A DNA stretch of 64,000 nucleotides from a virus. Location: the IMG/VR virus record IMGVR_UViG_3300024983_000146. One strand, written 5' to 3'. A program made the position numbers and the translations under genes. Within the stretch, counting starts at the first letter, position 1. The number at the start of each line of letters is the position of its first letter. Under the pieces are notes generated by a model. The model made no database searches. It was not told where the DNA came from and was given only the letters and a program-made list of their open reading frames with translations. Of the stretch, positions 1-64,000 are shown piece after piece.

Positions 1-1
1 T

Positions 2-1162
2 TCACGAGGTTTTAAGTACTCTTTTTTAGTTTGGATAGATGAGACCGGTAAAAAGTGGATTATTGACGCTCATCAAAGGAAAAAGGCACTTGCTGAGTTA
101 AGAAGCCAGGGTTACAACATTCCGGCCATTCCTTACGAGTCAATTTATGCAGAGGATAAAAGAGACGCAGTTGCAGAGATAGCTGCTCAGAACTCCATTT
201 TTGCCCAAAAGAACCCGGATACCATCTTGTTTGACAAGTACGAAATATCTGAAGACGATCTTTCCATCTTTAATTTAGATATGAGTCCAATAAATATGGA
301 CTTTTCCAATATGCTCTCTGATGAACCTGAATTAAAGGCGGAGCAAGATAATTACGAAGAACCGGAAGATCTGCAGACGGATATAGTACTTGGAGATATT
401 ATCGAATTCTCATTGGGTAATCTGAAGCATCGTCTTCTTTGTGGAGATAGCACAAGCTCTGAGGATGTTGCTAAGCTACTCGCAGGAACCAAGCCCATGT
501 TGATGGTAACAGATCCTCCTTATGGAGTGAATTATGATCCAAGCTGGAGGGCCAAAGTAGGAGGAAAGATTAAGTCTGTAAGCAAAGTTACAAATGATGA
601 TAATCCTTCCTGGTTTAACGCGTATGTTCTCTTCCCCGGTAATGTAGTTTACATATGGCATGGGGCTCTTTTTACACACGTCTTTGCCACCGATATCGAG
701 GAGGCCGGTTTTAGCCTTATATCTCAAATAATTTGGAATAAAAATACTTGTGCAATGTCCAGGGGAGATATCCACTGGAAGCATGAATCGTGCTGGTATG
801 GAGTGAAAAAGGGACAGAGACACAACTGGCAAGGGGCAAGAAATGTAATGTCAGTGTGGGATATCCAAAACCTATCATCAAAAAGCGTCCGGGAGAGAGA
901 GGGGGTTTCAGGTCATGGGACACAGAAACCAATTGAGTGCATGGCTAGGCCGATAATGAATAATTCAGCTATTAACGACTTGGTTTATGATCCTTTCATT
1001 GGTTCCGGGACAACTATGGTGGCAGCTCATCAGCTTCACAGGAACTGTTATGCAATGGAAATCACACCAAAACATTGTCAGATGGTAATTGAAAGAATGA
1101 AGCGGTTTGACTCAAAAATTATTGTAACAATTAATGGTCTAGAGTATAATGGCAACATATGA
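2..1162 (+). CDS. ParB-like N-terminal domain fused to N6A/N4C DNA methyltransferase (5'-truncated by window)
   Basis: Frame is open from base 2 (SRGFKYSFLVW...WIIDAHQRKKAL, ParB-like IIDGHQR motif). DPPY catalytic motif, HGTQKP and DPFIGSGTT SAM-binding motif. Confidence 0.85.
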   Translation, partial: SRGFKYSFLVWIDETGKKWIIDAHQRKKALAELRSQGYNIPAIPYESIYAEDKRDAVAEIAAQNSIFAQKNPDTILFDKYEISEDDLSIFNLDMSPINMDFSNMLSDEPELKAEQDNYEEPEDLQTDIVLGDIIEFSLGNLKHRLLCGDSTSSEDVAKLLAGTKPMLMVTDPPYGVNYDPSWRAKVGGKIKSVSKVTNDDNPSWFNAYVLFPGNVVYIWHGALFTHVFATDIEEAGFSLISQIIWNKNTCAMSRGDIHWKHESCWYGVKKGQRHNWQGARNVMSVWDIQNLSSKSVREREGVSGHGTQKPIECMARPIMNNSAINDLVYDPFIGSGTTMVAAHQLHRNCYAMEITPKHCQMVIERMKRFDSKIIVTINGLEYNGNI

Positions 1163-1460
1163 TAGTCACATACTTGTAAAAGTAAGGAATTGGGCAGCAT
1201 TAAAATACTCTCCATCAAGAATTATCACTTTGCTTGATCTATCCAAGGAGGATGCTCTGGTTTTTCTTGATGATATTGAAACAGAAGACCATCCACTGAA
1301 GAAGATGTATGAATTAGGCATTGCGATAGGAGAATACAATATGGATGTATCTCTTGTGAAGCAAGCAGAAGGTGGTAATATGGATGCAGAGATTCAATTA
1401 AGACAACGCCAAAAGGAGTTGAAAATCAGAGAAATAAAAAAAGAGTTGTTTGGAGTATGA
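1149..1460 (+). CDS. Phage hypothetical protein
   Basis: 103-aa ORF overlapping both neighbours in the packaging operon. Confidence 0.7.
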   Translation: MATYDSHILVKVRNWAALKYSPSRIITLLDLSKEDALVFLDDIETEDHPLKKMYELGIAIGEYNMDVSLVKQAEGGNMDAEIQLRQRQKELKIREIKKELFGV

Positions 1461-2089
1461 ATAAGCTAGAGAGGTTACAGACTATTGATCCTGATGTGTT
1501 GCAGAACTTCCTGAAAACGCGCAGAAGCGCTGCTCTTCCTGAAGATTTGCAGGACTACATTATTAAAATTAATGCTGTACCCTCTATCGTTCATCACCAG
1601 GGCGCTAATATGACCAGAGTGGTAAGAGCCCTTCAGAAACAGTTTCCGGCCATTAACTATAGTACAGCTCGTGATATCTATTACGATGCAATGAACTTCT
1701 TCCATATTGATGATACAATTACCGTAGATGCCTGGGATAATTATTATGCAGATAAAATGGAGGATCTGGCCAGAGTCAGCATTGCCCTGGATAAACTTGA
1801 CACTGCGAAAAGATGCTATGACAAGGCCCACGAATTCAGGACCAAAGCTGCAGAGAGGATTAAAGTGACAGACTGGCAAGTGCCCGTATTCATCATTACT
1901 AACAAGGTTAAACATACTGATCTTGGATTTGAGAAGAAGAGCCTTCATGATATTGTCAGAAAGGATGAAGATGGATTTTACATAAATCTGATCAACTCTC
2001 TTGAGACTTCAGATAAGGAGAAAAAGAGACTTATCAGAGAAGCAAATATTGTTGATGTTGAACATGAGGAGGTAATGGAAGATGAATAG
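1457..2089 (+). CDS. Phage protein, candidate terminase small subunit
   Basis: Helical 210-aa ORF directly upstream of the large terminase; assigned by position. Confidence 0.5.
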   Translation: MNKLERLQTIDPDVLQNFLKTRRSAALPEDLQDYIIKINAVPSIVHHQGANMTRVVRALQKQFPAINYSTARDIYYDAMNFFHIDDTITVDAWDNYYADKMEDLARVSIALDKLDTAKRCYDKAHEFRTKAAERIKVTDWQVPVFIITNKVKHTDLGFEKKSLHDIVRKDEDGFYINLINSLETSDKEKKRLIREANIVDVEHEEVMEDE

Positions 2090-3788
2090 TGAAAATGAAT
2101 ATATCAGTTTTGAAGAGCTTTATTTGAATAATATGCAGTTGCTAGTTCAGATAGTAGACTGCAATACTGTTATCATAGAGGCTGGCAGGGGAACCGGAAA
2201 AACAGAAGGTGTAACCAGTAGAAGGACCATTGCAGTTGCTAAGGATCTCCCAAGGGAAACATCTGTATTAGCTCACAAATCATATGTAGCATTGCTCGCC
2301 AATGTAGTGCCTAATATCCTTGCATTTTATTCAGAACCAAGAGGAGATGAACAGAAGCCACTTCTAAGAGAGGGAGTTGATTATGTGGTAGGGGAGAGAA
2401 CTTTACCAGGACATTTTCAGAAACCAAGATTTGCGCCGGAGCATCCTGAGCATACAATCTTCTTTGCGAATGGCCATAACATTCGTCTTGTGGCTACAGA
2501 TCAGCAAGAGTCAATCGCAGGATCAAATATTGTGCACATTTTTATAGAGGAGATGAAGCTCAATAAAGGGGATAAACTTAAGAGCAGACTTATTCCGGCA
2601 ATGCGTATTGGCAGGCTGTCAAAAAACATATCTCAGACACAGGCTTCTATCTACTATCAGGGAGTCACCGGTGTATCTGATACTGCTAGAGTTTCAATAG
2701 GAGAGGACTCGTGGTTTCAGGAGTATGAGGAGAATATGAATGAAGAGCTTGTTGCTGAAATTGTAACTCTTTCACTGCATATTAATGAAGCTCTCTACAA
2801 TATTCATCAGGGGAGAAATGTAGAGGCAATGCATAAAAGAGTAGCAAAATACTCTCCAATTCTAAACAGAATGCGTAAGGTGGCCACCCTGTATATGAGG
2901 GTAAGTACCTTCATCAACCGGGACGTGTTAGGCCCTCAATATTTTGCCACTCAAAAGAAAATGCTTACATCTTCTGAGTTCCTGACCTCAATCTGCTCTA
3001 TCAGAGAGAAGAAGGCAGAGAATATGTTCGTAGCCAACTTTGATGAGCTGACTCATACATTTGATGATTCTTACAAATATGAGGCAATAATGAAGTTTAA
3101 CCTGAAAGATAACTTCAGAATCACTTCCGAATATCTGAAACATTACAACCCTGACGAAAAACTGGAACTCGGATTTGATCCCGGATCGTTTGCTTCATTT
3201 GTTGTTGCCCAAGAAAACAGAAAAGCAAACGAATACAGGATCCTCAAGGAGCACTATGTTTATTCTCCAAAAGACCTCCCGGAATTGGCCAGAGAGTTCA
3301 ATCAGTTTTGGTGCAATCGTAGAAATAGAAATATTGACTTGTATTATGACCGGGCAGGTAATCAGCGCAAACCACAAAAAAGGCAACACGAAACTGACGC
3401 AAAAGAACTCAAACACGAGCTGGAGAAATACGGGTGGAGAGTCCGCCTGATGAGTTTAAATCAAAGAACGATTTTTCACTGGGAGCTTTACAAGTTGATG
3501 CTAAAGTTGTTTGCGCCTGATGATAAGGCGGTTCCAAAAATTTTGATTGATTCAAACGAATGCCCTAATCTGATATCATCAATTTATGCAGCACCAATAA
3601 AAAAAGGTTCTAATCCAATTGAGCTGGATAAATCAAGTGAAGTTAAGTTGCCATTAAACCTTCAGGCAGGCTTATCTACTCAAATTCCTTCCGGAATGTT
3701 CTATTTGCTGTGGGGAAAATTTGAGAAATTTTTAATTATGACAAAAGGTGCTTTTTCGGGCACTCTTCCGGGAAATATGACGGTGTAA
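2082..3788 (+). CDS. terL: Terminase large subunit (prophage 1)
   Basis: Walker A AGRGTGKT, Walker B FIEE, RNase H-like C-terminus (GFDPG, YYDRAGN). Confidence 0.85.
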   Translation: MNSENEYISFEELYLNNMQLLVQIVDCNTVIIEAGRGTGKTEGVTSRRTIAVAKDLPRETSVLAHKSYVALLANVVPNILAFYSEPRGDEQKPLLREGVDYVVGERTLPGHFQKPRFAPEHPEHTIFFANGHNIRLVATDQQESIAGSNIVHIFIEEMKLNKGDKLKSRLIPAMRIGRLSKNISQTQASIYYQGVTGVSDTARVSIGEDSWFQEYEENMNEELVAEIVTLSLHINEALYNIHQGRNVEAMHKRVAKYSPILNRMRKVATLYMRVSTFINRDVLGPQYFATQKKMLTSSEFLTSICSIREKKAENMFVANFDELTHTFDDSYKYEAIMKFNLKDNFRITSEYLKHYNPDEKLELGFDPGSFASFVVAQENRKANEYRILKEHYVYSPKDLPELAREFNQFWCNRRNRNIDLYYDRAGNQRKPQKRQHETDAKELKHELEKYGWRVRLMSLNQRTIFHWELYKLMLKLFAPDDKAVPKILIDSNECPNLISSIYAAPIKKGSNPIELDKSSEVKLPLNLQAGLSTQIPSGMFYLLWGKFEKFLIMTKGAFSGTLPGNMTV

Positions 3789-4041
3789 AATATATAAAAT
3801 TGAGGGGTGATGACATTAAAGCAAGGTTTAAAATATTGATAGACAATATTTATATAGGGAAATGGGAAAAAAATAAAAAAAATCCCGATTCGAAACCTCG
3901 AGGCGCTGATTTTGAGAAATGAAATGCAGATAGACGGAATGTCGGAAAATATGATGGGGCTTGGGTTTCGGGATATAGATAGTGTCTATTGACTCAAATG
4001 CAATATCGGGATCAAATTAAAGAGGATGTTTGTGCAATGCA

Positions 4042-4077
4042 TGTCCTTTATCACTTGGTAAACAGACGTGATCTTTG
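4042..4077 (+). promoter_or_regulatory. Putative prophage-1 late promoter TGTCCTTT-N20-GAnnTTTG (copy 1)
   Basis: Same motif and spacing as 14145-14180; ends 4 nt before an ATG. Confidence 0.6.
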
Positions 4078-4081
4078 AACT

Positions 4082-4399
4082 ATGGAAACGATTGATGGAC
4101 ATAAGGCTCTGAAGACTTTAGAGGATATTACTAAAGCAGGAGAAACATTTACTATCTCATTCTTCAAGTGTTCGCGTTCAAAAAGAGAAGCATCAACAAA
4201 GTTGAGGACAATCTCTGGCTGTAGGACTAGGGCTCAGATGCCACACGAGAAATGGGATATTGATGGAGACAATTACTTTTTGTTTGAGTGTTTAGAGGGG
4301 CCTAAAGCCTGTTATAAATATCTAATTAGATACATAGGCCTCCCTTACGATAATTATAGATTAAAGAGAGTTAAATGGGTTAATAATGATGAAGAGTAG
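4082..4399 (+). CDS. Phage hypothetical protein
   Basis: 105-aa ORF between terminase and portal. Confidence 0.7.
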   Translation: METIDGHKALKTLEDITKAGETFTISFFKCSRSKREASTKLRTISGCRTRAQMPHEKWDIDGDNYFLFECLEGPKACYKYLIRYIGLPYDNYRLKRVKWVNNDEE

Positions 4400-5873
4400 T
4401 AATAAGTATGCATTGAACAGCCTTGGCTATATAAAAGCCGGGCCAGATACATTCACTTATCAGATAGGTGAAACATTACAGGAGGCTCAAGAACTCTTCT
4501 CAGACTCTATACAGAGTACAGGAAGGAGTAATGCCCAACTGGTGAAAGTAGATAAGTATAAAGTCTATCCGGCAGGATATAACAACCTAGAGCCTAATGA
4601 GCAGAAAGAGATGATTGCTTCTAACAGACTGCTCCCTGAGCTTATAGAGAAGCAGATCCGTATGCTCTATGGGACCGGACCTGTTCTCTATATTACTAGA
4701 AGAAAGGGCAAGGATGTCTGGAAGGAGTTTGTGGAGCACCAAGAGATTGAAGAATGGTTAGATTCGTGGTTAGAGAACGGCCTTGCTGATGATTATAAGA
4801 CATACTTCAACAAGGCGATCCGCTCATACTACTACGATGAAGGAGTGTTTACAAAGTGGAGAATGACTGTAGGGATGAGAGTGGGGATTAATAAAGTAGC
4901 CGGGTTAGAGCATGTGTCAAATCTGAGGGCGAGACTGGCCACTACTGCAGACACAATGAACAGAACAGACTACGAAGATAGTGAGTTTAACTATGTAATT
5001 ATTGGCAACTGGATGCAGCCGGGCAAAGAGTATAAGGTTTATAATCGCTTTGATTATACTGCTCCATTCTCACACCCCACTGCAATAAGCTACTCTAAGA
5101 ACCCTTCTCATGGCGAAGAGATTTATGCGTACAATGTCTTTTTCAGGGGTATCAGGGCCTGGGTAATTGGATCTAATCGTACTCCTGAATATATCAACAG
5201 CTTCCTAGAAAATGCCATCTCTGCAAGGCTCCATATCATCATCCCAAATGCGTGGGTGCAGTCAAAAGTTGAGATGCTTAAAGATATGTGTTCGACTAAT
5301 TCAGAGAGGAAATCAGATAATCAAGAGTTACTTATTATTAAGTTCTCTGACTCAGATATTATGGAGGTAGGAACTGAGTATCATGAAGGATTAATAGCAG
5401 AATACACAACTAAAGAACTGCGAAAATTGGCTAACTATCTATCGGGTGCCGGCAAAAATCAGGGTAAATTGTATGCCTCATACAGCTTCACAAATAGTGA
5501 AGGCCAGGAGGAGCGTTGGAAAATTGAAGAAATTCCGAATAAATCCAAGGAGTATATTGAAGCTCATACAACCTACGATAAGCGTGCAGATGAGGTTATT
5601 ACATCAGCCAAGGGTGTAGACTCCTCAATCTCGAATATTTCTAAGGATGGTGTTATTTCCAAGTCCGGAGCGGATGCGCATTATAATTACATGATCTACC
5701 TGAATGGGCTTACCATTCCGGAGGATGTTGTTTGCCGGGACATCAATTTTGCCATTAAATTGAACTTCCCTGAAGCTTATAAAACAGGTATAAGGCTCGG
5801 ATTTTACCGTTCTGCGATTGAGAAACAGCAGAATGTATCAGAAGATAACAGACTCACAAATTCACAAGTTTAG
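4386..5873 (+). CDS. Portal protein (prophage 1)
   Basis: 495 aa, follows terminase; resembles Bacteroidota prophage portals. Confidence 0.7.
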   Translation: MMKSSNKYALNSLGYIKAGPDTFTYQIGETLQEAQELFSDSIQSTGRSNAQLVKVDKYKVYPAGYNNLEPNEQKEMIASNRLLPELIEKQIRMLYGTGPVLYITRRKGKDVWKEFVEHQEIEEWLDSWLENGLADDYKTYFNKAIRSYYYDEGVFTKWRMTVGMRVGINKVAGLEHVSNLRARLATTADTMNRTDYEDSEFNYVIIGNWMQPGKEYKVYNRFDYTAPFSHPTAISYSKNPSHGEEIYAYNVFFRGIRAWVIGSNRTPEYINSFLENAISARLHIIIPNAWVQSKVEMLKDMCSTNSERKSDNQELLIIKFSDSDIMEVGTEYHEGLIAEYTTKELRKLANYLSGAGKNQGKLYASYSFTNSEGQEERWKIEEIPNKSKEYIEAHTTYDKRADEVITSAKGVDSSISNISKDGVISKSGADAHYNYMIYLNGLTIPEDVVCRDINFAIKLNFPEAYKTGIRLGFYRSAIEKQQNVSEDNRLTNSQV

Positions 5874-5875
5874 AC

Positions 5876-6745
5876 ATGAATACAATAGACTTTTTTGATA
5901 GTATAGATGAATTCAGATCATTTGCACCAGGAGTAGACGGATCTCTACTACTTGAGTCCCTCTATCCCTCATTTTTGCCAACAAGAACCAAGATTCAGGA
6001 GGTAATAACGCTAGCGGTTTATGATGCTATTAAGGCTGATTCAGCGGCTGAAAATTCTGCTCATATGCCTGCTGTTTTGGCAATTAAATCTGCTGTATCA
6101 AACTATACAATGTATAAATACTTGATTTTTGATGCTGTGAGCAAAAACGGGAGCGAGCAAAAGCTTTATAAATATCAACTAGAAGAGATACGAGAGGAAT
6201 ATATCACACTGTTTTGGGCCTCTATGGATGAGTTGCTGAGATATCTGAATTCACACCCTGATTTGGGTAACTGGAAAGATTCAGACCAATATAAACAACT
6301 ACAGGAGCTGCCAATAAAAAATGCTAAAGAGTTCAATGGCTACTTTGGTATTGACAATTCTCCATATTTCTTCTCCAAGATTCAGTTTTTAATCAAGAAG
6401 ATTAATCAAGACCAAATTATTCCAAGAATAGGAGACATTTCATTGCTCACAAACAAAAAGTTAAAGGATAAGTGTAAAAGAGCTCTCTGTAGCCATGTTA
6501 TGGCTGAAGCTGCAATGCTGTTTGACATCACAGAGTTGCCAAAATCTATCAGAAATGATGTTGCTCACGAATTCACCAAAGGAGGCACAGCTGTTCAGGT
6601 AAGAGAAAAGCTCAATGCTATAATTATGAAAGATGTTCTGGGCTACTATGCAGATATTGAGAGATCAAAAACACTCTCTTCCGGAGTAACCGAGAATGTA
6701 GTTAATAACAATCGTGAAAGCGATAAAATATATTTTATGTCATGA
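5876..6745 (+). CDS. Head-tail connector-like protein (DUF6712-like)
   Basis: Helical 289-aa ORF right after portal; family recalled. Confidence 0.5.
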   Translation: MNTIDFFDSIDEFRSFAPGVDGSLLLESLYPSFLPTRTKIQEVITLAVYDAIKADSAAENSAHMPAVLAIKSAVSNYTMYKYLIFDAVSKNGSEQKLYKYQLEEIREEYITLFWASMDELLRYLNSHPDLGNWKDSDQYKQLQELPIKNAKEFNGYFGIDNSPYFFSKIQFLIKKINQDQIIPRIGDISLLTNKKLKDKCKRALCSHVMAEAAMLFDITELPKSIRNDVAHEFTKGGTAVQVREKLNAIIMKDVLGYYADIERSKTLSSGVTENVVNNNRESDKIYFMS

Positions 6746-7740
6746 TTACAAAACTTGAAAAAAGGCTCCTCGGAGCTTCAAATAATGTGATATTTCCAAC
6801 ATCTTGGGAAGAACTGGATCCTGTTCAGTTTATTACTGTAATATGCATCCTTCTCGAGTTTAAGGCAAAGAAATTTGATGTCAGAGAGTTGCAGTTAAGA
6901 CTCTACACAGAGCTATCTAACATTAATACCAGGCAAATTCTCAGAAGAGACTACAACTGGTTTGAAAAAGAGATTTTCGCAAACCTGGACAGGATGAATT
7001 TCTGTTTTAAATATGTCTACGATGATCCTCGCTTCAAGAATCTGGATTTAAAGATGCAGAAGTTGCTTAAAAAAAATAATCCTGAGAAAATTACAGACGA
7101 GCCTGAAGCTGTAATTGCATCAAAATTCAAGAGAACAGTAGAGATTGATGCTGCAATCAGTAAACAGCTAATCCCTAATATTTTTGTTGGGTTTAAGAAG
7201 TATTCAGGATATCGGTTTGAAAATAAAGGTGATATAGTTGATACTTCAATAATAGCTGAGCAGTTTGTTGATACGCTAACGATTATGTCGTTAATGGCTG
7301 ATCATGGGGCTGATAACTACATTGATCTGTTTATATCTACTCTTTACTGCCCGGGCGAGTATTCTTCAGCTCAAGCAAAAGCAAATATTGACAAGTTTAA
7401 AAAATTAAACCCGGTTATCAAGTATGGGATTGTATTCAATTTTGAATCAATTCTCTCCTGGCTAACGGGTGAGACAAAGTATAATATCCTTTTCAGTCGC
7501 AAACCGAAAAAGGTTAAATCAAAACAGAACCTTGGCTTCAATGCCATAATATACTCTATAACTGAGAAGGGCTATGGTAATATTAAAGAGGTGTCAAAAC
7601 TTAACCTGATTGAGTTTTTGGAGCTTATGTATAAAAACTTGATGGACTCAATAAATCAACTTGCAGAGTCAAAAATGAGCAAGGAGGAAATATCTAAGAA
7701 GCTTAACCTCTCAATTGAGCATTTAAATCAGATATTATGA
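6742..7740 (+). CDS. Phage morphogenesis hypothetical protein
   Basis: 332 aa, ATGA overlap, PxSWEEL start typical of this prophage family. Confidence 0.6.
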   Translation: MITKLEKRLLGASNNVIFPTSWEELDPVQFITVICILLEFKAKKFDVRELQLRLYTELSNINTRQILRRDYNWFEKEIFANLDRMNFCFKYVYDDPRFKNLDLKMQKLLKKNNPEKITDEPEAVIASKFKRTVEIDAAISKQLIPNIFVGFKKYSGYRFENKGDIVDTSIIAEQFVDTLTIMSLMADHGADNYIDLFISTLYCPGEYSSAQAKANIDKFKKLNPVIKYGIVFNFESILSWLTGETKYNILFSRKPKKVKSKQNLGFNAIIYSITEKGYGNIKEVSKLNLIEFLELMYKNLMDSINQLAESKMSKEEISKKLNLSIEHLNQIL

Positions 7741-8276
7741 TACTAGAAGATACATTCTTATTCTTTGCCAGATATCCGGAACATTCCGGAGTGATGAAGA
7801 ACTTCAATAAGAAGTCTCAGGCAGAGAGGTATTTATCATTTAAAAGTGCAGCTCAAGCATTGAACATCAAGTCTACTTATCCAGAGATTACAGACTATGT
7901 ATTTGGGGTATCTGACGAAGCTGTAAAAAAGAGAATATCTACAATACAGGGGCTTTATCTATTTGTTGACTATGGCAATATAAGAACTACTGAAAATTCT
8001 TATAAAGTGAAAAAAGATTCATTTGATCTTTCACTCACGATTGCTAAGCCATTCTCTTCCAATGCCGGATTTGATTCAATAGAAGAGCTAATTGAGATAG
8101 ACAGGGCTCTAGAGTTGCTTGCACTTATTAAAACAAATATATCAGAGAACAGGGAGGATCCTTATGTTAAAAAACTGACTCTTCCCACTGAAATCATTCC
8201 CTTTGCTTCAAAAGAATTAAGCAATTCCTTTGGGTTCAGTATGGTATTTCAGTTAGAAGGGATTGAAATGATATAA
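7737..8276 (+). CDS. Phage structural hypothetical protein (tail terminator-like)
   Basis: 179 aa, coupled ORF in the neck region. Confidence 0.5.
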   Translation: MILEDTFLFFARYPEHSGVMKNFNKKSQAERYLSFKSAAQALNIKSTYPEITDYVFGVSDEAVKKRISTIQGLYLFVDYGNIRTTENSYKVKKDSFDLSLTIAKPFSSNAGFDSIEELIEIDRALELLALIKTNISENREDPYVKKLTLPTEIIPFASKELSNSFGFSMVFQLEGIEMI

Positions 8277-8280
8277 TAAC

Positions 8281-8598
8281 ATGGCTAAGAAAATTGGTTT
8301 CCAAAAATCAGATAATGAGAACTCTGATAAGAGTAAAGAAAAGAGGGACCCTGATGAGTTAAGCTACTCTCTTCTTGATGAATTCTGTGCTAAGTACGCA
8401 CCTGCTGCAACAGTAGAGCAGTCAACAGACCAATTTACAACTGCAGAGATCACAAAGGCTATTATCTCATTCTCAGGAGATAGGTACTTAAAGAACGAAC
8501 ACATAAAGAATGCATTAATTGATAAAGGCTATAAATACTGTGTTGAGATTGAGAGCTATAAGCTTGTATTTAAATGGATGATAAAAGAGGTATTATGA
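8281..8598 (+). CDS. Phage hypothetical protein
   Basis: 105-aa coupled ORF. Confidence 0.6.
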   Translation: MAKKIGFQKSDNENSDKSKEKRDPDELSYSLLDEFCAKYAPAATVEQSTDQFTTAEITKAIISFSGDRYLKNEHIKNALIDKGYKYCVEIESYKLVFKWMIKEVL

Positions 8599-8987
8599 TT
8601 TCGGATGGAGCATTGAAAACACATTATGTTAGAGAGATCCTTGAGAGGGACGCTAAGTTCATAAATGAAACTCAGGGCAAGGTTATATCTGAAAACTTAA
8701 GGAGAGTATCAGGTCGCTTGCTAAGGTCCATTTACAGAAATGACTTTCAAATACAGGCTGATGATAACAGGATGATGCTTCAATTTAACTTCTTAAGATA
8801 TCTACGTTTTCTTGACATAAAGAGCTCGATGGATAAGTTTAAAAGCAAAGATCTGCGCTCAAAACTAGCCTTATATAACCGAGTGATATATGGCCGGTTA
8901 TACAATGAAACAAGGTCTGACATTAAATATGGCTTTACAGAGCAGATTAAAGATAGAATCAGAATGGAACTAGAAAAAGCTAAATGA
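8595..8987 (+). CDS. Phage neck/tail completion-like protein
   Basis: Basic ~130-aa ORF just before tape measure; ATG at 8595 overlaps the previous stop. Confidence 0.5.
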   Translation: MISDGALKTHYVREILERDAKFINETQGKVISENLRRVSGRLLRSIYRNDFQIQADDNRMMLQFNFLRYLRFLDIKSSMDKFKSKDLRSKLALYNRVIYGRLYNETRSDIKYGFTEQIKDRIRMELEKAK

Positions 8988-8988
8988 T

Positions 8989-11900
8989 ATGGGCAAACTA
9001 AGAGATGATGAGATAAAGTTTATTCTTAACCTGGAAGCAAAAGGGCTACAGGCTGAGATAGGGAAGTCTGCAGCTGCACTCAAAAAGTTTGCACAAGAGA
9101 ATAAAGCTCTTCAGGCAGAAATGGATCTGGCCAATAAGTTTTTAAAAGAGACTGAAAGGCAGATGAAAGCTCTTGAGAGACAAGGGAAAACTCATTCTTC
9201 AACCTACCAGGAGGTCAAGGCAACCTATCAAGCAACTAAGACTGAAATAGAGGATTATACCGAGCGGATATTTGAGAATAATTCTCAGATTGAAAAAAAT
9301 AATGAAGTAATAGAGATATCTCTTAAGCAGCTGAAGCTTGAGGAGATGACTATGTCTCAACTAAAAAATAGAGCAAAGGACCTTCAGAAGCAATTAGATT
9401 CAACTTCACTGGCGACAGATCCTGAAGAGTATATCAAGCTACAAAAAGAATTGTCACAAGTTGACAAAAGAATGGGGACTCTCAAGAACACCGGTAAGGG
9501 GATGATGTCTCAATTAAGTTCAATTCCAGGTCCTGCCGGCCAGGTTGTTCAAAGCCTTATGGGAATGGGAAAAGCAATGATGGCACTTGTCGCTAATCCA
9601 GTAGGAGCTGTAATCACTGCTATCGTGTTAGTGTTCATGGCGTTCAAGAAAGCAATTAATTCATCAGAAGAGGCAACACATAAATTGAATCAAATCCTTG
9701 CTCCTCTAACCAAGTTTATGCAATTTCTTCTTAAAATTTTGCAGGATCTTGTTATAGGATTTCTGAATTTTGCTTCAGCTGCCCTTACTGGAGTGTCAAA
9801 ACTACTCGAGAAACTGCCATTCATTGGTGGTAAAATGAAAGAGATTAATGATAAAGCCAATGAAGCGATTCAGCTAGAAAAAGAAAAACAAACTCTTCAG
9901 AAACAAGAGAGGGAGTGGATAGTTGGCAGGGCTAAGCTGGAAAACGAAGTAGCAGTAAATAGAGACAAGGCGTATCAAAAAGATAAATACTCCGTACAGG
10001 AGCGACTCGGATTTTTGGATGCTGCACTAAATGCAGAGAAAAAAATATCTGAAGAGTCAGTTCGTCAGGCACGAGTAAAATTGGAAATTGCTAAGACAGA
10101 AGCTGCTAGAGCAGGTAATACATCTGAAGTTGAAAAGAATTTAAAGGAGCTTGAAGCTGCTGTAATACAGTCGGAAACCGAAATGTATGAAAAAACAAGA
10201 GGAATACAGGAAAAGAAAAATGCATTTATAGCAGAGGAAAGGCGTAATGCCCAGGAAGCAGCAAAAGAGGCAATTCAGAGGCAGAAAGATGCACTGGATA
10301 CACAATTGAACAATCTGGAAGCAAACTACAATAAGAAGGTGTCTGTCATCAAAAAGAATGGTATTCTGACAGGACAAACAGATAACGAAATTAACCTGAT
10401 GACAGCACAGCAGGATAAGAAATTCTTCCAGGACAGAATACAGTCACTTAAGGAATATCTGAAAAAAGTCAAAGATGAAAAGCTAAGAAGCGAAATATTA
10501 AAGAAGATCTCAGACGATGAACTAGCTATTGTGGAATCACAAAAAAATTCAGACAATATTAAGCTGGGGATAATAAAAGATGGCTTAGACAAAAACCTGA
10601 AGCTCCTGGACAATGCATACAGTGTTCAGAAGTTGACATTTGATAATGCATTAGCCGATCAAAAAATATCTCAAGAGCAATATGATACACTAATGCTTCA
10701 GTTAGATGAACATACTGCAGATAGCAGGGTGTTGATTGTTCAGGGTTATAAAGATGATGTTGTTGCGCTGGAACTTGAGACAGGCGCTTTAAAAGAGCAG
10801 GCTGTTATCGATGCAAATACACTAGTTATCCAGGCAGAAACTGAGGCAGCAGATAAGAGGAAAGCCATATATGAGACTATAACTAATTCAACGCTTGACT
10901 TCAAGCAACAATTTGGATTACTGACCTACGATGAAGAGATAAAGCTGCAGACAAAAATTCTTGAAGATGTCTACAAGGCTAAGAAGGAATTTCTTGAAAA
11001 AGAGGGTGCGGATACGAGTGCTCTCACTGCTGCCTACGAGCAGGCAAAGACAAACATTACTTTAAATTCTGAACAGGATAGATTTAATTTAAGAAAGTCA
11101 TTAAACATTTCAAATTGGGCAGAAGAGTTTGAAATGCAAAAGCTGCAACTAGACCAGTTGCATAAAGCCGGTATGCTCTCTGAAGAGGAGTATCAGGCAG
11201 CACTCAAAAATATGAAGATGGAGCAGGCTAAAGCTTACTTTGATTACTATTTAGGCCTAGGTAAAAATGCAGTAAGTGCTTTTATGGACGCTGAAATATC
11301 CACTATGGAGGCAACATATGATGAGAAGATTGCTGCAGCAGGAGATAATAACGAAGAGGTTGAGAGACTTGAAAAAGAAAAGGCTCAAAAGAAGCTTGAT
11401 ATTGAAAAGAAATATGCCGATGTCAATTTCGCAATTAAGGTTGCAGAGATTATTGCAAATACTGCAGTTGCTATAATGCAAGGATTTGCTAAACTTGGGC
11501 CAATTGGAGGTGCAATAGCAGCGGTTCTGATGGGTGCGACCGGTGTTGCCCAAGTTGTTTCGGCTAATGCTGAGCGAAGAAAAGTAAAAGCAATGACCCT
11601 TGATAGTGCAGGATCTTCTTCTCCTCCTCAACAAAGAGTAGTTACCGGTAAAGAAGATGGAGGATATATTAATGTTACAAGAGAACAAGACAAGAAGCGT
11701 TTCTGGGCAAGAAAGTCATCAAAAAAGAATGGGTATTTCAACGAGCCAAGTCTTTTGGTTGGTGAGGGAGGAACTGAGTTTGTTGCAAATGCAGCAGCTG
11801 TATCAAACAAAAGCATCAAGCCATTTTTGGACTTGATAAATAATGCCCAGGAGGGAGGATATGTAGAGCAGCTTAATATGGATGCTATACTTAGTGCTGT

Positions 11901-12129
11901 TAAACCATCCGGAAAGGGGTATGAATCTGGAGGATACGTACAGCCACAACAGACTGCTCCGGTAATTCCCAATTTTGGGAATCAAATTGATCATGATTTA
12001 CTTACTGAATTCATTGCTCTTCTTCAATATTTAAAAAGAAATGGAGTAAAAGCAAAGGTGGTGCTCTCAGATCTGCAGGAGCAAACAGAACTTCAAGAAT
12101 CAAGTAATAACCTAGCATCAAAGTCATGA
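8989..12129 (+). CDS. Tail tape measure protein (prophage 1)
   Basis: 1046 aa, long coiled coil with Ala/Gly-rich hydrophobic blocks and C-terminal GGY / VGEGGTEFV motifs. Confidence 0.85.
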   Translation: MGKLRDDEIKFILNLEAKGLQAEIGKSAAALKKFAQENKALQAEMDLANKFLKETERQMKALERQGKTHSSTYQEVKATYQATKTEIEDYTERIFENNSQIEKNNEVIEISLKQLKLEEMTMSQLKNRAKDLQKQLDSTSLATDPEEYIKLQKELSQVDKRMGTLKNTGKGMMSQLSSIPGPAGQVVQSLMGMGKAMMALVANPVGAVITAIVLVFMAFKKAINSSEEATHKLNQILAPLTKFMQFLLKILQDLVIGFLNFASAALTGVSKLLEKLPFIGGKMKEINDKANEAIQLEKEKQTLQKQEREWIVGRAKLENEVAVNRDKAYQKDKYSVQERLGFLDAALNAEKKISEESVRQARVKLEIAKTEAARAGNTSEVEKNLKELEAAVIQSETEMYEKTRGIQEKKNAFIAEERRNAQEAAKEAIQRQKDALDTQLNNLEANYNKKVSVIKKNGILTGQTDNEINLMTAQQDKKFFQDRIQSLKEYLKKVKDEKLRSEILKKISDDELAIVESQKNSDNIKLGIIKDGLDKNLKLLDNAYSVQKLTFDNALADQKISQEQYDTLMLQLDEHTADSRVLIVQGYKDDVVALELETGALKEQAVIDANTLVIQAETEAADKRKAIYETITNSTLDFKQQFGLLTYDEEIKLQTKILEDVYKAKKEFLEKEGADTSALTAAYEQAKTNITLNSEQDRFNLRKSLNISNWAEEFEMQKLQLDQLHKAGMLSEEEYQAALKNMKMEQAKAYFDYYLGLGKNAVSAFMDAEISTMEATYDEKIAAAGDNNEEVERLEKEKAQKKLDIEKKYADVNFAIKVAEIIANTAVAIMQGFAKLGPIGGAIAAVLMGATGVAQVVSANAERRKVKAMTLDSAGSSSPPQQRVVTGKEDGGYINVTREQDKKRFWARKSSKKNGYFNEPSLLVGEGGTEFVANAAAVSNKSIKPFLDLINNAQEGGYVEQLNMDAILSAVKPSGKGYESGGYVQPQQTAPVIPNFGNQIDHDLLTEFIALLQYLKRNGVKAKVVLSDLQEQTELQESSNNLASKS

Positions 12130-14144
12130 GGATAATAACCAATAAAGGACAGTATGATCTTCCGGCAAATTTTGTCCTAGAGCTGGAGAGAAAGAATCCA
12201 TTCTTTTCAAAGATTGGAGAGAAGAGTATTCCGGTGACACTTCCATTGACTCCCAATAACATTAGAATCATAGGCTATAATAAAATTGATGCACGGAAAA
12301 AACCGATAACATCATTGGATGTGCTCATTGAGGATGGAGTGACCAGACTGTTCGCTAAGCAAGTAATTCATAAAACATCAAAAGAGGGGATATCTACAAC
12401 TTTCTATCCTAATATCGGCGCATTCTGGACCACGATAAAAGATAAGAAGCTCAAAGATGTAATGGCCAATTATTCATATGCAAGTCAAACATTGATGGCC
12501 GACTTTCAAAACTCAATGAAAGTTACCTCAGACTTTGATTTTATTGTTTTCCCTGTAGCATGCAACAATGGGAGTGATAGCTTATTCATCCTTAATCAGA
12601 CAGAGAATGTTGATTCTGAAGGGACTCCATACTTAATTGGCAGAAGATCCAGAACAATTCAAGAAGGAGATAAGAGCACAATTGTTCCAATAGGATATGG
12701 GATTACCCCATTCCTACGTTTGCATTCAGTTCTTACAAAGGCAATCGCACACTTTGGATATACACTAGAGAATAACTTTTTGGCAAATGAACAGTTCAAG
12801 AACCTGTGCTTGCTTAATAATTGTGCTGATACAGTAGTTATTAACAGAGTAGAATACTCTCAAATAGTTCCAAACATCACAATTCAGGACCTCCTTGATG
12901 TAGTGAGATTGAAATTTTGCTGTGAATTCATCCCGAATGAAACAACTAAGACAGTAAGGATCTCATTTTTTAAAGACCAGTTATCTTTTATCCCAAATAT
13001 TGACCTTAGCCAGGCGAAGGTTGCTGACTTTGAGTATGATCTTCCCTCTTTTTCACAGGTCGTACTTGGACAGGATACTTCAATTGAAAATGCTGCTCCG
13101 GAAACAGAGACGATTGAGAAATTTATTCAAAAGTACAAGTATGTAGGTGCAGTCAATGAGGCTGAATTTGATGATTCTGCTGTTGTAAGCCGGTATAATG
13201 CGGTCTTAAGACTTGCTGAAGGTAGGTTTTATTCCGTAGAGTTTGACGGCATAAACACTAGAAAAGAACCTGTTGGCTCTGCATTTTTTGGATATAACAA
13301 AGGAAGCGATTTAGCACCTCAGGAGATCCAGTTGAAGGATACAGCTGTGCCAATAGTGCAAGTTGGAGATCTTGCCATATTGATGCCTTTTGTAGGAAAT
13401 ATTCTGCATCAAAATACAGCGATAAAAGAGAAGTCAGGAGAGACAAAAGAAGAGAAGAAAGACTCTTCAAAATTCGCAATGCTTTGTTTTGCTAAGTACA
13501 ATTTAACAGGGTTTCTTCAGGCTTGTTATGGTTCTCCTTTTAACTACGATAAACAAGGACTGAGAGATGGCGATTTTAGTTTGCAGACATGGGGGCCTGA
13601 TGGCATTTTCAATAAGTTCTATAAAGAGATGGACTCCTTTTATAGACACTCAAATATGATTCTTCATTCCGATATGCTTTTAACTGAATCGCAGAAAAAT
13701 GGAGTGTCAGAAATTGAGCCGGTACTAATCAATAACCAAGTGTTATTGCCGGATACTATTGCCTATACAGTAGGCAGAAGAATTCAGAAAAAATGCATCT
13801 TCAGAACAATTAAACTTTATGAGCCATACGATACAGAAGAAGAGCAAGCTATACCCGAAATTTCTACTGACCATACTTCAGCTCTCTACTTCTGGGAGTA
13901 TCGGGACAACAGCAATTTAATTGTTCCGCCTACTCAGGGGCTAGATGATTATAACTTCAGATTGGCTGGAGAGATTGTTCGACCGGCAACAGCACCATCC
14001 GCTCAGCAGTATCTTGACAGTCAACAAGGAGTTATCTTTTTTGAAAATTCTGTAGATATAGTTATTGAGCACTTTGTAATGTCCAATCTAGTTGAACAGA
14101 TCCCGTCATCCATCACCTATTGGTATGTAGTTATAGCAAAATAG
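12126..14144 (+). CDS. Tail tip/baseplate structural protein
   Basis: 672 aa after tape measure; N-terminal NPFF...SIPVTLPLTPNN typical of siphovirus tail tip proteins. Confidence 0.65.
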   Translation: MRIITNKGQYDLPANFVLELERKNPFFSKIGEKSIPVTLPLTPNNIRIIGYNKIDARKKPITSLDVLIEDGVTRLFAKQVIHKTSKEGISTTFYPNIGAFWTTIKDKKLKDVMANYSYASQTLMADFQNSMKVTSDFDFIVFPVACNNGSDSLFILNQTENVDSEGTPYLIGRRSRTIQEGDKSTIVPIGYGITPFLRLHSVLTKAIAHFGYTLENNFLANEQFKNLCLLNNCADTVVINRVEYSQIVPNITIQDLLDVVRLKFCCEFIPNETTKTVRISFFKDQLSFIPNIDLSQAKVADFEYDLPSFSQVVLGQDTSIENAAPETETIEKFIQKYKYVGAVNEAEFDDSAVVSRYNAVLRLAEGRFYSVEFDGINTRKEPVGSAFFGYNKGSDLAPQEIQLKDTAVPIVQVGDLAILMPFVGNILHQNTAIKEKSGETKEEKKDSSKFAMLCFAKYNLTGFLQACYGSPFNYDKQGLRDGDFSLQTWGPDGIFNKFYKEMDSFYRHSNMILHSDMLLTESQKNGVSEIEPVLINNQVLLPDTIAYTVGRRIQKKCIFRTIKLYEPYDTEEEQAIPEISTDHTSALYFWEYRDNSNLIVPPTQGLDDYNFRLAGEIVRPATAPSAQQYLDSQQGVIFFENSVDIVIEHFVMSNLVEQIPSSITYWYVVIAK

Positions 14145-14180
14145 TGTCCTTTGACTTTGACCGGTAATAATAGAATTTTG
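14145..14180 (+). promoter_or_regulatory. Putative prophage-1 late promoter TGTCCTTT-N20-GAnnTTTG (copy 2)
   Basis: Same motif and spacing as 4042-4077; sits in the short gap before the fibre gene. Confidence 0.6.
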
Positions 14181-14188
14181 AAGTGAAT

Positions 14189-17100
14189 ATGGCAACAATC
14201 CTACAATCACCAGATCAATACAGCTTTGTCGGTAATATTAAAAATATTATCGTGTCAACGAATTCGCAAATCGTATTTCAGCTAAAATACGGTTCAGAGA
14301 TACTTATTGATTCCTCATATATTCCGGATCTAAACGATAAGGTAGAAATAGATATTGAGAAAATAGTCAAGGATGCATTGTCATCTGATATACCTGAGTC
14401 TGGAGAAATCACTACAAGGAGTTTTCAAGAGTTTAGTTTTAAGATAGGCTCTGGACTTGAACAGGTATTCTATGCATTTGAGGGAGGAGTTGATACAACG
14501 ATATCCCCGTCTTGGTTTGCAGAAAATTTTCTTACTTGGCAGCCTCAGACATCATATGTCACCTGGAATCAACCTCAATTTTTAAGCTATATAGCCCTTG
14601 CAGCTTGCAGTCTAAAAGTAAAAGGATACTTTGCGGATGGAACAAATCAAACAATATTATTTGGAGCGCTAGCAGCAAACAAAGTCAATACAGCAAACCT
14701 TCAATATTCCTCCCTTCCGGCAAAATTTTCTGATAAGCAACCTGCTTATATAGATGTGTGGACCGAAAATGCATCTGGTCAGAGGTTATCATATATCCAA
14801 AGGTTTGTATTAAAAAATACTACTGCAGATGATAATTGTTTTTTGTTTAAGAACTCTCTTGGAGCCTGGGATTCAGTTGTTTTCACTGGGGCTATAAAGA
14901 ATGAGGCATCATCAGATGTGAAGACATTCACACAGGATGATACAACACATGAATACCAAGTAGATCTTGCTGAGAAATATTATAAAAATACTGGATATCT
15001 CCTATCTGATAAGCATCGTATATGGATATCAGAATTTTTCAAAACTAATGAAAGATACTTCCTCTCCCACAGAGGATATTTTGAAAAGCTTACAGTGTTG
15101 TCTTCAACTATTAATTCGCAGAAAAGCAATCCGAGCTCGTATAACTTTACCTTCAGTTTATCTCGGTCAACAAAATATCTCAATCTTCCGAGGGTCGAGG
15201 CCCCTGAAGCACCACTTGAAATTGTAGATCCTGCCGGTGAACTTTTTTTTTTAGCCCCCCGTCTCTCTGAGTTTACTTCAGCTGAATTCGTAGATGAGTT
15301 TATTCTGCCTGTGCAGTCTCCTTATGAACAGTCGTGGAAAAAGATGAGTCTTGGAGCGTTGAAGCAGGGAATCCTTAATTCAATCTCAGAAATAACCTCT
15401 CCGCTTGCACACACTCATACATGGGAGAGTATAACCGGTAAGCCTCTTGCTTTCACTCCGTCCGCTCACAATCACGACATTTCTGAAGTAGTCAGCTTAT
15501 CTAATGCCCTTTCCTCAAAAGAACCCGGTCTTGGCAATCCTCAAACAGATGGACAAATCCTCGCTTCAACAGTTGCCGGTGTTCGGTCATGGGTGAGCAG
15601 GTATGTACTTCCTGTTGCGACTGCTGCTGTATTGGGAGGGGTGATGGTAGGAACTGGACTCAATGCAAATGCACAAGGGGTTCTCTCTCATTCGGACTTC
15701 TCTATTGAGACAGGAATTGGAGGTGCACTAGGGCATATTAAAGCATCTGAACGAACAGCATGGAATAGTCACAAGGATGATAGTGACAAACACCTGTCAG
15801 TTGAAGAGAGGGCTTATTTCAACAAGTTGAAGACCTATCTAAAATTTGCAGTAGATAATTCTTCAATGTATTCCACCCTGAATTTTTACTCAGAGAGTGG
15901 GGTAAGTGCCTTCGGCATCGGTACTGGAGGCAGTTCAGGAGGGGTCGGTGTAAACGTGATTAACGACTTAGTCCATTCAGCATACAATTCCAGCGAGGTT
16001 CTGTCAGCTTATCAGGGCTATGTGTTGAAGGGGCTAATAGACACTAAATCGTCATTAGGTCATACGCATTCCTGGAGCGAGATTACTAATAAACCAGCGA
16101 CTTTTACTCCATCTACACACTCTCACACTAAGTCTCAAATTACTGACTTTGCTCACACTCATCTTTGGGCAGATATAACTGATAAACCGACATCTTTCAC
16201 ACCTTCTGCTCATAGTCATAATGACTTATATTATACCGAGACTGAGATTGCCAACTTCTTCAGTGGGACAGTAGCTATTGCGGGTTACAATAAGTCAAAC
16301 TGGGACACTGCTCATGGGTGGGGCAATCACGCATCAGCAGGTTATGCCTCTGCATCGGCCCTTAATAATCACATCAATAACACTTCTCTTCACCTGTCAG
16401 TAGCAGAAAGAGAGTATTTAACTAAGTTGATAAGCTATCTCAAGATTTCTGCCGATAATTCTTCAATGTATTCCACCCTGAATTTTTACTCAGAGAGTGG
16501 GGTAAGTGCCTTCGGCATCGGTTCAGGTAGTTCGTCAGGAGGTGGAGCCGACCTGTATAACGGTCTTGACAAGAACGTTCCCGGAATGGCCCTTGATGCT
16601 TATCAGGGATATGTACTTATGGGATTAGTTGACAGCAAGGAGCCTGCATTTGTCAAAAACACAGCATTCAATAAGTCCTTCGGCGCTTCTGCAGGTATGG
16701 TTGCAGAGGGGAATCATACCCACACCTTTGCATCGCTGACAAGTAAGCCAACGACAGTAGACGGTTATTATATATCAGATGCAATATATTTCAATCAGAA
16801 TATAGATATAACTACAAATAATAATTATCGGCATTATGGGTATGGATATAGTGGAAATGGTTGGGTAGCTACTGGGGCTGCATTGACATTCGGCGCTAAT
16901 GGCTCTTATTATGCACTGATACAAGCAACGCAAGATAACATATGGTATAATTATACATACAACGGAGCTAAAGGAGCTTGGAGAAGTTTGTGGCATTCAG
17001 GGAACTTCAATCCGTCAAGTTACTTACCATTGACAGGAGGCACTATAAGTGGCGGTCTTACTCTCACAGGGGGCTTAACTAGTAATGGCACAGGCGCACC

Positions 17101-18481
17101 ATATTGGGTAGCTAGGCAATTAGGTATTAGTAGATTCTTGATATCTACATACACAGGTATAATTGGTGGCGTAGATAATGATGCAAATGTGGGTATCTAT
17201 AACTACGGAGCGGGAAATATAGGGTTTTGGACGAATGGGAGCAAAAGAATGGAGTTACTCTCAACAGGTATATTAATGCTTGGAGCTAACTCGGTCTACC
17301 ACTCTGGCAACTTACTCAACATCGGCACGTCGGCTTCTACTGCAAGAACTGCATTAGGATTAGGAAGTATGTCAACTGAATATGTCAGCTCTTTCTATAC
17401 AAAGGCTAATATCAATACTTTTTTCTTTTCGGATACAAGGACCATAACTCCCCAAACTTGGGGAGTAGCAACTCTTCAATTTGGATTTACTTCTATGGAT
17501 TTGAACAATGGATCCCCATATGCGGACTTCATGAGATTTGGAGGCTATGAGGATAGTTCAGGCGGAAGAAAAAATATCATTTTATTTAAAAAGTCTGAAT
17601 TTGGTATAAGGCAATATCAGGGTGATTTTGCATCCGCTACCTATAATCACGGGTATGTGGACTATTGGCATACAGGCAATCTCACCAACACCCTTTCAAA
17701 TGGCTATCTGCCTTATTGGAATAATGGCAGTTTGGCAAACACACCTATAATCTATTCATCAAATTTATATCTAGGAGCAAGGACACTTATAACAGACTGG
17801 ACAAACTCAATTCAGTTGGGACAATGGGACGAGGTAAACAATAGAATTGAAAGTCTTGGCCGACCGCTTTATATTACTTCTTATACAGAAGGTGTTAAGA
17901 TGGGTTATGCGGGGAATATTGATCTTACTATTAATTCAAGTAGAAATATTGGCATAGGCTATACAAACAGATATGAGAAATTTGCTGTCAACGGCAGTGG
18001 ATATTTTAATAGTCACCTATCTATAGGAGGTTCACACGATGTTTATTCTCAGGTATTTATTAATAGTACTTTTGGAACGACTAATAACGCAGCATTAAGA
18101 TTAATCTATCAGGGCAGCCTGTCGGGACTAGGGGAAGTAGCGATGCTGGCCCATAGAAATAGTCAATGGTCCTTAATATATGGCGATACTGTAGGTTCAT
18201 CTCTTAACTGGGGATTATATATACAAGGTAATAAACCAAATTATTTAGGTGGAGCATTAGCTATTTCAGGCGCATTTTCAGGCGCAACTACTGTTGTCAC
18301 CTCCTCTTACATAGAGTCCTCTTCTTACCTCAAAGGAACCTCAGTAAAAATCGGAGCAAATTGGGAAGCTATACCGAATGGAAGTGATTTGGAACTTAAA
18401 TACGGAGGTGTGCTGAAAGCTAAACTTGACCCTTCTGGCAACATCACAGCAGTAGGTGGAATAACTTGTTTCGCAATTTAA
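14189..18481 (+). CDS. Baseplate domain-tail fibre fusion protein
   Basis: ~1430 aa; HTHxWxxITxKPxxFTPSxHxH fibre repeats, Gly/Asn/Thr-rich distal part, internal duplication. Confidence 0.85.
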   Translation: MATILQSPDQYSFVGNIKNIIVSTNSQIVFQLKYGSEILIDSSYIPDLNDKVEIDIEKIVKDALSSDIPESGEITTRSFQEFSFKIGSGLEQVFYAFEGGVDTTISPSWFAENFLTWQPQTSYVTWNQPQFLSYIALAACSLKVKGYFADGTNQTILFGALAANKVNTANLQYSSLPAKFSDKQPAYIDVWTENASGQRLSYIQRFVLKNTTADDNCFLFKNSLGAWDSVVFTGAIKNEASSDVKTFTQDDTTHEYQVDLAEKYYKNTGYLLSDKHRIWISEFFKTNERYFLSHRGYFEKLTVLSSTINSQKSNPSSYNFTFSLSRSTKYLNLPRVEAPEAPLEIVDPAGELFFLAPRLSEFTSAEFVDEFILPVQSPYEQSWKKMSLGALKQGILNSISEITSPLAHTHTWESITGKPLAFTPSAHNHDISEVVSLSNALSSKEPGLGNPQTDGQILASTVAGVRSWVSRYVLPVATAAVLGGVMVGTGLNANAQGVLSHSDFSIETGIGGALGHIKASERTAWNSHKDDSDKHLSVEERAYFNKLKTYLKFAVDNSSMYSTLNFYSESGVSAFGIGTGGSSGGVGVNVINDLVHSAYNSSEVLSAYQGYVLKGLIDTKSSLGHTHSWSEITNKPATFTPSTHSHTKSQITDFAHTHLWADITDKPTSFTPSAHSHNDLYYTETEIANFFSGTVAIAGYNKSNWDTAHGWGNHASAGYASASALNNHINNTSLHLSVAEREYLTKLISYLKISADNSSMYSTLNFYSESGVSAFGIGSGSSSGGGADLYNGLDKNVPGMALDAYQGYVLMGLVDSKEPAFVKNTAFNKSFGASAGMVAEGNHTHTFASLTSKPTTVDGYYISDAIYFNQNIDITTNNNYRHYGYGYSGNGWVATGAALTFGANGSYYALIQATQDNIWYNYTYNGAKGAWRSLWHSGNFNPSSYLPLTGGTISGGLTLTGGLTSNGTGAPYWVARQLGISRFLISTYTGIIGGVDNDANVGIYNYGAGNIGFWTNGSKRMELLSTGILMLGANSVYHSGNLLNIGTSASTARTALGLGSMSTEYVSSFYTKANINTFFFSDTRTITPQTWGVATLQFGFTSMDLNNGSPYADFMRFGGYEDSSGGRKNIILFKKSEFGIRQYQGDFASATYNHGYVDYWHTGNLTNTLSNGYLPYWNNGSLANTPIIYSSNLYLGARTLITDWTNSIQLGQWDEVNNRIESLGRPLYITSYTEGVKMGYAGNIDLTINSSRNIGIGYTNRYEKFAVNGSGYFNSHLSIGGSHDVYSQVFINSTFGTTNNAALRLIYQGSLSGLGEVAMLAHRNSQWSLIYGDTVGSSLNWGLYIQGNKPNYLGGALAISGAFSGATTVVTSSYIESSSYLKGTSVKIGANWEAIPNGSDLELKYGGVLKAKLDPSGNITAVGGITCFAI
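15243..15252 (+). repeat. T10 homopolymer inside the fibre gene
   Basis: gaa cTT TTT TTT TTa gcc ccc cgt. Confidence 0.95.
15854..15922 (+). repeat. 69-bp exact direct repeat, copy 1
   Basis: Identical to 16454-16522 (600 bp apart); encodes DNSSMYSTLNFYSESGVSAFGIG. Confidence 0.95.
16454..16522 (+). repeat. 69-bp exact direct repeat, copy 2
   Basis: Identical to 15854-15922. Confidence 0.95.
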
Positions 18482-18492
18482 TAATAAAAGGT

Positions 18493-19587
18493 ATGGCATT
18501 AGGACAAACAAATATAAGTATAGCAACAGTTTGGGAGGAGCTAGGGGTTTACTCTACTCATTCGCTAGGTGTGCTCATTGCTAAGGCAAAGGTAGGTGGA
18601 GTTGGTTGGACATATATAGATGAATATGGCCACACTATCACCATTCCACAAATGGCTTTCTTCATTTATGAAACAAGGGGTGCTAATGGGAATCGGTACG
18701 ATGGAGTGCTGATTCCCGGAGCTGAACCGCATTGGAATATGTGGAGCAGATATATACCTGCGGAGTGGGTAATAATAAGTGGAGCATTAATACTGCGGCT
18801 AAAGAGGAATGCTTTAAATCTTAACGGTGGCTATGATTACAGATTGCACGATTTCAGGCTTTATAATCACCTAGCTAGTCGGCCAACCTTATTCTCAGAA
18901 AACTCTTACATTAACCTAAATGGCAATATGACCGTGAGCTGGAGTATGTTTATGTATGAGATGGCTCTGCCTTCGCAAATAACACATATACTAGCTAAGG
19001 TCGTGCTTGGGGGATCTATAACTCAAACGAGACTGATACCACTGTCAGAAATAACCCATTACACCGGTATGCCTCCAGAAATTCCAGTTCAGTATTCTGT
19101 GAATTTTTCAAATGTTGTAAGTTCATCAGGCTCTATCCAGTTATTCGGCTCTAACCAGTATGGGCAGGAATTATGCACATTAACTAACATATATGAGACC
19201 AAGGGCTTCTCAATACAAACTATTCCTACTGTTGCGAGCTTGCAAAGAATAGTTACAGCTCCTCGTGATCAGAATGTGGCTCTCAATGCTTCAATAACTA
19301 TTCCTGCCGGCAGTTCTGCAACTATTGACGTAGCAGTCGGAGTTAGCTCAATCGGAGGCTATACAATAACAATAGAGGGTGTTTCTCCGAATTATCCCGA
19401 CTGCTCATTTGACATCTACCTAGTCCATTCCGGGCAGGCAGACAAAAAAATAACGGGTACTCCTCACCTTATGATGCTCAGCTCATCCGGGCGAACATCT
19501 ACTTATTATGTGTCCTCAGTCGCTCTCAATGCGCCTACAGCTGCAGGAGACACCCTGTCCTTTGACATAAGAAATTTATCATATTAA
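18493..19587 (+). CDS. Tail fibre-associated/structural protein
   Basis: ~364-aa beta-rich ORF after the fibre, containing a YRLHDFRLYNH motif of the kind seen in Bacteroidota phage fibre partners. Confidence 0.6.
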   Translation: MALGQTNISIATVWEELGVYSTHSLGVLIAKAKVGGVGWTYIDEYGHTITIPQMAFFIYETRGANGNRYDGVLIPGAEPHWNMWSRYIPAEWVIISGALILRLKRNALNLNGGYDYRLHDFRLYNHLASRPTLFSENSYINLNGNMTVSWSMFMYEMALPSQITHILAKVVLGGSITQTRLIPLSEITHYTGMPPEIPVQYSVNFSNVVSSSGSIQLFGSNQYGQELCTLTNIYETKGFSIQTIPTVASLQRIVTAPRDQNVALNASITIPAGSSATIDVAVGVSSIGGYTITIEGVSPNYPDCSFDIYLVHSGQADKKITGTPHLMMLSSSGRTSTYYVSSVALNAPTAAGDTLSFDIRNLSY

Positions 19588-19614
19588 TTTGTTAACATTA
19601 AATCAATTACAGTT

Positions 19615-19890
19615 ATGACAACAATTATTTCAACACGCAACCTCTTACAAGTAGAGGGCACATTTTCAAACATTAAAATTAAAGCTGAGATACACACTGA
19701 GGGTTCGGACATTAAACGAATCGCATCTGGTCAGTTTTACAAAGGCGAGCTTCAGGTAGGCTCATTTCAAGCTGAGGAGTCAGGTTATGTTGTAATCAAC
19801 ATACACCAAAATGGTCTTGCGAACACAGCTGAAGTGTGTACTGCATTGCCTCTCTTTATCGCTGATGTTCAATCTAAACTTAGTGAATAG
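19615..19890 (+). CDS. Small phage protein (possible fibre chaperone)
   Basis: 91 aa, position after fibre genes. Confidence 0.55.
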   Translation: MTTIISTRNLLQVEGTFSNIKIKAEIHTEGSDIKRIASGQFYKGELQVGSFQAEESGYVVINIHQNGLANTAEVCTALPLFIADVQSKLSE

Positions 19891-19891
19891 T

Positions 19892-20374
19892 ATGGAAAAG
19901 AAAAATTTGTTAAATCTTAATCAGGCTGTAGCATTATTCAACTATACCGAAGCGGAGGTTGATACTGTGATTAAGATGATGAAAAACAAGACGGAGCTTA
20001 ATAACGGTGCTGAAAACGTTCAAAAGCAGCTTCAGGAAGTGTCAAAAACTCTTAAACCGGGCGAGCTGGAGAACCTTGAAGAGCAGTTAAAGGTTGCTCT
20101 TGAAAAAGACGACAAGGATAAGGTCAAGAATCTACAGCTTAGAATCGGTTTGCTCTCTGCAGAGTGGAACAAGAAGTATGCTGAAGCAGAGGAGAAGATA
20201 CTGCGCGAGTCAATCAACGTTAAGCTGGATAAAATCACACGTGAAGAGTTGGTGGTTCTTATTAAGCCGAAAAAAGAAGTTGTAACAATGAAAGAATCGG
20301 AAAGACAAGTTGTAGTCACTAACCACTTCTCTTCTGATATGCTTGCCTTTATATCACATATTTTAAAAAATTAA
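19892..20374 (+). CDS. Coiled-coil phage protein
   Basis: ATG at 19892 follows the previous stop; Lys/Glu-rich. Confidence 0.6.
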   Translation: MEKKNLLNLNQAVALFNYTEAEVDTVIKMMKNKTELNNGAENVQKQLQEVSKTLKPGELENLEEQLKVALEKDDKDKVKNLQLRIGLLSAEWNKKYAEAEEKILRESINVKLDKITREELVVLIKPKKEVVTMKESERQVVVTNHFSSDMLAFISHILKN

Positions 20375-20412
20375 TACCCTAACCCACGCCAAGGCGGTAA
20401 AAATCTAAAGTA

Positions 20413-20829
20413 ATGGAGACTATCCTTGCAATCATCTCAAGCCTCTTCGCAGGCACAACTATCTTTCAATTCATCTTCTTCCGGTCTCAGCGCAAGAAAG
20501 CATCTGCTGAAGCCTCACAGGAGGGGGCGAAGGCTGATGGTCTTAATCTTGAGAATCTGCGTAATTACATTGACTTGCAGAGCAAACAACTATTAGAGAC
20601 AGAAAAGCGAAATGGAGAATTAAGCAAAGAGAACGACACCCTGCGACAGAAACTCAGAGAGTACGATTATAAGCTTGAGCAGTTTGAGCGCAAGATCAAA
20701 GGAATGGAGCGAATTATCAGCACAGAAATAGCGAGGAGGAGCTATGCGGAGCATCATATATGCCTGAATCTTGATTGCAAGGATAGAAAACCGGGGCTTG
20801 GGGAGTTTAAAATGGAGGATGCGAAATGA
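20413..20829 (+). CDS. Holin-like protein (N-terminal TM plus coiled coil)
   Basis: Hydrophobic N-terminus; directly upstream of the endolysin. Confidence 0.55.
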   Translation: METILAIISSLFAGTTIFQFIFFRSQRKKASAEASQEGAKADGLNLENLRNYIDLQSKQLLETEKRNGELSKENDTLRQKLREYDYKLEQFERKIKGMERIISTEIARRSYAEHHICLNLDCKDRKPGLGEFKMEDAK

Positions 20830-21350
20830 CACTGAATTATTCACAGCTCAAATTAATATATCCTTTTGCAAGTACTCAGAAAATCACTCTTTACTTGCCT
20901 TTTTTGAACAAATTCGCCCTGACTTATGAAGTGACGACAGCACTCAGAATTTCTGCGTTTTTAGCCCAAATAGGACATGAATCCGGGCAACTTCAGTATT
21001 GCGAGGAAATTGCAGATGGATCTGCTTATGAAGGCCGCCAGGATCTTGGAAATTTATTCAAAGGTGATGGCAGAAGGTTTAAGGGTAGAGGCCTTATACA
21101 GATTACAGGTCGTGCAAATTATACCGATATATCAGATGATCTTAAAATTGACTTTGTAAGACATCCAGAAAAGTTATGCGAACCGGAATTCGCTGTTAAA
21201 AGTGCATTCTGGTTTTGGAATAGAAGGAAGTTAAACTTAATAGCGGATCAGAAAGACTTCAAAAGGATAACCAAGTTGGTAAACGGAGGATATAACGGTT
21301 ATAATGAACGATTTGAATTATACGAAAAGGCCCTAAATGTTTTAAAATAA
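20826..21350 (+). CDS. Endolysin, glycoside hydrolase family 19
   Basis: FLAQIGHESG, FKGRGLIQITGRANY and ITKLVNGGYNG motifs. Confidence 0.92.
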   Translation: MTLNYSQLKLIYPFASTQKITLYLPFLNKFALTYEVTTALRISAFLAQIGHESGQLQYCEEIADGSAYEGRQDLGNLFKGDGRRFKGRGLIQITGRANYTDISDDLKIDFVRHPEKLCEPEFAVKSAFWFWNRRKLNLIADQKDFKRITKLVNGGYNGYNERFELYEKALNVLK

Positions 21351-21356
21351 ACAGCT

Positions 21357-21836
21357 ATGAAAAAACTAATCATTGTAATGCTAATCCTTTTAACAGGATG
21401 TGGCTCAGCAAAAAAACTTGTTAAAACCGATTCCAGGACAGAAATTGCAACTACAATAAAGAAGGTTGATACAACAAGAACCGAGGCAGCCTGGCATAGC
21501 GTTGTTGACCATATTATTTCTCAGATAGATCTCTCAACTATTAAAATAGTGACTTACTACCCTGTTGACAGTACCGGGAAGCAGGCTGTTAAAGAGGATG
21601 TAACTATTCAGAAAAACGTTGTAACTAACTCAGCTCAGATCTCAACTGATAAAGCTGTTATTAGAGAACAAAAATCAATAAAAGAGGATACTTCGCAGAC
21701 AATTCAAAATAGAGAAATTGAAACTATTCAAGAGAAAAAAACAGGATTGCCTGTAAAATACTACTTGATAAGATTCATCCTACTTGCAGGAATTGTATAT
21801 CTTGCATATAGGTTTATCCGGCGTCAATTCTTTTAA
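21357..21836 (+). CDS. Lipoprotein, unimolecular-spanin-like
   Basis: Lipobox LLTGC plus C-terminal TM helix, after the endolysin. Confidence 0.65.
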   Translation: MKKLIIVMLILLTGCGSAKKLVKTDSRTEIATTIKKVDTTRTEAAWHSVVDHIISQIDLSTIKIVTYYPVDSTGKQAVKEDVTIQKNVVTNSAQISTDKAVIREQKSIKEDTSQTIQNREIETIQEKKTGLPVKYYLIRFILLAGIVYLAYRFIRRQFF

Positions 21837-21863
21837 CGTAAGAAGTGCGATTTAAGGCTTTTG

Positions 21864-21892
21864 AGCAGGTTTAGTAATAAGCCTGCTTTTTT
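21864..21892 (+). terminator. Intrinsic terminator after the lysis cassette
   Basis: AGCAGGTTTA-gtaa-TAAGCCTGCT stem (one G-U) followed by a T run. Confidence 0.75.
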
Positions 21893-21904
21893 AGTTTTTA
21901 AATA

Positions 21905-21960
21905 TTTGCATTTTTCTTTGCAAATAATTTGCAAATTAAATTCTTTGCATTATCTTTGCA
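21905..21960 (+). promoter_or_regulatory. Promoter with five TTTGCA repeats; Bacteroidota -7 element TATCTTTG
   Basis: TTTGCA at 21905, 21917, 21928, 21944 and 21955; the last is part of TAnnTTTG. Confidence 0.65.
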
Positions 21961-21980
21961 ACAACAAAAACAACGAAGAG

Positions 21981-22232
21981 ATGAAAACATTAAAAGAGCA
22001 ATTATCAGAAGTAAACAATTTTACTGTGTATGAAAGAGAGTCTAATCAATTATGTGAAATTATTGAGAGGAAAATGGCTACAAATGGCTGTGGTGCTGAA
22101 TTCATTCTAGTTAATTTTATGTCTACAAACAATCACCCTGCTGATCTGAGAGGTTTATATGTTGCAGTTAGAGAAGAGGCTGAGATTGTAGAAATAGATA
22201 AGTACTATGTAAAGCATATTTTTAACAAATAG
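21981..22232 (+). CDS. Accessory hypothetical protein
   Basis: ATG 21981 after an A-rich leader, downstream of the promoter. Confidence 0.6.
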   Translation: MKTLKEQLSEVNNFTVYERESNQLCEIIERKMATNGCGAEFILVNFMSTNNHPADLRGLYVAVREEAEIVEIDKYYVKHIFNK

Positions 22233-22291
22233 TAAAATACGCTTGATATAATCAAATGCTTTTAAATTTAAACAACTAAAAAATAAAAATT

Positions 22292-22537
22292 ATGAGAACA
22301 ATTACAAGTAACGCAGGACAGGTGTTGAATGAAAATTACCGCAGACACATATCAAATTGGGACGAACAAAACCCTGATAACGAACCTTACTCTATTGCAG
22401 AGTGGTGCGATTTGGAATCGCAATCCGATCCTAATTTTTTCAGGTGGCTCTTTAACGATGATGATATATCTGATTTTGGAAGTAATCTAACTGACGAAGA
22501 AAAAAAGATAGCAGTAAATTATTATAATTCGTTATAA
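22292..22537 (+). CDS. Accessory acidic hypothetical protein
   Basis: 81 aa, AT-rich leader. Confidence 0.65.
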   Translation: MRTITSNAGQVLNENYRRHISNWDEQNPDNEPYSIAEWCDLESQSDPNFFRWLFNDDDISDFGSNLTDEEKKIAVNYYNSL

Positions 22538-22569
22538 CTATTGTAATTACCAATAATTAATAAAGCATT

Positions 22570-23028
22570 ATGAAAACTAAGAATATCAGAATTACAGAGA
22601 GTCAAGAACAGTTCTTGCTTTCTAACTACAAAAACATCTCGCAAGGTATATCAGCCTGTATTGATAAGGCTAGATTTCCGGAATCAAACACTGAGGATGT
22701 TTTGAAGATAATTCGTGCATACACAAAGAGAGAACTGAAAGGCAAGTTTTCTCAACAAGAGTGGACTTTTTTTGCAGACAGCCTCAACGGGACCTTGACA
22801 GACGGAATGTTCAGATGTAACGCTGAGGCCCTTGCGTATCATTGTCAAGATGCAGAGGATTTGGACGGCACAGCGACAAAATGGGATGTTAATATAGATA
22901 AGTTGATTGAAAAGGTTCGCACGCTTACCGCCGCTCAGGTTGAGACTCTGTACTGGTTTGTTGAAGAATTTTGGAATACAGAGCAAGAAGTCAGAAACCT
23001 AGAAAAATGGGCGACTGAGTTGGTATGA
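22570..23028 (+). CDS. Ribbon-helix-helix-like N-terminus plus unknown domain
   Basis: KTKNIRITESQEQFL...ISQGISACID strand-helix-helix pattern. Confidence 0.55.
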   Translation: MKTKNIRITESQEQFLLSNYKNISQGISACIDKARFPESNTEDVLKIIRAYTKRELKGKFSQQEWTFFADSLNGTLTDGMFRCNAEALAYHCQDAEDLDGTATKWDVNIDKLIEKVRTLTAAQVETLYWFVEEFWNTEQEVRNLEKWATELV

Positions 23029-23648
23029 TAACCCCTACTATGACGGAAAAGGAGTTGATTGTTGAGGTAACGGCTGATTATCTCAACGCTTTCCGTTACT
23101 CTGATCATATAGACAAAAAATTCAGACGAATAGTCATCAAATCAACGAAATTTCCGGTAAGGGCTTGTTATGAGTATATTTCGCCTCGCAAAAATAGATG
23201 GTTAATTTTCTGTGAATCAAGGTCAAAAAAAGAGGTATTGGATAATAGCCGGGTATCTCTAGTAACGACCTATAATACAGATTTTGGCGTTCACGCAATT
23301 ATGGGAACGTTCACAAACGGTAAGATGCATTATATTATATATCCACCTCATTTTTTCTCAAGATACAGGTCAAGAACCGGCTCTGAATTGTCGGGGCTCC
23401 CACTGATGAAAAAATTTTTCAAGGAGAATTATAGTTATGTGTATGAAGTCAAGGACGTGCAACTTGAAAAAGAAAAGTATATAAGAGAAGTGTACGGAAG
23501 TACTAAGGAGGGTGTGGCTCTAGGTCTGTTCTCAGTTGAGGGAAACATTCTATTCAAGACATTCGTTACTTATGAGATGCTGAAAGGGGAGCAGATTGAA
23601 AAATTCACTCAAAATGAAAAGCTAAGGAGGGAGATTCACGAAAGTTGA
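23025..23648 (+). CDS. Accessory hypothetical protein with HFFSRYRSR motif
   Basis: 207 aa, ATGA overlap with the upstream gene. Confidence 0.7.
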   Translation: MITPTMTEKELIVEVTADYLNAFRYSDHIDKKFRRIVIKSTKFPVRACYEYISPRKNRWLIFCESRSKKEVLDNSRVSLVTTYNTDFGVHAIMGTFTNGKMHYIIYPPHFFSRYRSRTGSELSGLPLMKKFFKENYSYVYEVKDVQLEKEKYIREVYGSTKEGVALGLFSVEGNILFKTFVTYEMLKGEQIEKFTQNEKLRREIHES

Positions 23649-23677
23649 AAAGTAATCTCAATTATGCTATATTTGTC

Positions 23678-23741
23678 TGTGCAATAACAATTCGTTCAGC
23701 ACAATGTTTTTGGTTGAGGGCTGCGTCAAGTGGCCCTTTTT
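23678..23741 (+). ncRNA. Candidate ~64-nt small RNA (two hairpins, own promoter and terminator)
   Basis: TATATTTG at 23668-23675; TGTGC/GCACA stem; AGGGCTGC-gtcaa-GTGGCCCT stem plus T run. Confidence 0.45.
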
Positions 23742-23860
23742 CTTACAAAAAAGTTTGAATTCTATTCTATTTTTATCCTAAATGTTTGCCAATAGTTTTA
23801 CGTTAAAATTAATTATAGCCATAAAGCGCACGTAATAAGATAGATAAAAAATATCATATT

Positions 23861-23907
23861 CAGCCTTCTAAGCTGTGGGTCTTGGGTTCGAATCCCAACC
23901 GAATCAC
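23861..23907 (+). other. att core: 3' half of tRNA-Arg(UCU)
   Basis: Anticodon arm CAGC-CTTCTAA-GCTG, T arm TTGGG-TTCGAAT-CCCAA, acceptor 3' strand CCGAATC-A; no D arm or 5' acceptor strand upstream. Confidence 0.85.
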
Positions 23908-23920
23908 AAACATTAAGCGC

Positions 23921-23956
23921 AAAAGCCTTGTAATACATGGTATTACGAGGCTTTTT
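23921..23956. terminator. Bidirectional terminator-like hairpin
   Basis: 16-bp stem AAAAGCCTTGTAATAC-atg-GTATTACGAGGCTTTT with one G-U. Confidence 0.8.
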
Positions 23957-24017
23957 CTATTTAACGGGGAACGATAGGGGGAATGATTGACGGGTTATTG
24001 AAAATATTTATCCAAAA

Positions 24018-24746
24018 TTATTCCTTAACCAGGTTGCTCAATGTGCCCATTAATTCAGATAAAGCCTTTACAGATAATTTCATGTTTTTGGCAATTTCGT
24101 CAGCGCTTGTGCTATGACCACCTCCAAGTCCTAGCCCCGTTTTTCCATTAATTTCAAGAATTGTTGACCTAAAATCTGGTGTTGTGGGAGAAAAGCGGTG
24201 TGCGAATTTGTTCCTATATCTGCTTGCAACAAAAATTTTCTGTTGAAAATCTTTTAAAACTTCTACAACTTTGCCATCATCAATTAAACTAAAAAGCCTT
24301 CGGCCGAAGCTAACATGATCCTCCGGAATATTTAAATCAAAATAGGTATTTAAAAGCTGGGCCAGCTGATCTTGAGAAGAAATAAGAAAATAATAAAAAG
24401 TTTCAGCGTAATAATCGAATTTCCATCTATTTGCAAATTGACTTTCGCTCTGAGTTCGCTCGGAAGGGTCTGAAACTCCCCGATTGTAATTTGTAATAGC
24501 AATAACGAAAGATTCATGAACGAGACGATGCCTATTAGAAAGAAATTGACTCCAAAAATATAGGTTGCGAATTTTGTTGGCCTCTTGTAATGTGATGCTT
24601 TTAGATAATATTCCGGGAAGTACTTCACATTGAGTAAACTTTAAGCTCGGTATTTCTGGGTAATCTTTATAAATAGCTGCTCTCTCCTCCCTACTTGGGT
24701 AGGTATAAGCATCAGAATTAATTACTATAGTAGTACTTTTTGCCAT
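24018..24746 (-). CDS. HEPN-domain protein (Cthe_2314-like)
   Basis: RNKFAH (RxxxxH) motif and YYAETFYYFLISSQDQLAQLLN helix. Confidence 0.75.
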   Translation of the reverse strand: MAKSTTIVINSDAYTYPSREERAAIYKDYPEIPSLKFTQCEVLPGILSKSITLQEANKIRNLYFWSQFLSNRHRLVHESFVIAITNYNRGVSDPSERTQSESQFANRWKFDYYAETFYYFLISSQDQLAQLLNTYFDLNIPEDHVSFGRRLFSLIDDGKVVEVLKDFQQKIFVASRYRNKFAHRFSPTTPDFRSTILEINGKTGLGLGGGHSTSADEIAKNMKLSVKALSELMGTLSNLVKE

Positions 24747-24748
24747 AA

Positions 24749-25009
24749 CTAAGCCTTATTAGTGAACATTCCGCCCCTTCCGGTAAGCAGCCACTCTGCC
24801 GAAATTCCATAGTCATCAACCAAGTAAGTAAGCCACGCCACCTGAAATATATCTCGGCTGTGATCTTTCTCAAGCGTATTAAGGTTCCAACGATTGATTT
24901 TATACTTTTCAGTAAAGGTTTGCTTTCCCCGAATTACTTTGCCCACCTTCAGCATCTGCAGGGCTTCGAAGAATCTCCCAACTATTATTTGGCTTTCCGG
25001 ATTTTGCAT
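24749..25009 (-). CDS. Small HTH DNA-binding protein
   Basis: C-terminal YGISAEWLLTGRG, as in XRE-type HTH domains. Confidence 0.75.
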   Translation of the reverse strand: MQNPESQIIVGRFFEALQMLKVGKVIRGKQTFTEKYKINRWNLNTLEKDHSRDIFQVAWLTYLVDDYGISAEWLLTGRGGMFTNKA

Positions 25010-25012
25010 GAT

Positions 25013-26086
25013 TTATTGTTTTGGCTGGTTTTTCTGCATAAGAAATTCATATTCTTCGGCAGTAATCTTTTTGTCGTTTAGCAGCTTTTTATATCTGGAG
25101 CTGTTCCTCTTCAGCCTTGCTGCCTCAAGTTCCTCCTCAGACTTTTTTGTAGAGCCTGCTTTTCTCTCTGCAGCTGCGCGAAGTTTATATTTCTCATAGG
25201 CAATCTTAAATACGAGCTCCACATCTTCCATCAGGCCCTTGCACTGATAAAAATCGGTAATTTCAACATTTTGGATCTCCCTTGGAAAAGAGTAGTTGCA
25301 AAATCTGCTCTCAGCTACTGTCCTTGTTTTTGAAATATCGTAATTACAAATAGGGAAAGATCCAGAGCCATATTTCTCGGTTAGCACTTCTGAAATAATT
25401 TGCTCAAAGTTATCCCGGTTGTCCTTCATCGCTTTTCGTGAAAGGTAAAAGGATTTCCACATAATATCAGCCAGGTTCTGCGGCGTCAAGTCAAACTTTA
25501 AATTGTATGCAAGCAGGAATTGAGCGTTTGAGAAGCCCGATATTTCCGTTCTTTTGTTCAGGTCGAGAAGTAAGTCCAGCCTATCCTTTAATATGCATGA
25601 ATGAATTAGAGCGCTTTCTGAATAGCCTAAAAAAGACTTATTCTTATGGACATTCCTTAATCTAATTATCTGCTCAAAAGCTTTATCAAAATTGCCTATT
25701 AAAAGCTGTCTCTCGAGCCCATAGTAGTATAGAAATACATATCCAATATTTATTGGAGCGTCCACGTTTCTGAGCCAGTTAAGATATAAAAACCTTTGCC
25801 CCGGGGTTAAATCAATATAGCTTGGCCAATATGGAGGAGAAGGAATGTTAAAATCTTCGGAAATTGGAAGGTGAATATATATGGTACTGGGGTCGTTAAA
25901 GTTCTTGTCCTCCTCGGTACTCTCCAAGCGGCCGTTCCTAATGGTAAAAGATACGAATAAGCCTCTGGGCGATCTTGGAATATTCTCGTCATAAGAAATA
26001 TATAGCAGGTCTCTATTCTCAATTTCCTTAATTGTAGAAACCTCTCCACTCGGCTTCGCGCCAAAAATATTGTTTAAATGGCCCAT
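25013..26086 (-). CDS. TerB N-terminal domain-containing protein
   Basis: YWPSYIDLTPGQRFLYLNWL...IGYVFLYYYGLERQLL signature. Confidence 0.75.
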   Translation of the reverse strand: MGHLNNIFGAKPSGEVSTIKEIENRDLLYISYDENIPRSPRGLFVSFTIRNGRLESTEEDKNFNDPSTIYIHLPISEDFNIPSPPYWPSYIDLTPGQRFLYLNWLRNVDAPINIGYVFLYYYGLERQLLIGNFDKAFEQIIRLRNVHKNKSFLGYSESALIHSCILKDRLDLLLDLNKRTEISGFSNAQFLLAYNLKFDLTPQNLADIMWKSFYLSRKAMKDNRDNFEQIISEVLTEKYGSGSFPICNYDISKTRTVAESRFCNYSFPREIQNVEITDFYQCKGLMEDVELVFKIAYEKYKLRAAAERKAGSTKKSEEELEAARLKRNSSRYKKLLNDKKITAEEYEFLMQKNQPKQ

Positions 26087-26089
26087 TAC

Positions 26090-26545
26090 TTATTTCGCAG
26101 TTTTAAGCTTTGATATAATCTCGTTTAACTTACCAAGTCTCCCGAGGTACTCCTTATCAAGCGGGAAAACCTCTAGCGCTCTCCGGATGACTCTTAACTC
26201 CTTGTCGTATTCCTTGGCCTTCCTGTAAATGACCATAAGCCTCTTGAATGAGTGGTGGGCCGGATACCCGGCTGCGATATTCTTCTCATATTCGATAACG
26301 GCAAGGTCCGACTTCCCGTCTTTCTCGAGGGCAATACCTTTGTTGTTAAGGGCGCAGCAGTCGTATAGTGCCATCTCTTTTTCAAGTTGCTCTATTCTCA
26401 GGCGCTCCATTTCCTTCAGCTTCTCCTCCGGGATATCAATATACTCCCTTCCTTTTAGTGAGGCGAGTTCCATTTCAGAAAAAAGGTCTGCGTCAATTAT
26501 TGCTCCCTTTATATACTTCTCCAGGTATTCAATTTTAACTTTCAT
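26090..26545 (-). CDS. TPR-like protein
   Basis: NNKGIALEKDGKSDLAVIEYEK...RLMVIYRK helical repeats. Confidence 0.65.
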   Translation of the reverse strand: MKVKIEYLEKYIKGAIIDADLFSEMELASLKGREYIDIPEEKLKEMERLRIEQLEKEMALYDCCALNNKGIALEKDGKSDLAVIEYEKNIAAGYPAHHSFKRLMVIYRKAKEYDKELRVIRRALEVFPLDKEYLGRLGKLNEIISKLKTAK

Positions 26546-26546
26546 A

Positions 26547-27194
26547 CTACTTCAACGACATACAAAATAAAATTCGGTAGATACCATATACCTCTGATGT
26601 TGGAATATCAAACGGAGCATATTTCTTCTGATCGGGATTAATTGAAATACATCTTAGGTGCCCTTCCTTTTCAGGTGCAATTAGTCTTTTTACCACTATC
26701 CCGTTGGAAGTATCCACAACATAATCTCTTCCCCATTCAACAAAAATTTCTGCGTCAATCTTTTTGACTAATGCTCGGGACCCGTTTGGATATTCCGGGG
26801 CCATACTTTCCCCGGTGATAGTAATCGCAAACTCTGCGTCTTTAATCGGGGAGACAATCCTTTCGCAGTCTCCCTCTTTAACGGAGGCGATAAAGTCGTT
26901 TAGCTTACCGGCCTGAGCGGAAATGGGTAACAGGTATATGTAGTCTTTAGAGTTATCGGCTATTGAGCAGTTAGATTTTAAGAATTCCCCCTCGCCGGTT
27001 AAAATAAAGTTGAGGTTGAGCTCCGGAAAAGCTGCCACAATTTTATTTGCCATATCTCCGCTAATCGTTTTTGTTTTTCCATTCGCCACGTCGTAAAAGG
27101 CCTGGGGCCTATCATATCCACACTTCAGCGCCAGCTTAGCAAGAGAAATTGAATAGCTGTTGGCAATTTTCTGTAATATTTCTGCAGATGTCAT
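26547..27194 (-). CDS. CI/LexA-like repressor (HTH plus S24 autopeptidase)
   Basis: N-terminal HTH, AG cleavage site (SAQAGK), GESMAP serine, VVKR lysine; divergent from a cro-like gene. Confidence 0.9.
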   Translation of the reverse strand: MTSAEILQKIANSYSISLAKLALKCGYDRPQAFYDVANGKTKTISGDMANKIVAAFPELNLNFILTGEGEFLKSNCSIADNSKDYIYLLPISAQAGKLNDFIASVKEGDCERIVSPIKDAEFAITITGESMAPEYPNGSRALVKKIDAEIFVEWGRDYVVDTSNGIVVKRLIAPEKEGHLRCISINPDQKKYAPFDIPTSEVYGIYRILFCMSLK

Positions 27195-27403
27195 TCAGAT
27201 ATATCTGTATTAATTGTAGGTTTCTTTAAAAGTTTTATCCCCAAAAGCACGAATTCTGGGTTTTGAAAGTGCACTTACGAATAAAATCGCAATCTGGCTA
27301 AAAATTATTGTCATTGATATTCAGAATGTTGCAAAGTATTTACAGGTAAATACAACAAAATCTGTATAAAATAATTGTAAATACAGAAATATCTGTATAT
27401 TTG
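27194..27403. promoter_or_regulatory. Immunity-region operators and rightward promoter
   Basis: 16-bp TACAGA-N4-TCTGTA-like boxes at 27194, 27351 and 27382; palindrome GTATTTAC-ag-GTAAATAC at 27336-27353; -7 TATATTTG at 27396-27403. Confidence 0.7.
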
Positions 27404-27501
27404 CATCGTGCTGTAAATACAACGCATAACAAATATAACAATTGCACACAAAGACACAAATCTGAATGCACAAAACATCAGAAAAATAACCTAAAAAGAG
27501 T

Positions 27502-27723
27502 ATGGATTTAATAGGGTATTACAGAAAGCTAGAAGAAAAATCAACTCCAAAACAGGAATTCCGTGAAATGATTGCAGAAGCCTGTGGAGTTGCGCCAACA
27601 ACTGTGAGCAGGTGGGTATACGGAGAGGTAATTCCGGAGAAATTGAAGAGAGAGAAAATATCCGAAGTTATCGGTATTCCGGTAGAAGAGCTATTTCCTA
27701 ACCTTCAAAATGACGAGGCATGA
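27502..27723 (+). CDS. Cro-like XRE HTH regulator
   Basis: IAEACGVAPTTVSRWVYGEVIP HTH. Confidence 0.85.
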   Translation: MDLIGYYRKLEEKSTPKQEFREMIAEACGVAPTTVSRWVYGEVIPEKLKREKISEVIGIPVEELFPNLQNDEA

Positions 27724-28295
27724 ATAAGATCGAACTACTGAACACCGAGTGCTACGGGACACCCACAGGCAAGGTTATGATTTCGTGTGAAAGCGGACTG
27801 AAGATATACGAAATGGAAGACCGCGATTTTACTGAGGCCATGCTCGAACTCATACAAAATTTCTATCCGGCAGCATTCAAGGCGCTCGGCGAGCTTTACC
27901 TCTCGAGCAAGCCTAACAGAACCTACTACGAATATCTGATCGTGCACAGGTTTATACGCTGCAACTTTAACGAATATGACAATAAGAAGGATATAGACGG
28001 CGAAGGGTCCTTCAACTTTGAATTTGTACAGTGCCCTCTTCGTGGCGAGTGCAAATTATGCGGTATAGTATGCAATCCTGCATTCAACACTAAGCTTTCT
28101 CAGCGCGAGACAGAAGTCATGCGACTTTATTTCAGATCATACCCGGCTGAAAAGATTGCAGATAAGCTGTTCATATCAATTCAAACAGTTATCAAGCACA
28201 AAAGGAACTCTCTTCAGAAGCTTGGCCTACACTCTCTAAGCGAATTTATTTCGCTTGCATCTCGCAACAAAATGTTTGACAACGATAACGACTAG
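27720..28295 (+). CDS. LuxR C-terminal HTH regulator with Cys cluster
   Basis: LSQRETEVMRL...KIADKLFISIQTVIKHKRN; CPLRGECKLCGIVC. Confidence 0.85.
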   Translation: MNKIELLNTECYGTPTGKVMISCESGLKIYEMEDRDFTEAMLELIQNFYPAAFKALGELYLSSKPNRTYYEYLIVHRFIRCNFNEYDNKKDIDGEGSFNFEFVQCPLRGECKLCGIVCNPAFNTKLSQRETEVMRLYFRSYPAEKIADKLFISIQTVIKHKRNSLQKLGLHSLSEFISLASRNKMFDNDND

Positions 28296-28299
28296 TTCT

Positions 28300-28569
28300 A
28301 TGGAAACAGCAATAATAATACCGAAGGATTCTTTTGATAAGCTAGTTGAGAAGGTCGATACTCTTGCTAAGGAGATTGCCGGTATGAAGCGAGAGGTGAG
28401 AAAAAGTGACCAACTTTTCAATATCACCGTTACAGCAAAAAAGCTAGGCATTTCAAAGCCTACTCTTCATAAATACATTAGGCTGCACCTCATTGATTAT
28501 AAGCTTGTGGGCAACACAACTTACTTCACCCAAGAGATAATTGACGAATTCATATCAAGAAAACAATAA
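28300..28569 (+). CDS. Excisionase-like HTH protein
   Basis: FNITVTAKKLGISKPTLHKYIR MerR/HTH_17 pattern. Confidence 0.7.
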   Translation: METAIIIPKDSFDKLVEKVDTLAKEIAGMKREVRKSDQLFNITVTAKKLGISKPTLHKYIRLHLIDYKLVGNTTYFTQEIIDEFISRKQ

Positions 28570-28588
28570 CCCAATAAAACAAATTGCC

Positions 28589-28843
28589 ATGTCACTATCG
28601 AACGCAAGATCAGAACTAAGAACACTGCTCGACGAGAAGATATCGAGCTACAAATTTACTCTAATCGATTACCACCTAAAAACCGAAAGGTATAGTGTGG
28701 CAATTGAGGTGAAGCTTCGCGGTGTGGTACGAACCATTCACGCATGCAATACCTCCATTTCGGAGGTTGCAAAATCATTAATTACAGATTACGACTCTCT
28801 AAAAGAGGGCGGAGACGAAACTATCAAGGTACAACTTGTATGA
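28589..28843 (+). CDS. Hypothetical protein
   Basis: Coupled early ORF. Confidence 0.55.
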   Translation: MSLSNARSELRTLLDEKISSYKFTLIDYHLKTERYSVAIEVKLRGVVRTIHACNTSISEVAKSLITDYDSLKEGGDETIKVQLV

Positions 28844-29058
28844 GCTGCATATGCAATGGGCTTCCCGGTTGCCCTTGCTGTAGCCCGGAGCCCGAGCCCG
28901 AATTACGAGAGTGCCCGGAATGTTGCGGTGACGGATATTTCTACTACGACTCCGACAACGACTTGACAGACAAACCGAGCTACGACAATTTACCGGGTGA
29001 CCAAAGGTCATTTAAGGTATGCCCCAAGTGTGAGGGCAGAGGTGAAATAGAAATATAG
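28840..29058 (+). CDS. Small Cys-rich protein (DnaJ-type CxxCxGxG zinc finger)
   Basis: CPECCGDG and CPKCEGRG; ATG overlaps the previous stop. Confidence 0.6.
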   Translation: MSCICNGLPGCPCCSPEPEPELRECPECCGDGYFYYDSDNDLTDKPSYDNLPGDQRSFKVCPKCEGRGEIEI

Positions 29059-29081
29059 AAAATCCATAAATCAATAAAACA

Positions 29082-29960
29082 ATGGAAACAAAAACAACCA
29101 ATTTTAACGTTAACGATCTGGCTCCGGAAGAAATCGCGGGCCACACACATGTAAAAGAAAAGTTTGTTCAAATTCTCATTAGTCTGCATAAAATGCAGCA
29201 GCCAGATGCAGAAAGCATTTATGAGAAGGAGCTTATTTACTTTAGAAAATTTCTTGCAGATCCAGCTCGCAAGTTAAAGGACTGCACAAAAATCTCTCTA
29301 TTCTCTTCATTCATTGAGATAGCAATTCAGAACCTCTCAATTCAAGATGGTTCCAAGTCCGAAGCATACCTCGAGAGCAGGGCTATGAATATGGGCACCG
29401 CTGAAAATAAAAAGTGGGTAAGTACTGCCCGCTTTGTAATAACAACCTACGGAGAATTAAACCTTCGTATCAGAGCAGGGCAGATAATTAGAATGAGTAA
29501 CCCGATTGTGATTTACGAAGGTGATACTTTTCAGCCTAGGACTAATGACAGGGGTATTTTATTCATCGACTACGCTCCAAAAATCCCAAGGCAAAGTACA
29601 AAAATTATTGGCGCATGGGTAGCAATACACTTACCAGGCGGAATGGTTGACTTTAAGTGGCTTTTGGAAGACGATATCGAAAGACTGATGAAGTACTCAA
29701 TACCTAAAGGTACAAACTCCGATAAGGGCCCTAACGCCTTATATAAGTCTGCCTCCGGAGGTATAGATCCAGGCTTTCTCGAAACAAAAACAATCAAGCA
29801 CGCTATGCGCGCATATACTAAACTCCGCCTCGCCGGAACAGCTGTCATAGAAAACGAGGAAATCGAGGAGGAAGAAAATTTTGCTCAGCCTGCCAATACT
29901 AAAACCGAAGAGCAAATTAGCCAGTCAGTAGTAATTAATCAAAAAGAGGAGATTTTTTAA
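29082..29960 (+). CDS. RecT/Red-beta-like annealase
   Basis: VIYEGDTF motif, C-terminal KTIKHA; position in the recombination module. Confidence 0.7.
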   Translation: METKTTNFNVNDLAPEEIAGHTHVKEKFVQILISLHKMQQPDAESIYEKELIYFRKFLADPARKLKDCTKISLFSSFIEIAIQNLSIQDGSKSEAYLESRAMNMGTAENKKWVSTARFVITTYGELNLRIRAGQIIRMSNPIVIYEGDTFQPRTNDRGILFIDYAPKIPRQSTKIIGAWVAIHLPGGMVDFKWLLEDDIERLMKYSIPKGTNSDKGPNALYKSASGGIDPGFLETKTIKHAMRAYTKLRLAGTAVIENEEIEEEENFAQPANTKTEEQISQSVVINQKEEIF

Positions 29961-29962
29961 TT

Positions 29963-31177
29963 ATGGAAGCAACAACACAACCGGGAACAGCCCTTCAGAC
30001 AGTTCCCAATATTCAAGAGATACAAATAATAATAGGCGACGCGCCTGCAACTTTGATTGCAAATACCGCAAGCCGGGACAACGCGTGCAAAGCGGGCGAG
30101 GAGCTTATTATCGCCTCAAAAAACGTTGGAATGAGCCCTGACCTTGACAATAAAATGTCCAGCTTCATAGAAAAGGCGAAAAAGACTCTTAAGGCGATAA
30201 ATGAAAAGCGCAGGCCTTTCACCCAAATGATGGATGAGCTGAAAAAGAGGTTCACCGAATGTGAAAACGACATCAAGACCAAGGTGGACGAGGTTCAGAA
30301 GGTAAGAGACTCATACGCTGCGGAGCTCATGAAAAAGAGGCAGGAGGAGGAGAGGAGGTTGGCCATAGCAGCAGCTAAGGAAAAGGAGCGCATCAGCATT
30401 GTTCAGAAGATCAAGGACGAGGTTGCACAGGCTTTTTACAACTATGTTGTAGACAAGAAAAACGGAGCGCTAAACTACTTTAACAGTATCACACTTGAGG
30501 ACTTTGAAGCTAAATCACGGAATCTTGAGGGCTCTTCGCTCTCCTTCACTCCCGCACAGTTGTCCTCTCTCAGCATTAATGTTAAGGGCGAAAATCTCGA
30601 CCAGGAGGAGGTTAACGAAATCGCCAAGTCAATACTCACAAATGATGCTCTTCACATACACTACGCCAACGAATACCGCAGTGTTATGTCCGTATTTAAA
30701 AAGGATCTGGTGGATAAGCTTCCGTCTAAAAAGCAGCAGTTGGAGGAGTTAAAAGCCGCCGCAGATAACGAGGCGGAGAGAGAGAGAATTCTCGCCGAGG
30801 AGAAAAAACGCCAGGCAGAAGAGGCAGAAAAGATTAGCGAAGAGGCCAAAGTGTCCGTAGACTCTGCGAAAGCGCAGACAGCTGCAGAGGCGGCCGAAAG
30901 CGAGGCGTCAACCTCCCTTAACAGCCTTTTCGCCACAGCCGGGACACCGGTACCTGCGGTGAAAGAATCCGTGCAGATAGTGGTAAAAAGCAAAGCTGCA
31001 TATGCACTTCTGTTTCAGTACTGGTTCGAGAGAAAAGGTAAAGATATGGACGAGGAGAGCATCGAAAACATGACCCTCAAGAGGATTAAGACCTTCTGCG
31101 AAAACTATATCAAGGAAACCGGCGAAATCATCGAGAGCTCACTTATCGAAATTAAAGAGGTTTATAAAGCGAAATAG
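29963..31177 (+). CDS. Coiled-coil recombination-module protein
   Basis: 404 aa, Glu/Lys/Ala-rich. Confidence 0.65.
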   Translation: MEATTQPGTALQTVPNIQEIQIIIGDAPATLIANTASRDNACKAGEELIIASKNVGMSPDLDNKMSSFIEKAKKTLKAINEKRRPFTQMMDELKKRFTECENDIKTKVDEVQKVRDSYAAELMKKRQEEERRLAIAAAKEKERISIVQKIKDEVAQAFYNYVVDKKNGALNYFNSITLEDFEAKSRNLEGSSLSFTPAQLSSLSINVKGENLDQEEVNEIAKSILTNDALHIHYANEYRSVMSVFKKDLVDKLPSKKQQLEELKAAADNEAERERILAEEKKRQAEEAEKISEEAKVSVDSAKAQTAAEAAESEASTSLNSLFATAGTPVPAVKESVQIVVKSKAAYALLFQYWFERKGKDMDEESIENMTLKRIKTFCENYIKETGEIIESSLIEIKEVYKAK

Positions 31178-31179
31178 AT

Positions 31180-31830
31180 ATGGCTGAGGCAGATTACTAT
31201 AAGCGTTCGGAAATTTCAAATAGCGACCTCTCCTGGCTTAAGCAGCAGCTGTGGCCAAGGGTTATGCCCGATCCAACTGAAGCGTACAAATTCGGCAGCC
31301 TTATCGATGCAATGTTAACGGAGCCGGAGAGGGTAAACTATTTCAGCTATTCTCTTGGAGACGTGAAATACAAAAAAGAGGATTTCGCCGTTGCCGAGAA
31401 AATGAAAAAGGCATTTTACGCCGATCCGGTCGCTTCACAGCTGCTTAAAGTATCTGTCGGGCAAAAAGAGATGTCTCGAATGATGCAAATGTATTATGGC
31501 GGCCTTGACTTCTCTCTTGATGTGCGTTGCAAATGGGACCTGTGGGCAGATATTTTGCGCCATGGAGGTGATATCAAAAGTACCACAGCAACAACTCAGA
31601 GCGAATTTGAGGCCGCCTGCACATACTTTGACTATGACCGGCAGCGTGCCTGGTACATGGACATTGCCAATACTGACAAAGATATCCTTATAGGAATATC
31701 TAAAAAGAATTTCAAAGTATTCAAATTATTCATAACCAAGGACAGCGACTTTTATAAGTCGGGCAAGGATAAGTATCTCGAGCTCGCTTACAGATGGTGG
31801 TTGCTGTTCGGAAATTCACGACCATGTTAG
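31180..31830 (+). CDS. PD-(D/E)XK exonuclease-like protein (DUF3799/RecE-like)
   Basis: ISNSDL, FGSLIDAML, RCKWD...DIKST...YDRQRAWY. Confidence 0.8.
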   Translation: MAEADYYKRSEISNSDLSWLKQQLWPRVMPDPTEAYKFGSLIDAMLTEPERVNYFSYSLGDVKYKKEDFAVAEKMKKAFYADPVASQLLKVSVGQKEMSRMMQMYYGGLDFSLDVRCKWDLWADILRHGGDIKSTTATTQSEFEAACTYFDYDRQRAWYMDIANTDKDILIGISKKNFKVFKLFITKDSDFYKSGKDKYLELAYRWWLLFGNSRPC

Positions 31831-32252
31831 ATCAAATAACTCCTTTCGACGCTTTGATGAGAGAAGCGAACGAAATGCAAAAATACTTAGACGAAACTAC
31901 CTCAGAACAAATAAATGATGTTCTGGAGCGCGGAGAAATGCTGGCGGGGATGCTATCCAGAAGCGGGAAGATGGTGGCAGACGCGGAATATCACCGGGAT
32001 AACTTTCAGAAAAGCGAGATTGTGGGAATTCTGAAGGATACTGTTAAGCTCTCTCTCCCGGCTCTTGTGATGAAGCAGTTGGTTGAATCTGCTTGCAAGG
32101 ACTACAATTATTTGTGCAAGAGGTGTGAGAGGATTAACCGTACCGCAGTTCATCAGCTGGACTGGTGCAGGACGGTTATTAGCAACGCTAAGAGTGAGAG
32201 GGAAGCGTCGAAGGGGTTTAATAATCAGCATAGCAAACAGCAAATATTCTGA
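31824..32252 (+). CDS. Hypothetical helical protein
   Basis: Coupled ORF. Confidence 0.6.
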   Translation: MLDQITPFDALMREANEMQKYLDETTSEQINDVLERGEMLAGMLSRSGKMVADAEYHRDNFQKSEIVGILKDTVKLSLPALVMKQLVESACKDYNYLCKRCERINRTAVHQLDWCRTVISNAKSEREASKGFNNQHSKQQIF

Positions 32253-33892
32253 TGGGAACAATTACAACACTGCCAAACGGATTCCTGGTCTCTTTCGAAT
32301 ATGACAGAGCGCTTACCTACCGCATTAAGGCAATTAAGGGCTCATCGTATGATCGGTCTGCAAAAGCTTGGCTCGTACCTGCAGACACTGGAAGTGAACT
32401 TATCGGAATGCTGGTGGCAGAAGGCTTCACCGATCTGAGCGCAATGAGCCCGGAAGAGTACGGAGAAATTCCGGAAATGCCGCAATTGACTTTCCCAATC
32501 AACCTGAAGGTTACCCCTTACGATTTTCAGAAAGAGGGCATAGCATTCTCGGTACAAAATAGGAGAACACTTATAGGCGATGAGCCGGGGCTCGGTAAAA
32601 CAATTCAGGCCATTGCGTCTGTAGTTGCCCTCAACGCCTTTCCTTGCCTGGTAATTTGCCCATCATCACTAAAAATTAACTGGAAGGAGGAGTGGGAAAA
32701 ATTTACGGACGAAAAGGCAGAGGTACTTACCGACGGGATTAAGAACACATGGCCATACTTTTATAGCGCCGGGCTGGTAAATGTTTTTATAACCAATTAC
32801 GAAAGCCTCAAGAAGTATTTTGTCAGGGATATCCGTACTCCGAAGGGTGCAAAGATGAAACTTTCCGATATCGTTTTTACAGGGAATATTGAGCACTTCA
32901 AATCAGTAATTGTGGACGAAAGCCACCGGGTAAAAGAGCCTAAAACTTTACAGTCAAAGCTTGTTAAGGGTATAGCTCACAATAAAAAGGTTATTTATCT
33001 TCTTTCCGGTACTCCCGTAGTCAACAAAGAGAAAGATCTCATTTCCCAGCTGGCCATTCTGGACAGGCTCGGAGAGTTTGGAGGGCTTAAAACCTTTAAC
33101 GATCGCTACTGTGGAGCGAAGTACTATCGTGAGCTTCATTACAAACTTCGCACGACATGTTTCTTTAGCAGAAAAAAGAGCGAAGTTCTCACCCAGCTGC
33201 CTGCAAAAGTCAGGCAAATTGTCAAGTGCAATATTACCACTCTCGAGGAGTACAAAGACGCTCTGGCCGATTTAGCTCAGTATCTCGTTCAGTATCGCAA
33301 TGCCACTGATGAGCAGGTGAAGAAGAGCCTAAAGGGCGAGGTGATGGTTCGCATAGGCGTCCTTAAAAATGTTTCCGCAAGAGGTAAGGTTGCAGACGTT
33401 GTCGACTATGTAAACGATATCGTTGAGGCCGAGGAAAAGTTAATCCTCTTCTGCCACCTTCACGAGGTCGCCAACGCTCTAAAAGAGGCCTTTCCCGACG
33501 CTTTGACCATACTTGGGAGCGACAGCTCAGCCGAAAGAGATTATGCAGTCAAATCGTTTCAAAACGACCCTTCAAAAAAGGTTATTATCTGCTCAATCAA
33601 GGCTGCCGGTGTTGGCCTTACTCTCACCGCGTCTTCACGCGTTGCCTTCATTGAGTTGCCATGGCACCCTGCAGATTGTATTCAGTGTGAGGATAGAGCT
33701 CACAGAATTGGGCAGGTTGACTCGGTACAGTGCACATACTTCCTCGGTAAGGATACGATTGACGAGTGGATATACAGCGTCATTCAAGAAAAGTGGAAGA
33801 TAAGCGAGGCCATAACCGGCAATACCGACGATACCGAGATTTCGGTTATGGACTCAATAATTGAATTAATGCAAACAAATATAAATCTATGA
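32252..33892 (+). CDS. SNF2-family helicase with HARP-like N-terminus
   Basis: DEPGLGKT, DESH, LSGTP, GVGLTLT and QCEDRAHRIGQ motifs. Confidence 0.92.
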   Translation: MGTITTLPNGFLVSFEYDRALTYRIKAIKGSSYDRSAKAWLVPADTGSELIGMLVAEGFTDLSAMSPEEYGEIPEMPQLTFPINLKVTPYDFQKEGIAFSVQNRRTLIGDEPGLGKTIQAIASVVALNAFPCLVICPSSLKINWKEEWEKFTDEKAEVLTDGIKNTWPYFYSAGLVNVFITNYESLKKYFVRDIRTPKGAKMKLSDIVFTGNIEHFKSVIVDESHRVKEPKTLQSKLVKGIAHNKKVIYLLSGTPVVNKEKDLISQLAILDRLGEFGGLKTFNDRYCGAKYYRELHYKLRTTCFFSRKKSEVLTQLPAKVRQIVKCNITTLEEYKDALADLAQYLVQYRNATDEQVKKSLKGEVMVRIGVLKNVSARGKVADVVDYVNDIVEAEEKLILFCHLHEVANALKEAFPDALTILGSDSSAERDYAVKSFQNDPSKKVIICSIKAAGVGLTLTASSRVAFIELPWHPADCIQCEDRAHRIGQVDSVQCTYFLGKDTIDEWIYSVIQEKWKISEAITGNTDDTEISVMDSIIELMQTNINL

Positions 33893-34185
33893 CTATGGAC
33901 TACTTAAATCAATCAATTTGTCTCTCTGATATACCGAAGGAGTCAATCAGGCTGGACGAAAAGACCGGGAAAAAGTACCTGGCCATTACTGCCGGGCTTA
34001 TGAAGCAGCCGGATAAGAATGGTAACACTTACTCGGTTTATGTTTCCCAGCGAAAAGGGGAGAGGAAGGAGGACAGGGTTTACCTCGGAAAAGGGAGATC
34101 CTTTTCGTTCAGCGAAAAAACGCCTTCGCCGGAAAGTGTTGGCGACATGCCTCAGGCAGAATATGCAGACGACTTACCATTCTAA
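33889..34185 (+). CDS. Small protein, possible SSB
   Basis: Beta-rich with acidic DDLPF tail. Confidence 0.55.
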   Translation: MTMDYLNQSICLSDIPKESIRLDEKTGKKYLAITAGLMKQPDKNGNTYSVYVSQRKGERKEDRVYLGKGRSFSFSEKTPSPESVGDMPQAEYADDLPF

Positions 34186-34196
34186 TTAGATAAATC

Positions 34197-34904
34197 ATGG
34201 CTAAAGACCCGGCAATTCTTTTTTACCCAAACGACTACATAGGCGGCACAATGGGGATGTCCTTTGAAGAAAAAGGGGCATATATGGAGCTGCTTATGGT
34301 GCAGTTTAACAGAGGTCATATGACCTCCCATATGATAGCTCAAGCCGTTGGTCAACATTGGGTCAACATTCAGCACAAGTTCGTTCAAGATAAGGATGGC
34401 TTATGGTATAATTTGCGCCTTGAGAAAGAAATTTTGCGGCGGAAAAACTTCACGGAAAGCAGGCGTAATAACCTTTCCGGTAAAAATCAATATACAAAAA
34501 ACGATAAGATAGAGAGTGCTCATTTGGGAGGTCATGTGACCTCACATATGGAAAATGAAAATATAAATGAAAATATAAGTAGAGATGAAGGGGGTACGGG
34601 GGAAACAGAAGAGGCTCCTAAAATCGAAATGGAGGTTCCAAAAATTGAAATAAGGGAATCAAAATTTATACAAGAGTGCGAGTCATTCATACCACAATAC
34701 GGAGAGGCCACAATCAAAGATTTTATTCGCTATTGGACAGAAAAAAATAAGTCCAAAACAAAAATGAGGTTTGAGAGAGAGGCAACTTGGGAAACTCCAA
34801 GAAGATTAATCACCTGGTCAAATAACGAAAAAACATTTAACGGCAATGGACAAAGAACTATTCAAACAGGCGTTAGCGGAAGAACCGGCCAGTCCACGAT
34901 TTAA
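34197..34904 (+). CDS. Replication initiator (DUF1376/YdaU-like N-terminus)
   Basis: AILFYPNDYIGGT...EEKGAYMELL; ENENINENI linker; precedes a loader ATPase. Confidence 0.75.
   Translation: MAKDPAILFYPNDYIGGTMGMSFEEKGAYMELLMVQFNRGHMTSHMIAQAVGQHWVNIQHKFVQDKDGLWYNLRLEKEILRRKNFTESRRNNLSGKNQYTKNDKIESAHLGGHVTSHMENENINENISRDEGGTGETEEAPKIEMEVPKIEIRESKFIQECESFIPQYGEATIKDFIRYWTEKNKSKTKMRFEREATWETPRRLITWSNNEKTFNGNGQRTIQTGVSGRTGQSTI
34312..34550. repeat. Palindromic iteron-like repeats (candidate origin)
   Basis: GAGGTCATATGACCTCCCATATG at 34312 and GAGGTCATGTGACCTCACATATG at 34528; tandem GGTCAACATT near 34350-34370. Confidence 0.6.
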
Positions 34905-35448
34905 GTTGCCCGGCAACGTAGCTGAGCAGCTTGAAGAGTGCTACAAAATTGTAGTCAAGAGGAGAGAAATTCCTTATAGCGGTGACGCAAATACGCTAGG
35001 AGTTATCAATAAAGTCTCAAAGTGGCTCACTGGAGATTATAAACGCTGCTTGCTATTGTACGGAAGCGTAGGGAGTGGAAAGACAACAATGGCGGAGTCT
35101 ATTTGCAAGCTCCTAGGGTTCTACGGGTACACGATCCTAAGCACATCTGCTCTGGATTTGAGCAGAACGGCGAGAGAGGACACCGAGAAGTTCAGTTACA
35201 TAATGAACGCAAAAATGCTTTGTATTGACGATATGGGGATAGAGCCAATAACCGTGAAACATTACGGAAGCGAGATAAGCCCATTTGTAGAGGTGATTTA
35301 TCACCGGTATAAGAAAAAGCTCTTCACAGTTGTGACAAGCAACCTGGTTGACGAAGATATAAAAGATGTTTACGGGGAAAGGGTGGCAGACAGGTTTAAA
35401 GAGATGTTCGATAAAATTTATTACACACACAAAAGTTATAGGAGGTAA
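34846..35448 (+). CDS. DnaC/IstB-like ATPase (helicase loader)
   Basis: GSVGSGKTT, LCIDDMG, VTSNL, RFKEM. Confidence 0.85.
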   Translation: MDKELFKQALAEEPASPRFKLPGNVAEQLEECYKIVVKRREIPYSGDANTLGVINKVSKWLTGDYKRCLLLYGSVGSGKTTMAESICKLLGFYGYTILSTSALDLSRTAREDTEKFSYIMNAKMLCIDDMGIEPITVKHYGSEISPFVEVIYHRYKKKLFTVVTSNLVDEDIKDVYGERVADRFKEMFDKIYYTHKSYRR

Positions 35449-35452
35449 AATC

Positions 35453-35677
35453 ATGAACACTGAAAAAGTTGAAAAACAATCTCAGAACGATGCTATAGCA
35501 AAGTTCCTGCTCGAAGGAAACAAAATTACTCCGATGGATGCGCTAAGAAAATTTGGCTGCTTCCGCCTTGGAGCTCGTGTCCACGACTTGAGACACAAGA
35601 GAGGCCTTAATATCAAGTCCGAATATGTAAAAGAGGGCCGTAAAAGATATGCCAGCTATGAACTGGCAGTAGTGTAA
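35453..35677 (+). CDS. Winged-helix DNA-binding protein
   Basis: ITPMDALRKFGCFRLGARVHDLR. Confidence 0.75.
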   Translation: MNTEKVEKQSQNDAIAKFLLEGNKITPMDALRKFGCFRLGARVHDLRHKRGLNIKSEYVKEGRKRYASYELAVV

Positions 35678-35709
35678 AAAACAAATATTAAGTAAAACAA
35701 TAGAACAAA

Positions 35710-36111
35710 ATGGAAGCAACAGATACATTTAAAAACGCCATAAGGGCATACCTGGACAGCAGAGCAGTCAACGACGAGTTATTCGCGGCAACCTACGCAA
35801 AAGAGGGCAAGAACATAGACGATTGTGTCACCTACATACTGAACACCGTTCAAAAGAGTGGCTGCAATGGCTTTGCAGATGAAGAGATCTTCGGCATGGC
35901 CGTGCATTACTACGACGAAGACAAGATTGAGGTCGGCAAGCCTATCACCGGCAAAGTGGTAGTCAATCATTCTGTCGAGATCACGGAAGAAGACATTGCA
36001 ACTGCCAGGCAAAAGGCCCTTGACGAGCTGGTTGCCGAGCAAAAGAAGAAGATTGCAGCCAAGCCAAAAGCCACTGCCAAGCCTGAAGTACAACAAGCAA
36101 GCCTGTTTTAG
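35710..36111 (+). CDS. PcfK-like / AcrIIA9-family protein
   Basis: AYLDSRAVNDELFA...KNIDDCVTYILN...MAVHYYDED. Confidence 0.8.
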   Translation: MEATDTFKNAIRAYLDSRAVNDELFAATYAKEGKNIDDCVTYILNTVQKSGCNGFADEEIFGMAVHYYDEDKIEVGKPITGKVVVNHSVEITEEDIATARQKALDELVAEQKKKIAAKPKATAKPEVQQASLF

Positions 36112-36113
36112 TC

Positions 36114-37421
36114 ATGAAACCTAGAACAAAATCACAATTTGATGTTATGGCTCGGCACAAAGAGCTCCCATGGCTAACCCAGGTAATGATGGAATGGGCG
36201 AAAATGAATGTGATCGAGTACAAGGGTTTTGCAACTAAAAACAGAGTTGTTTGCCTGCAGTGTGGACAAAGCTTCTCACCGGAACTTGTAAGCCGCAAAA
36301 AGGCTGTTTGCCCTCATTGTTCAACCAAGATAAATGTTGAAGTATCGAGAAAGACAACCGATAAACAGACATATTACACTGCTTATGCGCAGATAGTCGG
36401 AGAATATCAGGTTATTCGATACTTTGTTCACTATTGTTATTTTAATGCAAAGCATGAGGCTAATATCAATTGCTGGGAGGTTACTCAACTGTGGATTAAA
36501 GAAAATGGCAAGTATGAGATAGTCAGTCTGAATCATTACCTGACTCCATATTGCGAAACATGGACCGGAGATTTTGAGATACGTACTGAAAATCGCGTGT
36601 ATTACAGCTATTACACAGGTCTTAAATACGATATCTACACAGAGGATTTTCATCCTAAATCACAGATCAAAGGTATTTATAAGAAGTATGGTATTAATAC
36701 AAAGTTAGCCGGACTTACATTTTTACAGGCAATAAAAGCTATTCCTAGTGCCCCAAGGCTTGAAACACTGTTAAAATGCAAGCAGTACAACCTGTTAAAC
36801 TTATTTACCAACCAAAGACTGACTGACAGATACTGGCCTGCAGTAAAGATCTGTATCAGGAACAAATACAAGGTCAAGGATTCAAAAATTTGGCTCGACT
36901 ATGTGGATCTGCTTTTATACTTCAACAAGGATATCCACAACGCGAAATATGTCTGCCCGGCTAACCTGAAGAAAGAGCATGACCGCCTTGTAAAGAAGAA
37001 AAGGGATATACAGCGCAAGCAAGCAGCCGAGCGTAAGCGTCAACAGGCCCAGGAATGGGAAACGCAATTTAAGGCCCTTAAAGGGCATCTGATAGGGATA
37101 GCCTTCCAGGAAGACAACCTCACAATAAAAACCCTTGACAGCGTTCAGGAGTACCTTGAGGAAGGCGATGCGCTGCATCACTGCATCTTCACAAACGAAT
37201 ACTTCCTCAAGAAAGAATCAATCTGCTTGTCGGCCCGGATGAAAGGGGAGCCGGTTGAGACAATTGAACTATCGCTGAAAGATATGAAGGTTGTTCAGTG
37301 CCATGGCAAGTTCAATCAACCCTCAAAGCACCATGACAAGATAATTGAGGCAGTAAATAAGAACGCCAGCATCTTCCGCAAGCTTAAGAGACGCGCCAAA
37401 CAACAACTTCAAACAGCCTAA
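36114..37421 (+). CDS. PcfJ-domain protein
   Basis: N-terminal Zn ribbon; WLDYVDLL...LKKEHD; EGDALHHCI...TIEL. Confidence 0.85.
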   Translation: MKPRTKSQFDVMARHKELPWLTQVMMEWAKMNVIEYKGFATKNRVVCLQCGQSFSPELVSRKKAVCPHCSTKINVEVSRKTTDKQTYYTAYAQIVGEYQVIRYFVHYCYFNAKHEANINCWEVTQLWIKENGKYEIVSLNHYLTPYCETWTGDFEIRTENRVYYSYYTGLKYDIYTEDFHPKSQIKGIYKKYGINTKLAGLTFLQAIKAIPSAPRLETLLKCKQYNLLNLFTNQRLTDRYWPAVKICIRNKYKVKDSKIWLDYVDLLLYFNKDIHNAKYVCPANLKKEHDRLVKKKRDIQRKQAAERKRQQAQEWETQFKALKGHLIGIAFQEDNLTIKTLDSVQEYLEEGDALHHCIFTNEYFLKKESICLSARMKGEPVETIELSLKDMKVVQCHGKFNQPSKHHDKIIEAVNKNASIFRKLKRRAKQQLQTA

Positions 37422-37423
37422 CC

Positions 37424-37873
37424 ATGTACAGTTTACCCAATAACATAAAAATTCGGCTATATGTGAAAATTCTCTTTTCAAAGAGCGGATCTCGGGCCCT
37501 TTGCGAAACAGCATATTTCCGTGATGACATGTCAGTTCAGTTTTATGATCGTTGGAGATGGTACTTTGAATATAGAGCTGCCTTACTTAAAGTGAAACAC
37601 CCTAAATCTTACGTTCAGCTTAACCAAGGCAACTATGAATACGTGCTGCCTGATGACGAGCTTCGGATTAAGCTTGAAAACAAAATAAGAGCAGCAAAGT
37701 GTAAAATCACCGAGTTTAACCGCAAGCTGAAAAAGCTGATTGACTCCTGGAGCGAGCTCTTCCCGATTGAGGAACACCCCGATTATTCCAAAATTTCCGG
37801 CAGGCTGAATTGGTACAAGGAGAATCTTCAGCTTCTTCTAAATGAGCAAAAATCAATGTCAGTAAATAAATAG
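37424..37873 (+). CDS. Hypothetical protein
   Basis: 149-aa coupled ORF. Confidence 0.65.
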   Translation: MYSLPNNIKIRLYVKILFSKSGSRALCETAYFRDDMSVQFYDRWRWYFEYRAALLKVKHPKSYVQLNQGNYEYVLPDDELRIKLENKIRAAKCKITEFNRKLKKLIDSWSELFPIEEHPDYSKISGRLNWYKENLQLLLNEQKSMSVNK

Positions 37874-37893
37874 AACAACCTAAAAATCATAAT

Positions 37894-38715
37894 ATGAAAA
37901 AACAATCATTTAAAAAGCGCATCGAAACTCGAAAAAACGAGATAAGGCTTACCACCACGGAGCCAAAAGAAATGCTTGGAAAATTTCTTGCGAAGGATCT
38001 GCGCAGACACTGGAGCGAAAATTTCGTTGATGAAGGCTCCGGCGAAGTTGTATCGGTAGAAAGATACGAAACCATAGCAAGGGCCGGGGTGCTCGTGGAA
38101 GGCGATATTCTCTCAAGAATCATGTTCCACATGTCAGCTGGCGATATCAGTGAGGTGGAGGTGAGCAGCCAAAGGAGAGAGGCCATAAATATTCCATACA
38201 GCCATCTAGGACTATGGAAAATATCTGCAGATATAAAGGAGAAAAAGCACAAATTCCTTTTGTACGCCACCTCAATTGACCTGGCCATGGAAATAGCCAA
38301 GGATTACATTGAGCTAAACTATGTAGGCCCGTTTACAATCAACAGCGCCGGACAGTTTAATAACTGCATCCTTCTTACAGACAACATGACAAAGGTGAAA
38401 ATTGACCACGACTCAAATATTGATGATGTTGAGGAGGAGCCACACTATGAGAAGAAGTTCTACCAGATAACAGTCAATATTGTCACAGAGGAATACTCAA
38501 GGCAAAACACGTTCATTATCCACTCAAAGGATGTTGACTCAGCAATGATCATTATCAATGATTGGATTGCCGAAAGCGTTCAAGAGTGGCAAAAAGAAAA
38601 TGGCCGGCCAATTACAAACGACTTTAAAACAGCTATTGAGTCTGCCGTAGTAATACCGGTTTCGCGAATTATTGAAAGGGAGTTCTCGCTTGAGTATACT
38701 GAGAGGGAGGAATAA
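37894..38715 (+). CDS. Protein with an RpoB-insertion-like N-terminal domain
   Basis: WSENFVDEGSGEVVSVERYE resembles the recalled Bacteroidota RpoB [20 protein letters not shown]. Confidence 0.65.
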   Translation: MKKQSFKKRIETRKNEIRLTTTEPKEMLGKFLAKDLRRHWSENFVDEGSGEVVSVERYETIARAGVLVEGDILSRIMFHMSAGDISEVEVSSQRREAINIPYSHLGLWKISADIKEKKHKFLLYATSIDLAMEIAKDYIELNYVGPFTINSAGQFNNCILLTDNMTKVKIDHDSNIDDVEEEPHYEKKFYQITVNIVTEEYSRQNTFIIHSKDVDSAMIIINDWIAESVQEWQKENGRPITNDFKTAIESAVVIPVSRIIEREFSLEYTEREE

Positions 38716-38774
38716 GCTGCCCGGGGGCTACCAATAAATTTGGAAGGTAAATAATTATTAAAAAATAGAAAAGT

Positions 38775-39086
38775 ATGAAAAACGAATGGATGATTTTAAT
38801 CGCTCGCGAAAGAGCAGAGCAGGTTCACCTCCACGGTCACACTGTAGAGACCGATATTGAGTTCAACAAGGAGGAGCAGCTGACAAAAGGCGCCATCGCG
38901 CTGCTATCAAAAGACGTGCAGCCAGATCTCTCGGCAGAGGAGGTTGAAAAGCTCGCTCCGGAAGGTTGGGATGTTGAGAAGTGGGTGAAGATGTATAATA
39001 AGCCGCGTAAAGAGCGCACAGTAATAGCATGCGCACTTATGGCAGCTCAAATTGACGTAATGCTACGTCTGGAGGAGGAACGGTGA
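38775..39086 (+). CDS. Conserved phage hypothetical protein
   Basis: IARERAEQ...GHTVETD...ACALMAAQID. Confidence 0.65.
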   Translation: MKNEWMILIARERAEQVHLHGHTVETDIEFNKEEQLTKGAIALLSKDVQPDLSAEEVEKLAPEGWDVEKWVKMYNKPRKERTVIACALMAAQIDVMLRLEEER

Positions 39087-39289
39087 TGAGCGCAATAGGG
39101 AAACTAATTACCAGAGGGATAGTAAGGTGGCTCAAAATTCTTGCGCTGCTCGACGACCAGGATACACTACGCAGAAAATACGAAAAAGGGCTGATAAGCC
39201 CCGCCGAATATCAGCGCGAGTTTGAGCTGATTAATCAGCTACTCATAATTGCCAGGGGAGGATCTAGAGATGGTAACAACAAAGGTTGA
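39083..39289 (+). CDS. Small hypothetical protein
   Basis: Coupled ORF. Confidence 0.5.
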   Translation: MMSAIGKLITRGIVRWLKILALLDDQDTLRRKYEKGLISPAEYQREFELINQLLIIARGGSRDGNNKG

Positions 39290-39716
39290 GTCTCATCACA
39301 AAAGAAAAGGAGCCTCGTGCATGCAATGTGAGAGGCTCCATACTTCCTGCCGGCTAAAAGATAAAATACTATCGGAGACAGAGGTACACGCGAACTATGC
39401 GGCTGAAGGGTGCGGGAGGTTTAAATGTGAGGGTGTGGTGGTGAAGGTGAAGGCCGAGAGAGACAACCGCGGCGGCAGCCGGGATTACTATACAAACAGA
39501 GATATCAATAAGTCTCTAAGACAGTATCTGATATCTGGCAAGCCCTTTAAAACTACAGATTGTGCTACGTGGGGAATTGACAAGCCGAGGCTGCATAACA
39601 ACATAACAATGCTTAAAAAGCAAGGCTATGAAGTCGAAAAAACAAAAATTCCATACATCCGTAAGGGGTTTGAATACAGAATCAAAAAATCAAAAAGAAT
39701 CAAAGTAAAAGTTTAA
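39270..39716 (+). CDS. Cys-rich N-terminus plus winged-helix-like basic protein
   Basis: CMQC...C...C zinc ligands; RLHNNITMLKKQGYEV. Confidence 0.5.
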   Translation: MVTTKVESHHKRKGASCMQCERLHTSCRLKDKILSETEVHANYAAEGCGRFKCEGVVVKVKAERDNRGGSRDYYTNRDINKSLRQYLISGKPFKTTDCATWGIDKPRLHNNITMLKKQGYEVEKTKIPYIRKGFEYRIKKSKRIKVKV

Positions 39717-39722
39717 AACATC

Positions 39723-40277
39723 ATGGAAGAAAATTTACAAGAAGGAACGGCTCAAGTGAGCGAAGCAGCAACCGAAAATTCAGTTACTGAAAACGGGCCT
39801 AAGAAGCTCAAGAATTACTCAATAACTATTCCGAGGATATTTCCTGCGGGGCATCCCAAAAAGGGCGAAAAGACCTATTTAGTACAAAAAATCCTCGTCC
39901 AGTGTAAAGACGAGTTCGGGGCAAGCCTCCCGGCGAAGATTCACGCCATACTGCCAAACTATGGACAGTGGAAAAAACGTATTGAGGAGGTCGTAGCAGA
40001 AAAGGCAGAACTTTCGCTAGCCTTTACAAATGGCGATCAGGCGGTGGCCATTCGAATACTTAGTCACAAAGATAACGTCGGCGTTCAGCCCCTTAAAATC
40101 AATAAGGACACGTCCACCGCCGTTGTTGACTCAACCGAAGTAGATTTGTCTTTATTGGCCGCAAATGAGGGCTTCTCATCGGCCGAAGACCTTATGGAAA
40201 TGCTGAGCGGCTTTGATCTCAATAAGACTCACGCTATTATTCATTTTACGAAGTTCCGTTATCAGGTCCTTAGCTAG
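39723..40277 (+). CDS. ASCH/PUA-like phage protein
   Basis: FPAGHPKKGEKT...KIHAI...LAANEGF pattern. Confidence 0.45.
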   Translation: MEENLQEGTAQVSEAATENSVTENGPKKLKNYSITIPRIFPAGHPKKGEKTYLVQKILVQCKDEFGASLPAKIHAILPNYGQWKKRIEEVVAEKAELSLAFTNGDQAVAIRILSHKDNVGVQPLKINKDTSTAVVDSTEVDLSLLAANEGFSSAEDLMEMLSGFDLNKTHAIIHFTKFRYQVLS

Positions 40278-40285
40278 AAAAAGTA

Positions 40286-40471
40286 ATGTCTAAAAAGAGC
40301 GGATACTTAGTTAAAACAAAAAAGGGGAAGGTTGGAAGGAGCTTTCACTCTAGAAGATCATCGGTTGAGGGGAAAACTCCGGTTTACCTTGAAACGGAGC
40401 CCCTCACTTACTCCGATAAAGCAATATTATGCGAGACTAAATCGCTTCAGGTAATTGGATATATAGATTAA
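40286..40471 (+). CDS. Small basic hypothetical protein
   Basis: 61-aa ORF with AT-rich leader. Confidence 0.55.
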   Translation: MSKKSGYLVKTKKGKVGRSFHSRRSSVEGKTPVYLETEPLTYSDKAILCETKSLQVIGYID

Positions 40472-40486
40472 TAATTACGAAATACA

Positions 40487-41104
40487 ATGGAACTTAATTC
40501 TGAACTAGACAGGCTATTAGCCAAGGGAGAAGTTGAAAAAACGGCCATTTCCCTTTTCAATGAACAATTCGGGCAAGATGTGTCCTCAAGATTTAACAAG
40601 GTTGAGGAGGAGTTTGGAGAAACGAGGCAGGCCCTTCAGGTGGTACTTGCTCAGGACCCGGACGATAAGGACAAGGTAGAAACAAATATTTCGCACCTCA
40701 AAGACGAAATTTCTGATTTGTACGCAACAGTTACACACTTTGCAAGCCTTTTCGGCCTTTCGCATTATCAGTTGCTTGAAATGGCCATTGATAAGGTTAA
40801 GCGGCGCCAAAGTGATCCCAATTACAAAAGGTACAAAATGAAGTTATTCGCTATCAACGAAACGGAGTGGGTTGCCGCATATACCAAGGAGGAGGCGATT
40901 GAGCATGAGGCCCTGGAGCCTGCAGAGGTTAAATCGATTGTAGAAATTCCGGAAAGCGAATGGGACAGCGAGGTCGAAGTTTTTAAAATTGACGAACTTG
41001 AAGAAGTTGAAGAACCCGAAACAATGTGGGTTACAATCAGGCAGCTTATGCAGTCGGCCATCGAGTCAGATAAACCAATGAAAATAATGACTGAGGATAT
41101 TTAA
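40487..41104 (+). CDS. MazG-like nucleotide pyrophosphohydrolase fused to an acidic C-terminal domain
   Basis: KVEEEFGE...KDEISDL EExxE/ExxD pattern. Confidence 0.7.
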   Translation: MELNSELDRLLAKGEVEKTAISLFNEQFGQDVSSRFNKVEEEFGETRQALQVVLAQDPDDKDKVETNISHLKDEISDLYATVTHFASLFGLSHYQLLEMAIDKVKRRQSDPNYKRYKMKLFAINETEWVAAYTKEEAIEHEALEPAEVKSIVEIPESEWDSEVEVFKIDELEEVEEPETMWVTIRQLMQSAIESDKPMKIMTEDI

Positions 41105-41108
41105 TGCC

Positions 41109-41801
41109 ATGAAAGGAATATGTTTTATAGAACCCTTATTTCACAAAGTAGTGAAAGGGGAAAAGACTCAGACAAGAAGAATGATTGTATCGAGAACAGG
41201 ATATTTTCAGGTTGAAAGTAGAAACGGGGTCATATTCGCCATTTGGCAAACAGATGATAATGAATGGTGTGGGGATAACTTGGTTCCTGTTAATCCAAAA
41301 TACCAAGTAGGCGAAAAGGTTTATCTGAAAGAGCCTTATGCTGAAACTTGTGATGAGTATGGAAGCCCTCTAATTGCATATAGATTTGATAATACAGCCC
41401 TCTATTTGGTTAGAAAGGACGGGAACGGAGATTATTATCAATTAAATACAGTCAAAAAGCCTGTTACCACAAATTGGACTATTAATAATTTTCCTGCGTG
41501 TGGAGAGTGGAAAAACAAACTCTTCATGCCTGAATGGGCAGCTCGTTACTTTATTGAGGTTACAGCAGTCAGAGCCGAAAGGTTGCAGGATATTTCAGAG
41601 AAGGACTGCATTAAAGAGGGAATTGACAGGATTGATTTTCCTGCAATACACTTTGGAATTGAAGAAGGAGAATATTTTCATTGGCTTGGTAATACCCCAC
41701 AAGAAGCCTACGCAGCCCTCATCAACAAAATCAACGGAAAAGGCACTTGGGAGAAGAATCCTTTCGTTTGGGTATATGATTTTAAATTAATAGAGAAGTA
41801 A
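41109..41801 (+). CDS. ASCH-like protein
   Basis: GEKTQTRR, GEKVYLKE, LFMPEWAARYFIEV, ERLQDISE...EG, NPFVWVYDF. Confidence 0.75.
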   Translation: MKGICFIEPLFHKVVKGEKTQTRRMIVSRTGYFQVESRNGVIFAIWQTDDNEWCGDNLVPVNPKYQVGEKVYLKEPYAETCDEYGSPLIAYRFDNTALYLVRKDGNGDYYQLNTVKKPVTTNWTINNFPACGEWKNKLFMPEWAARYFIEVTAVRAERLQDISEKDCIKEGIDRIDFPAIHFGIEEGEYFHWLGNTPQEAYAALINKINGKGTWEKNPFVWVYDFKLIEK

Positions 41802-41803
41802 TA

Positions 41804-42013
41804 ATGATACAGGAAAGCACAACAGGGCGGATAATCATAAATGAAAATCACCCAAATACTAAAAGCAAATATCTGATTTCGTCAACATTTGCACCCACAA
41901 GGTCAGAATCAATAAAGTTGTTTATTAAGGGCTCCGGTAATTCTTGGAAATTCTGGTATCGCAGATATAATTTCAAGTGTGTAAGAGCTAATTGTCAAAT
42001 CTCAACAATATAG
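41804..42013 (+). CDS. Small hypothetical protein
   Basis: Coupled ORF. Confidence 0.5.
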   Translation: MIQESTTGRIIINENHPNTKSKYLISSTFAPTRSESIKLFIKGSGNSWKFWYRRYNFKCVRANCQISTI

Positions 42014-42016
42014 GTT

Positions 42017-42211
42017 ATGAAATACAAACCTTTCCAATGTCCGTATGAGGCTATAAGTTGCCCATTCGTTGACACAGCAACAAGCACACTTGACCAAGAT
42101 TGTACCACTTGCACTCATCACCATAACGGAGTGAGAGCAACAGGCGGAATGCCCGTATTAGGCTCTTTCTGCGAGAAGATAGCAAAAGTAGTAATGTCGT
42201 TATTCGTTTAG
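42017..42211 (+). CDS. Small Cys/His-rich protein
   Basis: CPY...CPF...CTTC. Confidence 0.5.
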   Translation: MKYKPFQCPYEAISCPFVDTATSTLDQDCTTCTHHHNGVRATGGMPVLGSFCEKIAKVVMSLFV

Positions 42212-42213
42212 TT

Positions 42214-43059
42214 ATGAAAATTGGACTAATTGATGTTGATGGACATGGATTCCCAAATATTGCGCTTATGAAAATTTCATCCTTTCATAAGTACAGAAAA
42301 GATATTGTAGAGATGGCAACTATCGGAGATTATGATATTTGTTATGTATCAAAATTATTTAATTTTTCAGAGGATCCGAACTCTTCTCTTATTTCATATA
42401 AACATCTCTACAAAGGGGGTACGGGATATGATATCAAAAGTAAGTTGCCAATAAGAATTGAAAATTGTCAACCAGATTATTCCATATATCCACTATATAA
42501 ATTCTCTCTTCAATTTTTCTCAAGAGGCTGCATCAGGAGTTGTCCCTTTTGCGTAGTCCGTGAAAAGGAGGGCTACATAACTCCTGCCAAGCCTATGAAT
42601 CTCAACCCGCAGGGCAAATACATTGAGGTACTTGATAATAACTTTTTTGCAAATCCCGAATGGAAATCTGCTATAAGTTATTTGCTTGAAGCCAACCAGC
42701 CTGTAAATTTTCATGGAGTTGATGTGAGAATAATGGACGAAGAGCAGGCTTACCATTTGAATCTACTGAAACACAGAAAGCAAATTCATATAGCATGGGA
42801 TTTCCCTGAAATGGACTTACTCCCAAAACTCAATGAGGTTATAAAATACATTAAACCCTATAAATTAATGTGCTATGTGCTAATTGGTTTTAACTCATCT
42901 CCTGAGCAGGACCTTTACAGAGTTACCAAACTGAATGAATTAGGAATAAGCCCATTCGTCATGCCTTTTAATAAATCTGACAAATATCAAAAAAGATTCG
43001 CAAGGTGGGTAAATCATAAGGCTGTTTTCAAATCAGTCAAATGGGAAAATTATAAATAA
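42214..43059 (+). CDS. Radical SAM protein
   Basis: SRGCIRSCPFC (CxxxCxxC), DNNFF, YVLIGF; N-terminal FPNIALMKIS. Confidence 0.85.
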   Translation: MKIGLIDVDGHGFPNIALMKISSFHKYRKDIVEMATIGDYDICYVSKLFNFSEDPNSSLISYKHLYKGGTGYDIKSKLPIRIENCQPDYSIYPLYKFSLQFFSRGCIRSCPFCVVREKEGYITPAKPMNLNPQGKYIEVLDNNFFANPEWKSAISYLLEANQPVNFHGVDVRIMDEEQAYHLNLLKHRKQIHIAWDFPEMDLLPKLNEVIKYIKPYKLMCYVLIGFNSSPEQDLYRVTKLNELGISPFVMPFNKSDKYQKRFARWVNHKAVFKSVKWENYK

Positions 43060-43065
43060 ATAACT

Positions 43066-43257
43066 ATGAAAATCGAAATCACAGACCCAAGAGAAATAGT
43101 CCTGCTAACAATTGCCGGGCTATCATTAGTCGGCCTTTGCATAACCCTATGGTTGGGGTGCAGAAAGCAGAGGATTAATTTAACCGAGGAGGAGGAAGAT
43201 TATGGGGCAGAGGCAACTTCTGAAGATGCTAAAGAAGTACAAGAGCGAGATTCCTAG
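43066..43257 (+). CDS. Small single-TM protein
   Basis: Hydrophobic IVLLTIAGLSLVGLCITLWLG followed by an acidic tail. Confidence 0.55.
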   Translation: MKIEITDPREIVLLTIAGLSLVGLCITLWLGCRKQRINLTEEEEDYGAEATSEDAKEVQERDS

Positions 43258-43441
43258 ATATGTGTACCATGAGTTTTGGGCCGCTCTCAATGAACCTGAC
43301 TATGTTTTTGAAGGGCCATTTGAGATATTCAGTACCGCAACAACAGACAGGTTCAAGGCTCTTAGCAATATCGTAGCAAGCAAGATGAGGGTTCCGCAGG
43401 AGCGGATAAGGGCGAGGGGCAGAAAAGACAGAGTGGGTTGA
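43202..43441 (+). CDS. Hypothetical protein
   Basis: 79-aa ORF; start uncertain. Confidence 0.4.
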   Translation: MGQRQLLKMLKKYKSEIPRYVYHEFWAALNEPDYVFEGPFEIFSTATTDRFKALSNIVASKMRVPQERIRARGRKDRVG

Positions 43442-43478
43442 AGCTCCGGAAGAATAGATTAACAGTTTTAAATACAGC

Positions 43479-43640
43479 TTATCAAGCCGGGAACAGTTGG
43501 CAAAAGTGGTACACTGCGAAATCAAGAAACGCGAAACGACTCCCTTCCCATAAGCACGTGAGGCCAGCAAGCGCGGTACGAGTTACATAAGACCAACAGG
43601 CGCAGGGAAAAACGCAGGAGCAACAAACCCGGTTTGATGA
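43479..43640 (+). ncRNA. Candidate structured RNA
   Basis: 13-bp closing stem (two G-U) between 43479-43491 and 43628-43640 in a gap with no ORF-track ORF on +. Confidence 0.35.
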
Positions 43641-43658
43641 TTTAAACGAAAAAATACA

Positions 43659-43934
43659 ATGAAATCATTTTACAGAAGTTCCAAAGTCGGTAAGCCATAC
43701 GGCAATATCAGCGTGTTCAACAGGGGAACGCAATTAGAGTACAAAAAAGGAAAGTACATTTTTAGAGAAGGCGTTGTTACATTTTACGCTGAAAATAGGT
43801 ATGCAGTCTTTGAATTCGTTTATGGTGGCATAATTCATTCCCTAACACTGTCTGAATTCAAAAAGCCTTTTACAGATAGGCAGCTTATAATAAGGGCCGG
43901 AAAATTCGGGCGTACTATATCAATGCGCAGATAA
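43659..43934 (+). CDS. Hypothetical protein
   Basis: 91 aa, A-rich leader. Confidence 0.6.
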   Translation: MKSFYRSSKVGKPYGNISVFNRGTQLEYKKGKYIFREGVVTFYAENRYAVFEFVYGGIIHSLTLSEFKKPFTDRQLIIRAGKFGRTISMRR

Positions 43935-44349
43935 CTGTGTGAGCCGTAAAGCCAATTGAAGAAAGGACCAGGGCAATTGCCCCTATATATTCAAAAATAG
44001 TTACCGTTTTTGACTTTTTTCCATAAACAGATCCAACAGGCTCTCCCTCACGAACAGCATTTTTGAAAGCATCAACGAACTTTACCTTAGCCTCTTCGGC
44101 AAGCCAAATCTATCCCTTATAAACAATGGCCATGGAGAGCATTCCAACCGCTAACAAAATTGTGGAAGAGGCAAATATATAGCTCAATAAAGTGCCGCCG
44201 GTGCTGCCCGAATGTAAAGAAATGACAATGGCAAACACGGTTACAGAAACGAGAAGGATATGCTGGTAAAAGGTGCACTTCTTTTCTAAAGCGGCATTTG
44301 TAAGCTCGGCACCCTGTTTAATCATCTCTTTGTAGTAGGAATAGTCCAT
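43915..44349 (-). pseudogene. Three-TM membrane protein interrupted by one in-frame TAG (44110-44112)
   Basis: 79 codons, TAG, then 64 further sense codons in the same frame ending in a third hydrophobic helix. Confidence 0.65.
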
Positions 44350-44442
44350 AAAGCATCTTATTAAATATTCGATAAAGGTATAACAATTAATCTTATAAGC
44401 GATTAGCACAACTATGAAACTTGAAATAATCCGGAGGGGAGA

Positions 44443-44826
44443 ATGGAGCAGATTTTAATTGAAGTAATTAATCGCTTCAGGGGGAGAATTCCACCTGATG
44501 TGTTGGAAGAGCTGGAAGCCGCTATCGGTAGCCTGCTCGACCAGAGAGAGAACTCTTCTACGCCGAAAGGTGTACTTGAAAAGGTAGCGCTGGCAACGGG
44601 CCAGGCAATTTGTGATATAGCCGGCAATAATCGAAGGCAGTCATTAGTAGCGGCCAGAGCACTTTACTCTGTAGCATGCAGAAAGTTGGGGATTGCAGAC
44701 GAAACCGCCGCCAAAGAAATCAACAGGGACAGGACAATGTGCGTACACTATTGCCTGCACCACAAACGAACAACAAACTTCAAAAAGTATTTAGAAAACT
44801 ATGAAAAAATCTACGGAAAAATCTAA
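44443..44826 (+). CDS. DnaA domain IV (Bac_DnaA_C)-like HTH protein
   Basis: VLEKVALATG..ICDIAGNNRRQSLVAAR...EINRDRTMCVH aligns by eye with DnaA ..VADLLSKRRSRSVARPR...GGRDHTTVLH. Confidence 0.7.
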   Translation: MEQILIEVINRFRGRIPPDVLEELEAAIGSLLDQRENSSTPKGVLEKVALATGQAICDIAGNNRRQSLVAARALYSVACRKLGIADETAAKEINRDRTMCVHYCLHHKRTTNFKKYLENYEKIYGKI

Positions 44827-45247
44827 GAGCAAGGCTCAGCCCATTGAGGCGCAGCAGCCCGAACCTGCCAAATCGGCTAAAGAGCGTTTTAAAACCTTCC
44901 AGGACATTTTTGCCGATCCGATATTCGATGTGAAGGTTAAGGAGATCCTCAGGCAAACAATCGAAAGGCGCCAGGCCGCTCTTGCAAGCGCCGCGAAATT
45001 TGTCAAAGAGCCGAAGCTTAAGAGGGGGCCATACGATGCTCTCGAGGAAAAGGGCCTTCTCTCATCAGACGCGCTCTCACTTCTCTATCTGCAGATGCAG
45101 TCCGGCCAGGTGAGCATACCGGCTGTAGTGAGAGAATACGTTAACTCAATAATCATTGATGCATCAAAACAAACAATAAAACATTATGTCGATCAGGAAC
45201 AAAGCGAATGTAAAGGCGGTGAGAAAAGTTCCCAGCCGCAAGCCTAA
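44801..45247 (+). CDS. Hypothetical protein
   Basis: 148-aa coupled ORF. Confidence 0.6.
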   Translation: MKKSTEKSKSKAQPIEAQQPEPAKSAKERFKTFQDIFADPIFDVKVKEILRQTIERRQAALASAAKFVKEPKLKRGPYDALEEKGLLSSDALSLLYLQMQSGQVSIPAVVREYVNSIIIDASKQTIKHYVDQEQSECKGGEKSSQPQA

Positions 45248-45605
45248 AGACGACGGAAAAGCCAGGCTTTTCATTGGGGTGTGTAAGTCTACCCTAAAGG
45301 TTGAGGCAATTAGTGAATACCTTTTTCACCCTTCAAGGAAATGGCGCTTTGACTACGCCATCCCGGAACATAAAATTGCTGTGGAGGTGGAAGGCGCCAC
45401 CTTCAAAAAAAGTAAGTTCACGGACAAGAAAACCGGTGAGGAAATAACCGTCATGGGCGGAAGGCACAACATCGGAGAGGGCTACCTGAACGACATGGAA
45501 AAGTACAACGAGGCAGCAATTTTAGGGTGGAGAGTATTTCGAGTTATCCCGAAAGATCTAATTACCACAAAAACAATCAATATGCTTTCTCGGGCAATGG
45601 GATAG
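45186..45605 (+). CDS. Vsr/DUF559-like PD-(D/E)XK endonuclease
   Basis: EYLFHPSRKWRFDYA...IAVEVEG...DMEKYNEA..LGWRV. Confidence 0.85.
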   Translation: MSIRNKANVKAVRKVPSRKPKDDGKARLFIGVCKSTLKVEAISEYLFHPSRKWRFDYAIPEHKIAVEVEGATFKKSKFTDKKTGEEITVMGGRHNIGEGYLNDMEKYNEAAILGWRVFRVIPKDLITTKTINMLSRAMG

Positions 45606-45607
45606 GG

Positions 45608-45664
45608 TGTGAATAACTTTTATTAAAAGTGATTATAATGTAATCGTTAATAAATTTATATTTG
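45608..45664 (+). promoter_or_regulatory. Late promoter 1 (packaging operon)
   Basis: TGTGAATAA at 45608, TGATTATAATGTAATC at 45630, -7 TATATTTG at 45657. Confidence 0.65.
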
Positions 45665-45678
45665 TGAAAAGCAACATC

Positions 45679-46287
45679 ATGGGAGCGAATGAAGTGATAA
45701 ACCTAAGCGGAATAATGCTTAACGAAAGCAATCCGAGAACGATTTCCGAGGTTAAACTCGACAATCTGGTTGACTCAATTCTCACTTTTCCACAGATGCT
45801 AAGACTAAGGCCCGTTATCGTAGGCGACTCTTCAGAGATCCTGGGGGGGAACATGAGATACCGGGCTTTACTTATTGTATCGGGAATGACTTCTCAGGCA
45901 ATAAGGCAGAAGCTTGGTGAGCTGGTGGAAGATGAGGGAAAGAAAAAGGCTCTCGGGGAGTATTGGGCGAAGTGGCTCAAGAAGCCGGTGGTAGAAATAC
46001 TGCGGGCCGAAAATCTAACCGAAGAGCAAAAGCAAGAATTCATTATAAAGGATAACCTCGCCTATGGCGAATGGGATAAGGAGCAGCTGGCCAGCTGGGA
46101 TAAGGCTCAATTGGAAGATTGGGGGTTGAATTTATCGTGGGCCGAGGAAAGTAGCGGCGATAGCGGAGGCGGAGAGGGAGCGCAAGTGATATCGACGAAG
46201 CTAACCGTAGAGTGCGAGAATGTGGAGAAGCTGGCCAGTTTATTTGAAGAACTCCAGAAAAGAGGCTTCAAGTGCGAACTTTCTTAA
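45679..46287 (+). CDS. ParB/Srx-like N-terminal domain protein
   Basis: NESNPRTI...RPVIV...ILGGNMRYRAL...FIIKDN. Confidence 0.85.
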   Translation: MGANEVINLSGIMLNESNPRTISEVKLDNLVDSILTFPQMLRLRPVIVGDSSEILGGNMRYRALLIVSGMTSQAIRQKLGELVEDEGKKKALGEYWAKWLKKPVVEILRAENLTEEQKQEFIIKDNLAYGEWDKEQLASWDKAQLEDWGLNLSWAEESSGDSGGGEGAQVISTKLTVECENVEKLASLFEELQKRGFKCELS

Positions 46288-46300
46288 CAGGTAAAAAGAT

Positions 46301-46441
46301 ATGTGGGACAGAGGGTATGCAGAGGAGCCAGTGATAGACAAAAAGCTGAAGGACCAGCTTAAAAAGCACAAGGAGTCTTGTGCCAGAGGTCGGAGAAAAA
46401 GAAAAAAAGGGAGGAAGAGTCATGAAAGGAATCGCAATTGA
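46301..46441 (+). CDS. Small basic ORF (not in track)
   Basis: 46 aa MWDRGYAEEPVIDKKLKDQLKKHKESCARGRRKRKKGRKSHERNRN fills the gap. Confidence 0.35.
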   Translation: MWDRGYAEEPVIDKKLKDQLKKHKESCARGRRKRKKGRKSHERNRN

Positions 46442-46589
46442 AATAGGCCTGTGCTCTCCGGACGAATTCCTTATAGGGGTTTCAAGAGACAACGGCATAG
46501 ACGAAGACCGCAGAGAGTTCAGCGAGCTTTCAATCGGCCTTCTCTTTTTTAAAGTGTCAATTCTGAAGTTTAAGGGCATAAGAGCATAA
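46422..46589 (+). CDS. Small hypothetical protein
   Basis: ORF before the small terminase. Confidence 0.45.
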   Translation: MKGIAIEIGLCSPDEFLIGVSRDNGIDEDRREFSELSIGLLFFKVSILKFKGIRA

Positions 46590-46596
46590 ATACAGC

Positions 46597-47130
46597 ATGA
46601 AATACAGCAAAAAGATAGTTAAAAAGATTACCGACCTAATAAGGGCGGACTCATTTACTATTGCCGAGATTTGTGCAAAGGTCAAAATATCAGAGCGTTG
46701 CTTCTATGAATGGCAGAAAGAAAATGCAGAATTTGCAGACGCTATAAAAAGCGCTAAAGGTGACTTTGACGAGATGCTTCTTGCAGAGGCAAAAAAATCT
46801 CTTGTTAAAAAGGTCAAGGGATACGATGTTGAAGAGGTGAAGACGCTTTATGTTGATAGCGGTAAGTTGGGCGCTGCAGGTACCTCGGTACCCAAGATCA
46901 AGGAGCAGACAAAAACCACGAAGCATATACAGCCGGATACGGCCTCAATCATTTTTGTATTAACTAATAAGGACCCGGAAGAGTGGAAAAATCGAATAAA
47001 TAGCGAGCTCACCGGTAAGGGGGGCAAGGACCTTATCCCGCAGCAGGTTGATATATCCACTCTCAGCGAAGAGGAGAGGAAAGTATTACTTAAGGTGGGG
47101 GAGAACGCGCTGAATGCCCAAGATAATTGA
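46597..47130 (+). CDS. terS: Terminase small subunit
   Basis: HTH N-terminus (IAEICAKVKISERCFYEW), PDTASIIFVLTNKDPEEWK; precedes terL. Confidence 0.8.
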   Translation: MKYSKKIVKKITDLIRADSFTIAEICAKVKISERCFYEWQKENAEFADAIKSAKGDFDEMLLAEAKKSLVKKVKGYDVEEVKTLYVDSGKLGAAGTSVPKIKEQTKTTKHIQPDTASIIFVLTNKDPEEWKNRINSELTGKGGKDLIPQQVDISTLSEEERKVLLKVGENALNAQDN

Positions 47131-48583
47131 TTATAACGCTTTAGGCCTAAGGGTTGTGGCTGACGAATGCCGTCAGTCATTTTTCTATTTTGTGAAGACC
47201 TTCTGGGATGTTATAATACCTGAAGAGCCCGTTTTTAACTGGCACATTGTGACCTTATGCGAGGAACTTCAGACGCTATCTGTTTATGTAGTTAAGCGTC
47301 AGAAAAAGCCATACGACTTGCTTATAAATATTCCTCCGGGAACAACAAAGACCACCATTGTCACCATAATGTTCCCGGCGTGGCTCTGGACTCAAGATCC
47401 AACAATTCGGATCATCACAAACTCCTACTCAAGCGACTTATCAATAGAGCACTCCACAAAGTCGAGGGATATCCTCACGTCGGAGAAGTTCCAGAAGCTA
47501 TTCCCGGAGGTACAACTCAGAAGGGATAAGTCAGGTAAGGAAAGTTACGAAAACACTGCAACCGGGGCGAGGTACACCACATCAACCGGAGGAGCGATTA
47601 CGGGAAAGCACGGTCACATAATCATCAATGACGACCCCATGAACCCGAAGCAGGCGGCGTCTGAGCCGATGAGGAAGCAGGCAAATGAGCATACGAAAAC
47701 CTTATCCAGCCGTAAAGTAAATAAGGCAAACGCGCCAATGGTTACGATCATGCAGCGACTTCACGATGATGATACTACAGGCTACCTACTGAAAAAGAAG
47801 CGTGATAAGATCCGGCACATCTGTTTGCCGGCTGAAGTTTCGGACTCTGTTCGGCCAGCGGCTTTGGCCGAAAAGTACATTAACGGCTATTTAGATCCTG
47901 TCAGGCTGGGGCGTGAGGTGCTTGATGAGGCGAAGGTGGACCTTGGCAGCAGGCAGTATTCCGGACAGTATGAGCAGAGGCCCGTAACAGAGGGAGGTAA
48001 TATTGTCCGCGCAGATTGGTTCAGAACGATATCCCTGTCAAGCTTCAATACTATGAGGGGCAAAACGCCTGCTCACTTCTTCATTGATACCGCCTATGAC
48101 GAGAAGAAAAAAAAGTCGGACAACGACCCTTCAGGCATTATTGGCACGTGCAAGATTGGCAATAACCTATACATTTTCGCGGCCCAAAAGGTTTACAAGA
48201 CCTTCCCACAGCTGATAAGATTTCTCCCGGACTTTGTACTGGCTAATAACTATACAGACGAGTCAACCATTCGCATTGAGCCGAAGGCAAACGGAACGAG
48301 CGTGGTACAGCAGCTGGAAGAGAGTACCTCGCTTAATGTAGTTAAAACACCATCACCAACGGACAGCAAGGAGACAAGACTCAACGCAAATTCTCCAAAG
48401 GTAGAGTGCGGGAGAGTTTACCTGGTGGAGGGAAGCTGGAACGAGGAGTTCCTGACGGAAGTTTGCGGCTTTCCCACCCAGACACATGACGAATATGTCG
48501 ACCTGCTTTGCTACGCCATCGATTATCACCTGAAGGACGAGCCACAGTTCCAGGACGAAGAACTTGAAAATATTTTATACTAA
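47114..48583 (+). CDS. terL: Terminase large subunit (prophage 2)
   Basis: INIPPGTTKT, IINDDP, IMQRLH, FIDTAY, HDEYVD. Confidence 0.92.
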   Translation: MPKIIDYNALGLRVVADECRQSFFYFVKTFWDVIIPEEPVFNWHIVTLCEELQTLSVYVVKRQKKPYDLLINIPPGTTKTTIVTIMFPAWLWTQDPTIRIITNSYSSDLSIEHSTKSRDILTSEKFQKLFPEVQLRRDKSGKESYENTATGARYTTSTGGAITGKHGHIIINDDPMNPKQAASEPMRKQANEHTKTLSSRKVNKANAPMVTIMQRLHDDDTTGYLLKKKRDKIRHICLPAEVSDSVRPAALAEKYINGYLDPVRLGREVLDEAKVDLGSRQYSGQYEQRPVTEGGNIVRADWFRTISLSSFNTMRGKTPAHFFIDTAYDEKKKKSDNDPSGIIGTCKIGNNLYIFAAQKVYKTFPQLIRFLPDFVLANNYTDESTIRIEPKANGTSVVQQLEESTSLNVVKTPSPTDSKETRLNANSPKVECGRVYLVEGSWNEEFLTEVCGFPTQTHDEYVDLLCYAIDYHLKDEPQFQDEELENILY

Positions 48584-48595
48584 AAATTTACTGTT

Positions 48596-49984
48596 ATGAA
48601 TGTAGACGAATTGATTTTGGATAGTAACACCCCGGCTTCGGAGAAGGTGAAGAAGCTTAAGGTAAAAGCGTATGCGGTTCCGGAGTGGGCTAAGCTCGAG
48701 AAGGAGTACGACCCAAACAAGCACCCAATAATGAGTACGGCGCTGTACCCAGATAAGACGCGTAAAGACGGATCGTTAGAGAAGGTAACTCGAATAAAGC
48801 TTGGCCTACAAAAGCTGGCAACAAAGCGAATGGCAGAAATGATATTCGGGATACCTGTAAAAAGGGTTTATGGCGCTAAATCGGAGGATGAGAAAAAGGT
48901 TGCAGCAATTATTGAAAAAATACTTGCAAAAAACAGAATTGACTCGGTTAACCTTAAAAGAGCCAAAAAGCTTTACTCCTCTTGCGAAATATTGACAATT
49001 TGGTATGCTAAGGAGGAGAAAAATTCATCTTATGGCGAAGAAACAAATTTTAAGCTGAGGTGCAAAACGTACTCTCCGAAAGACAAAGATAGCATTTATG
49101 TATCTGTTGACGAGTTCGAAGATGTCGTGGCGCTTTCGGTTGGGTATACTAGGGTGGAAGAAGAGAAAAATGTTGAGTATCTGGATACATATACCGCGCA
49201 ATACCACACAAGATATCGGAATGACGGTACCGAGTGGGCTGAGGACATTGCCCCAGAGAAAATTATTATCGGAAAAATCCCGGGCATCTATACCTACCGG
49301 GAGGAGCCGATATGGGAAGACACATCAGATAATACTTACGAAATTGAGTGGTCACTTTCAAGAGCTGGTAACTATCTCCGTAAAAACCAAAAACCAATAT
49401 TCGGTATTTTCTCTGATAAGAAAATATCTGTTGGAGACGAAAAGACAGGTGACAACGAGGGAAGATCCGTACTAAGGTTTGGTAAAGACGATAAAGCCGA
49501 ATATATAGGATGGGAGCAGGCTACCGATTCCCTGAAATATTTTAATGATACCCTTTACCGACAGTTTTTCACTCAGATTCAACTTCCGGATCTATCTTTT
49601 GATAATATGAAAGCCACTCCAATGTCAGGCGAAGCGCGCATACAAATGTTCATCGATGCGCACCTAAAGGTTGAAGATGAAAAGGGCGACATCATTGAGT
49701 TTTTGGACCGAGAGATTAACGTTGTAAAGGCGTTTATGGTGGTAATGTATCCTAACTATAAAGAAGCGATAGAATCGCTCAGCGTTGAGCATATTATTAC
49801 TCCTTACGCCATTGCAAACGGGAAGGAAAAGGTTGAGGAGCTATCTACCGGTGCTGGAGGAAAAGCGATTGTAAGCAGGAGGACAGCCGTTCAAAATCTT
49901 GGACTCGCCGCAGACGTTGAGGAGGAGCTGAAGCAGCTGGAGAGTGACGACGCTATACAAATAGGCGGAGCCTATAACGTTTAA
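48596..49984 (+). CDS. SPP1 gp6-like portal
   Basis: 462 aa after terL; PDLSFDNMK...SGEA motif. Confidence 0.85.
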   Translation: MNVDELILDSNTPASEKVKKLKVKAYAVPEWAKLEKEYDPNKHPIMSTALYPDKTRKDGSLEKVTRIKLGLQKLATKRMAEMIFGIPVKRVYGAKSEDEKKVAAIIEKILAKNRIDSVNLKRAKKLYSSCEILTIWYAKEEKNSSYGEETNFKLRCKTYSPKDKDSIYVSVDEFEDVVALSVGYTRVEEEKNVEYLDTYTAQYHTRYRNDGTEWAEDIAPEKIIIGKIPGIYTYREEPIWEDTSDNTYEIEWSLSRAGNYLRKNQKPIFGIFSDKKISVGDEKTGDNEGRSVLRFGKDDKAEYIGWEQATDSLKYFNDTLYRQFFTQIQLPDLSFDNMKATPMSGEARIQMFIDAHLKVEDEKGDIIEFLDREINVVKAFMVVMYPNYKEAIESLSVEHIITPYAIANGKEKVEELSTGAGGKAIVSRRTAVQNLGLAADVEEELKQLESDDAIQIGGAYNV

Positions 49985-49992
49985 TTATCGCC

Positions 49993-51027
49993 ATGGCAAA
50001 AAGAATTAAACTTAGCGTTGATTGGGATAGCCTCCACCGGCAGAACATTGATAGGTATTCGTCACTAATAGACAATATTTACAACGATCTGGCCCGGGAG
50101 GCCGCCCTAATTGGCTCAATGGCCAGAAACAAGTCTCGCCCCTTCAAGTTCTCGGCATATCCTGAGCTCCGCCGGAGAGCGGACGCAATGATTACCGAAG
50201 TGTTCAGAAATATTGAAGTAATTGTATCAGACGCCTCAAGGAAGGAGTGGCTGCTTGCGGCCAGCAAGAATGATGAGATTGTGAGGCAGATATTTGCAAA
50301 CGAAAGCCTTTCAAGCATACGGATGGGGCATTACTACGACCGCAACCTAGACGCCTTTAATTCGTTTCAAAAGCGCAAAATTGGCGGCATTGGAATTTCT
50401 GACCGGATATGGAGCCTCAAGGGCCAGGCGATACAAGAGATAGAGATGGGAATTGATATCGGCCTGACTGAGGGTCGGTCTGCAGAGCAAATGGGTAGAG
50501 ACCTGAGAAAGTATCTTAAAGATCCGGAGCAGCTATTCAGGCGGGTTAAGGACGAGAGGGGAGCCCTGCAGCTATCAAAGAACGCCAAGGCCTACCACCC
50601 GGGGCAGGGGGTATATCGCTCCAGCAGAATGAATGCCTTAAGGCTTACCAGGACAGAAACGAATATGGCCTACAGAGAGTCAGATCACGAGAGGTGGCAG
50701 CAGCTTGATTTTATCCTGGGCTACGAGGTGAAGCGCTCAAATAATCCGTATCCTTGCCCCATTTGCGATGCGCTAAAGGGCAAATATCCTAAGACCTTTA
50801 AGTTCCTGGGCTGGCATCCTAACTGCAGATGCTTTGCGGTTCCCATACTTGCCAAGCCCGAGGAGTTTCTTGAGCAAATGCTTCTTGACGAAACCACTGG
50901 CCACAAGTTTGCCGGGGAAGTATCTGAACTTCCAAAGAATTTTACAAAATGGCTAAAGGAAAACGACAGGGGCATGGTTCCCCACTTCCTAAAGATTAAT
51001 GCGGGCGCTATTAAAAACCTTGGCTAA
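49993..51027 (+). CDS. Minor capsid/head morphogenesis protein (Mu gpF-like)
   Basis: RLTRTETNMAY...CPICD..GKYPK..WHPNCRC. Confidence 0.88.
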   Translation: MAKRIKLSVDWDSLHRQNIDRYSSLIDNIYNDLAREAALIGSMARNKSRPFKFSAYPELRRRADAMITEVFRNIEVIVSDASRKEWLLAASKNDEIVRQIFANESLSSIRMGHYYDRNLDAFNSFQKRKIGGIGISDRIWSLKGQAIQEIEMGIDIGLTEGRSAEQMGRDLRKYLKDPEQLFRRVKDERGALQLSKNAKAYHPGQGVYRSSRMNALRLTRTETNMAYRESDHERWQQLDFILGYEVKRSNNPYPCPICDALKGKYPKTFKFLGWHPNCRCFAVPILAKPEEFLEQMLLDETTGHKFAGEVSELPKNFTKWLKENDRGMVPHFLKINAGAIKNLG

Positions 51028-51034
51028 CTGTTTA
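51022..51034 (+). repeat. 13-bp inverted repeat, left (GGCTAACTGTTTA)
   Basis: Exact reverse complement of 51630-51642. Confidence 0.92.
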
Positions 51035-51592
51035 GCACCACTTCGTGATAACGAAAATGGCTATTTGAACGACTACAGTTGCGATAAGTGTCCACCTTGC
51101 CCAAATTAGCTGCCTCTTTGAACTTTTGGCCTGTTCGTACAGGTAGACATCCTCCTCTGTTTTATAGCCCAAATTTTTCATAACCGCAAGAGTTTGGCTA
51201 GTGTATATTTGCTGGTGCCAATACCTACAAATTAGCTCTGAAGTGGCCGCGCTCGGGAGGCGAACTGTTAACCTATCTGGCTCTCTTTCGCCACTGAATG
51301 TCACGCTATTTGCCACCATATCGTAAAGCCGTATTAAATGCAGGCTCTCAAGGTATTCTACAAGTGTTATTACCTCAATAATATTATTTACGGCCGGAAG
51401 AAGGTCCTGCATTCCAGCGTCGTTTGCTGTAAGACCGACCTCGTTTCTATCGGGATTTGCTATTATTCCCAAATCGCTCGTGTTAACTAAGTTGCTTATA
51501 AGTGTCCCGAAACTTTGTATATGCATCAACTCGGGATTTGAGCTAGCTAATATATCAATTGCTCGCTTTTCTAAATTACTGAAAGATCTCAT
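51032..51592 (-). CDS. Accessory protein with C-terminal TM anchor (moron)
   Basis: 186 aa, opposite strand within the head operon; WTLIATVVVQIAIFVITKW tail. Confidence 0.75.
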   Translation of the reverse strand: MRSFSNLEKRAIDILASSNPELMHIQSFGTLISNLVNTSDLGIIANPDRNEVGLTANDAGMQDLLPAVNNIIEVITLVEYLESLHLIRLYDMVANSVTFSGEREPDRLTVRLPSAATSELICRYWHQQIYTSQTLAVMKNLGYKTEEDVYLYEQAKSSKRQLIWARWTLIATVVVQIAIFVITKWC

Positions 51593-51629
51593 TTTTTTAT
51601 TTCAATTATACGCCTTTAATCGGAGGAAG

Positions 51630-51642
51630 TAAACAGTTAGCC
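51630..51642 (+). repeat. 13-bp inverted repeat, right (TAAACAGTTAGCC)
   Basis: Exact reverse complement of 51022-51034; followed by ccA and T9. Confidence 0.92.
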
Positions 51643-51668
51643 CCATTTTTTTTTCAACAATTTTCAAA

Positions 51669-51734
51669 AGTGAATAACTGTGAATAAATAATGATTACAA
51701 TGTAATCAGTTAAGGGCGCAGAAAGGTATATTTG
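51669..51734 (+). promoter_or_regulatory. Late promoter 2 (head operon)
   Basis: AGTGAATAAC at 51669, TGTGAATAA at 51679, perfect palindrome TGATTACA-A-TGTAATCA at 51692, -7 TATATTTG at 51727. Confidence 0.7.
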
Positions 51735-51768
51735 TTTCGTTAAAAATCTGACAATTAATATTCAGAAC

Positions 51769-52470
51769 ATGAAAAAAGAAATTTTTGAAGCCTTGAAAAC
51801 CAAGTTTCCTGGGGTTCAAGACGCAATTCTTGACAGGATAGCTACAAAAATGGCGAAGACTGTAACAAAGGAGGAGGACGTTACAACCTCGGTTGAGGGG
51901 GTGACTTTCCAAAATGTTCTCGAGTCGTACGGCGACCACCGGGCTACAGAGTCACAGGTGTCAGCCGTAACAAACTATGAGAAAAAGCACGGTCTTAAAG
52001 ATGGTGCAAAAGTGCAGAAGGAGCCTGGGGCCGGAGGAGATTCGGAACCGGGTGAAAGTGGCGGACAGCCTAAAGACCAAGATTCGGAGCTTGCGAAGAC
52101 CGTAAAAGGGCTTCAGGAGAAGATTGAAAAGCTGGAGGGCGAGAAGGCCACAGAGGGGAGGTTACAGAAGTTCACCAAGTCAATGGAAAAGGCCCCGGAG
52201 AAAATCCGTGACCGTTACCGCAAGGACTTCAACAGACTCAATTTTAAGGACGATGCGGAATTCGACGAGTGGCTCAAGGATGTAGACACTGACGTCGATG
52301 CTATCGCCGCTGAATATTCTTCAAAAGGTGTCGCCTTTCAACCTCCTAAGGGCACAAATAAGCCCGTTACCCAGGAGCAAGCGTCTCCAGAGGTAAAAGC
52401 AAGGATCGAAAGTAGAAAGGCCGAAACGGGAGCCCCGGCCATCCAAGGGCTTCCAACACAAAAAGTCTAG
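51769..52470 (+). CDS. Capsid scaffolding protein
   Basis: Charged, with Gly/Pro linker and coiled coil; precedes the capsid genes. Confidence 0.7.
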   Translation: MKKEIFEALKTKFPGVQDAILDRIATKMAKTVTKEEDVTTSVEGVTFQNVLESYGDHRATESQVSAVTNYEKKHGLKDGAKVQKEPGAGGDSEPGESGGQPKDQDSELAKTVKGLQEKIEKLEGEKATEGRLQKFTKSMEKAPEKIRDRYRKDFNRLNFKDDAEFDEWLKDVDTDVDAIAAEYSSKGVAFQPPKGTNKPVTQEQASPEVKARIESRKAETGAPAIQGLPTQKV

Positions 52471-52473
52471 TCA

Positions 52474-53220
52474 ATGAATACAAATTTTGAATTCAGTGAG
52501 GCCCCGACTCCTGACGTTATCGTTTTCGAGAAGGTCATCGCGGAGAAGCCGGGCGGAGGTATCGTTGGCAACCCTGCATATGATGTCCGCGAGGGCACCG
52601 CTGTAGGTCTGAACGCCGGGGGCGTTTTAACCTCTATCAAGGCTTACCGCCTTGTTAAGGCCGTTGCCGCAGACGACGAAGCAATAGAAATCGCCAAGGG
52701 AAGTGGCGTAGCTGTTGGTGACAAAGTAGCACACGGAAAGATTGCCGTTGCAGTTACCGCAGTTGATTCTACCAACGCGTTGAAAGACGTCGTTACAGTT
52801 ACTATGGGAGTGGCTATCGCAAACGGAACAGTATTGTTCCAGTCGGCAGTATTAAGTGTTGAGGCGGTTGAAGAAGTGGCCTACGGCTACTACGATGCTG
52901 TTGCCGAAACTCCAGGTGCTGTGAAGGTAGTTGCCGCAGATCCGGGCGCTGGCGAGATAGCTCTTGCCGGAGTTGCACCGTACAAGGGAATAAAAGACCT
53001 TGCCGCCGACGATTACGTCGTACTGAAGGAAGCTGTCGCCGGTGTGGCCGGAGTTGACGCTCGTCCTATTTACACTCCACTTTTCCTTAACGGGGCCAAG
53101 GTTCTCGCAGGTAAAGGCGATCAGCGCGTTAAGCTGGTTGTATCGGCAGTGGTACGCAAAGAAACAGTTAACGCTTCTAACGAAGTGCTGGCTCTCATGT
53201 CAACCATTAAAGCTGTTTAA
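52474..53220 (+). CDS. Head decoration-like protein
   Basis: Ala/Val/Gly-rich; between scaffold and major capsid. Confidence 0.6.
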   Translation: MNTNFEFSEAPTPDVIVFEKVIAEKPGGGIVGNPAYDVREGTAVGLNAGGVLTSIKAYRLVKAVAADDEAIEIAKGSGVAVGDKVAHGKIAVAVTAVDSTNALKDVVTVTMGVAIANGTVLFQSAVLSVEAVEEVAYGYYDAVAETPGAVKVVAADPGAGEIALAGVAPYKGIKDLAADDYVVLKEAVAGVAGVDARPIYTPLFLNGAKVLAGKGDQRVKLVVSAVVRKETVNASNEVLALMSTIKAV

Positions 53221-53225
53221 CTATT

Positions 53226-54341
53226 ATGGGACAGATGAATAAACCTCTTTTTGACCTCAACCAGGCAGACCTGCAGCTTGAGATCAACTCATATAAGCCG
53301 GGAAGTGGCCTCGTTTGGCCTACACTTTTCCCGCTGAAATATTCGCCAAAATTCGACCTTAAGGGGCTCGAAGGAAACGAAGGGATTCCGGTATCAGCCG
53401 ACAGGGTAGCATTCAACACCAAGGCCCCGCTGAAAACGCGTAAGACCATTGGATCATGGAGCGGAACACTGGGCAAGTACTCTATCTCGAAAGAGAAGGA
53501 CGAGCTCCAGATCAACGAGTACAGAGACCTTAAGATCATCGCGGCATCAAACCCAACAGATAAGGCTTCGGCTCAATATCTTGTTGACATGGTGTACGAC
53601 GACGTTAAGGCATGTAACGACGGTATCGATTACAAAGTTGAGATTGATGCTTTGCGCATCGGATCGCTCGGTAAGCAAACATTCCCTGCATCCATTGAAG
53701 GTGATATGGCTACCGAGGACGTGATCAACTTTAACGTGCCTGAGGAGAACTTTGTTGGAGCGGCCATATTGTGGTCCAACGCAGCCGAGGCCGACGGTAT
53801 TGCAGATATCGTTAAGCAGCAAAAGGCTGTTAAGTTGAGGGGAAGGAGAAAACCGATGTTTGCGATTATAGAAGATTCAGCTTTCGAGCTTCTTCTTGCG
53901 CAGGCCAAAACGGTTAAGCGTGTTGCCTCTATTCTAGTTAACGCAACAGGAATGACCTCTACAGAGGTTCTTTCGGTGGACAACGTTAACGCATACATGC
54001 GTAAAAAAGGCTATCCTCAGTTCCTCGTTATTGACAGTTACGCAACTATCGAGGGCAAAGATGGAAAACATACAACCATCAAACCTTGGAACGAAAAAGT
54101 GGTTTGCCTTAGCCCGACTCCACAGCTGGGCTGGACATATTACAAACCGGTTCCTATCATTGAGGACACTGCTGCCATGCAGGCACAGGGCTCCTATGCT
54201 AAAACTACTGTATACTCAGAGGTGAATCCAATGGTCGAGACTACAATGGCGGAGGCCTATGTACAACCAGGCCTTATCAACAGGGCTTCTCTGGTATTCA
54301 TGAATATTGCAAACACCGACGGATTTAACGAAGGCGCGTAG
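53226..54341 (+). CDS. Major capsid protein (gpE-like)
   Basis: 371 aa; FPLKY, ADRVAFNTKAPLK, DPMVE-like C-terminal NPMVETTMAEAYVQP. Confidence 0.85.
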   Translation: MGQMNKPLFDLNQADLQLEINSYKPGSGLVWPTLFPLKYSPKFDLKGLEGNEGIPVSADRVAFNTKAPLKTRKTIGSWSGTLGKYSISKEKDELQINEYRDLKIIAASNPTDKASAQYLVDMVYDDVKACNDGIDYKVEIDALRIGSLGKQTFPASIEGDMATEDVINFNVPEENFVGAAILWSNAAEADGIADIVKQQKAVKLRGRRKPMFAIIEDSAFELLLAQAKTVKRVASILVNATGMTSTEVLSVDNVNAYMRKKGYPQFLVIDSYATIEGKDGKHTTIKPWNEKVVCLSPTPQLGWTYYKPVPIIEDTAAMQAQGSYAKTTVYSEVNPMVETTMAEAYVQPGLINRASLVFMNIANTDGFNEGA

Positions 54342-54347
54342 TAAATC

Positions 54348-54671
54348 ATGGCAACAGTTTTTGAATCGTTGAAAAGCTTGTCAGGCTATCCGGTACCACA
54401 GTCAGCTCTTATCAGAATTACTGTGGGCCGGGGCTTGACTCTCTCTGCCGAGGCAACAGCAAGCGTCCTCAGGTCACAATCATACAGACTCGCCGAGGCG
54501 GATCTAATGAAGTGGCTTGCAAAAGCGCCAAACGTATCTCAAGGCGGAGTAAGTTATAGCTTTTCGGAAAGCGAGAGAGAACAGTTCAAGGCTGAGGCCG
54601 AAGCAATTTATGAAGAGAACGGAGAGGGGCAGACCTCTTCACAATACGGATATCAGGGGGAAAACTTATGA
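54348..54671 (+). CDS. Head-tail connector (DUF6706-like)
   Basis: LKSLSGYPVP...AEADLMKWL..APNVSQGGVSYS. Confidence 0.7.
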   Translation: MATVFESLKSLSGYPVPQSALIRITVGRGLTLSAEATASVLRSQSYRLAEADLMKWLAKAPNVSQGGVSYSFSESEREQFKAEAEAIYEENGEGQTSSQYGYQGENL

Positions 54672-54976
54672 TCATCAACGGGAAAATATTGTACCAGGTA
54701 AAAAGCGGAGGCGGAATAGTTAACGGGAACCCCGTTCCTGTTCAGGTAGACTGGCTTCCGATTGAGTGTAACATAAAGACAAATAGCAATACCACAAAGG
54801 GCAAGTATATCGATGGTAACTTCAGAATGGCATCTTACGAGGTGCTTATCGAGCTCACCGATTTTACTGCAAACAGGGTAAGGCTGGTTGATATTATGGG
54901 ACGCGACCTTGGAGAATATCCCGTGCAGTTCATAGAGCACCTGGAAGCCGTTCAGAATACAAAAATAGTTGTTTGA
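54668..54976 (+). CDS. Head closure-like protein
   Basis: Beta-rich 102 aa in the neck position. Confidence 0.6.
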   Translation: MIINGKILYQVKSGGGIVNGNPVPVQVDWLPIECNIKTNSNTTKGKYIDGNFRMASYEVLIELTDFTANRVRLVDIMGRDLGEYPVQFIEHLEAVQNTKIVV

Positions 54977-54977
54977 C

Positions 54978-55421
54978 ATGCCGGCCAGACAGATAACACC
55001 CAGAAGCTACGTAGAGAAGAGTCTTGCAGAGGCGATTGAAAGACGCGTACGGAAGATTGTAACGACTCTTAGCTATGTGGGTGAACAGTGCTTATCTGAG
55101 GCGAGAGAAAACCACGGCTATATAGACAGAACGGGAAACCTGACCTCGTCGATTGGCTATGTGGTATTGAGGGATGGCGTAAGAGTGAGCGGAAGCGACT
55201 TCAGGCAAATCAGTGGCGGGGGAGAAGGATCAGAGAGCGGAAAGAAGTTTTTGGATTCTCTGGCCTCTCAATCGGGAGGGGGAATAACCCTCATCATGGT
55301 GGCCGGGATGAACTACGCTTCGTACGTTGAAACTAACTACAATGTATTGATTTCTTCGGAATTACTTATGGAAAGGTTGGTGCCGGAATTAATGAGAAAG
55401 TTAGGATTTGAAAAGGTATGA
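54978..55421 (+). CDS. Neck/tail completion protein (HK97 gp10-like)
   Basis: YIDRTGNLTSSIGY...AGMNYASYVE. Confidence 0.75.
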   Translation: MPARQITPRSYVEKSLAEAIERRVRKIVTTLSYVGEQCLSEARENHGYIDRTGNLTSSIGYVVLRDGVRVSGSDFRQISGGGEGSESGKKFLDSLASQSGGGITLIMVAGMNYASYVETNYNVLISSELLMERLVPELMRKLGFEKV

Positions 55422-55831
55422 ACAAAACAGGAGCTGAAATAGAAAGCGATTTTTTCAATGTGATCACCGGGAGCGAGCTTGAAGAGTTCGTTAACGGATC
55501 TACATATAAAAGAGGGGTGAGGCCTTTCGGCTCTAACCTTGAAGATATCGTGGTGGGCTTTTCTGCAGGTATTGATGGCCAGAGGCAAACCGGAGCTATT
55601 GACGTGAACATTTATGTTCCGAACATAGATGCCGGCTCTGAAGATGGCAGAAAGGTACCTAACAAGTCAAGAATTGAGGCGGTGGAGAAAAAGGCCCGCA
55701 CATTTTTCGATTCCCTGTTATCTACAGAATACGACTTTCCCAAGGCGGCAACAATTCAGTCTTTTGAGGCGGAGGGCCTTGAGCAGTATTATGTCAGTAT
55801 TAAAATTAAGTACAGAAGAATCACAATTTAA
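55418..55831 (+). CDS. Tail terminator-like protein
   Basis: Position before the tail tube. Confidence 0.6.
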   Translation: MNKTGAEIESDFFNVITGSELEEFVNGSTYKRGVRPFGSNLEDIVVGFSAGIDGQRQTGAIDVNIYVPNIDAGSEDGRKVPNKSRIEAVEKKARTFFDSLLSTEYDFPKAATIQSFEAEGLEQYYVSIKIKYRRITI

Positions 55832-55843
55832 AAAATCAGTATT

Positions 55844-56329
55844 ATGTCAATAGTAATGAGCTGGAGCAAATGCTCCGTTGAGATAGGCGAAACCGGTGCA
55901 GACGATGCAATGGCCGCTGCTCTTTCAAGTGTTGGTACAGTTGAAGACAAAACAGCGGTTTTAGAGGCCACAGATGGCGAGGCGCTCGAGAAAAAGGCCA
56001 CCGGAGGAAGAGTAATTGCGTCTGAGCAGCTGGAAGGTGGCTTTGCGCTTACCGTTAGAGTTGTTGAACCAGACGACGCTTTGTATACTACACTGGGACT
56101 TGGAGCCGTTGCAGCTCCGGACTACGATGTGAAAACTCACGTCGTTCTAGGCGACTGGTCAGTGAAGGTGACTCCAAACAATGTGGGCGCGATTGGTATC
56201 AAGGCTCCTAAAACTAACATCAAGTTCAAACCAGGCTGGTCTGACGCTGATGGTAGCTATGCCGACATCACGTTTACATTTATCAAGACAGCCGCAGACA
56301 AGTGGTACACACGCTTTAAAAAGGCTTAA
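55844..56329 (+). CDS. Tail tube protein
   Basis: 161 aa, SWSKC start, beta-rich; precedes the chaperones. Confidence 0.7.
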   Translation: MSIVMSWSKCSVEIGETGADDAMAAALSSVGTVEDKTAVLEATDGEALEKKATGGRVIASEQLEGGFALTVRVVEPDDALYTTLGLGAVAAPDYDVKTHVVLGDWSVKVTPNNVGAIGIKAPKTNIKFKPGWSDADGSYADITFTFIKTAADKWYTRFKKA

Positions 56330-56339
56330 CAATTAAGCT

Positions 56340-56828
56340 ATGAAAAGTGCTGAGTCCAAGGTGGCGGGTACAATCACGCAAAGGAAGGTGTCATTTAACA
56401 TCGGTGGGACAACTTATGAGGTTGCCCCACCATCCTGCGCGACTTTGATTCTCTTGTCAGAAGAGCTTGCAAATATCCCCGCAGTAGAGCTGAACCATAG
56501 TGAGAAGTACTCCGAGGTGCTAAGATGGGCCAAAAACTTCAGGCCGCTGGCCAGAGCGGTGGCCATACTTGTGCTAGGGGCAGAAAACCTTACCGAGGAG
56601 AGAACATTCGTAGAGAAAAGGGTATTGGGCCTTATCCCAATAAGAAAGTCCGTAAAAATCGATAAAATAGGCGAAATAGGGGATGTCCTGATTAGGCTAA
56701 GCCCTTCAGAGTTAAAAGCGCTCTTTTTAAAAATGCTTGCGGCAATGGAGATTGAGGATTTTTTCGATTTTACCACTTCCCTGCTCGAACTAAATCTTCT
56801 AAAACCGACGAAGGAAGTGGTGAACTAA
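56340..56828 (+). CDS. Tail assembly chaperone (gpG-like)
   Basis: YEVAPPSCATLIL; position between tube and tape measure. Confidence 0.75.
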   Translation: MKSAESKVAGTITQRKVSFNIGGTTYEVAPPSCATLILLSEELANIPAVELNHSEKYSEVLRWAKNFRPLARAVAILVLGAENLTEERTFVEKRVLGLIPIRKSVKIDKIGEIGDVLIRLSPSELKALFLKMLAAMEIEDFFDFTTSLLELNLLKPTKEVVN

Positions 56829-57061
56829 ATGACAGCATCTGGGCCGTTATACTTGGGACGGCAAAGTCGCTGGGTGTTCCTCCGGAACATGTTCTTTATA
56901 AAATGAGCTATGCAAATGTGCAAATGTACAATGCAGCTATACCAAGTTACGATGCAGACAAATCAGGTAAAGAGGGGAGCCCCAAATTTGACTCATCTAA
57001 AGACGCTAACATCCCCGGAAATATCCAATTAAAGCCAGGCGAGGAGATTGAGTATGAATAA
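56756..57061 (+). CDS. -1 frame extension of the tail chaperone (gpGT-like)
   Basis: Slippery T TTT TTC at 56759-56765; the -1 frame opens right after a TGA and encodes NDSIWAVILG...YKMSYANVQMYNAAIPSY. Confidence 0.75.
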   Translation, partial: GFFRFYHFPARTKSSKTDEGSGELNDSIWAVILGTAKSLGVPPEHVLYKMSYANVQMYNAAIPSYDADKSGKEGSPKFDSSKDANIPGNIQLKPGEEIEYE

Positions 57062-60000
57062 CGAGGAAGGAAAGATTTGGTACGGCCTAGGGATTAGGAA
57101 CGATCAGCTGCAGCGGGATGCTCAAAAGTCGTCTAGCATATTCAGAGGAATCGGTGATAACGTACAATCTGAGGGCGCTCGCATTGATAATATTTTCAAA
57201 AACATAGCAAAGGGAGCCGCAACCGCATTTACTATTCAGACGGCAATTCAATTTACCAAGTCTGTGGTTCAGGTGAGAGGCGAAATGGAGGCCTTAGAGA
57301 TCTCTCTGGAGACATTGCTCGGTAGCAAGGCCAAAGCCTCTAAAATGATATCAGAAATTGCTACATACGCGGCAGATACGCCGCTTCTTCTTGGAGATAT
57401 TGCCAAGGGGGCAACAACAATGCTCGCCTTTAATATTGAGGCAGAAAAGATACTTCCAACACTTAAGCAGATAGGCGATATCTCAATGGGTGACGCGCAG
57501 AAATTTGCGTCTCTGACTCTTGCCTTCTCGCAAATGTCTTCAACCGGTAGACTGATGGGGCAGGATCTGCTCCAGATGATTAATGCCGGTTTCAACCCGC
57601 TTACAATTATTGCGGAAAAAACCGGAAAAACGGTTGGGACCCTGAAGAAAGAGATGGAGGCTGGGGCGATATCGTCGGAAATGGTAGCGAGCGCTTTTGC
57701 AGACGCAACTTCTGCCGGTGGTAAGTTCAACGGTATGCTGGAGAAGCAAAGCGCCGGTATCAAGGGAAGTATTTCAAATTTTGAGGGAGCCGTTGATGAG
57801 GCCCTCAATAACATCGGATCGAAAAACCAGGATCTAATCACATCATCAATACAGGGTGCCACTCTGCTGGTTCAGAATTATGAAAAGGTGGGAAGGGCGG
57901 CCCTTGACCTCGCCGTTGCCGTAGGGTCTTACAAGGCAGCTCTTATTGCCGTTAACGCTATTCAACGGGCGAACATAATGATTTTAAGGCAGGCTGTTAT
58001 GGAGAAATGGCTTGCAGCAGCTGCAGGAATTAACCTATCAAATGCAGAGGCAATAGCAGCAGCGAGAACTAAACTGTTCACGATTGCTCAAAAGGGGCTG
58101 GCGGCATCACTTAAGGCCACAGCATCGGCCATGTTGGCCAACCCTTACGTTTTGGCAGCCGCTGCAATTGCGGCAGTTGCATTTGTAACCTATAAGGCTA
58201 TCACTGCCGATACCGAATATGAAAAGGCAATAAAAAAGGTTAACAAAGCCCTCGAGGATACGCAAAAAGCTAAGGATGACGCAGGGAATAATGTTGACCA
58301 ATACCTAAATACCATAAGGGGCGAAACGAGCTCAATTCTTGAGCAGGTTAGGGCGTATGATGCCTTGATAAAGAGATATACCTTTTTCGCTAATTACAGC
58401 TTTGAGGACCTGAAAAAGCTATCTCCATCCCAGCTCGCTGGCGTTCTGTCTCAATTCTCCACCGAGATGGAGAAGGGAATGATTCAGTCGCTGATTAAGC
58501 AGGCTGAGGCCGATATTGAAAGCGAGGTTTCCGTGTATAGGACCAGGGCAAAACGAGAGGGGTATACCTTCGATGAGTCTTCAGTTTCAAGTGTAAAAGT
58601 GCTTCGCCAGCAGATCTCGATGTACAAAAAGCAGCTGGAGGAGATTGATAAAGCCGAGCACCTTGCAAAGGTAAAGGCGCTGCCTATTGATGCCCAAAGG
58701 GAGTACTACCAGAATGAGCTAAATAGTATCAAAAAGGTTAAAGACTCAATTGAAGCAATACACCCGGATAGCAGAAGCATCCTACAGGTTGAGCAGCTAG
58801 ATCAGGCAAACGCTCAGCTAAGAGAAACCGAGTCAATTTTGGCCGGTATGAGCACCAAGGGCGGATCATCCCTTGGGCAGCTCGTCTCAGATATAGCTAA
58901 AGCGGAAAAGGAACTTGCTGAGCTAAGGAAAAAAGCCGCTGCGGGAGAGATCTCCACCGCTGCAGTTGAGGAAAAAGTAACAGCAATTGAAGCGCTCAAA
59001 AAGCAGTACGAGACTATGACCGGTAAGTCGTACGGCAAAGACGATAAGGCGGCCCTTGAAGAGCAAAAAAGAGCTTTGGAAGAACTTGCAAAGCAGCAGA
59101 CGGAGTTCCGGCTTAAGTCAGACCTTGAGCTTCAGGGCAGAGTGCTGGCCCTTCAGGCAGATACTTTTGAGAAACAGCGCCAGCAGGCAGATAACGAGTT
59201 CAAGCTAGAAAAGGCCGACATTGAAAGGCGCAGGCAGGAGGCATACGAGCTTCTGGCCAAGTCCAAAGGGGTTGAGGTTGCCAAGCTTACAGACGCTGAT
59301 AAGGCGGGAGTGAATGAGCAATACGACAAGGAGATTGAAAACGCTCAGACAGTCAAAAATGCAACTATAGTTAAGATTAATTCGGAGGCTTCAAAGACGC
59401 TTAGGGAGCTATGGTCTGATGCCACAGACGCTAATATTTCAGACGGTATTCGTGAGATAAAGGCCATTAACGATAAGTACGACGAGATCATCAAAAAGGC
59501 TAAAGATGCCGGGGCTACGCTTAAGGAAATTGACGATATCAATGCGGAGAGAAATAAGTCTTTGCATTCGGCCTACACCAGGCAGGAGCTTGATAAAATT
59601 GCGATTTGGCAGGAGACAGAAGCCTTGCTGGCCGAAGGGTCAACCGCATTCCTCGACAAGCAAACCGAGGTGAGAAGGAAATTAGCCAAAATAGATATCG
59701 AGGCTTCCAAAAAAAGGGTTGAGGCTCTTAAAAAGGAGCAGCAGGAGACTGGCAAAAATAACCAGGCACTAATCGACAGGGAGGAGGCTTTTCAGGAGAA
59801 TACTAATAAAAATCTGGAGAACCTTAAGGATAACTACTTTGTAATAGGCGAGCTGCTCGGCGATACGCTCTCACAGTCTTCAGACGAGTTCGTTGCTAAG
59901 CTTGGCGGATTGCTGAGCTCCATCTCATCATCCATAGGACAAATTAAAAGCTCCGACAGCGCATTTGGCAAGGCAAGCGGTATTGTTGGCCTGGCTATGG

Positions 60001-61376
60001 CGGCGGGAAACTACCTGAAGGGAATCAGAATCGACAGAGAAAATGAAACTCTCAACAAGCAGAAGAAGATTACTGACGAAATCGCAGACAGGGTAAAGCT
60101 TGAAAATGAAATAAACAAGCTCTACGACGAGAGAAGAAACGCCTTAAGCGAAAACCTCTTTTTGGGTAAGGACTACGGAAAGATAATGTCGAATGCAATG
60201 AGCGACATTCTTAAGTACAACGAAAAGCTTGGGGTTACCCTCGGAGACCTATACTCAAACGCTATTTTTTCTGCAGATGGCGAGGCCAAGAGATTGCTTT
60301 TCGGAACGAAAAAGGGCGAGTACTCATTTTCGCTGCAGGATCTGCTCGCGGGTATGGTTCCTAAGGAGGAGGGCGCAAAAGGGCTTGGTGAGGCTATTGC
60401 CAACACTCTCAACCATGGTCTCAATGAGGCCAGAAAGCGAATTAAGGGTGGCGACTTCTTAGGAGCGGTCGGAAGTATACTAGATCCTCTCCAGCTGTTT
60501 GGAGGAGGTAAGGCAGATAGCAAAGCGAGAACAAACGCTTTCGAGAATCTGGGTAAAGCCGTGGAGGAAACATTGAAGGCAATGAGTAAGACTACCTCCG
60601 ACTTTGCGACGATGTCAACTCAGGATATGCTCGACTTTTTCACTTTGATGGAGAAGGCCGGCAATATCACAGACGAAGCCACTAAGAAGCTACTTGCCGC
60701 AGCTCAGGAGCAGCTGGAAATGGTCAAGAAGGCCGAGGAGCAGATGAAGGAGGTTATCTCCGAACTTACCGGGGGCCTTGGAGACGCCATCAGGGATATC
60801 CTGGTTGAGGGCTTTAGAGGTGGATTCGGATACGGGGTGAACGAGGCCAAGAAGGTTGCCTCAGAAATCTCCGGAATATTGGAAAACATGATTTCAAGAG
60901 AGCTAATGAATATCGCCTTCTCGGGGATGTTTAACACTCTTAAGGAAAATATGCAGGCCTCTTTCGGCGCTGACGGGGATAAGTCGTGGGCCGATGATTT
61001 CGCTCAGTTTATGGAGTCATTTCCTGCAGCTGCGGAGCTCTTTAATAAGGGCATGGCTGAAGCAAAGAAGTCAGGAGAAAAATACGGAATAGATCTGTTC
61101 GGTGAGGGCTCCCGCTCTGCGGCGAGTAAAGGAATTGCCTCTGCCTCTCAGGGCAGCATTGATGAGCTTAACGGGCGTGCAACAACAATCCAGGGACATA
61201 CTTTTTCAATAAGTAGCGATATGAAGAAGCTTGTAACCTTCATGTCGAAGATGCTGGAGCATGTTGCCGGTATCAAGCAAGACACAAGCAGGCTTGAGAA
61301 AATTGAGAAAGATATCAGCTCCGTGAAAAATGGTATTGAGAGTATAAACACCAAGGGCATAACAATTAAAATGTAA
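57054..61376 (+). CDS. Tail tape measure protein (prophage 2)
   Basis: ~1440 aa; tape-measure N-terminal domain (GQDLLQMINAGFNPL) and long coiled coils. Confidence 0.92.
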   Translation: MNNEEGKIWYGLGIRNDQLQRDAQKSSSIFRGIGDNVQSEGARIDNIFKNIAKGAATAFTIQTAIQFTKSVVQVRGEMEALEISLETLLGSKAKASKMISEIATYAADTPLLLGDIAKGATTMLAFNIEAEKILPTLKQIGDISMGDAQKFASLTLAFSQMSSTGRLMGQDLLQMINAGFNPLTIIAEKTGKTVGTLKKEMEAGAISSEMVASAFADATSAGGKFNGMLEKQSAGIKGSISNFEGAVDEALNNIGSKNQDLITSSIQGATLLVQNYEKVGRAALDLAVAVGSYKAALIAVNAIQRANIMILRQAVMEKWLAAAAGINLSNAEAIAAARTKLFTIAQKGLAASLKATASAMLANPYVLAAAAIAAVAFVTYKAITADTEYEKAIKKVNKALEDTQKAKDDAGNNVDQYLNTIRGETSSILEQVRAYDALIKRYTFFANYSFEDLKKLSPSQLAGVLSQFSTEMEKGMIQSLIKQAEADIESEVSVYRTRAKREGYTFDESSVSSVKVLRQQISMYKKQLEEIDKAEHLAKVKALPIDAQREYYQNELNSIKKVKDSIEAIHPDSRSILQVEQLDQANAQLRETESILAGMSTKGGSSLGQLVSDIAKAEKELAELRKKAAAGEISTAAVEEKVTAIEALKKQYETMTGKSYGKDDKAALEEQKRALEELAKQQTEFRLKSDLELQGRVLALQADTFEKQRQQADNEFKLEKADIERRRQEAYELLAKSKGVEVAKLTDADKAGVNEQYDKEIENAQTVKNATIVKINSEASKTLRELWSDATDANISDGIREIKAINDKYDEIIKKAKDAGATLKEIDDINAERNKSLHSAYTRQELDKIAIWQETEALLAEGSTAFLDKQTEVRRKLAKIDIEASKKRVEALKKEQQETGKNNQALIDREEAFQENTNKNLENLKDNYFVIGELLGDTLSQSSDEFVAKLGGLLSSISSSIGQIKSSDSAFGKASGIVGLAMAAGNYLKGIRIDRENETLNKQKKITDEIADRVKLENEINKLYDERRNALSENLFLGKDYGKIMSNAMSDILKYNEKLGVTLGDLYSNAIFSADGEAKRLLFGTKKGEYSFSLQDLLAGMVPKEEGAKGLGEAIANTLNHGLNEARKRIKGGDFLGAVGSILDPLQLFGGGKADSKARTNAFENLGKAVEETLKAMSKTTSDFATMSTQDMLDFFTLMEKAGNITDEATKKLLAAAQEQLEMVKKAEEQMKEVISELTGGLGDAIRDILVEGFRGGFGYGVNEAKKVASEISGILENMISRELMNIAFSGMFNTLKENMQASFGADGDKSWADDFAQFMESFPAAAELFNKGMAEAKKSGEKYGIDLFGEGSRSAASKGIASASQGSIDELNGRATTIQGHTFSISSDMKKLVTFMSKMLEHVAGIKQDTSRLEKIEKDISSVKNGIESINTKGITIKM

Positions 61377-62212
61377 TGACTGGATTGCTAAAAATTGATG
61401 GCGCTGACGCTTACACAACATATGGCGTATTTCCCACCGGAGATAGCTATGCTCAGGTGCTTGAGTGGCCCTCGCTTAAGGAGCTCCTTATCTCCGACTG
61501 GCCAGACCAAAACGGCATAGATGTAGACTTATCCGCTCCGGTGCTTGACTCTCGCAGCTTAACCCTTTCGTTCTTCACCGGAGGCCAGCTGGCCAATATT
61601 GGGGGACTGATGTCCGCTCTTATGAACGGATCGTACCACACGCTCGAGTTTCCACAGCTTGGAGTAGAGCATTCACTACGACTAATATCGCAGCCATCAT
61701 ACCGCAGCTATTCAAACGCTACTAAGCACTTTGCCCTACAGCTTGCAGACGATTTTCCTCTAGCCGGATATAACTATCTGGCCCCCAATCCGACAGGCAT
61801 TTCCGCAACAGGGTTTAAGATTGATAACGTCGACCTGGCCAATTATGGCATGGTCGTCACTGAAGGAGCGGAGAGCGAAATATTAAAAAGCCCGGGAATA
61901 AAGCAGAACTTGCTCGTGAGCATTAAGAATAAGGCCGGAGTAAGCTATGACGGAGAAAACGTATTTGTCAAATCGAAGGAAGTTGAAATAGGCCTTTTAT
62001 TCAGAGGGTCAATGAGCGACTTCATCCGTAATAGCAGAGCTCTGCTGTATAACCTGGTAAAGCCGGGGCAGAGGTCATTTTATGCAGGCGTAACAGGCGA
62101 ATCATACGGCTGCTACTATAACGGGCAGAGGGTTGAAAGGTTCCTGATATTGAATAATAGGATATGGTGCGAGTTTTCTGTAAGCCTCGTATTCACAAAT
62201 AAAACTGTTTAG
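61376..62212 (+). CDS. Distal tail (Dit-like) protein, two repeated domains
   Basis: IDGADAYTTYG and IDNVDLANYG halves. Confidence 0.7.
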   Translation: MTGLLKIDGADAYTTYGVFPTGDSYAQVLEWPSLKELLISDWPDQNGIDVDLSAPVLDSRSLTLSFFTGGQLANIGGLMSALMNGSYHTLEFPQLGVEHSLRLISQPSYRSYSNATKHFALQLADDFPLAGYNYLAPNPTGISATGFKIDNVDLANYGMVVTEGAESEILKSPGIKQNLLVSIKNKAGVSYDGENVFVKSKEVEIGLLFRGSMSDFIRNSRALLYNLVKPGQRSFYAGVTGESYGCYYNGQRVERFLILNNRIWCEFSVSLVFTNKTV

Positions 62213-62214
62213 CT

Positions 62215-64000
62215 ATGATTATTTACAATAAGCTGGGAGTGCAAGTTGCGGATGTTGATGTGAGTGATGATAGCTATCGCCACAAGGCCATCATGGGAGA
62301 AAATAGCCTTACTCTATACTTTTCCCTCCCTGAGTATGCGGAGATACCTGTAGGATCATATTGCGAGTTCAAGGGCGAGCGGTACACACTTATCCTGCCC
62401 GAAAACTTAAAGAGGCATGGAAAACGTAATTTAGAATACACTCTGGTTCTTGAGTCGGAGCAGTATCTTTTAACAAAATACAAGGTTCGGAACCTGTCGG
62501 ATAAGAGGCTGAAATTTCCTTTTACCGCCAAGCCGATTGAGCATTTGCAGCTTATCGTGGACATTCTTAATCTCAAAAGTGGCGGGTGGAGTATTGGAGA
62601 ATGTATTGATGCCGTTGAAAAGGAGATCGTGTATAGCCACACTTACTTAAGCGAGGCGCTTAAACTTCAGGCGGAAACTTTTGAAACGGAATACGAGATA
62701 GTGGGCAAATCTATCTCCCTCAAAAAGGTAGAATATAATAAGGAGGCACCGCTTGAGTTGAGCTATGGCCATGGTAACGGATTTGAGCCAGGCTGCGGCC
62801 GCTCTAACTACGAAAATACTGTTCCGGTAGAGGTGCTGTTCGTTCAGGGAGGAGATAAAAACATTGACTTCTCAAAGTACGGATCGAAGCAGCTGCTGCT
62901 GCCGAAGTCTCAGTCTCTCGCTTATGAGGGGAGGAACTATGTAACCGATGCCGACGGGCTATTCGTTACAAGAGGTGACAAGGCACAGTCAACCGGCCAG
63001 GAGGACTCTCTCGACTGTTCACATATTTTCCCGTCTCGAGTTGGTACAGTTACTTCGGTGGACGTTGTGAGCGAGGAGGGCAACCTCTACGATATTCTTG
63101 ACAACACCATCCCTGCTGCGCTTGACTATTCGCTCTGCAGAATCGCAGGGGAAAAGGCAACCATAAGATTTGAATCTGGCATGTTGGCAGGCAAGGAGTT
63201 TGATTTAGTGCAATCAGAAAACGCATTCTCCGGCTATGTACATGCAGATAGACGCTTAAAAATAGTCCCTCAGGAAATAGATGGGCAAATTATGCCTAAC
63301 GATACTTTCTCGCCCTCTGTGGGAGATAAGTATGCAATATTCGGCATTCAGCTTCCAGACGCATATTTCAGAGACGACGCAACCAAAACGGGAGCCTCAT
63401 GGGATATGTTCAGGGAAGGGGCTAAGTACCTTTTTGAGCACGAGGACCCGCGCTTTTCGTTCACCGGCCAGCTCAATGGTATTTGGTCAAAAACAAATTG
63501 GTTGGCTGTAGGTGGTAAAATAAAGCTGGGAGGCTATGTAGCGTTCACAGACGTGGACTTTCAGACCGTTTCGGCGCTTGTTAGGATTATTGATATCAAC
63601 GAGTATGTAAACTCTCCGTATGAGCCTAAAATCGAGCTTTCAAATGTCGCAGTGGGAGGGAGCACACTTTCAAGCGAGCTGAAAAAGCTTTCTTCGGAGG
63701 AGGTAATTACTGAAGGTAGATTCCGGGAGTCCCTGCAATTCACAAAACGTCGTTTCCGGGATGCTCAGGAGACAATGACTTTGCTTTCTCAGTCGCTGCT
63801 TAATTTCTCCGGATCTGTCAGCCCCATCACCGTGCAGACGATGGCGCTCCTGGTAGGCGACGAAAGCCTGCAGTTCCGCTTTGTGAATAGTAAAGTGGTG
63901 CCGGTGGCTGCGAACCATGCTATAGCGTTCAGCAACGCAACAAAGGTGCTTTCCGCTGCAGCAGGGATACTGCAGCATATGACTGTGGGTATCAAAACGA
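62215..64000 (+). CDS. Tail tip/hub protein (3'-truncated by window; absent from ORF track)
   Basis: ATG at 62215: MIIYNKLGVQVADVDVSDDSYRHKAIMGENSLTLYFSL...; N-terminal part read as open, and the track omits it presumably because no stop falls in the window. Confidence 0.75.
   Translation, partial: MIIYNKLGVQVADVDVSDDSYRHKAIMGENSLTLYFSLPEYAEIPVGSYCEFKGERYTLILPENLKRHGKRNLEYTLVLESEQYLLTKYKVRNLSDKRLKFPFTAKPIEHLQLIVDILNLKSGGWSIGECIDAVEKEIVYSHTYLSEALKLQAETFETEYEIVGKSISLKKVEYNKEAPLELSYGHGNGFEPGCGRSNYENTVPVEVLFVQGGDKNIDFSKYGSKQLLLPKSQSLAYEGRNYVTDADGLFVTRGDKAQSTGQEDSLDCSHIFPSRVGTVTSVDVVSEEGNLYDILDNTIPAALDYSLCRIAGEKATIRFESGMLAGKEFDLVQSENAFSGYVHADRRLKIVPQEIDGQIMPNDTFSPSVGDKYAIFGIQLPDAYFRDDATKTGASWDMFREGAKYLFEHEDPRFSFTGQLNGIWSKTNWLAVGGKIKLGGYVAFTDVDFQTVSALVRIIDINEYVNSPYEPKIELSNVAVGGSTLSSELKKLSSEEVITEGRFRESLQFTKRRFRDAQETMTLLSQSLLNFSGSVSPITVQTMALLVGDESLQFRFVNSKVVPVAANHAIAFSNATKVLSAAAGILQHMTVGIKT

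Follow-up and report, generated by a model that had tools for sequence, protein, structure and literature searches.

The window analyzed here, a 64,000-nt stretch of viral DNA, contains two different phage-like regions: one at 1-23650 with a methyltransferase and tail genes, and another at 26500-64000 that is laid out as a complete temperate phage, its genes running from repressor through to tape measure. The gene of interest lies in the second of these, at 37894-38715 on the plus strand, where the original prediction had placed it; it is a real open reading frame of 273 residues. The annotated genes of the window mark the surrounding prophage as temperate and siphovirus-like. Its map begins with an S24 repressor (26547-27194, minus strand), after which come RecT, a PDDEXK protein, a helicase, a primosomal protein, a DnaC/IstB-like ATPase, PcfK and PcfJ; the gene for the 273-residue protein follows, then those for a MazG-like protein and a radical SAM protein, and downstream of the latter terminase, portal, capsid and tape measure. 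The PcfK-like and PcfJ-like genes occupy 35710-37421 (plus strand), within the phage replication module. Conjugative elements are the setting in which PcfK and PcfJ are best known, and both are found near the gene's family again in other phages (e.g., the related phage L004). The idea that these neighbors signal a conjugative element was nevertheless rejected, because phage structural genes (terminase, portal, capsid, tape measure) and the S24 repressor flank the gene and all contexts of its homologs are phage-like. Co-oriented with the repressor, at 24018-26545 (minus strand), are genes for a Cthe_2314-like HEPN protein, a TerB_N-domain protein and a TPR protein, which together look like a lysogen-expressed accessory or defence-like cassette.

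The 273-residue protein matches phrog_35807 over its full length (E 7.1e-56; residues 7-272 on profile positions 4-279 of 283). PHROG 35807 is a phage family with no assigned function, and searches of Pfam (at E up to 1), NCBIfam and PADLOC placed the protein in no family. The name "RNA polymerase subunit sigma" that NCBI gives to some homologs was discarded: Pfam and NCBIfam searches for sigma domains detected no sigma-70 region 2 or 4, either in the 273-residue protein or in the sigma-named homolog P0008. The family is at present without annotation, or carries this wrong one. The features of the locus are as follows.

37894..38715, plus strand: phage early protein gene, 273 aa (P0001), member of PHROG 35807 (ORF list; phrog_35807 match).
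37930..38187, plus strand: domain 1, residues 13-98, identified as a complete copy of the RpoB βi4 (SI1, BBM2-type) lobe insertion (profile, alignment, VIA).
38026..38052, plus strand: hairpin tip, residues 45-53, V-D-E-G-S-G-E-V-V, a near match to the PcrA/UvrD motif (motif of PMC8318588; model).
38203..38379, plus strand: predicted domain 2, residues 104-162, β-β-α-β(β), first half of a DUF4494-like tandem (model, Foldseek BFVD, Atlas).
38383..38445, plus strand: acidic linker, residues 164-184, disordered, pLDDT <50, of variable length in the family, pI 4.4.
38449..38661, plus strand: predicted domain 3, residues 186-256, a second β-β-α-β unit weakly like domain 2 (hhalign, model).

βi4 (also SI1 or dispensable region 1) is a lineage-specific insertion of RpoB that is said, by Iyer et al. 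in 2004 and by Lane and Darst in 2010, to be built of BBM2 modules. It is located in the β2 lobe and composed of one to six such modules (PMC2939025, on the E. coli β2-βi4 structure). An alignment made by eye had previously paired residues ~25-80 of the phage protein with a Bacteroidota RpoB segment, and four independent computations bear this pairing out as statistically real. A phmmer search of all PDB chains finds residues 222-284 of 9n9p_C, the RNAP β subunit of Flagellimonas taeanensis (organism according to the preprint), at E 2.8e-5 with the full-length query and at E 3.7e-6 with residues 1-100 alone. A BLASTP comparison, which had been proposed as a check on the N-terminal segment, is also significant: 20 of 47 positions (43%) are identical between residues 15-61 and residues 224-270 of the genome's own RpoB (P0002, found with TIGR02013 and then translated), with a pairwise E of 2e-8. 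Searched against the PDB, a profile of 55 family members matches 9n9p_C (223-284) at E 5.3e-13 and Porphyromonas (P.) gingivalis RpoB 8dkc_C at E 1e-5, and reports no RpoB from outside the Bacteroidota at E up to 10. When the RpoB lobe is searched against the whole genome in six frames, rpoB and the 37894-38715 gene are the only matches.

The extent of this homology emerges from the alignment of domain 1 of the family with βi4 segments taken from rpoB of 30 genomes across the phylum. Domain 1 is colinear with the whole of class-Bacteroidia βi4, from first strand to last (~85 residues), with a 4-residue insertion in the helix as the sole indel, and it has W40, F44, R57 and E59 in common with class-Bacteroidia RpoB at positions where the other classes of the phylum differ. 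In a maximum-likelihood tree of 85 columns, which are so few that the exact position of the phage clade is uncertain, the 54 phage domains group as a single clade (SH-aLRT 100), which has a long stem (1.22 substitutions per site) and is nested within the RpoB segments of class Bacteroidia. One nested phage clade makes a single old capture from a class-Bacteroidia rpoB the simplest reading, and the tree points to it. What these comparisons identify is a descendant of the βi4 (SI1) of a class-Bacteroidia rpoB that now stands free at an N-terminus. Since it is not inserted in a β2 lobe and is accompanied by no other RpoB region, the protein is to be regarded as containing a homolog of the βi4 domain and not as an RNAP subunit. 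The original prediction spoke of a mimic of the RpoB insertion; its structural part holds, in a prophage, and "mimic" proves too weak a word, the segment being a homolog of complete βi4 instead of a loose likeness. That the resemblance to RpoB should be due to chance, or to convergence on a common small fold without common descent, is barely conceivable: BBM2-type β-β-α-β domains are small, and the same region of the structural model matches MoeA/gephyrin domains at Z 6-7, but the profile E value and the end-to-end colinear alignment with its one indel already effectively refute this reading, and lineage-specific residues in common, together with a top structural match that is the same RpoB segment, also argue against it.

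The AlphaFold2 model of the protein (mean pLDDT 78.9) has three domains. Domain 1 (residues 17-92 in the model) is composed of a strand, a β-hairpin, a helix and a strand; its fold is not one unrelated to the RpoB insertion, which would have spoken against the original prediction, but has the same RpoB segment as its best match. Foldseek against the PDB ranks Bacteroidota RpoB first (E 3.6e-4), and VIA-align superposes domain 1 best on 9n9q_F 217-311 (Z 7.6, rmsd 3.1, 80 aligned) and less extensively on the E. coli lobe (7egs_A 226-337; Z 5.5, rmsd 2.3, 56 aligned). Lobe insertions of the RNAP β subunits of tobacco PEP, cyanobacteria, E. coli and Xanthomonas also match. The modeled domain 1 is thus superposable on solved βi4, with Z values that are modest alone; it is the sequence evidence that carries the claim. 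Phage domain and RpoB βi4 are colinear in sequence and share a strand-hairpin-helix-strand topology as well as a D-E-x-T-G-E hairpin tip; they differ in that the phage domain is free and not set in the β lobe, has the 4-residue helix insertion and conserved phage-specific residues, and has a relaxed outward hairpin face.

The two strand-helix blocks that had been noticed after the RpoB-like segment are also real; they are the cores of two predicted β-β-α-β domains that are weakly alike. In the model, residues 105-161 and 188-254 each comprise a β-hairpin, a helix and one or more further strands, and hhalign relates domain 2 to domain 3 weakly (E 2.5e-4 over 19 columns). The proposal that the protein consists of three diverged BBM2 repeats was rejected because profile comparison of domain 1 with domain 2 (E 0.73) and with domain 3 (E 0.1) shows nothing; only domains 2 and 3 resemble each other. 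Structural matches of domain 2 are to LX/eL20, PurS and T7 Gp2 (Z 5-7), with domains 2 and 3 reaching Z of about 7 against the RNA-binding ribosomal proteins LX/eL20. For T7 Gp2 (2wnm_A against residues 103-159) the values are Z 5.0, rmsd 2.8 and 54 aligned, with unrelated folds scoring equally well or better, and for the ε subunit of B. subtilis RNAP Z is 4.5. These matches to LX/eL20, PurS, T7 Gp2 and ε, all at Z 4.5-7, are too low to carry meaning.

Another counterpart of domains 2 and 3 is DUF4494 (PF14902), a family of small conserved proteins with no assigned function that are found on Bacteroidales chromosomes and in phages, crAss-like ones among them. The predicted fold of residues 104-256 matches predicted structures of phage DUF4494 proteins (Foldseek BFVD E 1.6e-4 to 3.2e-4, probability 1.0), and TM values of the domain 2-domain 3 region against DUF4494 predictions (Foldseek/Atlas) are 0.6-0.78, with the Atlas matches at 0.71-0.78. 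Sequence profiles agree less firmly: hhalign of this region against a broad DUF4494 profile gives E 9.7e-5 with a probability of only 58% (84 columns, both repeats in register), and with small profiles E 0.08. Judged from the models, domains 2 and 3 appear to be a tandem with a DUF4494-like fold. The two kinds of protein nonetheless differ, in that the 273-residue protein has no Pfam match even at E 1 and has an acidic linker between its repeats, and DUF4494 proteins lack a βi4 domain. DUF4494 has no match among solved structures; neither the window's own genome nor any of 18 genomes from its genus was found to contain a member, and a literature search on it yielded nothing relevant. Chromosomal DUF4494 genes of Bacteroidales (at L010 and L126-L128) are 65-90% identical and adjoin a YggS-type (Ala_racemase_N) gene.

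The protein belongs to a large family, with 421 relatives in a word-indexed search and 254 clusters (at 50% identity) in an exhaustive search at E ≤1e-30; nearly all of the 150 clusters listed, out of these 254, have the three-domain layout. Members are ~245-315 aa long, come from temperate Bacteroidota phages, are abundant in human-gut and environmental Bacteroidota phages, and are encoded on at least 362 IMG/VR contigs; INPHARED, the collection of deposited phage genomes, has one partial match only. Mean pairwise identity among 138 representatives is 44% for domain 1 (49% for its hairpin), 33% for domain 2 and 25% for domain 3. By this measure conservation within the protein is highest in domain 1, which argues that this domain is not a decaying remnant. 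Longer fused forms of domain 1 were searched for and none was found, which is weak evidence. The family's genes are always located in the early replication/recombination module, in the company of RecT or AAA_24, DUF3127, NinG, helicases and PcfK/PcfJ, and no partner gene is conserved: among 15 dereplicated loci no neighbor cluster occurs in more than six, and the ORFs upstream of the family gene in three homolog contexts are unrelated to one another. One homolog, P0168 (354 aa), has a C-terminal extension that resembles, by eye, the DNA-binding winged helix of FtsK-gamma; this variant is represented by one cluster, on a contig of 2.4 kb. In L004 (4394-6361) the AAA_24 recombinase gene encodes 655 aa with Hint and LAGLIDADG matches, as compared with 311 aa in its siblings, and looks like a gene that carries an intein insertion.

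To our knowledge, the only experimentally known client of βi4 is, in other bacteria, the Tudor domain of the helicase PcrA/UvrD. This C-terminal domain binds the T-G-E hairpin tip of RpoB SI1 (PMC8318588), and in the crystal structure PDB 7egs the E. coli lobe is seen together with the C-terminal domain of UvrD. The helicase-interaction motif, [VIL]-D-x-x-T-G-E-[VIL]-[VILT], is carried by RpoB SI1, UvrB, YxaL and YwhK; in B. subtilis, replacing its Glu with Ala or Lys abolishes binding, and free UvrB, which also has this motif, is a competitor of RNAP for PcrA (PMC8318588). Overexpressing the free Tudor domain in B. subtilis led to UvrD-like phenotypes, namely UV sensitivity and accumulation of R-loops (PMC8318588). 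The host genome encodes an RpoB with the exact motif and a UvrD/PcrA ortholog whose linker is rich in G/P and whose C-terminus is Tudor-like. In the phage protein S replaces T, and the strict motif is absent. The strict motif occurs in 27 of 118 family representatives (23%); its Glu is kept in 92 of the 118 (78%) and replaced in the other 22%, which include an abundant human-gut clade with Lys. In the 55-sequence alignment D46 is present in 100%, and E47, T49, G50 and E51 in 80-87%. Some rpoB genes in other classes of the phylum (L037, L040-L042) specify a shortened βi4 in which most of the long hairpin stem is absent and the T-G-E tip is kept.

The model places the triad at an exposed hairpin tip, in a loop (46-51) between strands 36-45 and 52-62, with pLDDT 84-92. 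The phage protein is accordingly like the known motif proteins in presenting a T/S-G-E triad at such a tip, between hydrophobic flanks, and has inherited it directly from a motif-bearing RpoB element; it is unlike them in that its motif is inexact and its binding of a helicase is a prediction. Conservation can be apportioned along the domain. W40, F44, V53, I55 and I76 are conserved in RpoB as well as among the phage proteins, and most residues of this class are probably in the core; the outward hairpin positions V45, V52, S54 and N58 are near-invariant in RpoB and vary more within the phage family, so that some of the similarity may come from nothing more than an inherited fold. Conserved in the phage family only are K14, R18, T21, P24, M27, G65 and F78, as well as S-N-Q-x-R-x-A after the last strand. 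Structure prediction for a complex of residues 1-100 with the C-terminal domain (residues 730-799) of the host UvrD/PcrA (P0277), run without controls, gave a median score of 0.31 against a mark of 0.32 and speaks neither way.

The reading that we tentatively favor, while granting it somewhat less than an even chance, is that the protein acts on a client of βi4 as a decoy or adaptor. The original prediction had suggested a decoy for host factors or defence sensors, or docking onto the transcription machinery. Expressed together with the phage replication and recombination genes, it would present a βi4 surface in trans and compete with RNAP for a host factor that docks on βi4. UvrD/PcrA, captured via the hairpin tip, would be the first candidate, its Tudor domain being the known client and the host encoding such a helicase; on these grounds its capture is the most likely mechanism. 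The helicase might then be either drawn away from RNAP and UvrB or brought to phage DNA by the C-terminal domains. The data fit some other, Bacteroidota-specific client of βi4 equally well. The completeness of the homologous copy, its Bacteroidia-specific residues, the rank of domain 1 as the most conserved part of the protein and a tip resembling the published motif all suggest a decoy or adaptor; the scarcity of the strict motif (27/118), the loss of its Glu in 22% of representatives, the S for T in the protein at hand and the lack of a conserved partner gene argue against it. Strict mimicry, in particular, appears weakened by the relaxation of the outward hairpin residues in the phage family and by a key Glu that is not universal.

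The notion that domain 1 has been exapted as a scaffold, losing its RNAP role to become a structural or oligomerization module while the DUF4494-like (LX/eL20-like) tandem acts on phage DNA or RNA in replication or recombination, is rather unlikely in our estimation. The long stem of 1.22 substitutions per site that separates the phage clade from RpoB, the many positions conserved in the phage family only and the relaxation, relative to RpoB, of the exposed hairpin face would all be accounted for, as would the invariable replication/recombination context; the likeness of domains 2 and 3 to RNA-binding LX/eL20 (Z about 7) and the P0168 variant with its FtsK-gamma-like C-terminal segment (by eye) fit as well. 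However, it is the hairpin, and not the phage-specific parts, that is the most conserved stretch, and most members still carry the tip motif; an acidic protein (pI 5.2, charge -12) does not favor nucleic-acid binding, and the FtsK-gamma fusion is confined to that one cluster on its 2.4-kb contig.

Direct regulation of RNAP must be considered improbable. A protein that bound host RNAP via domains 2 and 3, or via a homotypic contact between its domain 1 and βi4, could redirect or inhibit host transcription early in the lytic cycle, much like T7 Gp2 and other small RNAP-binding phage proteins, as the early position of the gene and the derivation of one domain from RNAP itself might lead one to expect, and domain 2 has a weak fold likeness to T7 Gp2 (Z 5.0) and to B. 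subtilis ε (Z 4.5). But at Z 4.5-5 these likenesses fall short of what the alignment tool itself regards as meaningful, LX/eL20 and PurS match better, and neither a sigma nor an anti-sigma domain is detected with Pfam or NCBIfam. A free copy of βi4 also has no vacant docking site, because βi4 is an insertion that in E. coli packs on the lobe over a modest interface (PMC2939025): the native copy already sits there, and there is no obvious way for a free one to dock.

To return to the decoy or adaptor and press it to its fullest form: the captured βi4 would be a trans-acting bait for its docking factor, with the Tudor domain of UvrD/PcrA as prime candidate, and that factor would be either uncoupled from transcription or hijacked for replication. 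If the bait reading is true, Rosetta-stone logic applied to the fusion with a DUF4494-like module implies a partnership of DUF4494 with βi4, such that the chromosomal DUF4494 proteins of Bacteroidales would work with RNAP. So complete a scheme we regard as doubtful in its entirety. Whatever the client, a phage family has kept one RNAP insertion as a separate, strongly conserved domain, which provides a soluble bait of ~85 residues with which to look for the insertion's binding partner; were UvrD/PcrA to be the client, this would be the first demonstration that a phage protein exploits RNAP's helicase-interaction hairpin, and phage replication or recombination would be tied to the transcription-coupled helicase of the host.

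Both molecular mimicry and RNAP-targeting phage proteins are already known kinds; a captured RNAP insertion has no earlier report in the literature searched. Ocr is a DNA mimic. Like T7 Gp2, T4 Alc, Xp10 P7 and Ocr, the 273-residue protein is small, early and tied to the transcription machinery, and its domain 2 has a weak fold match to Gp2; unlike these four, which are not copies of RNAP domains, it carries a captured surface domain of the polymerase. Literature searches yielded no report of a phage protein copying an RNAP surface insertion, and nothing relevant on phage proteins with the helicase-interaction motif. The sequence insertions of Bacteroides RNAP are themselves listed as uncharacterised (PMC11685472).
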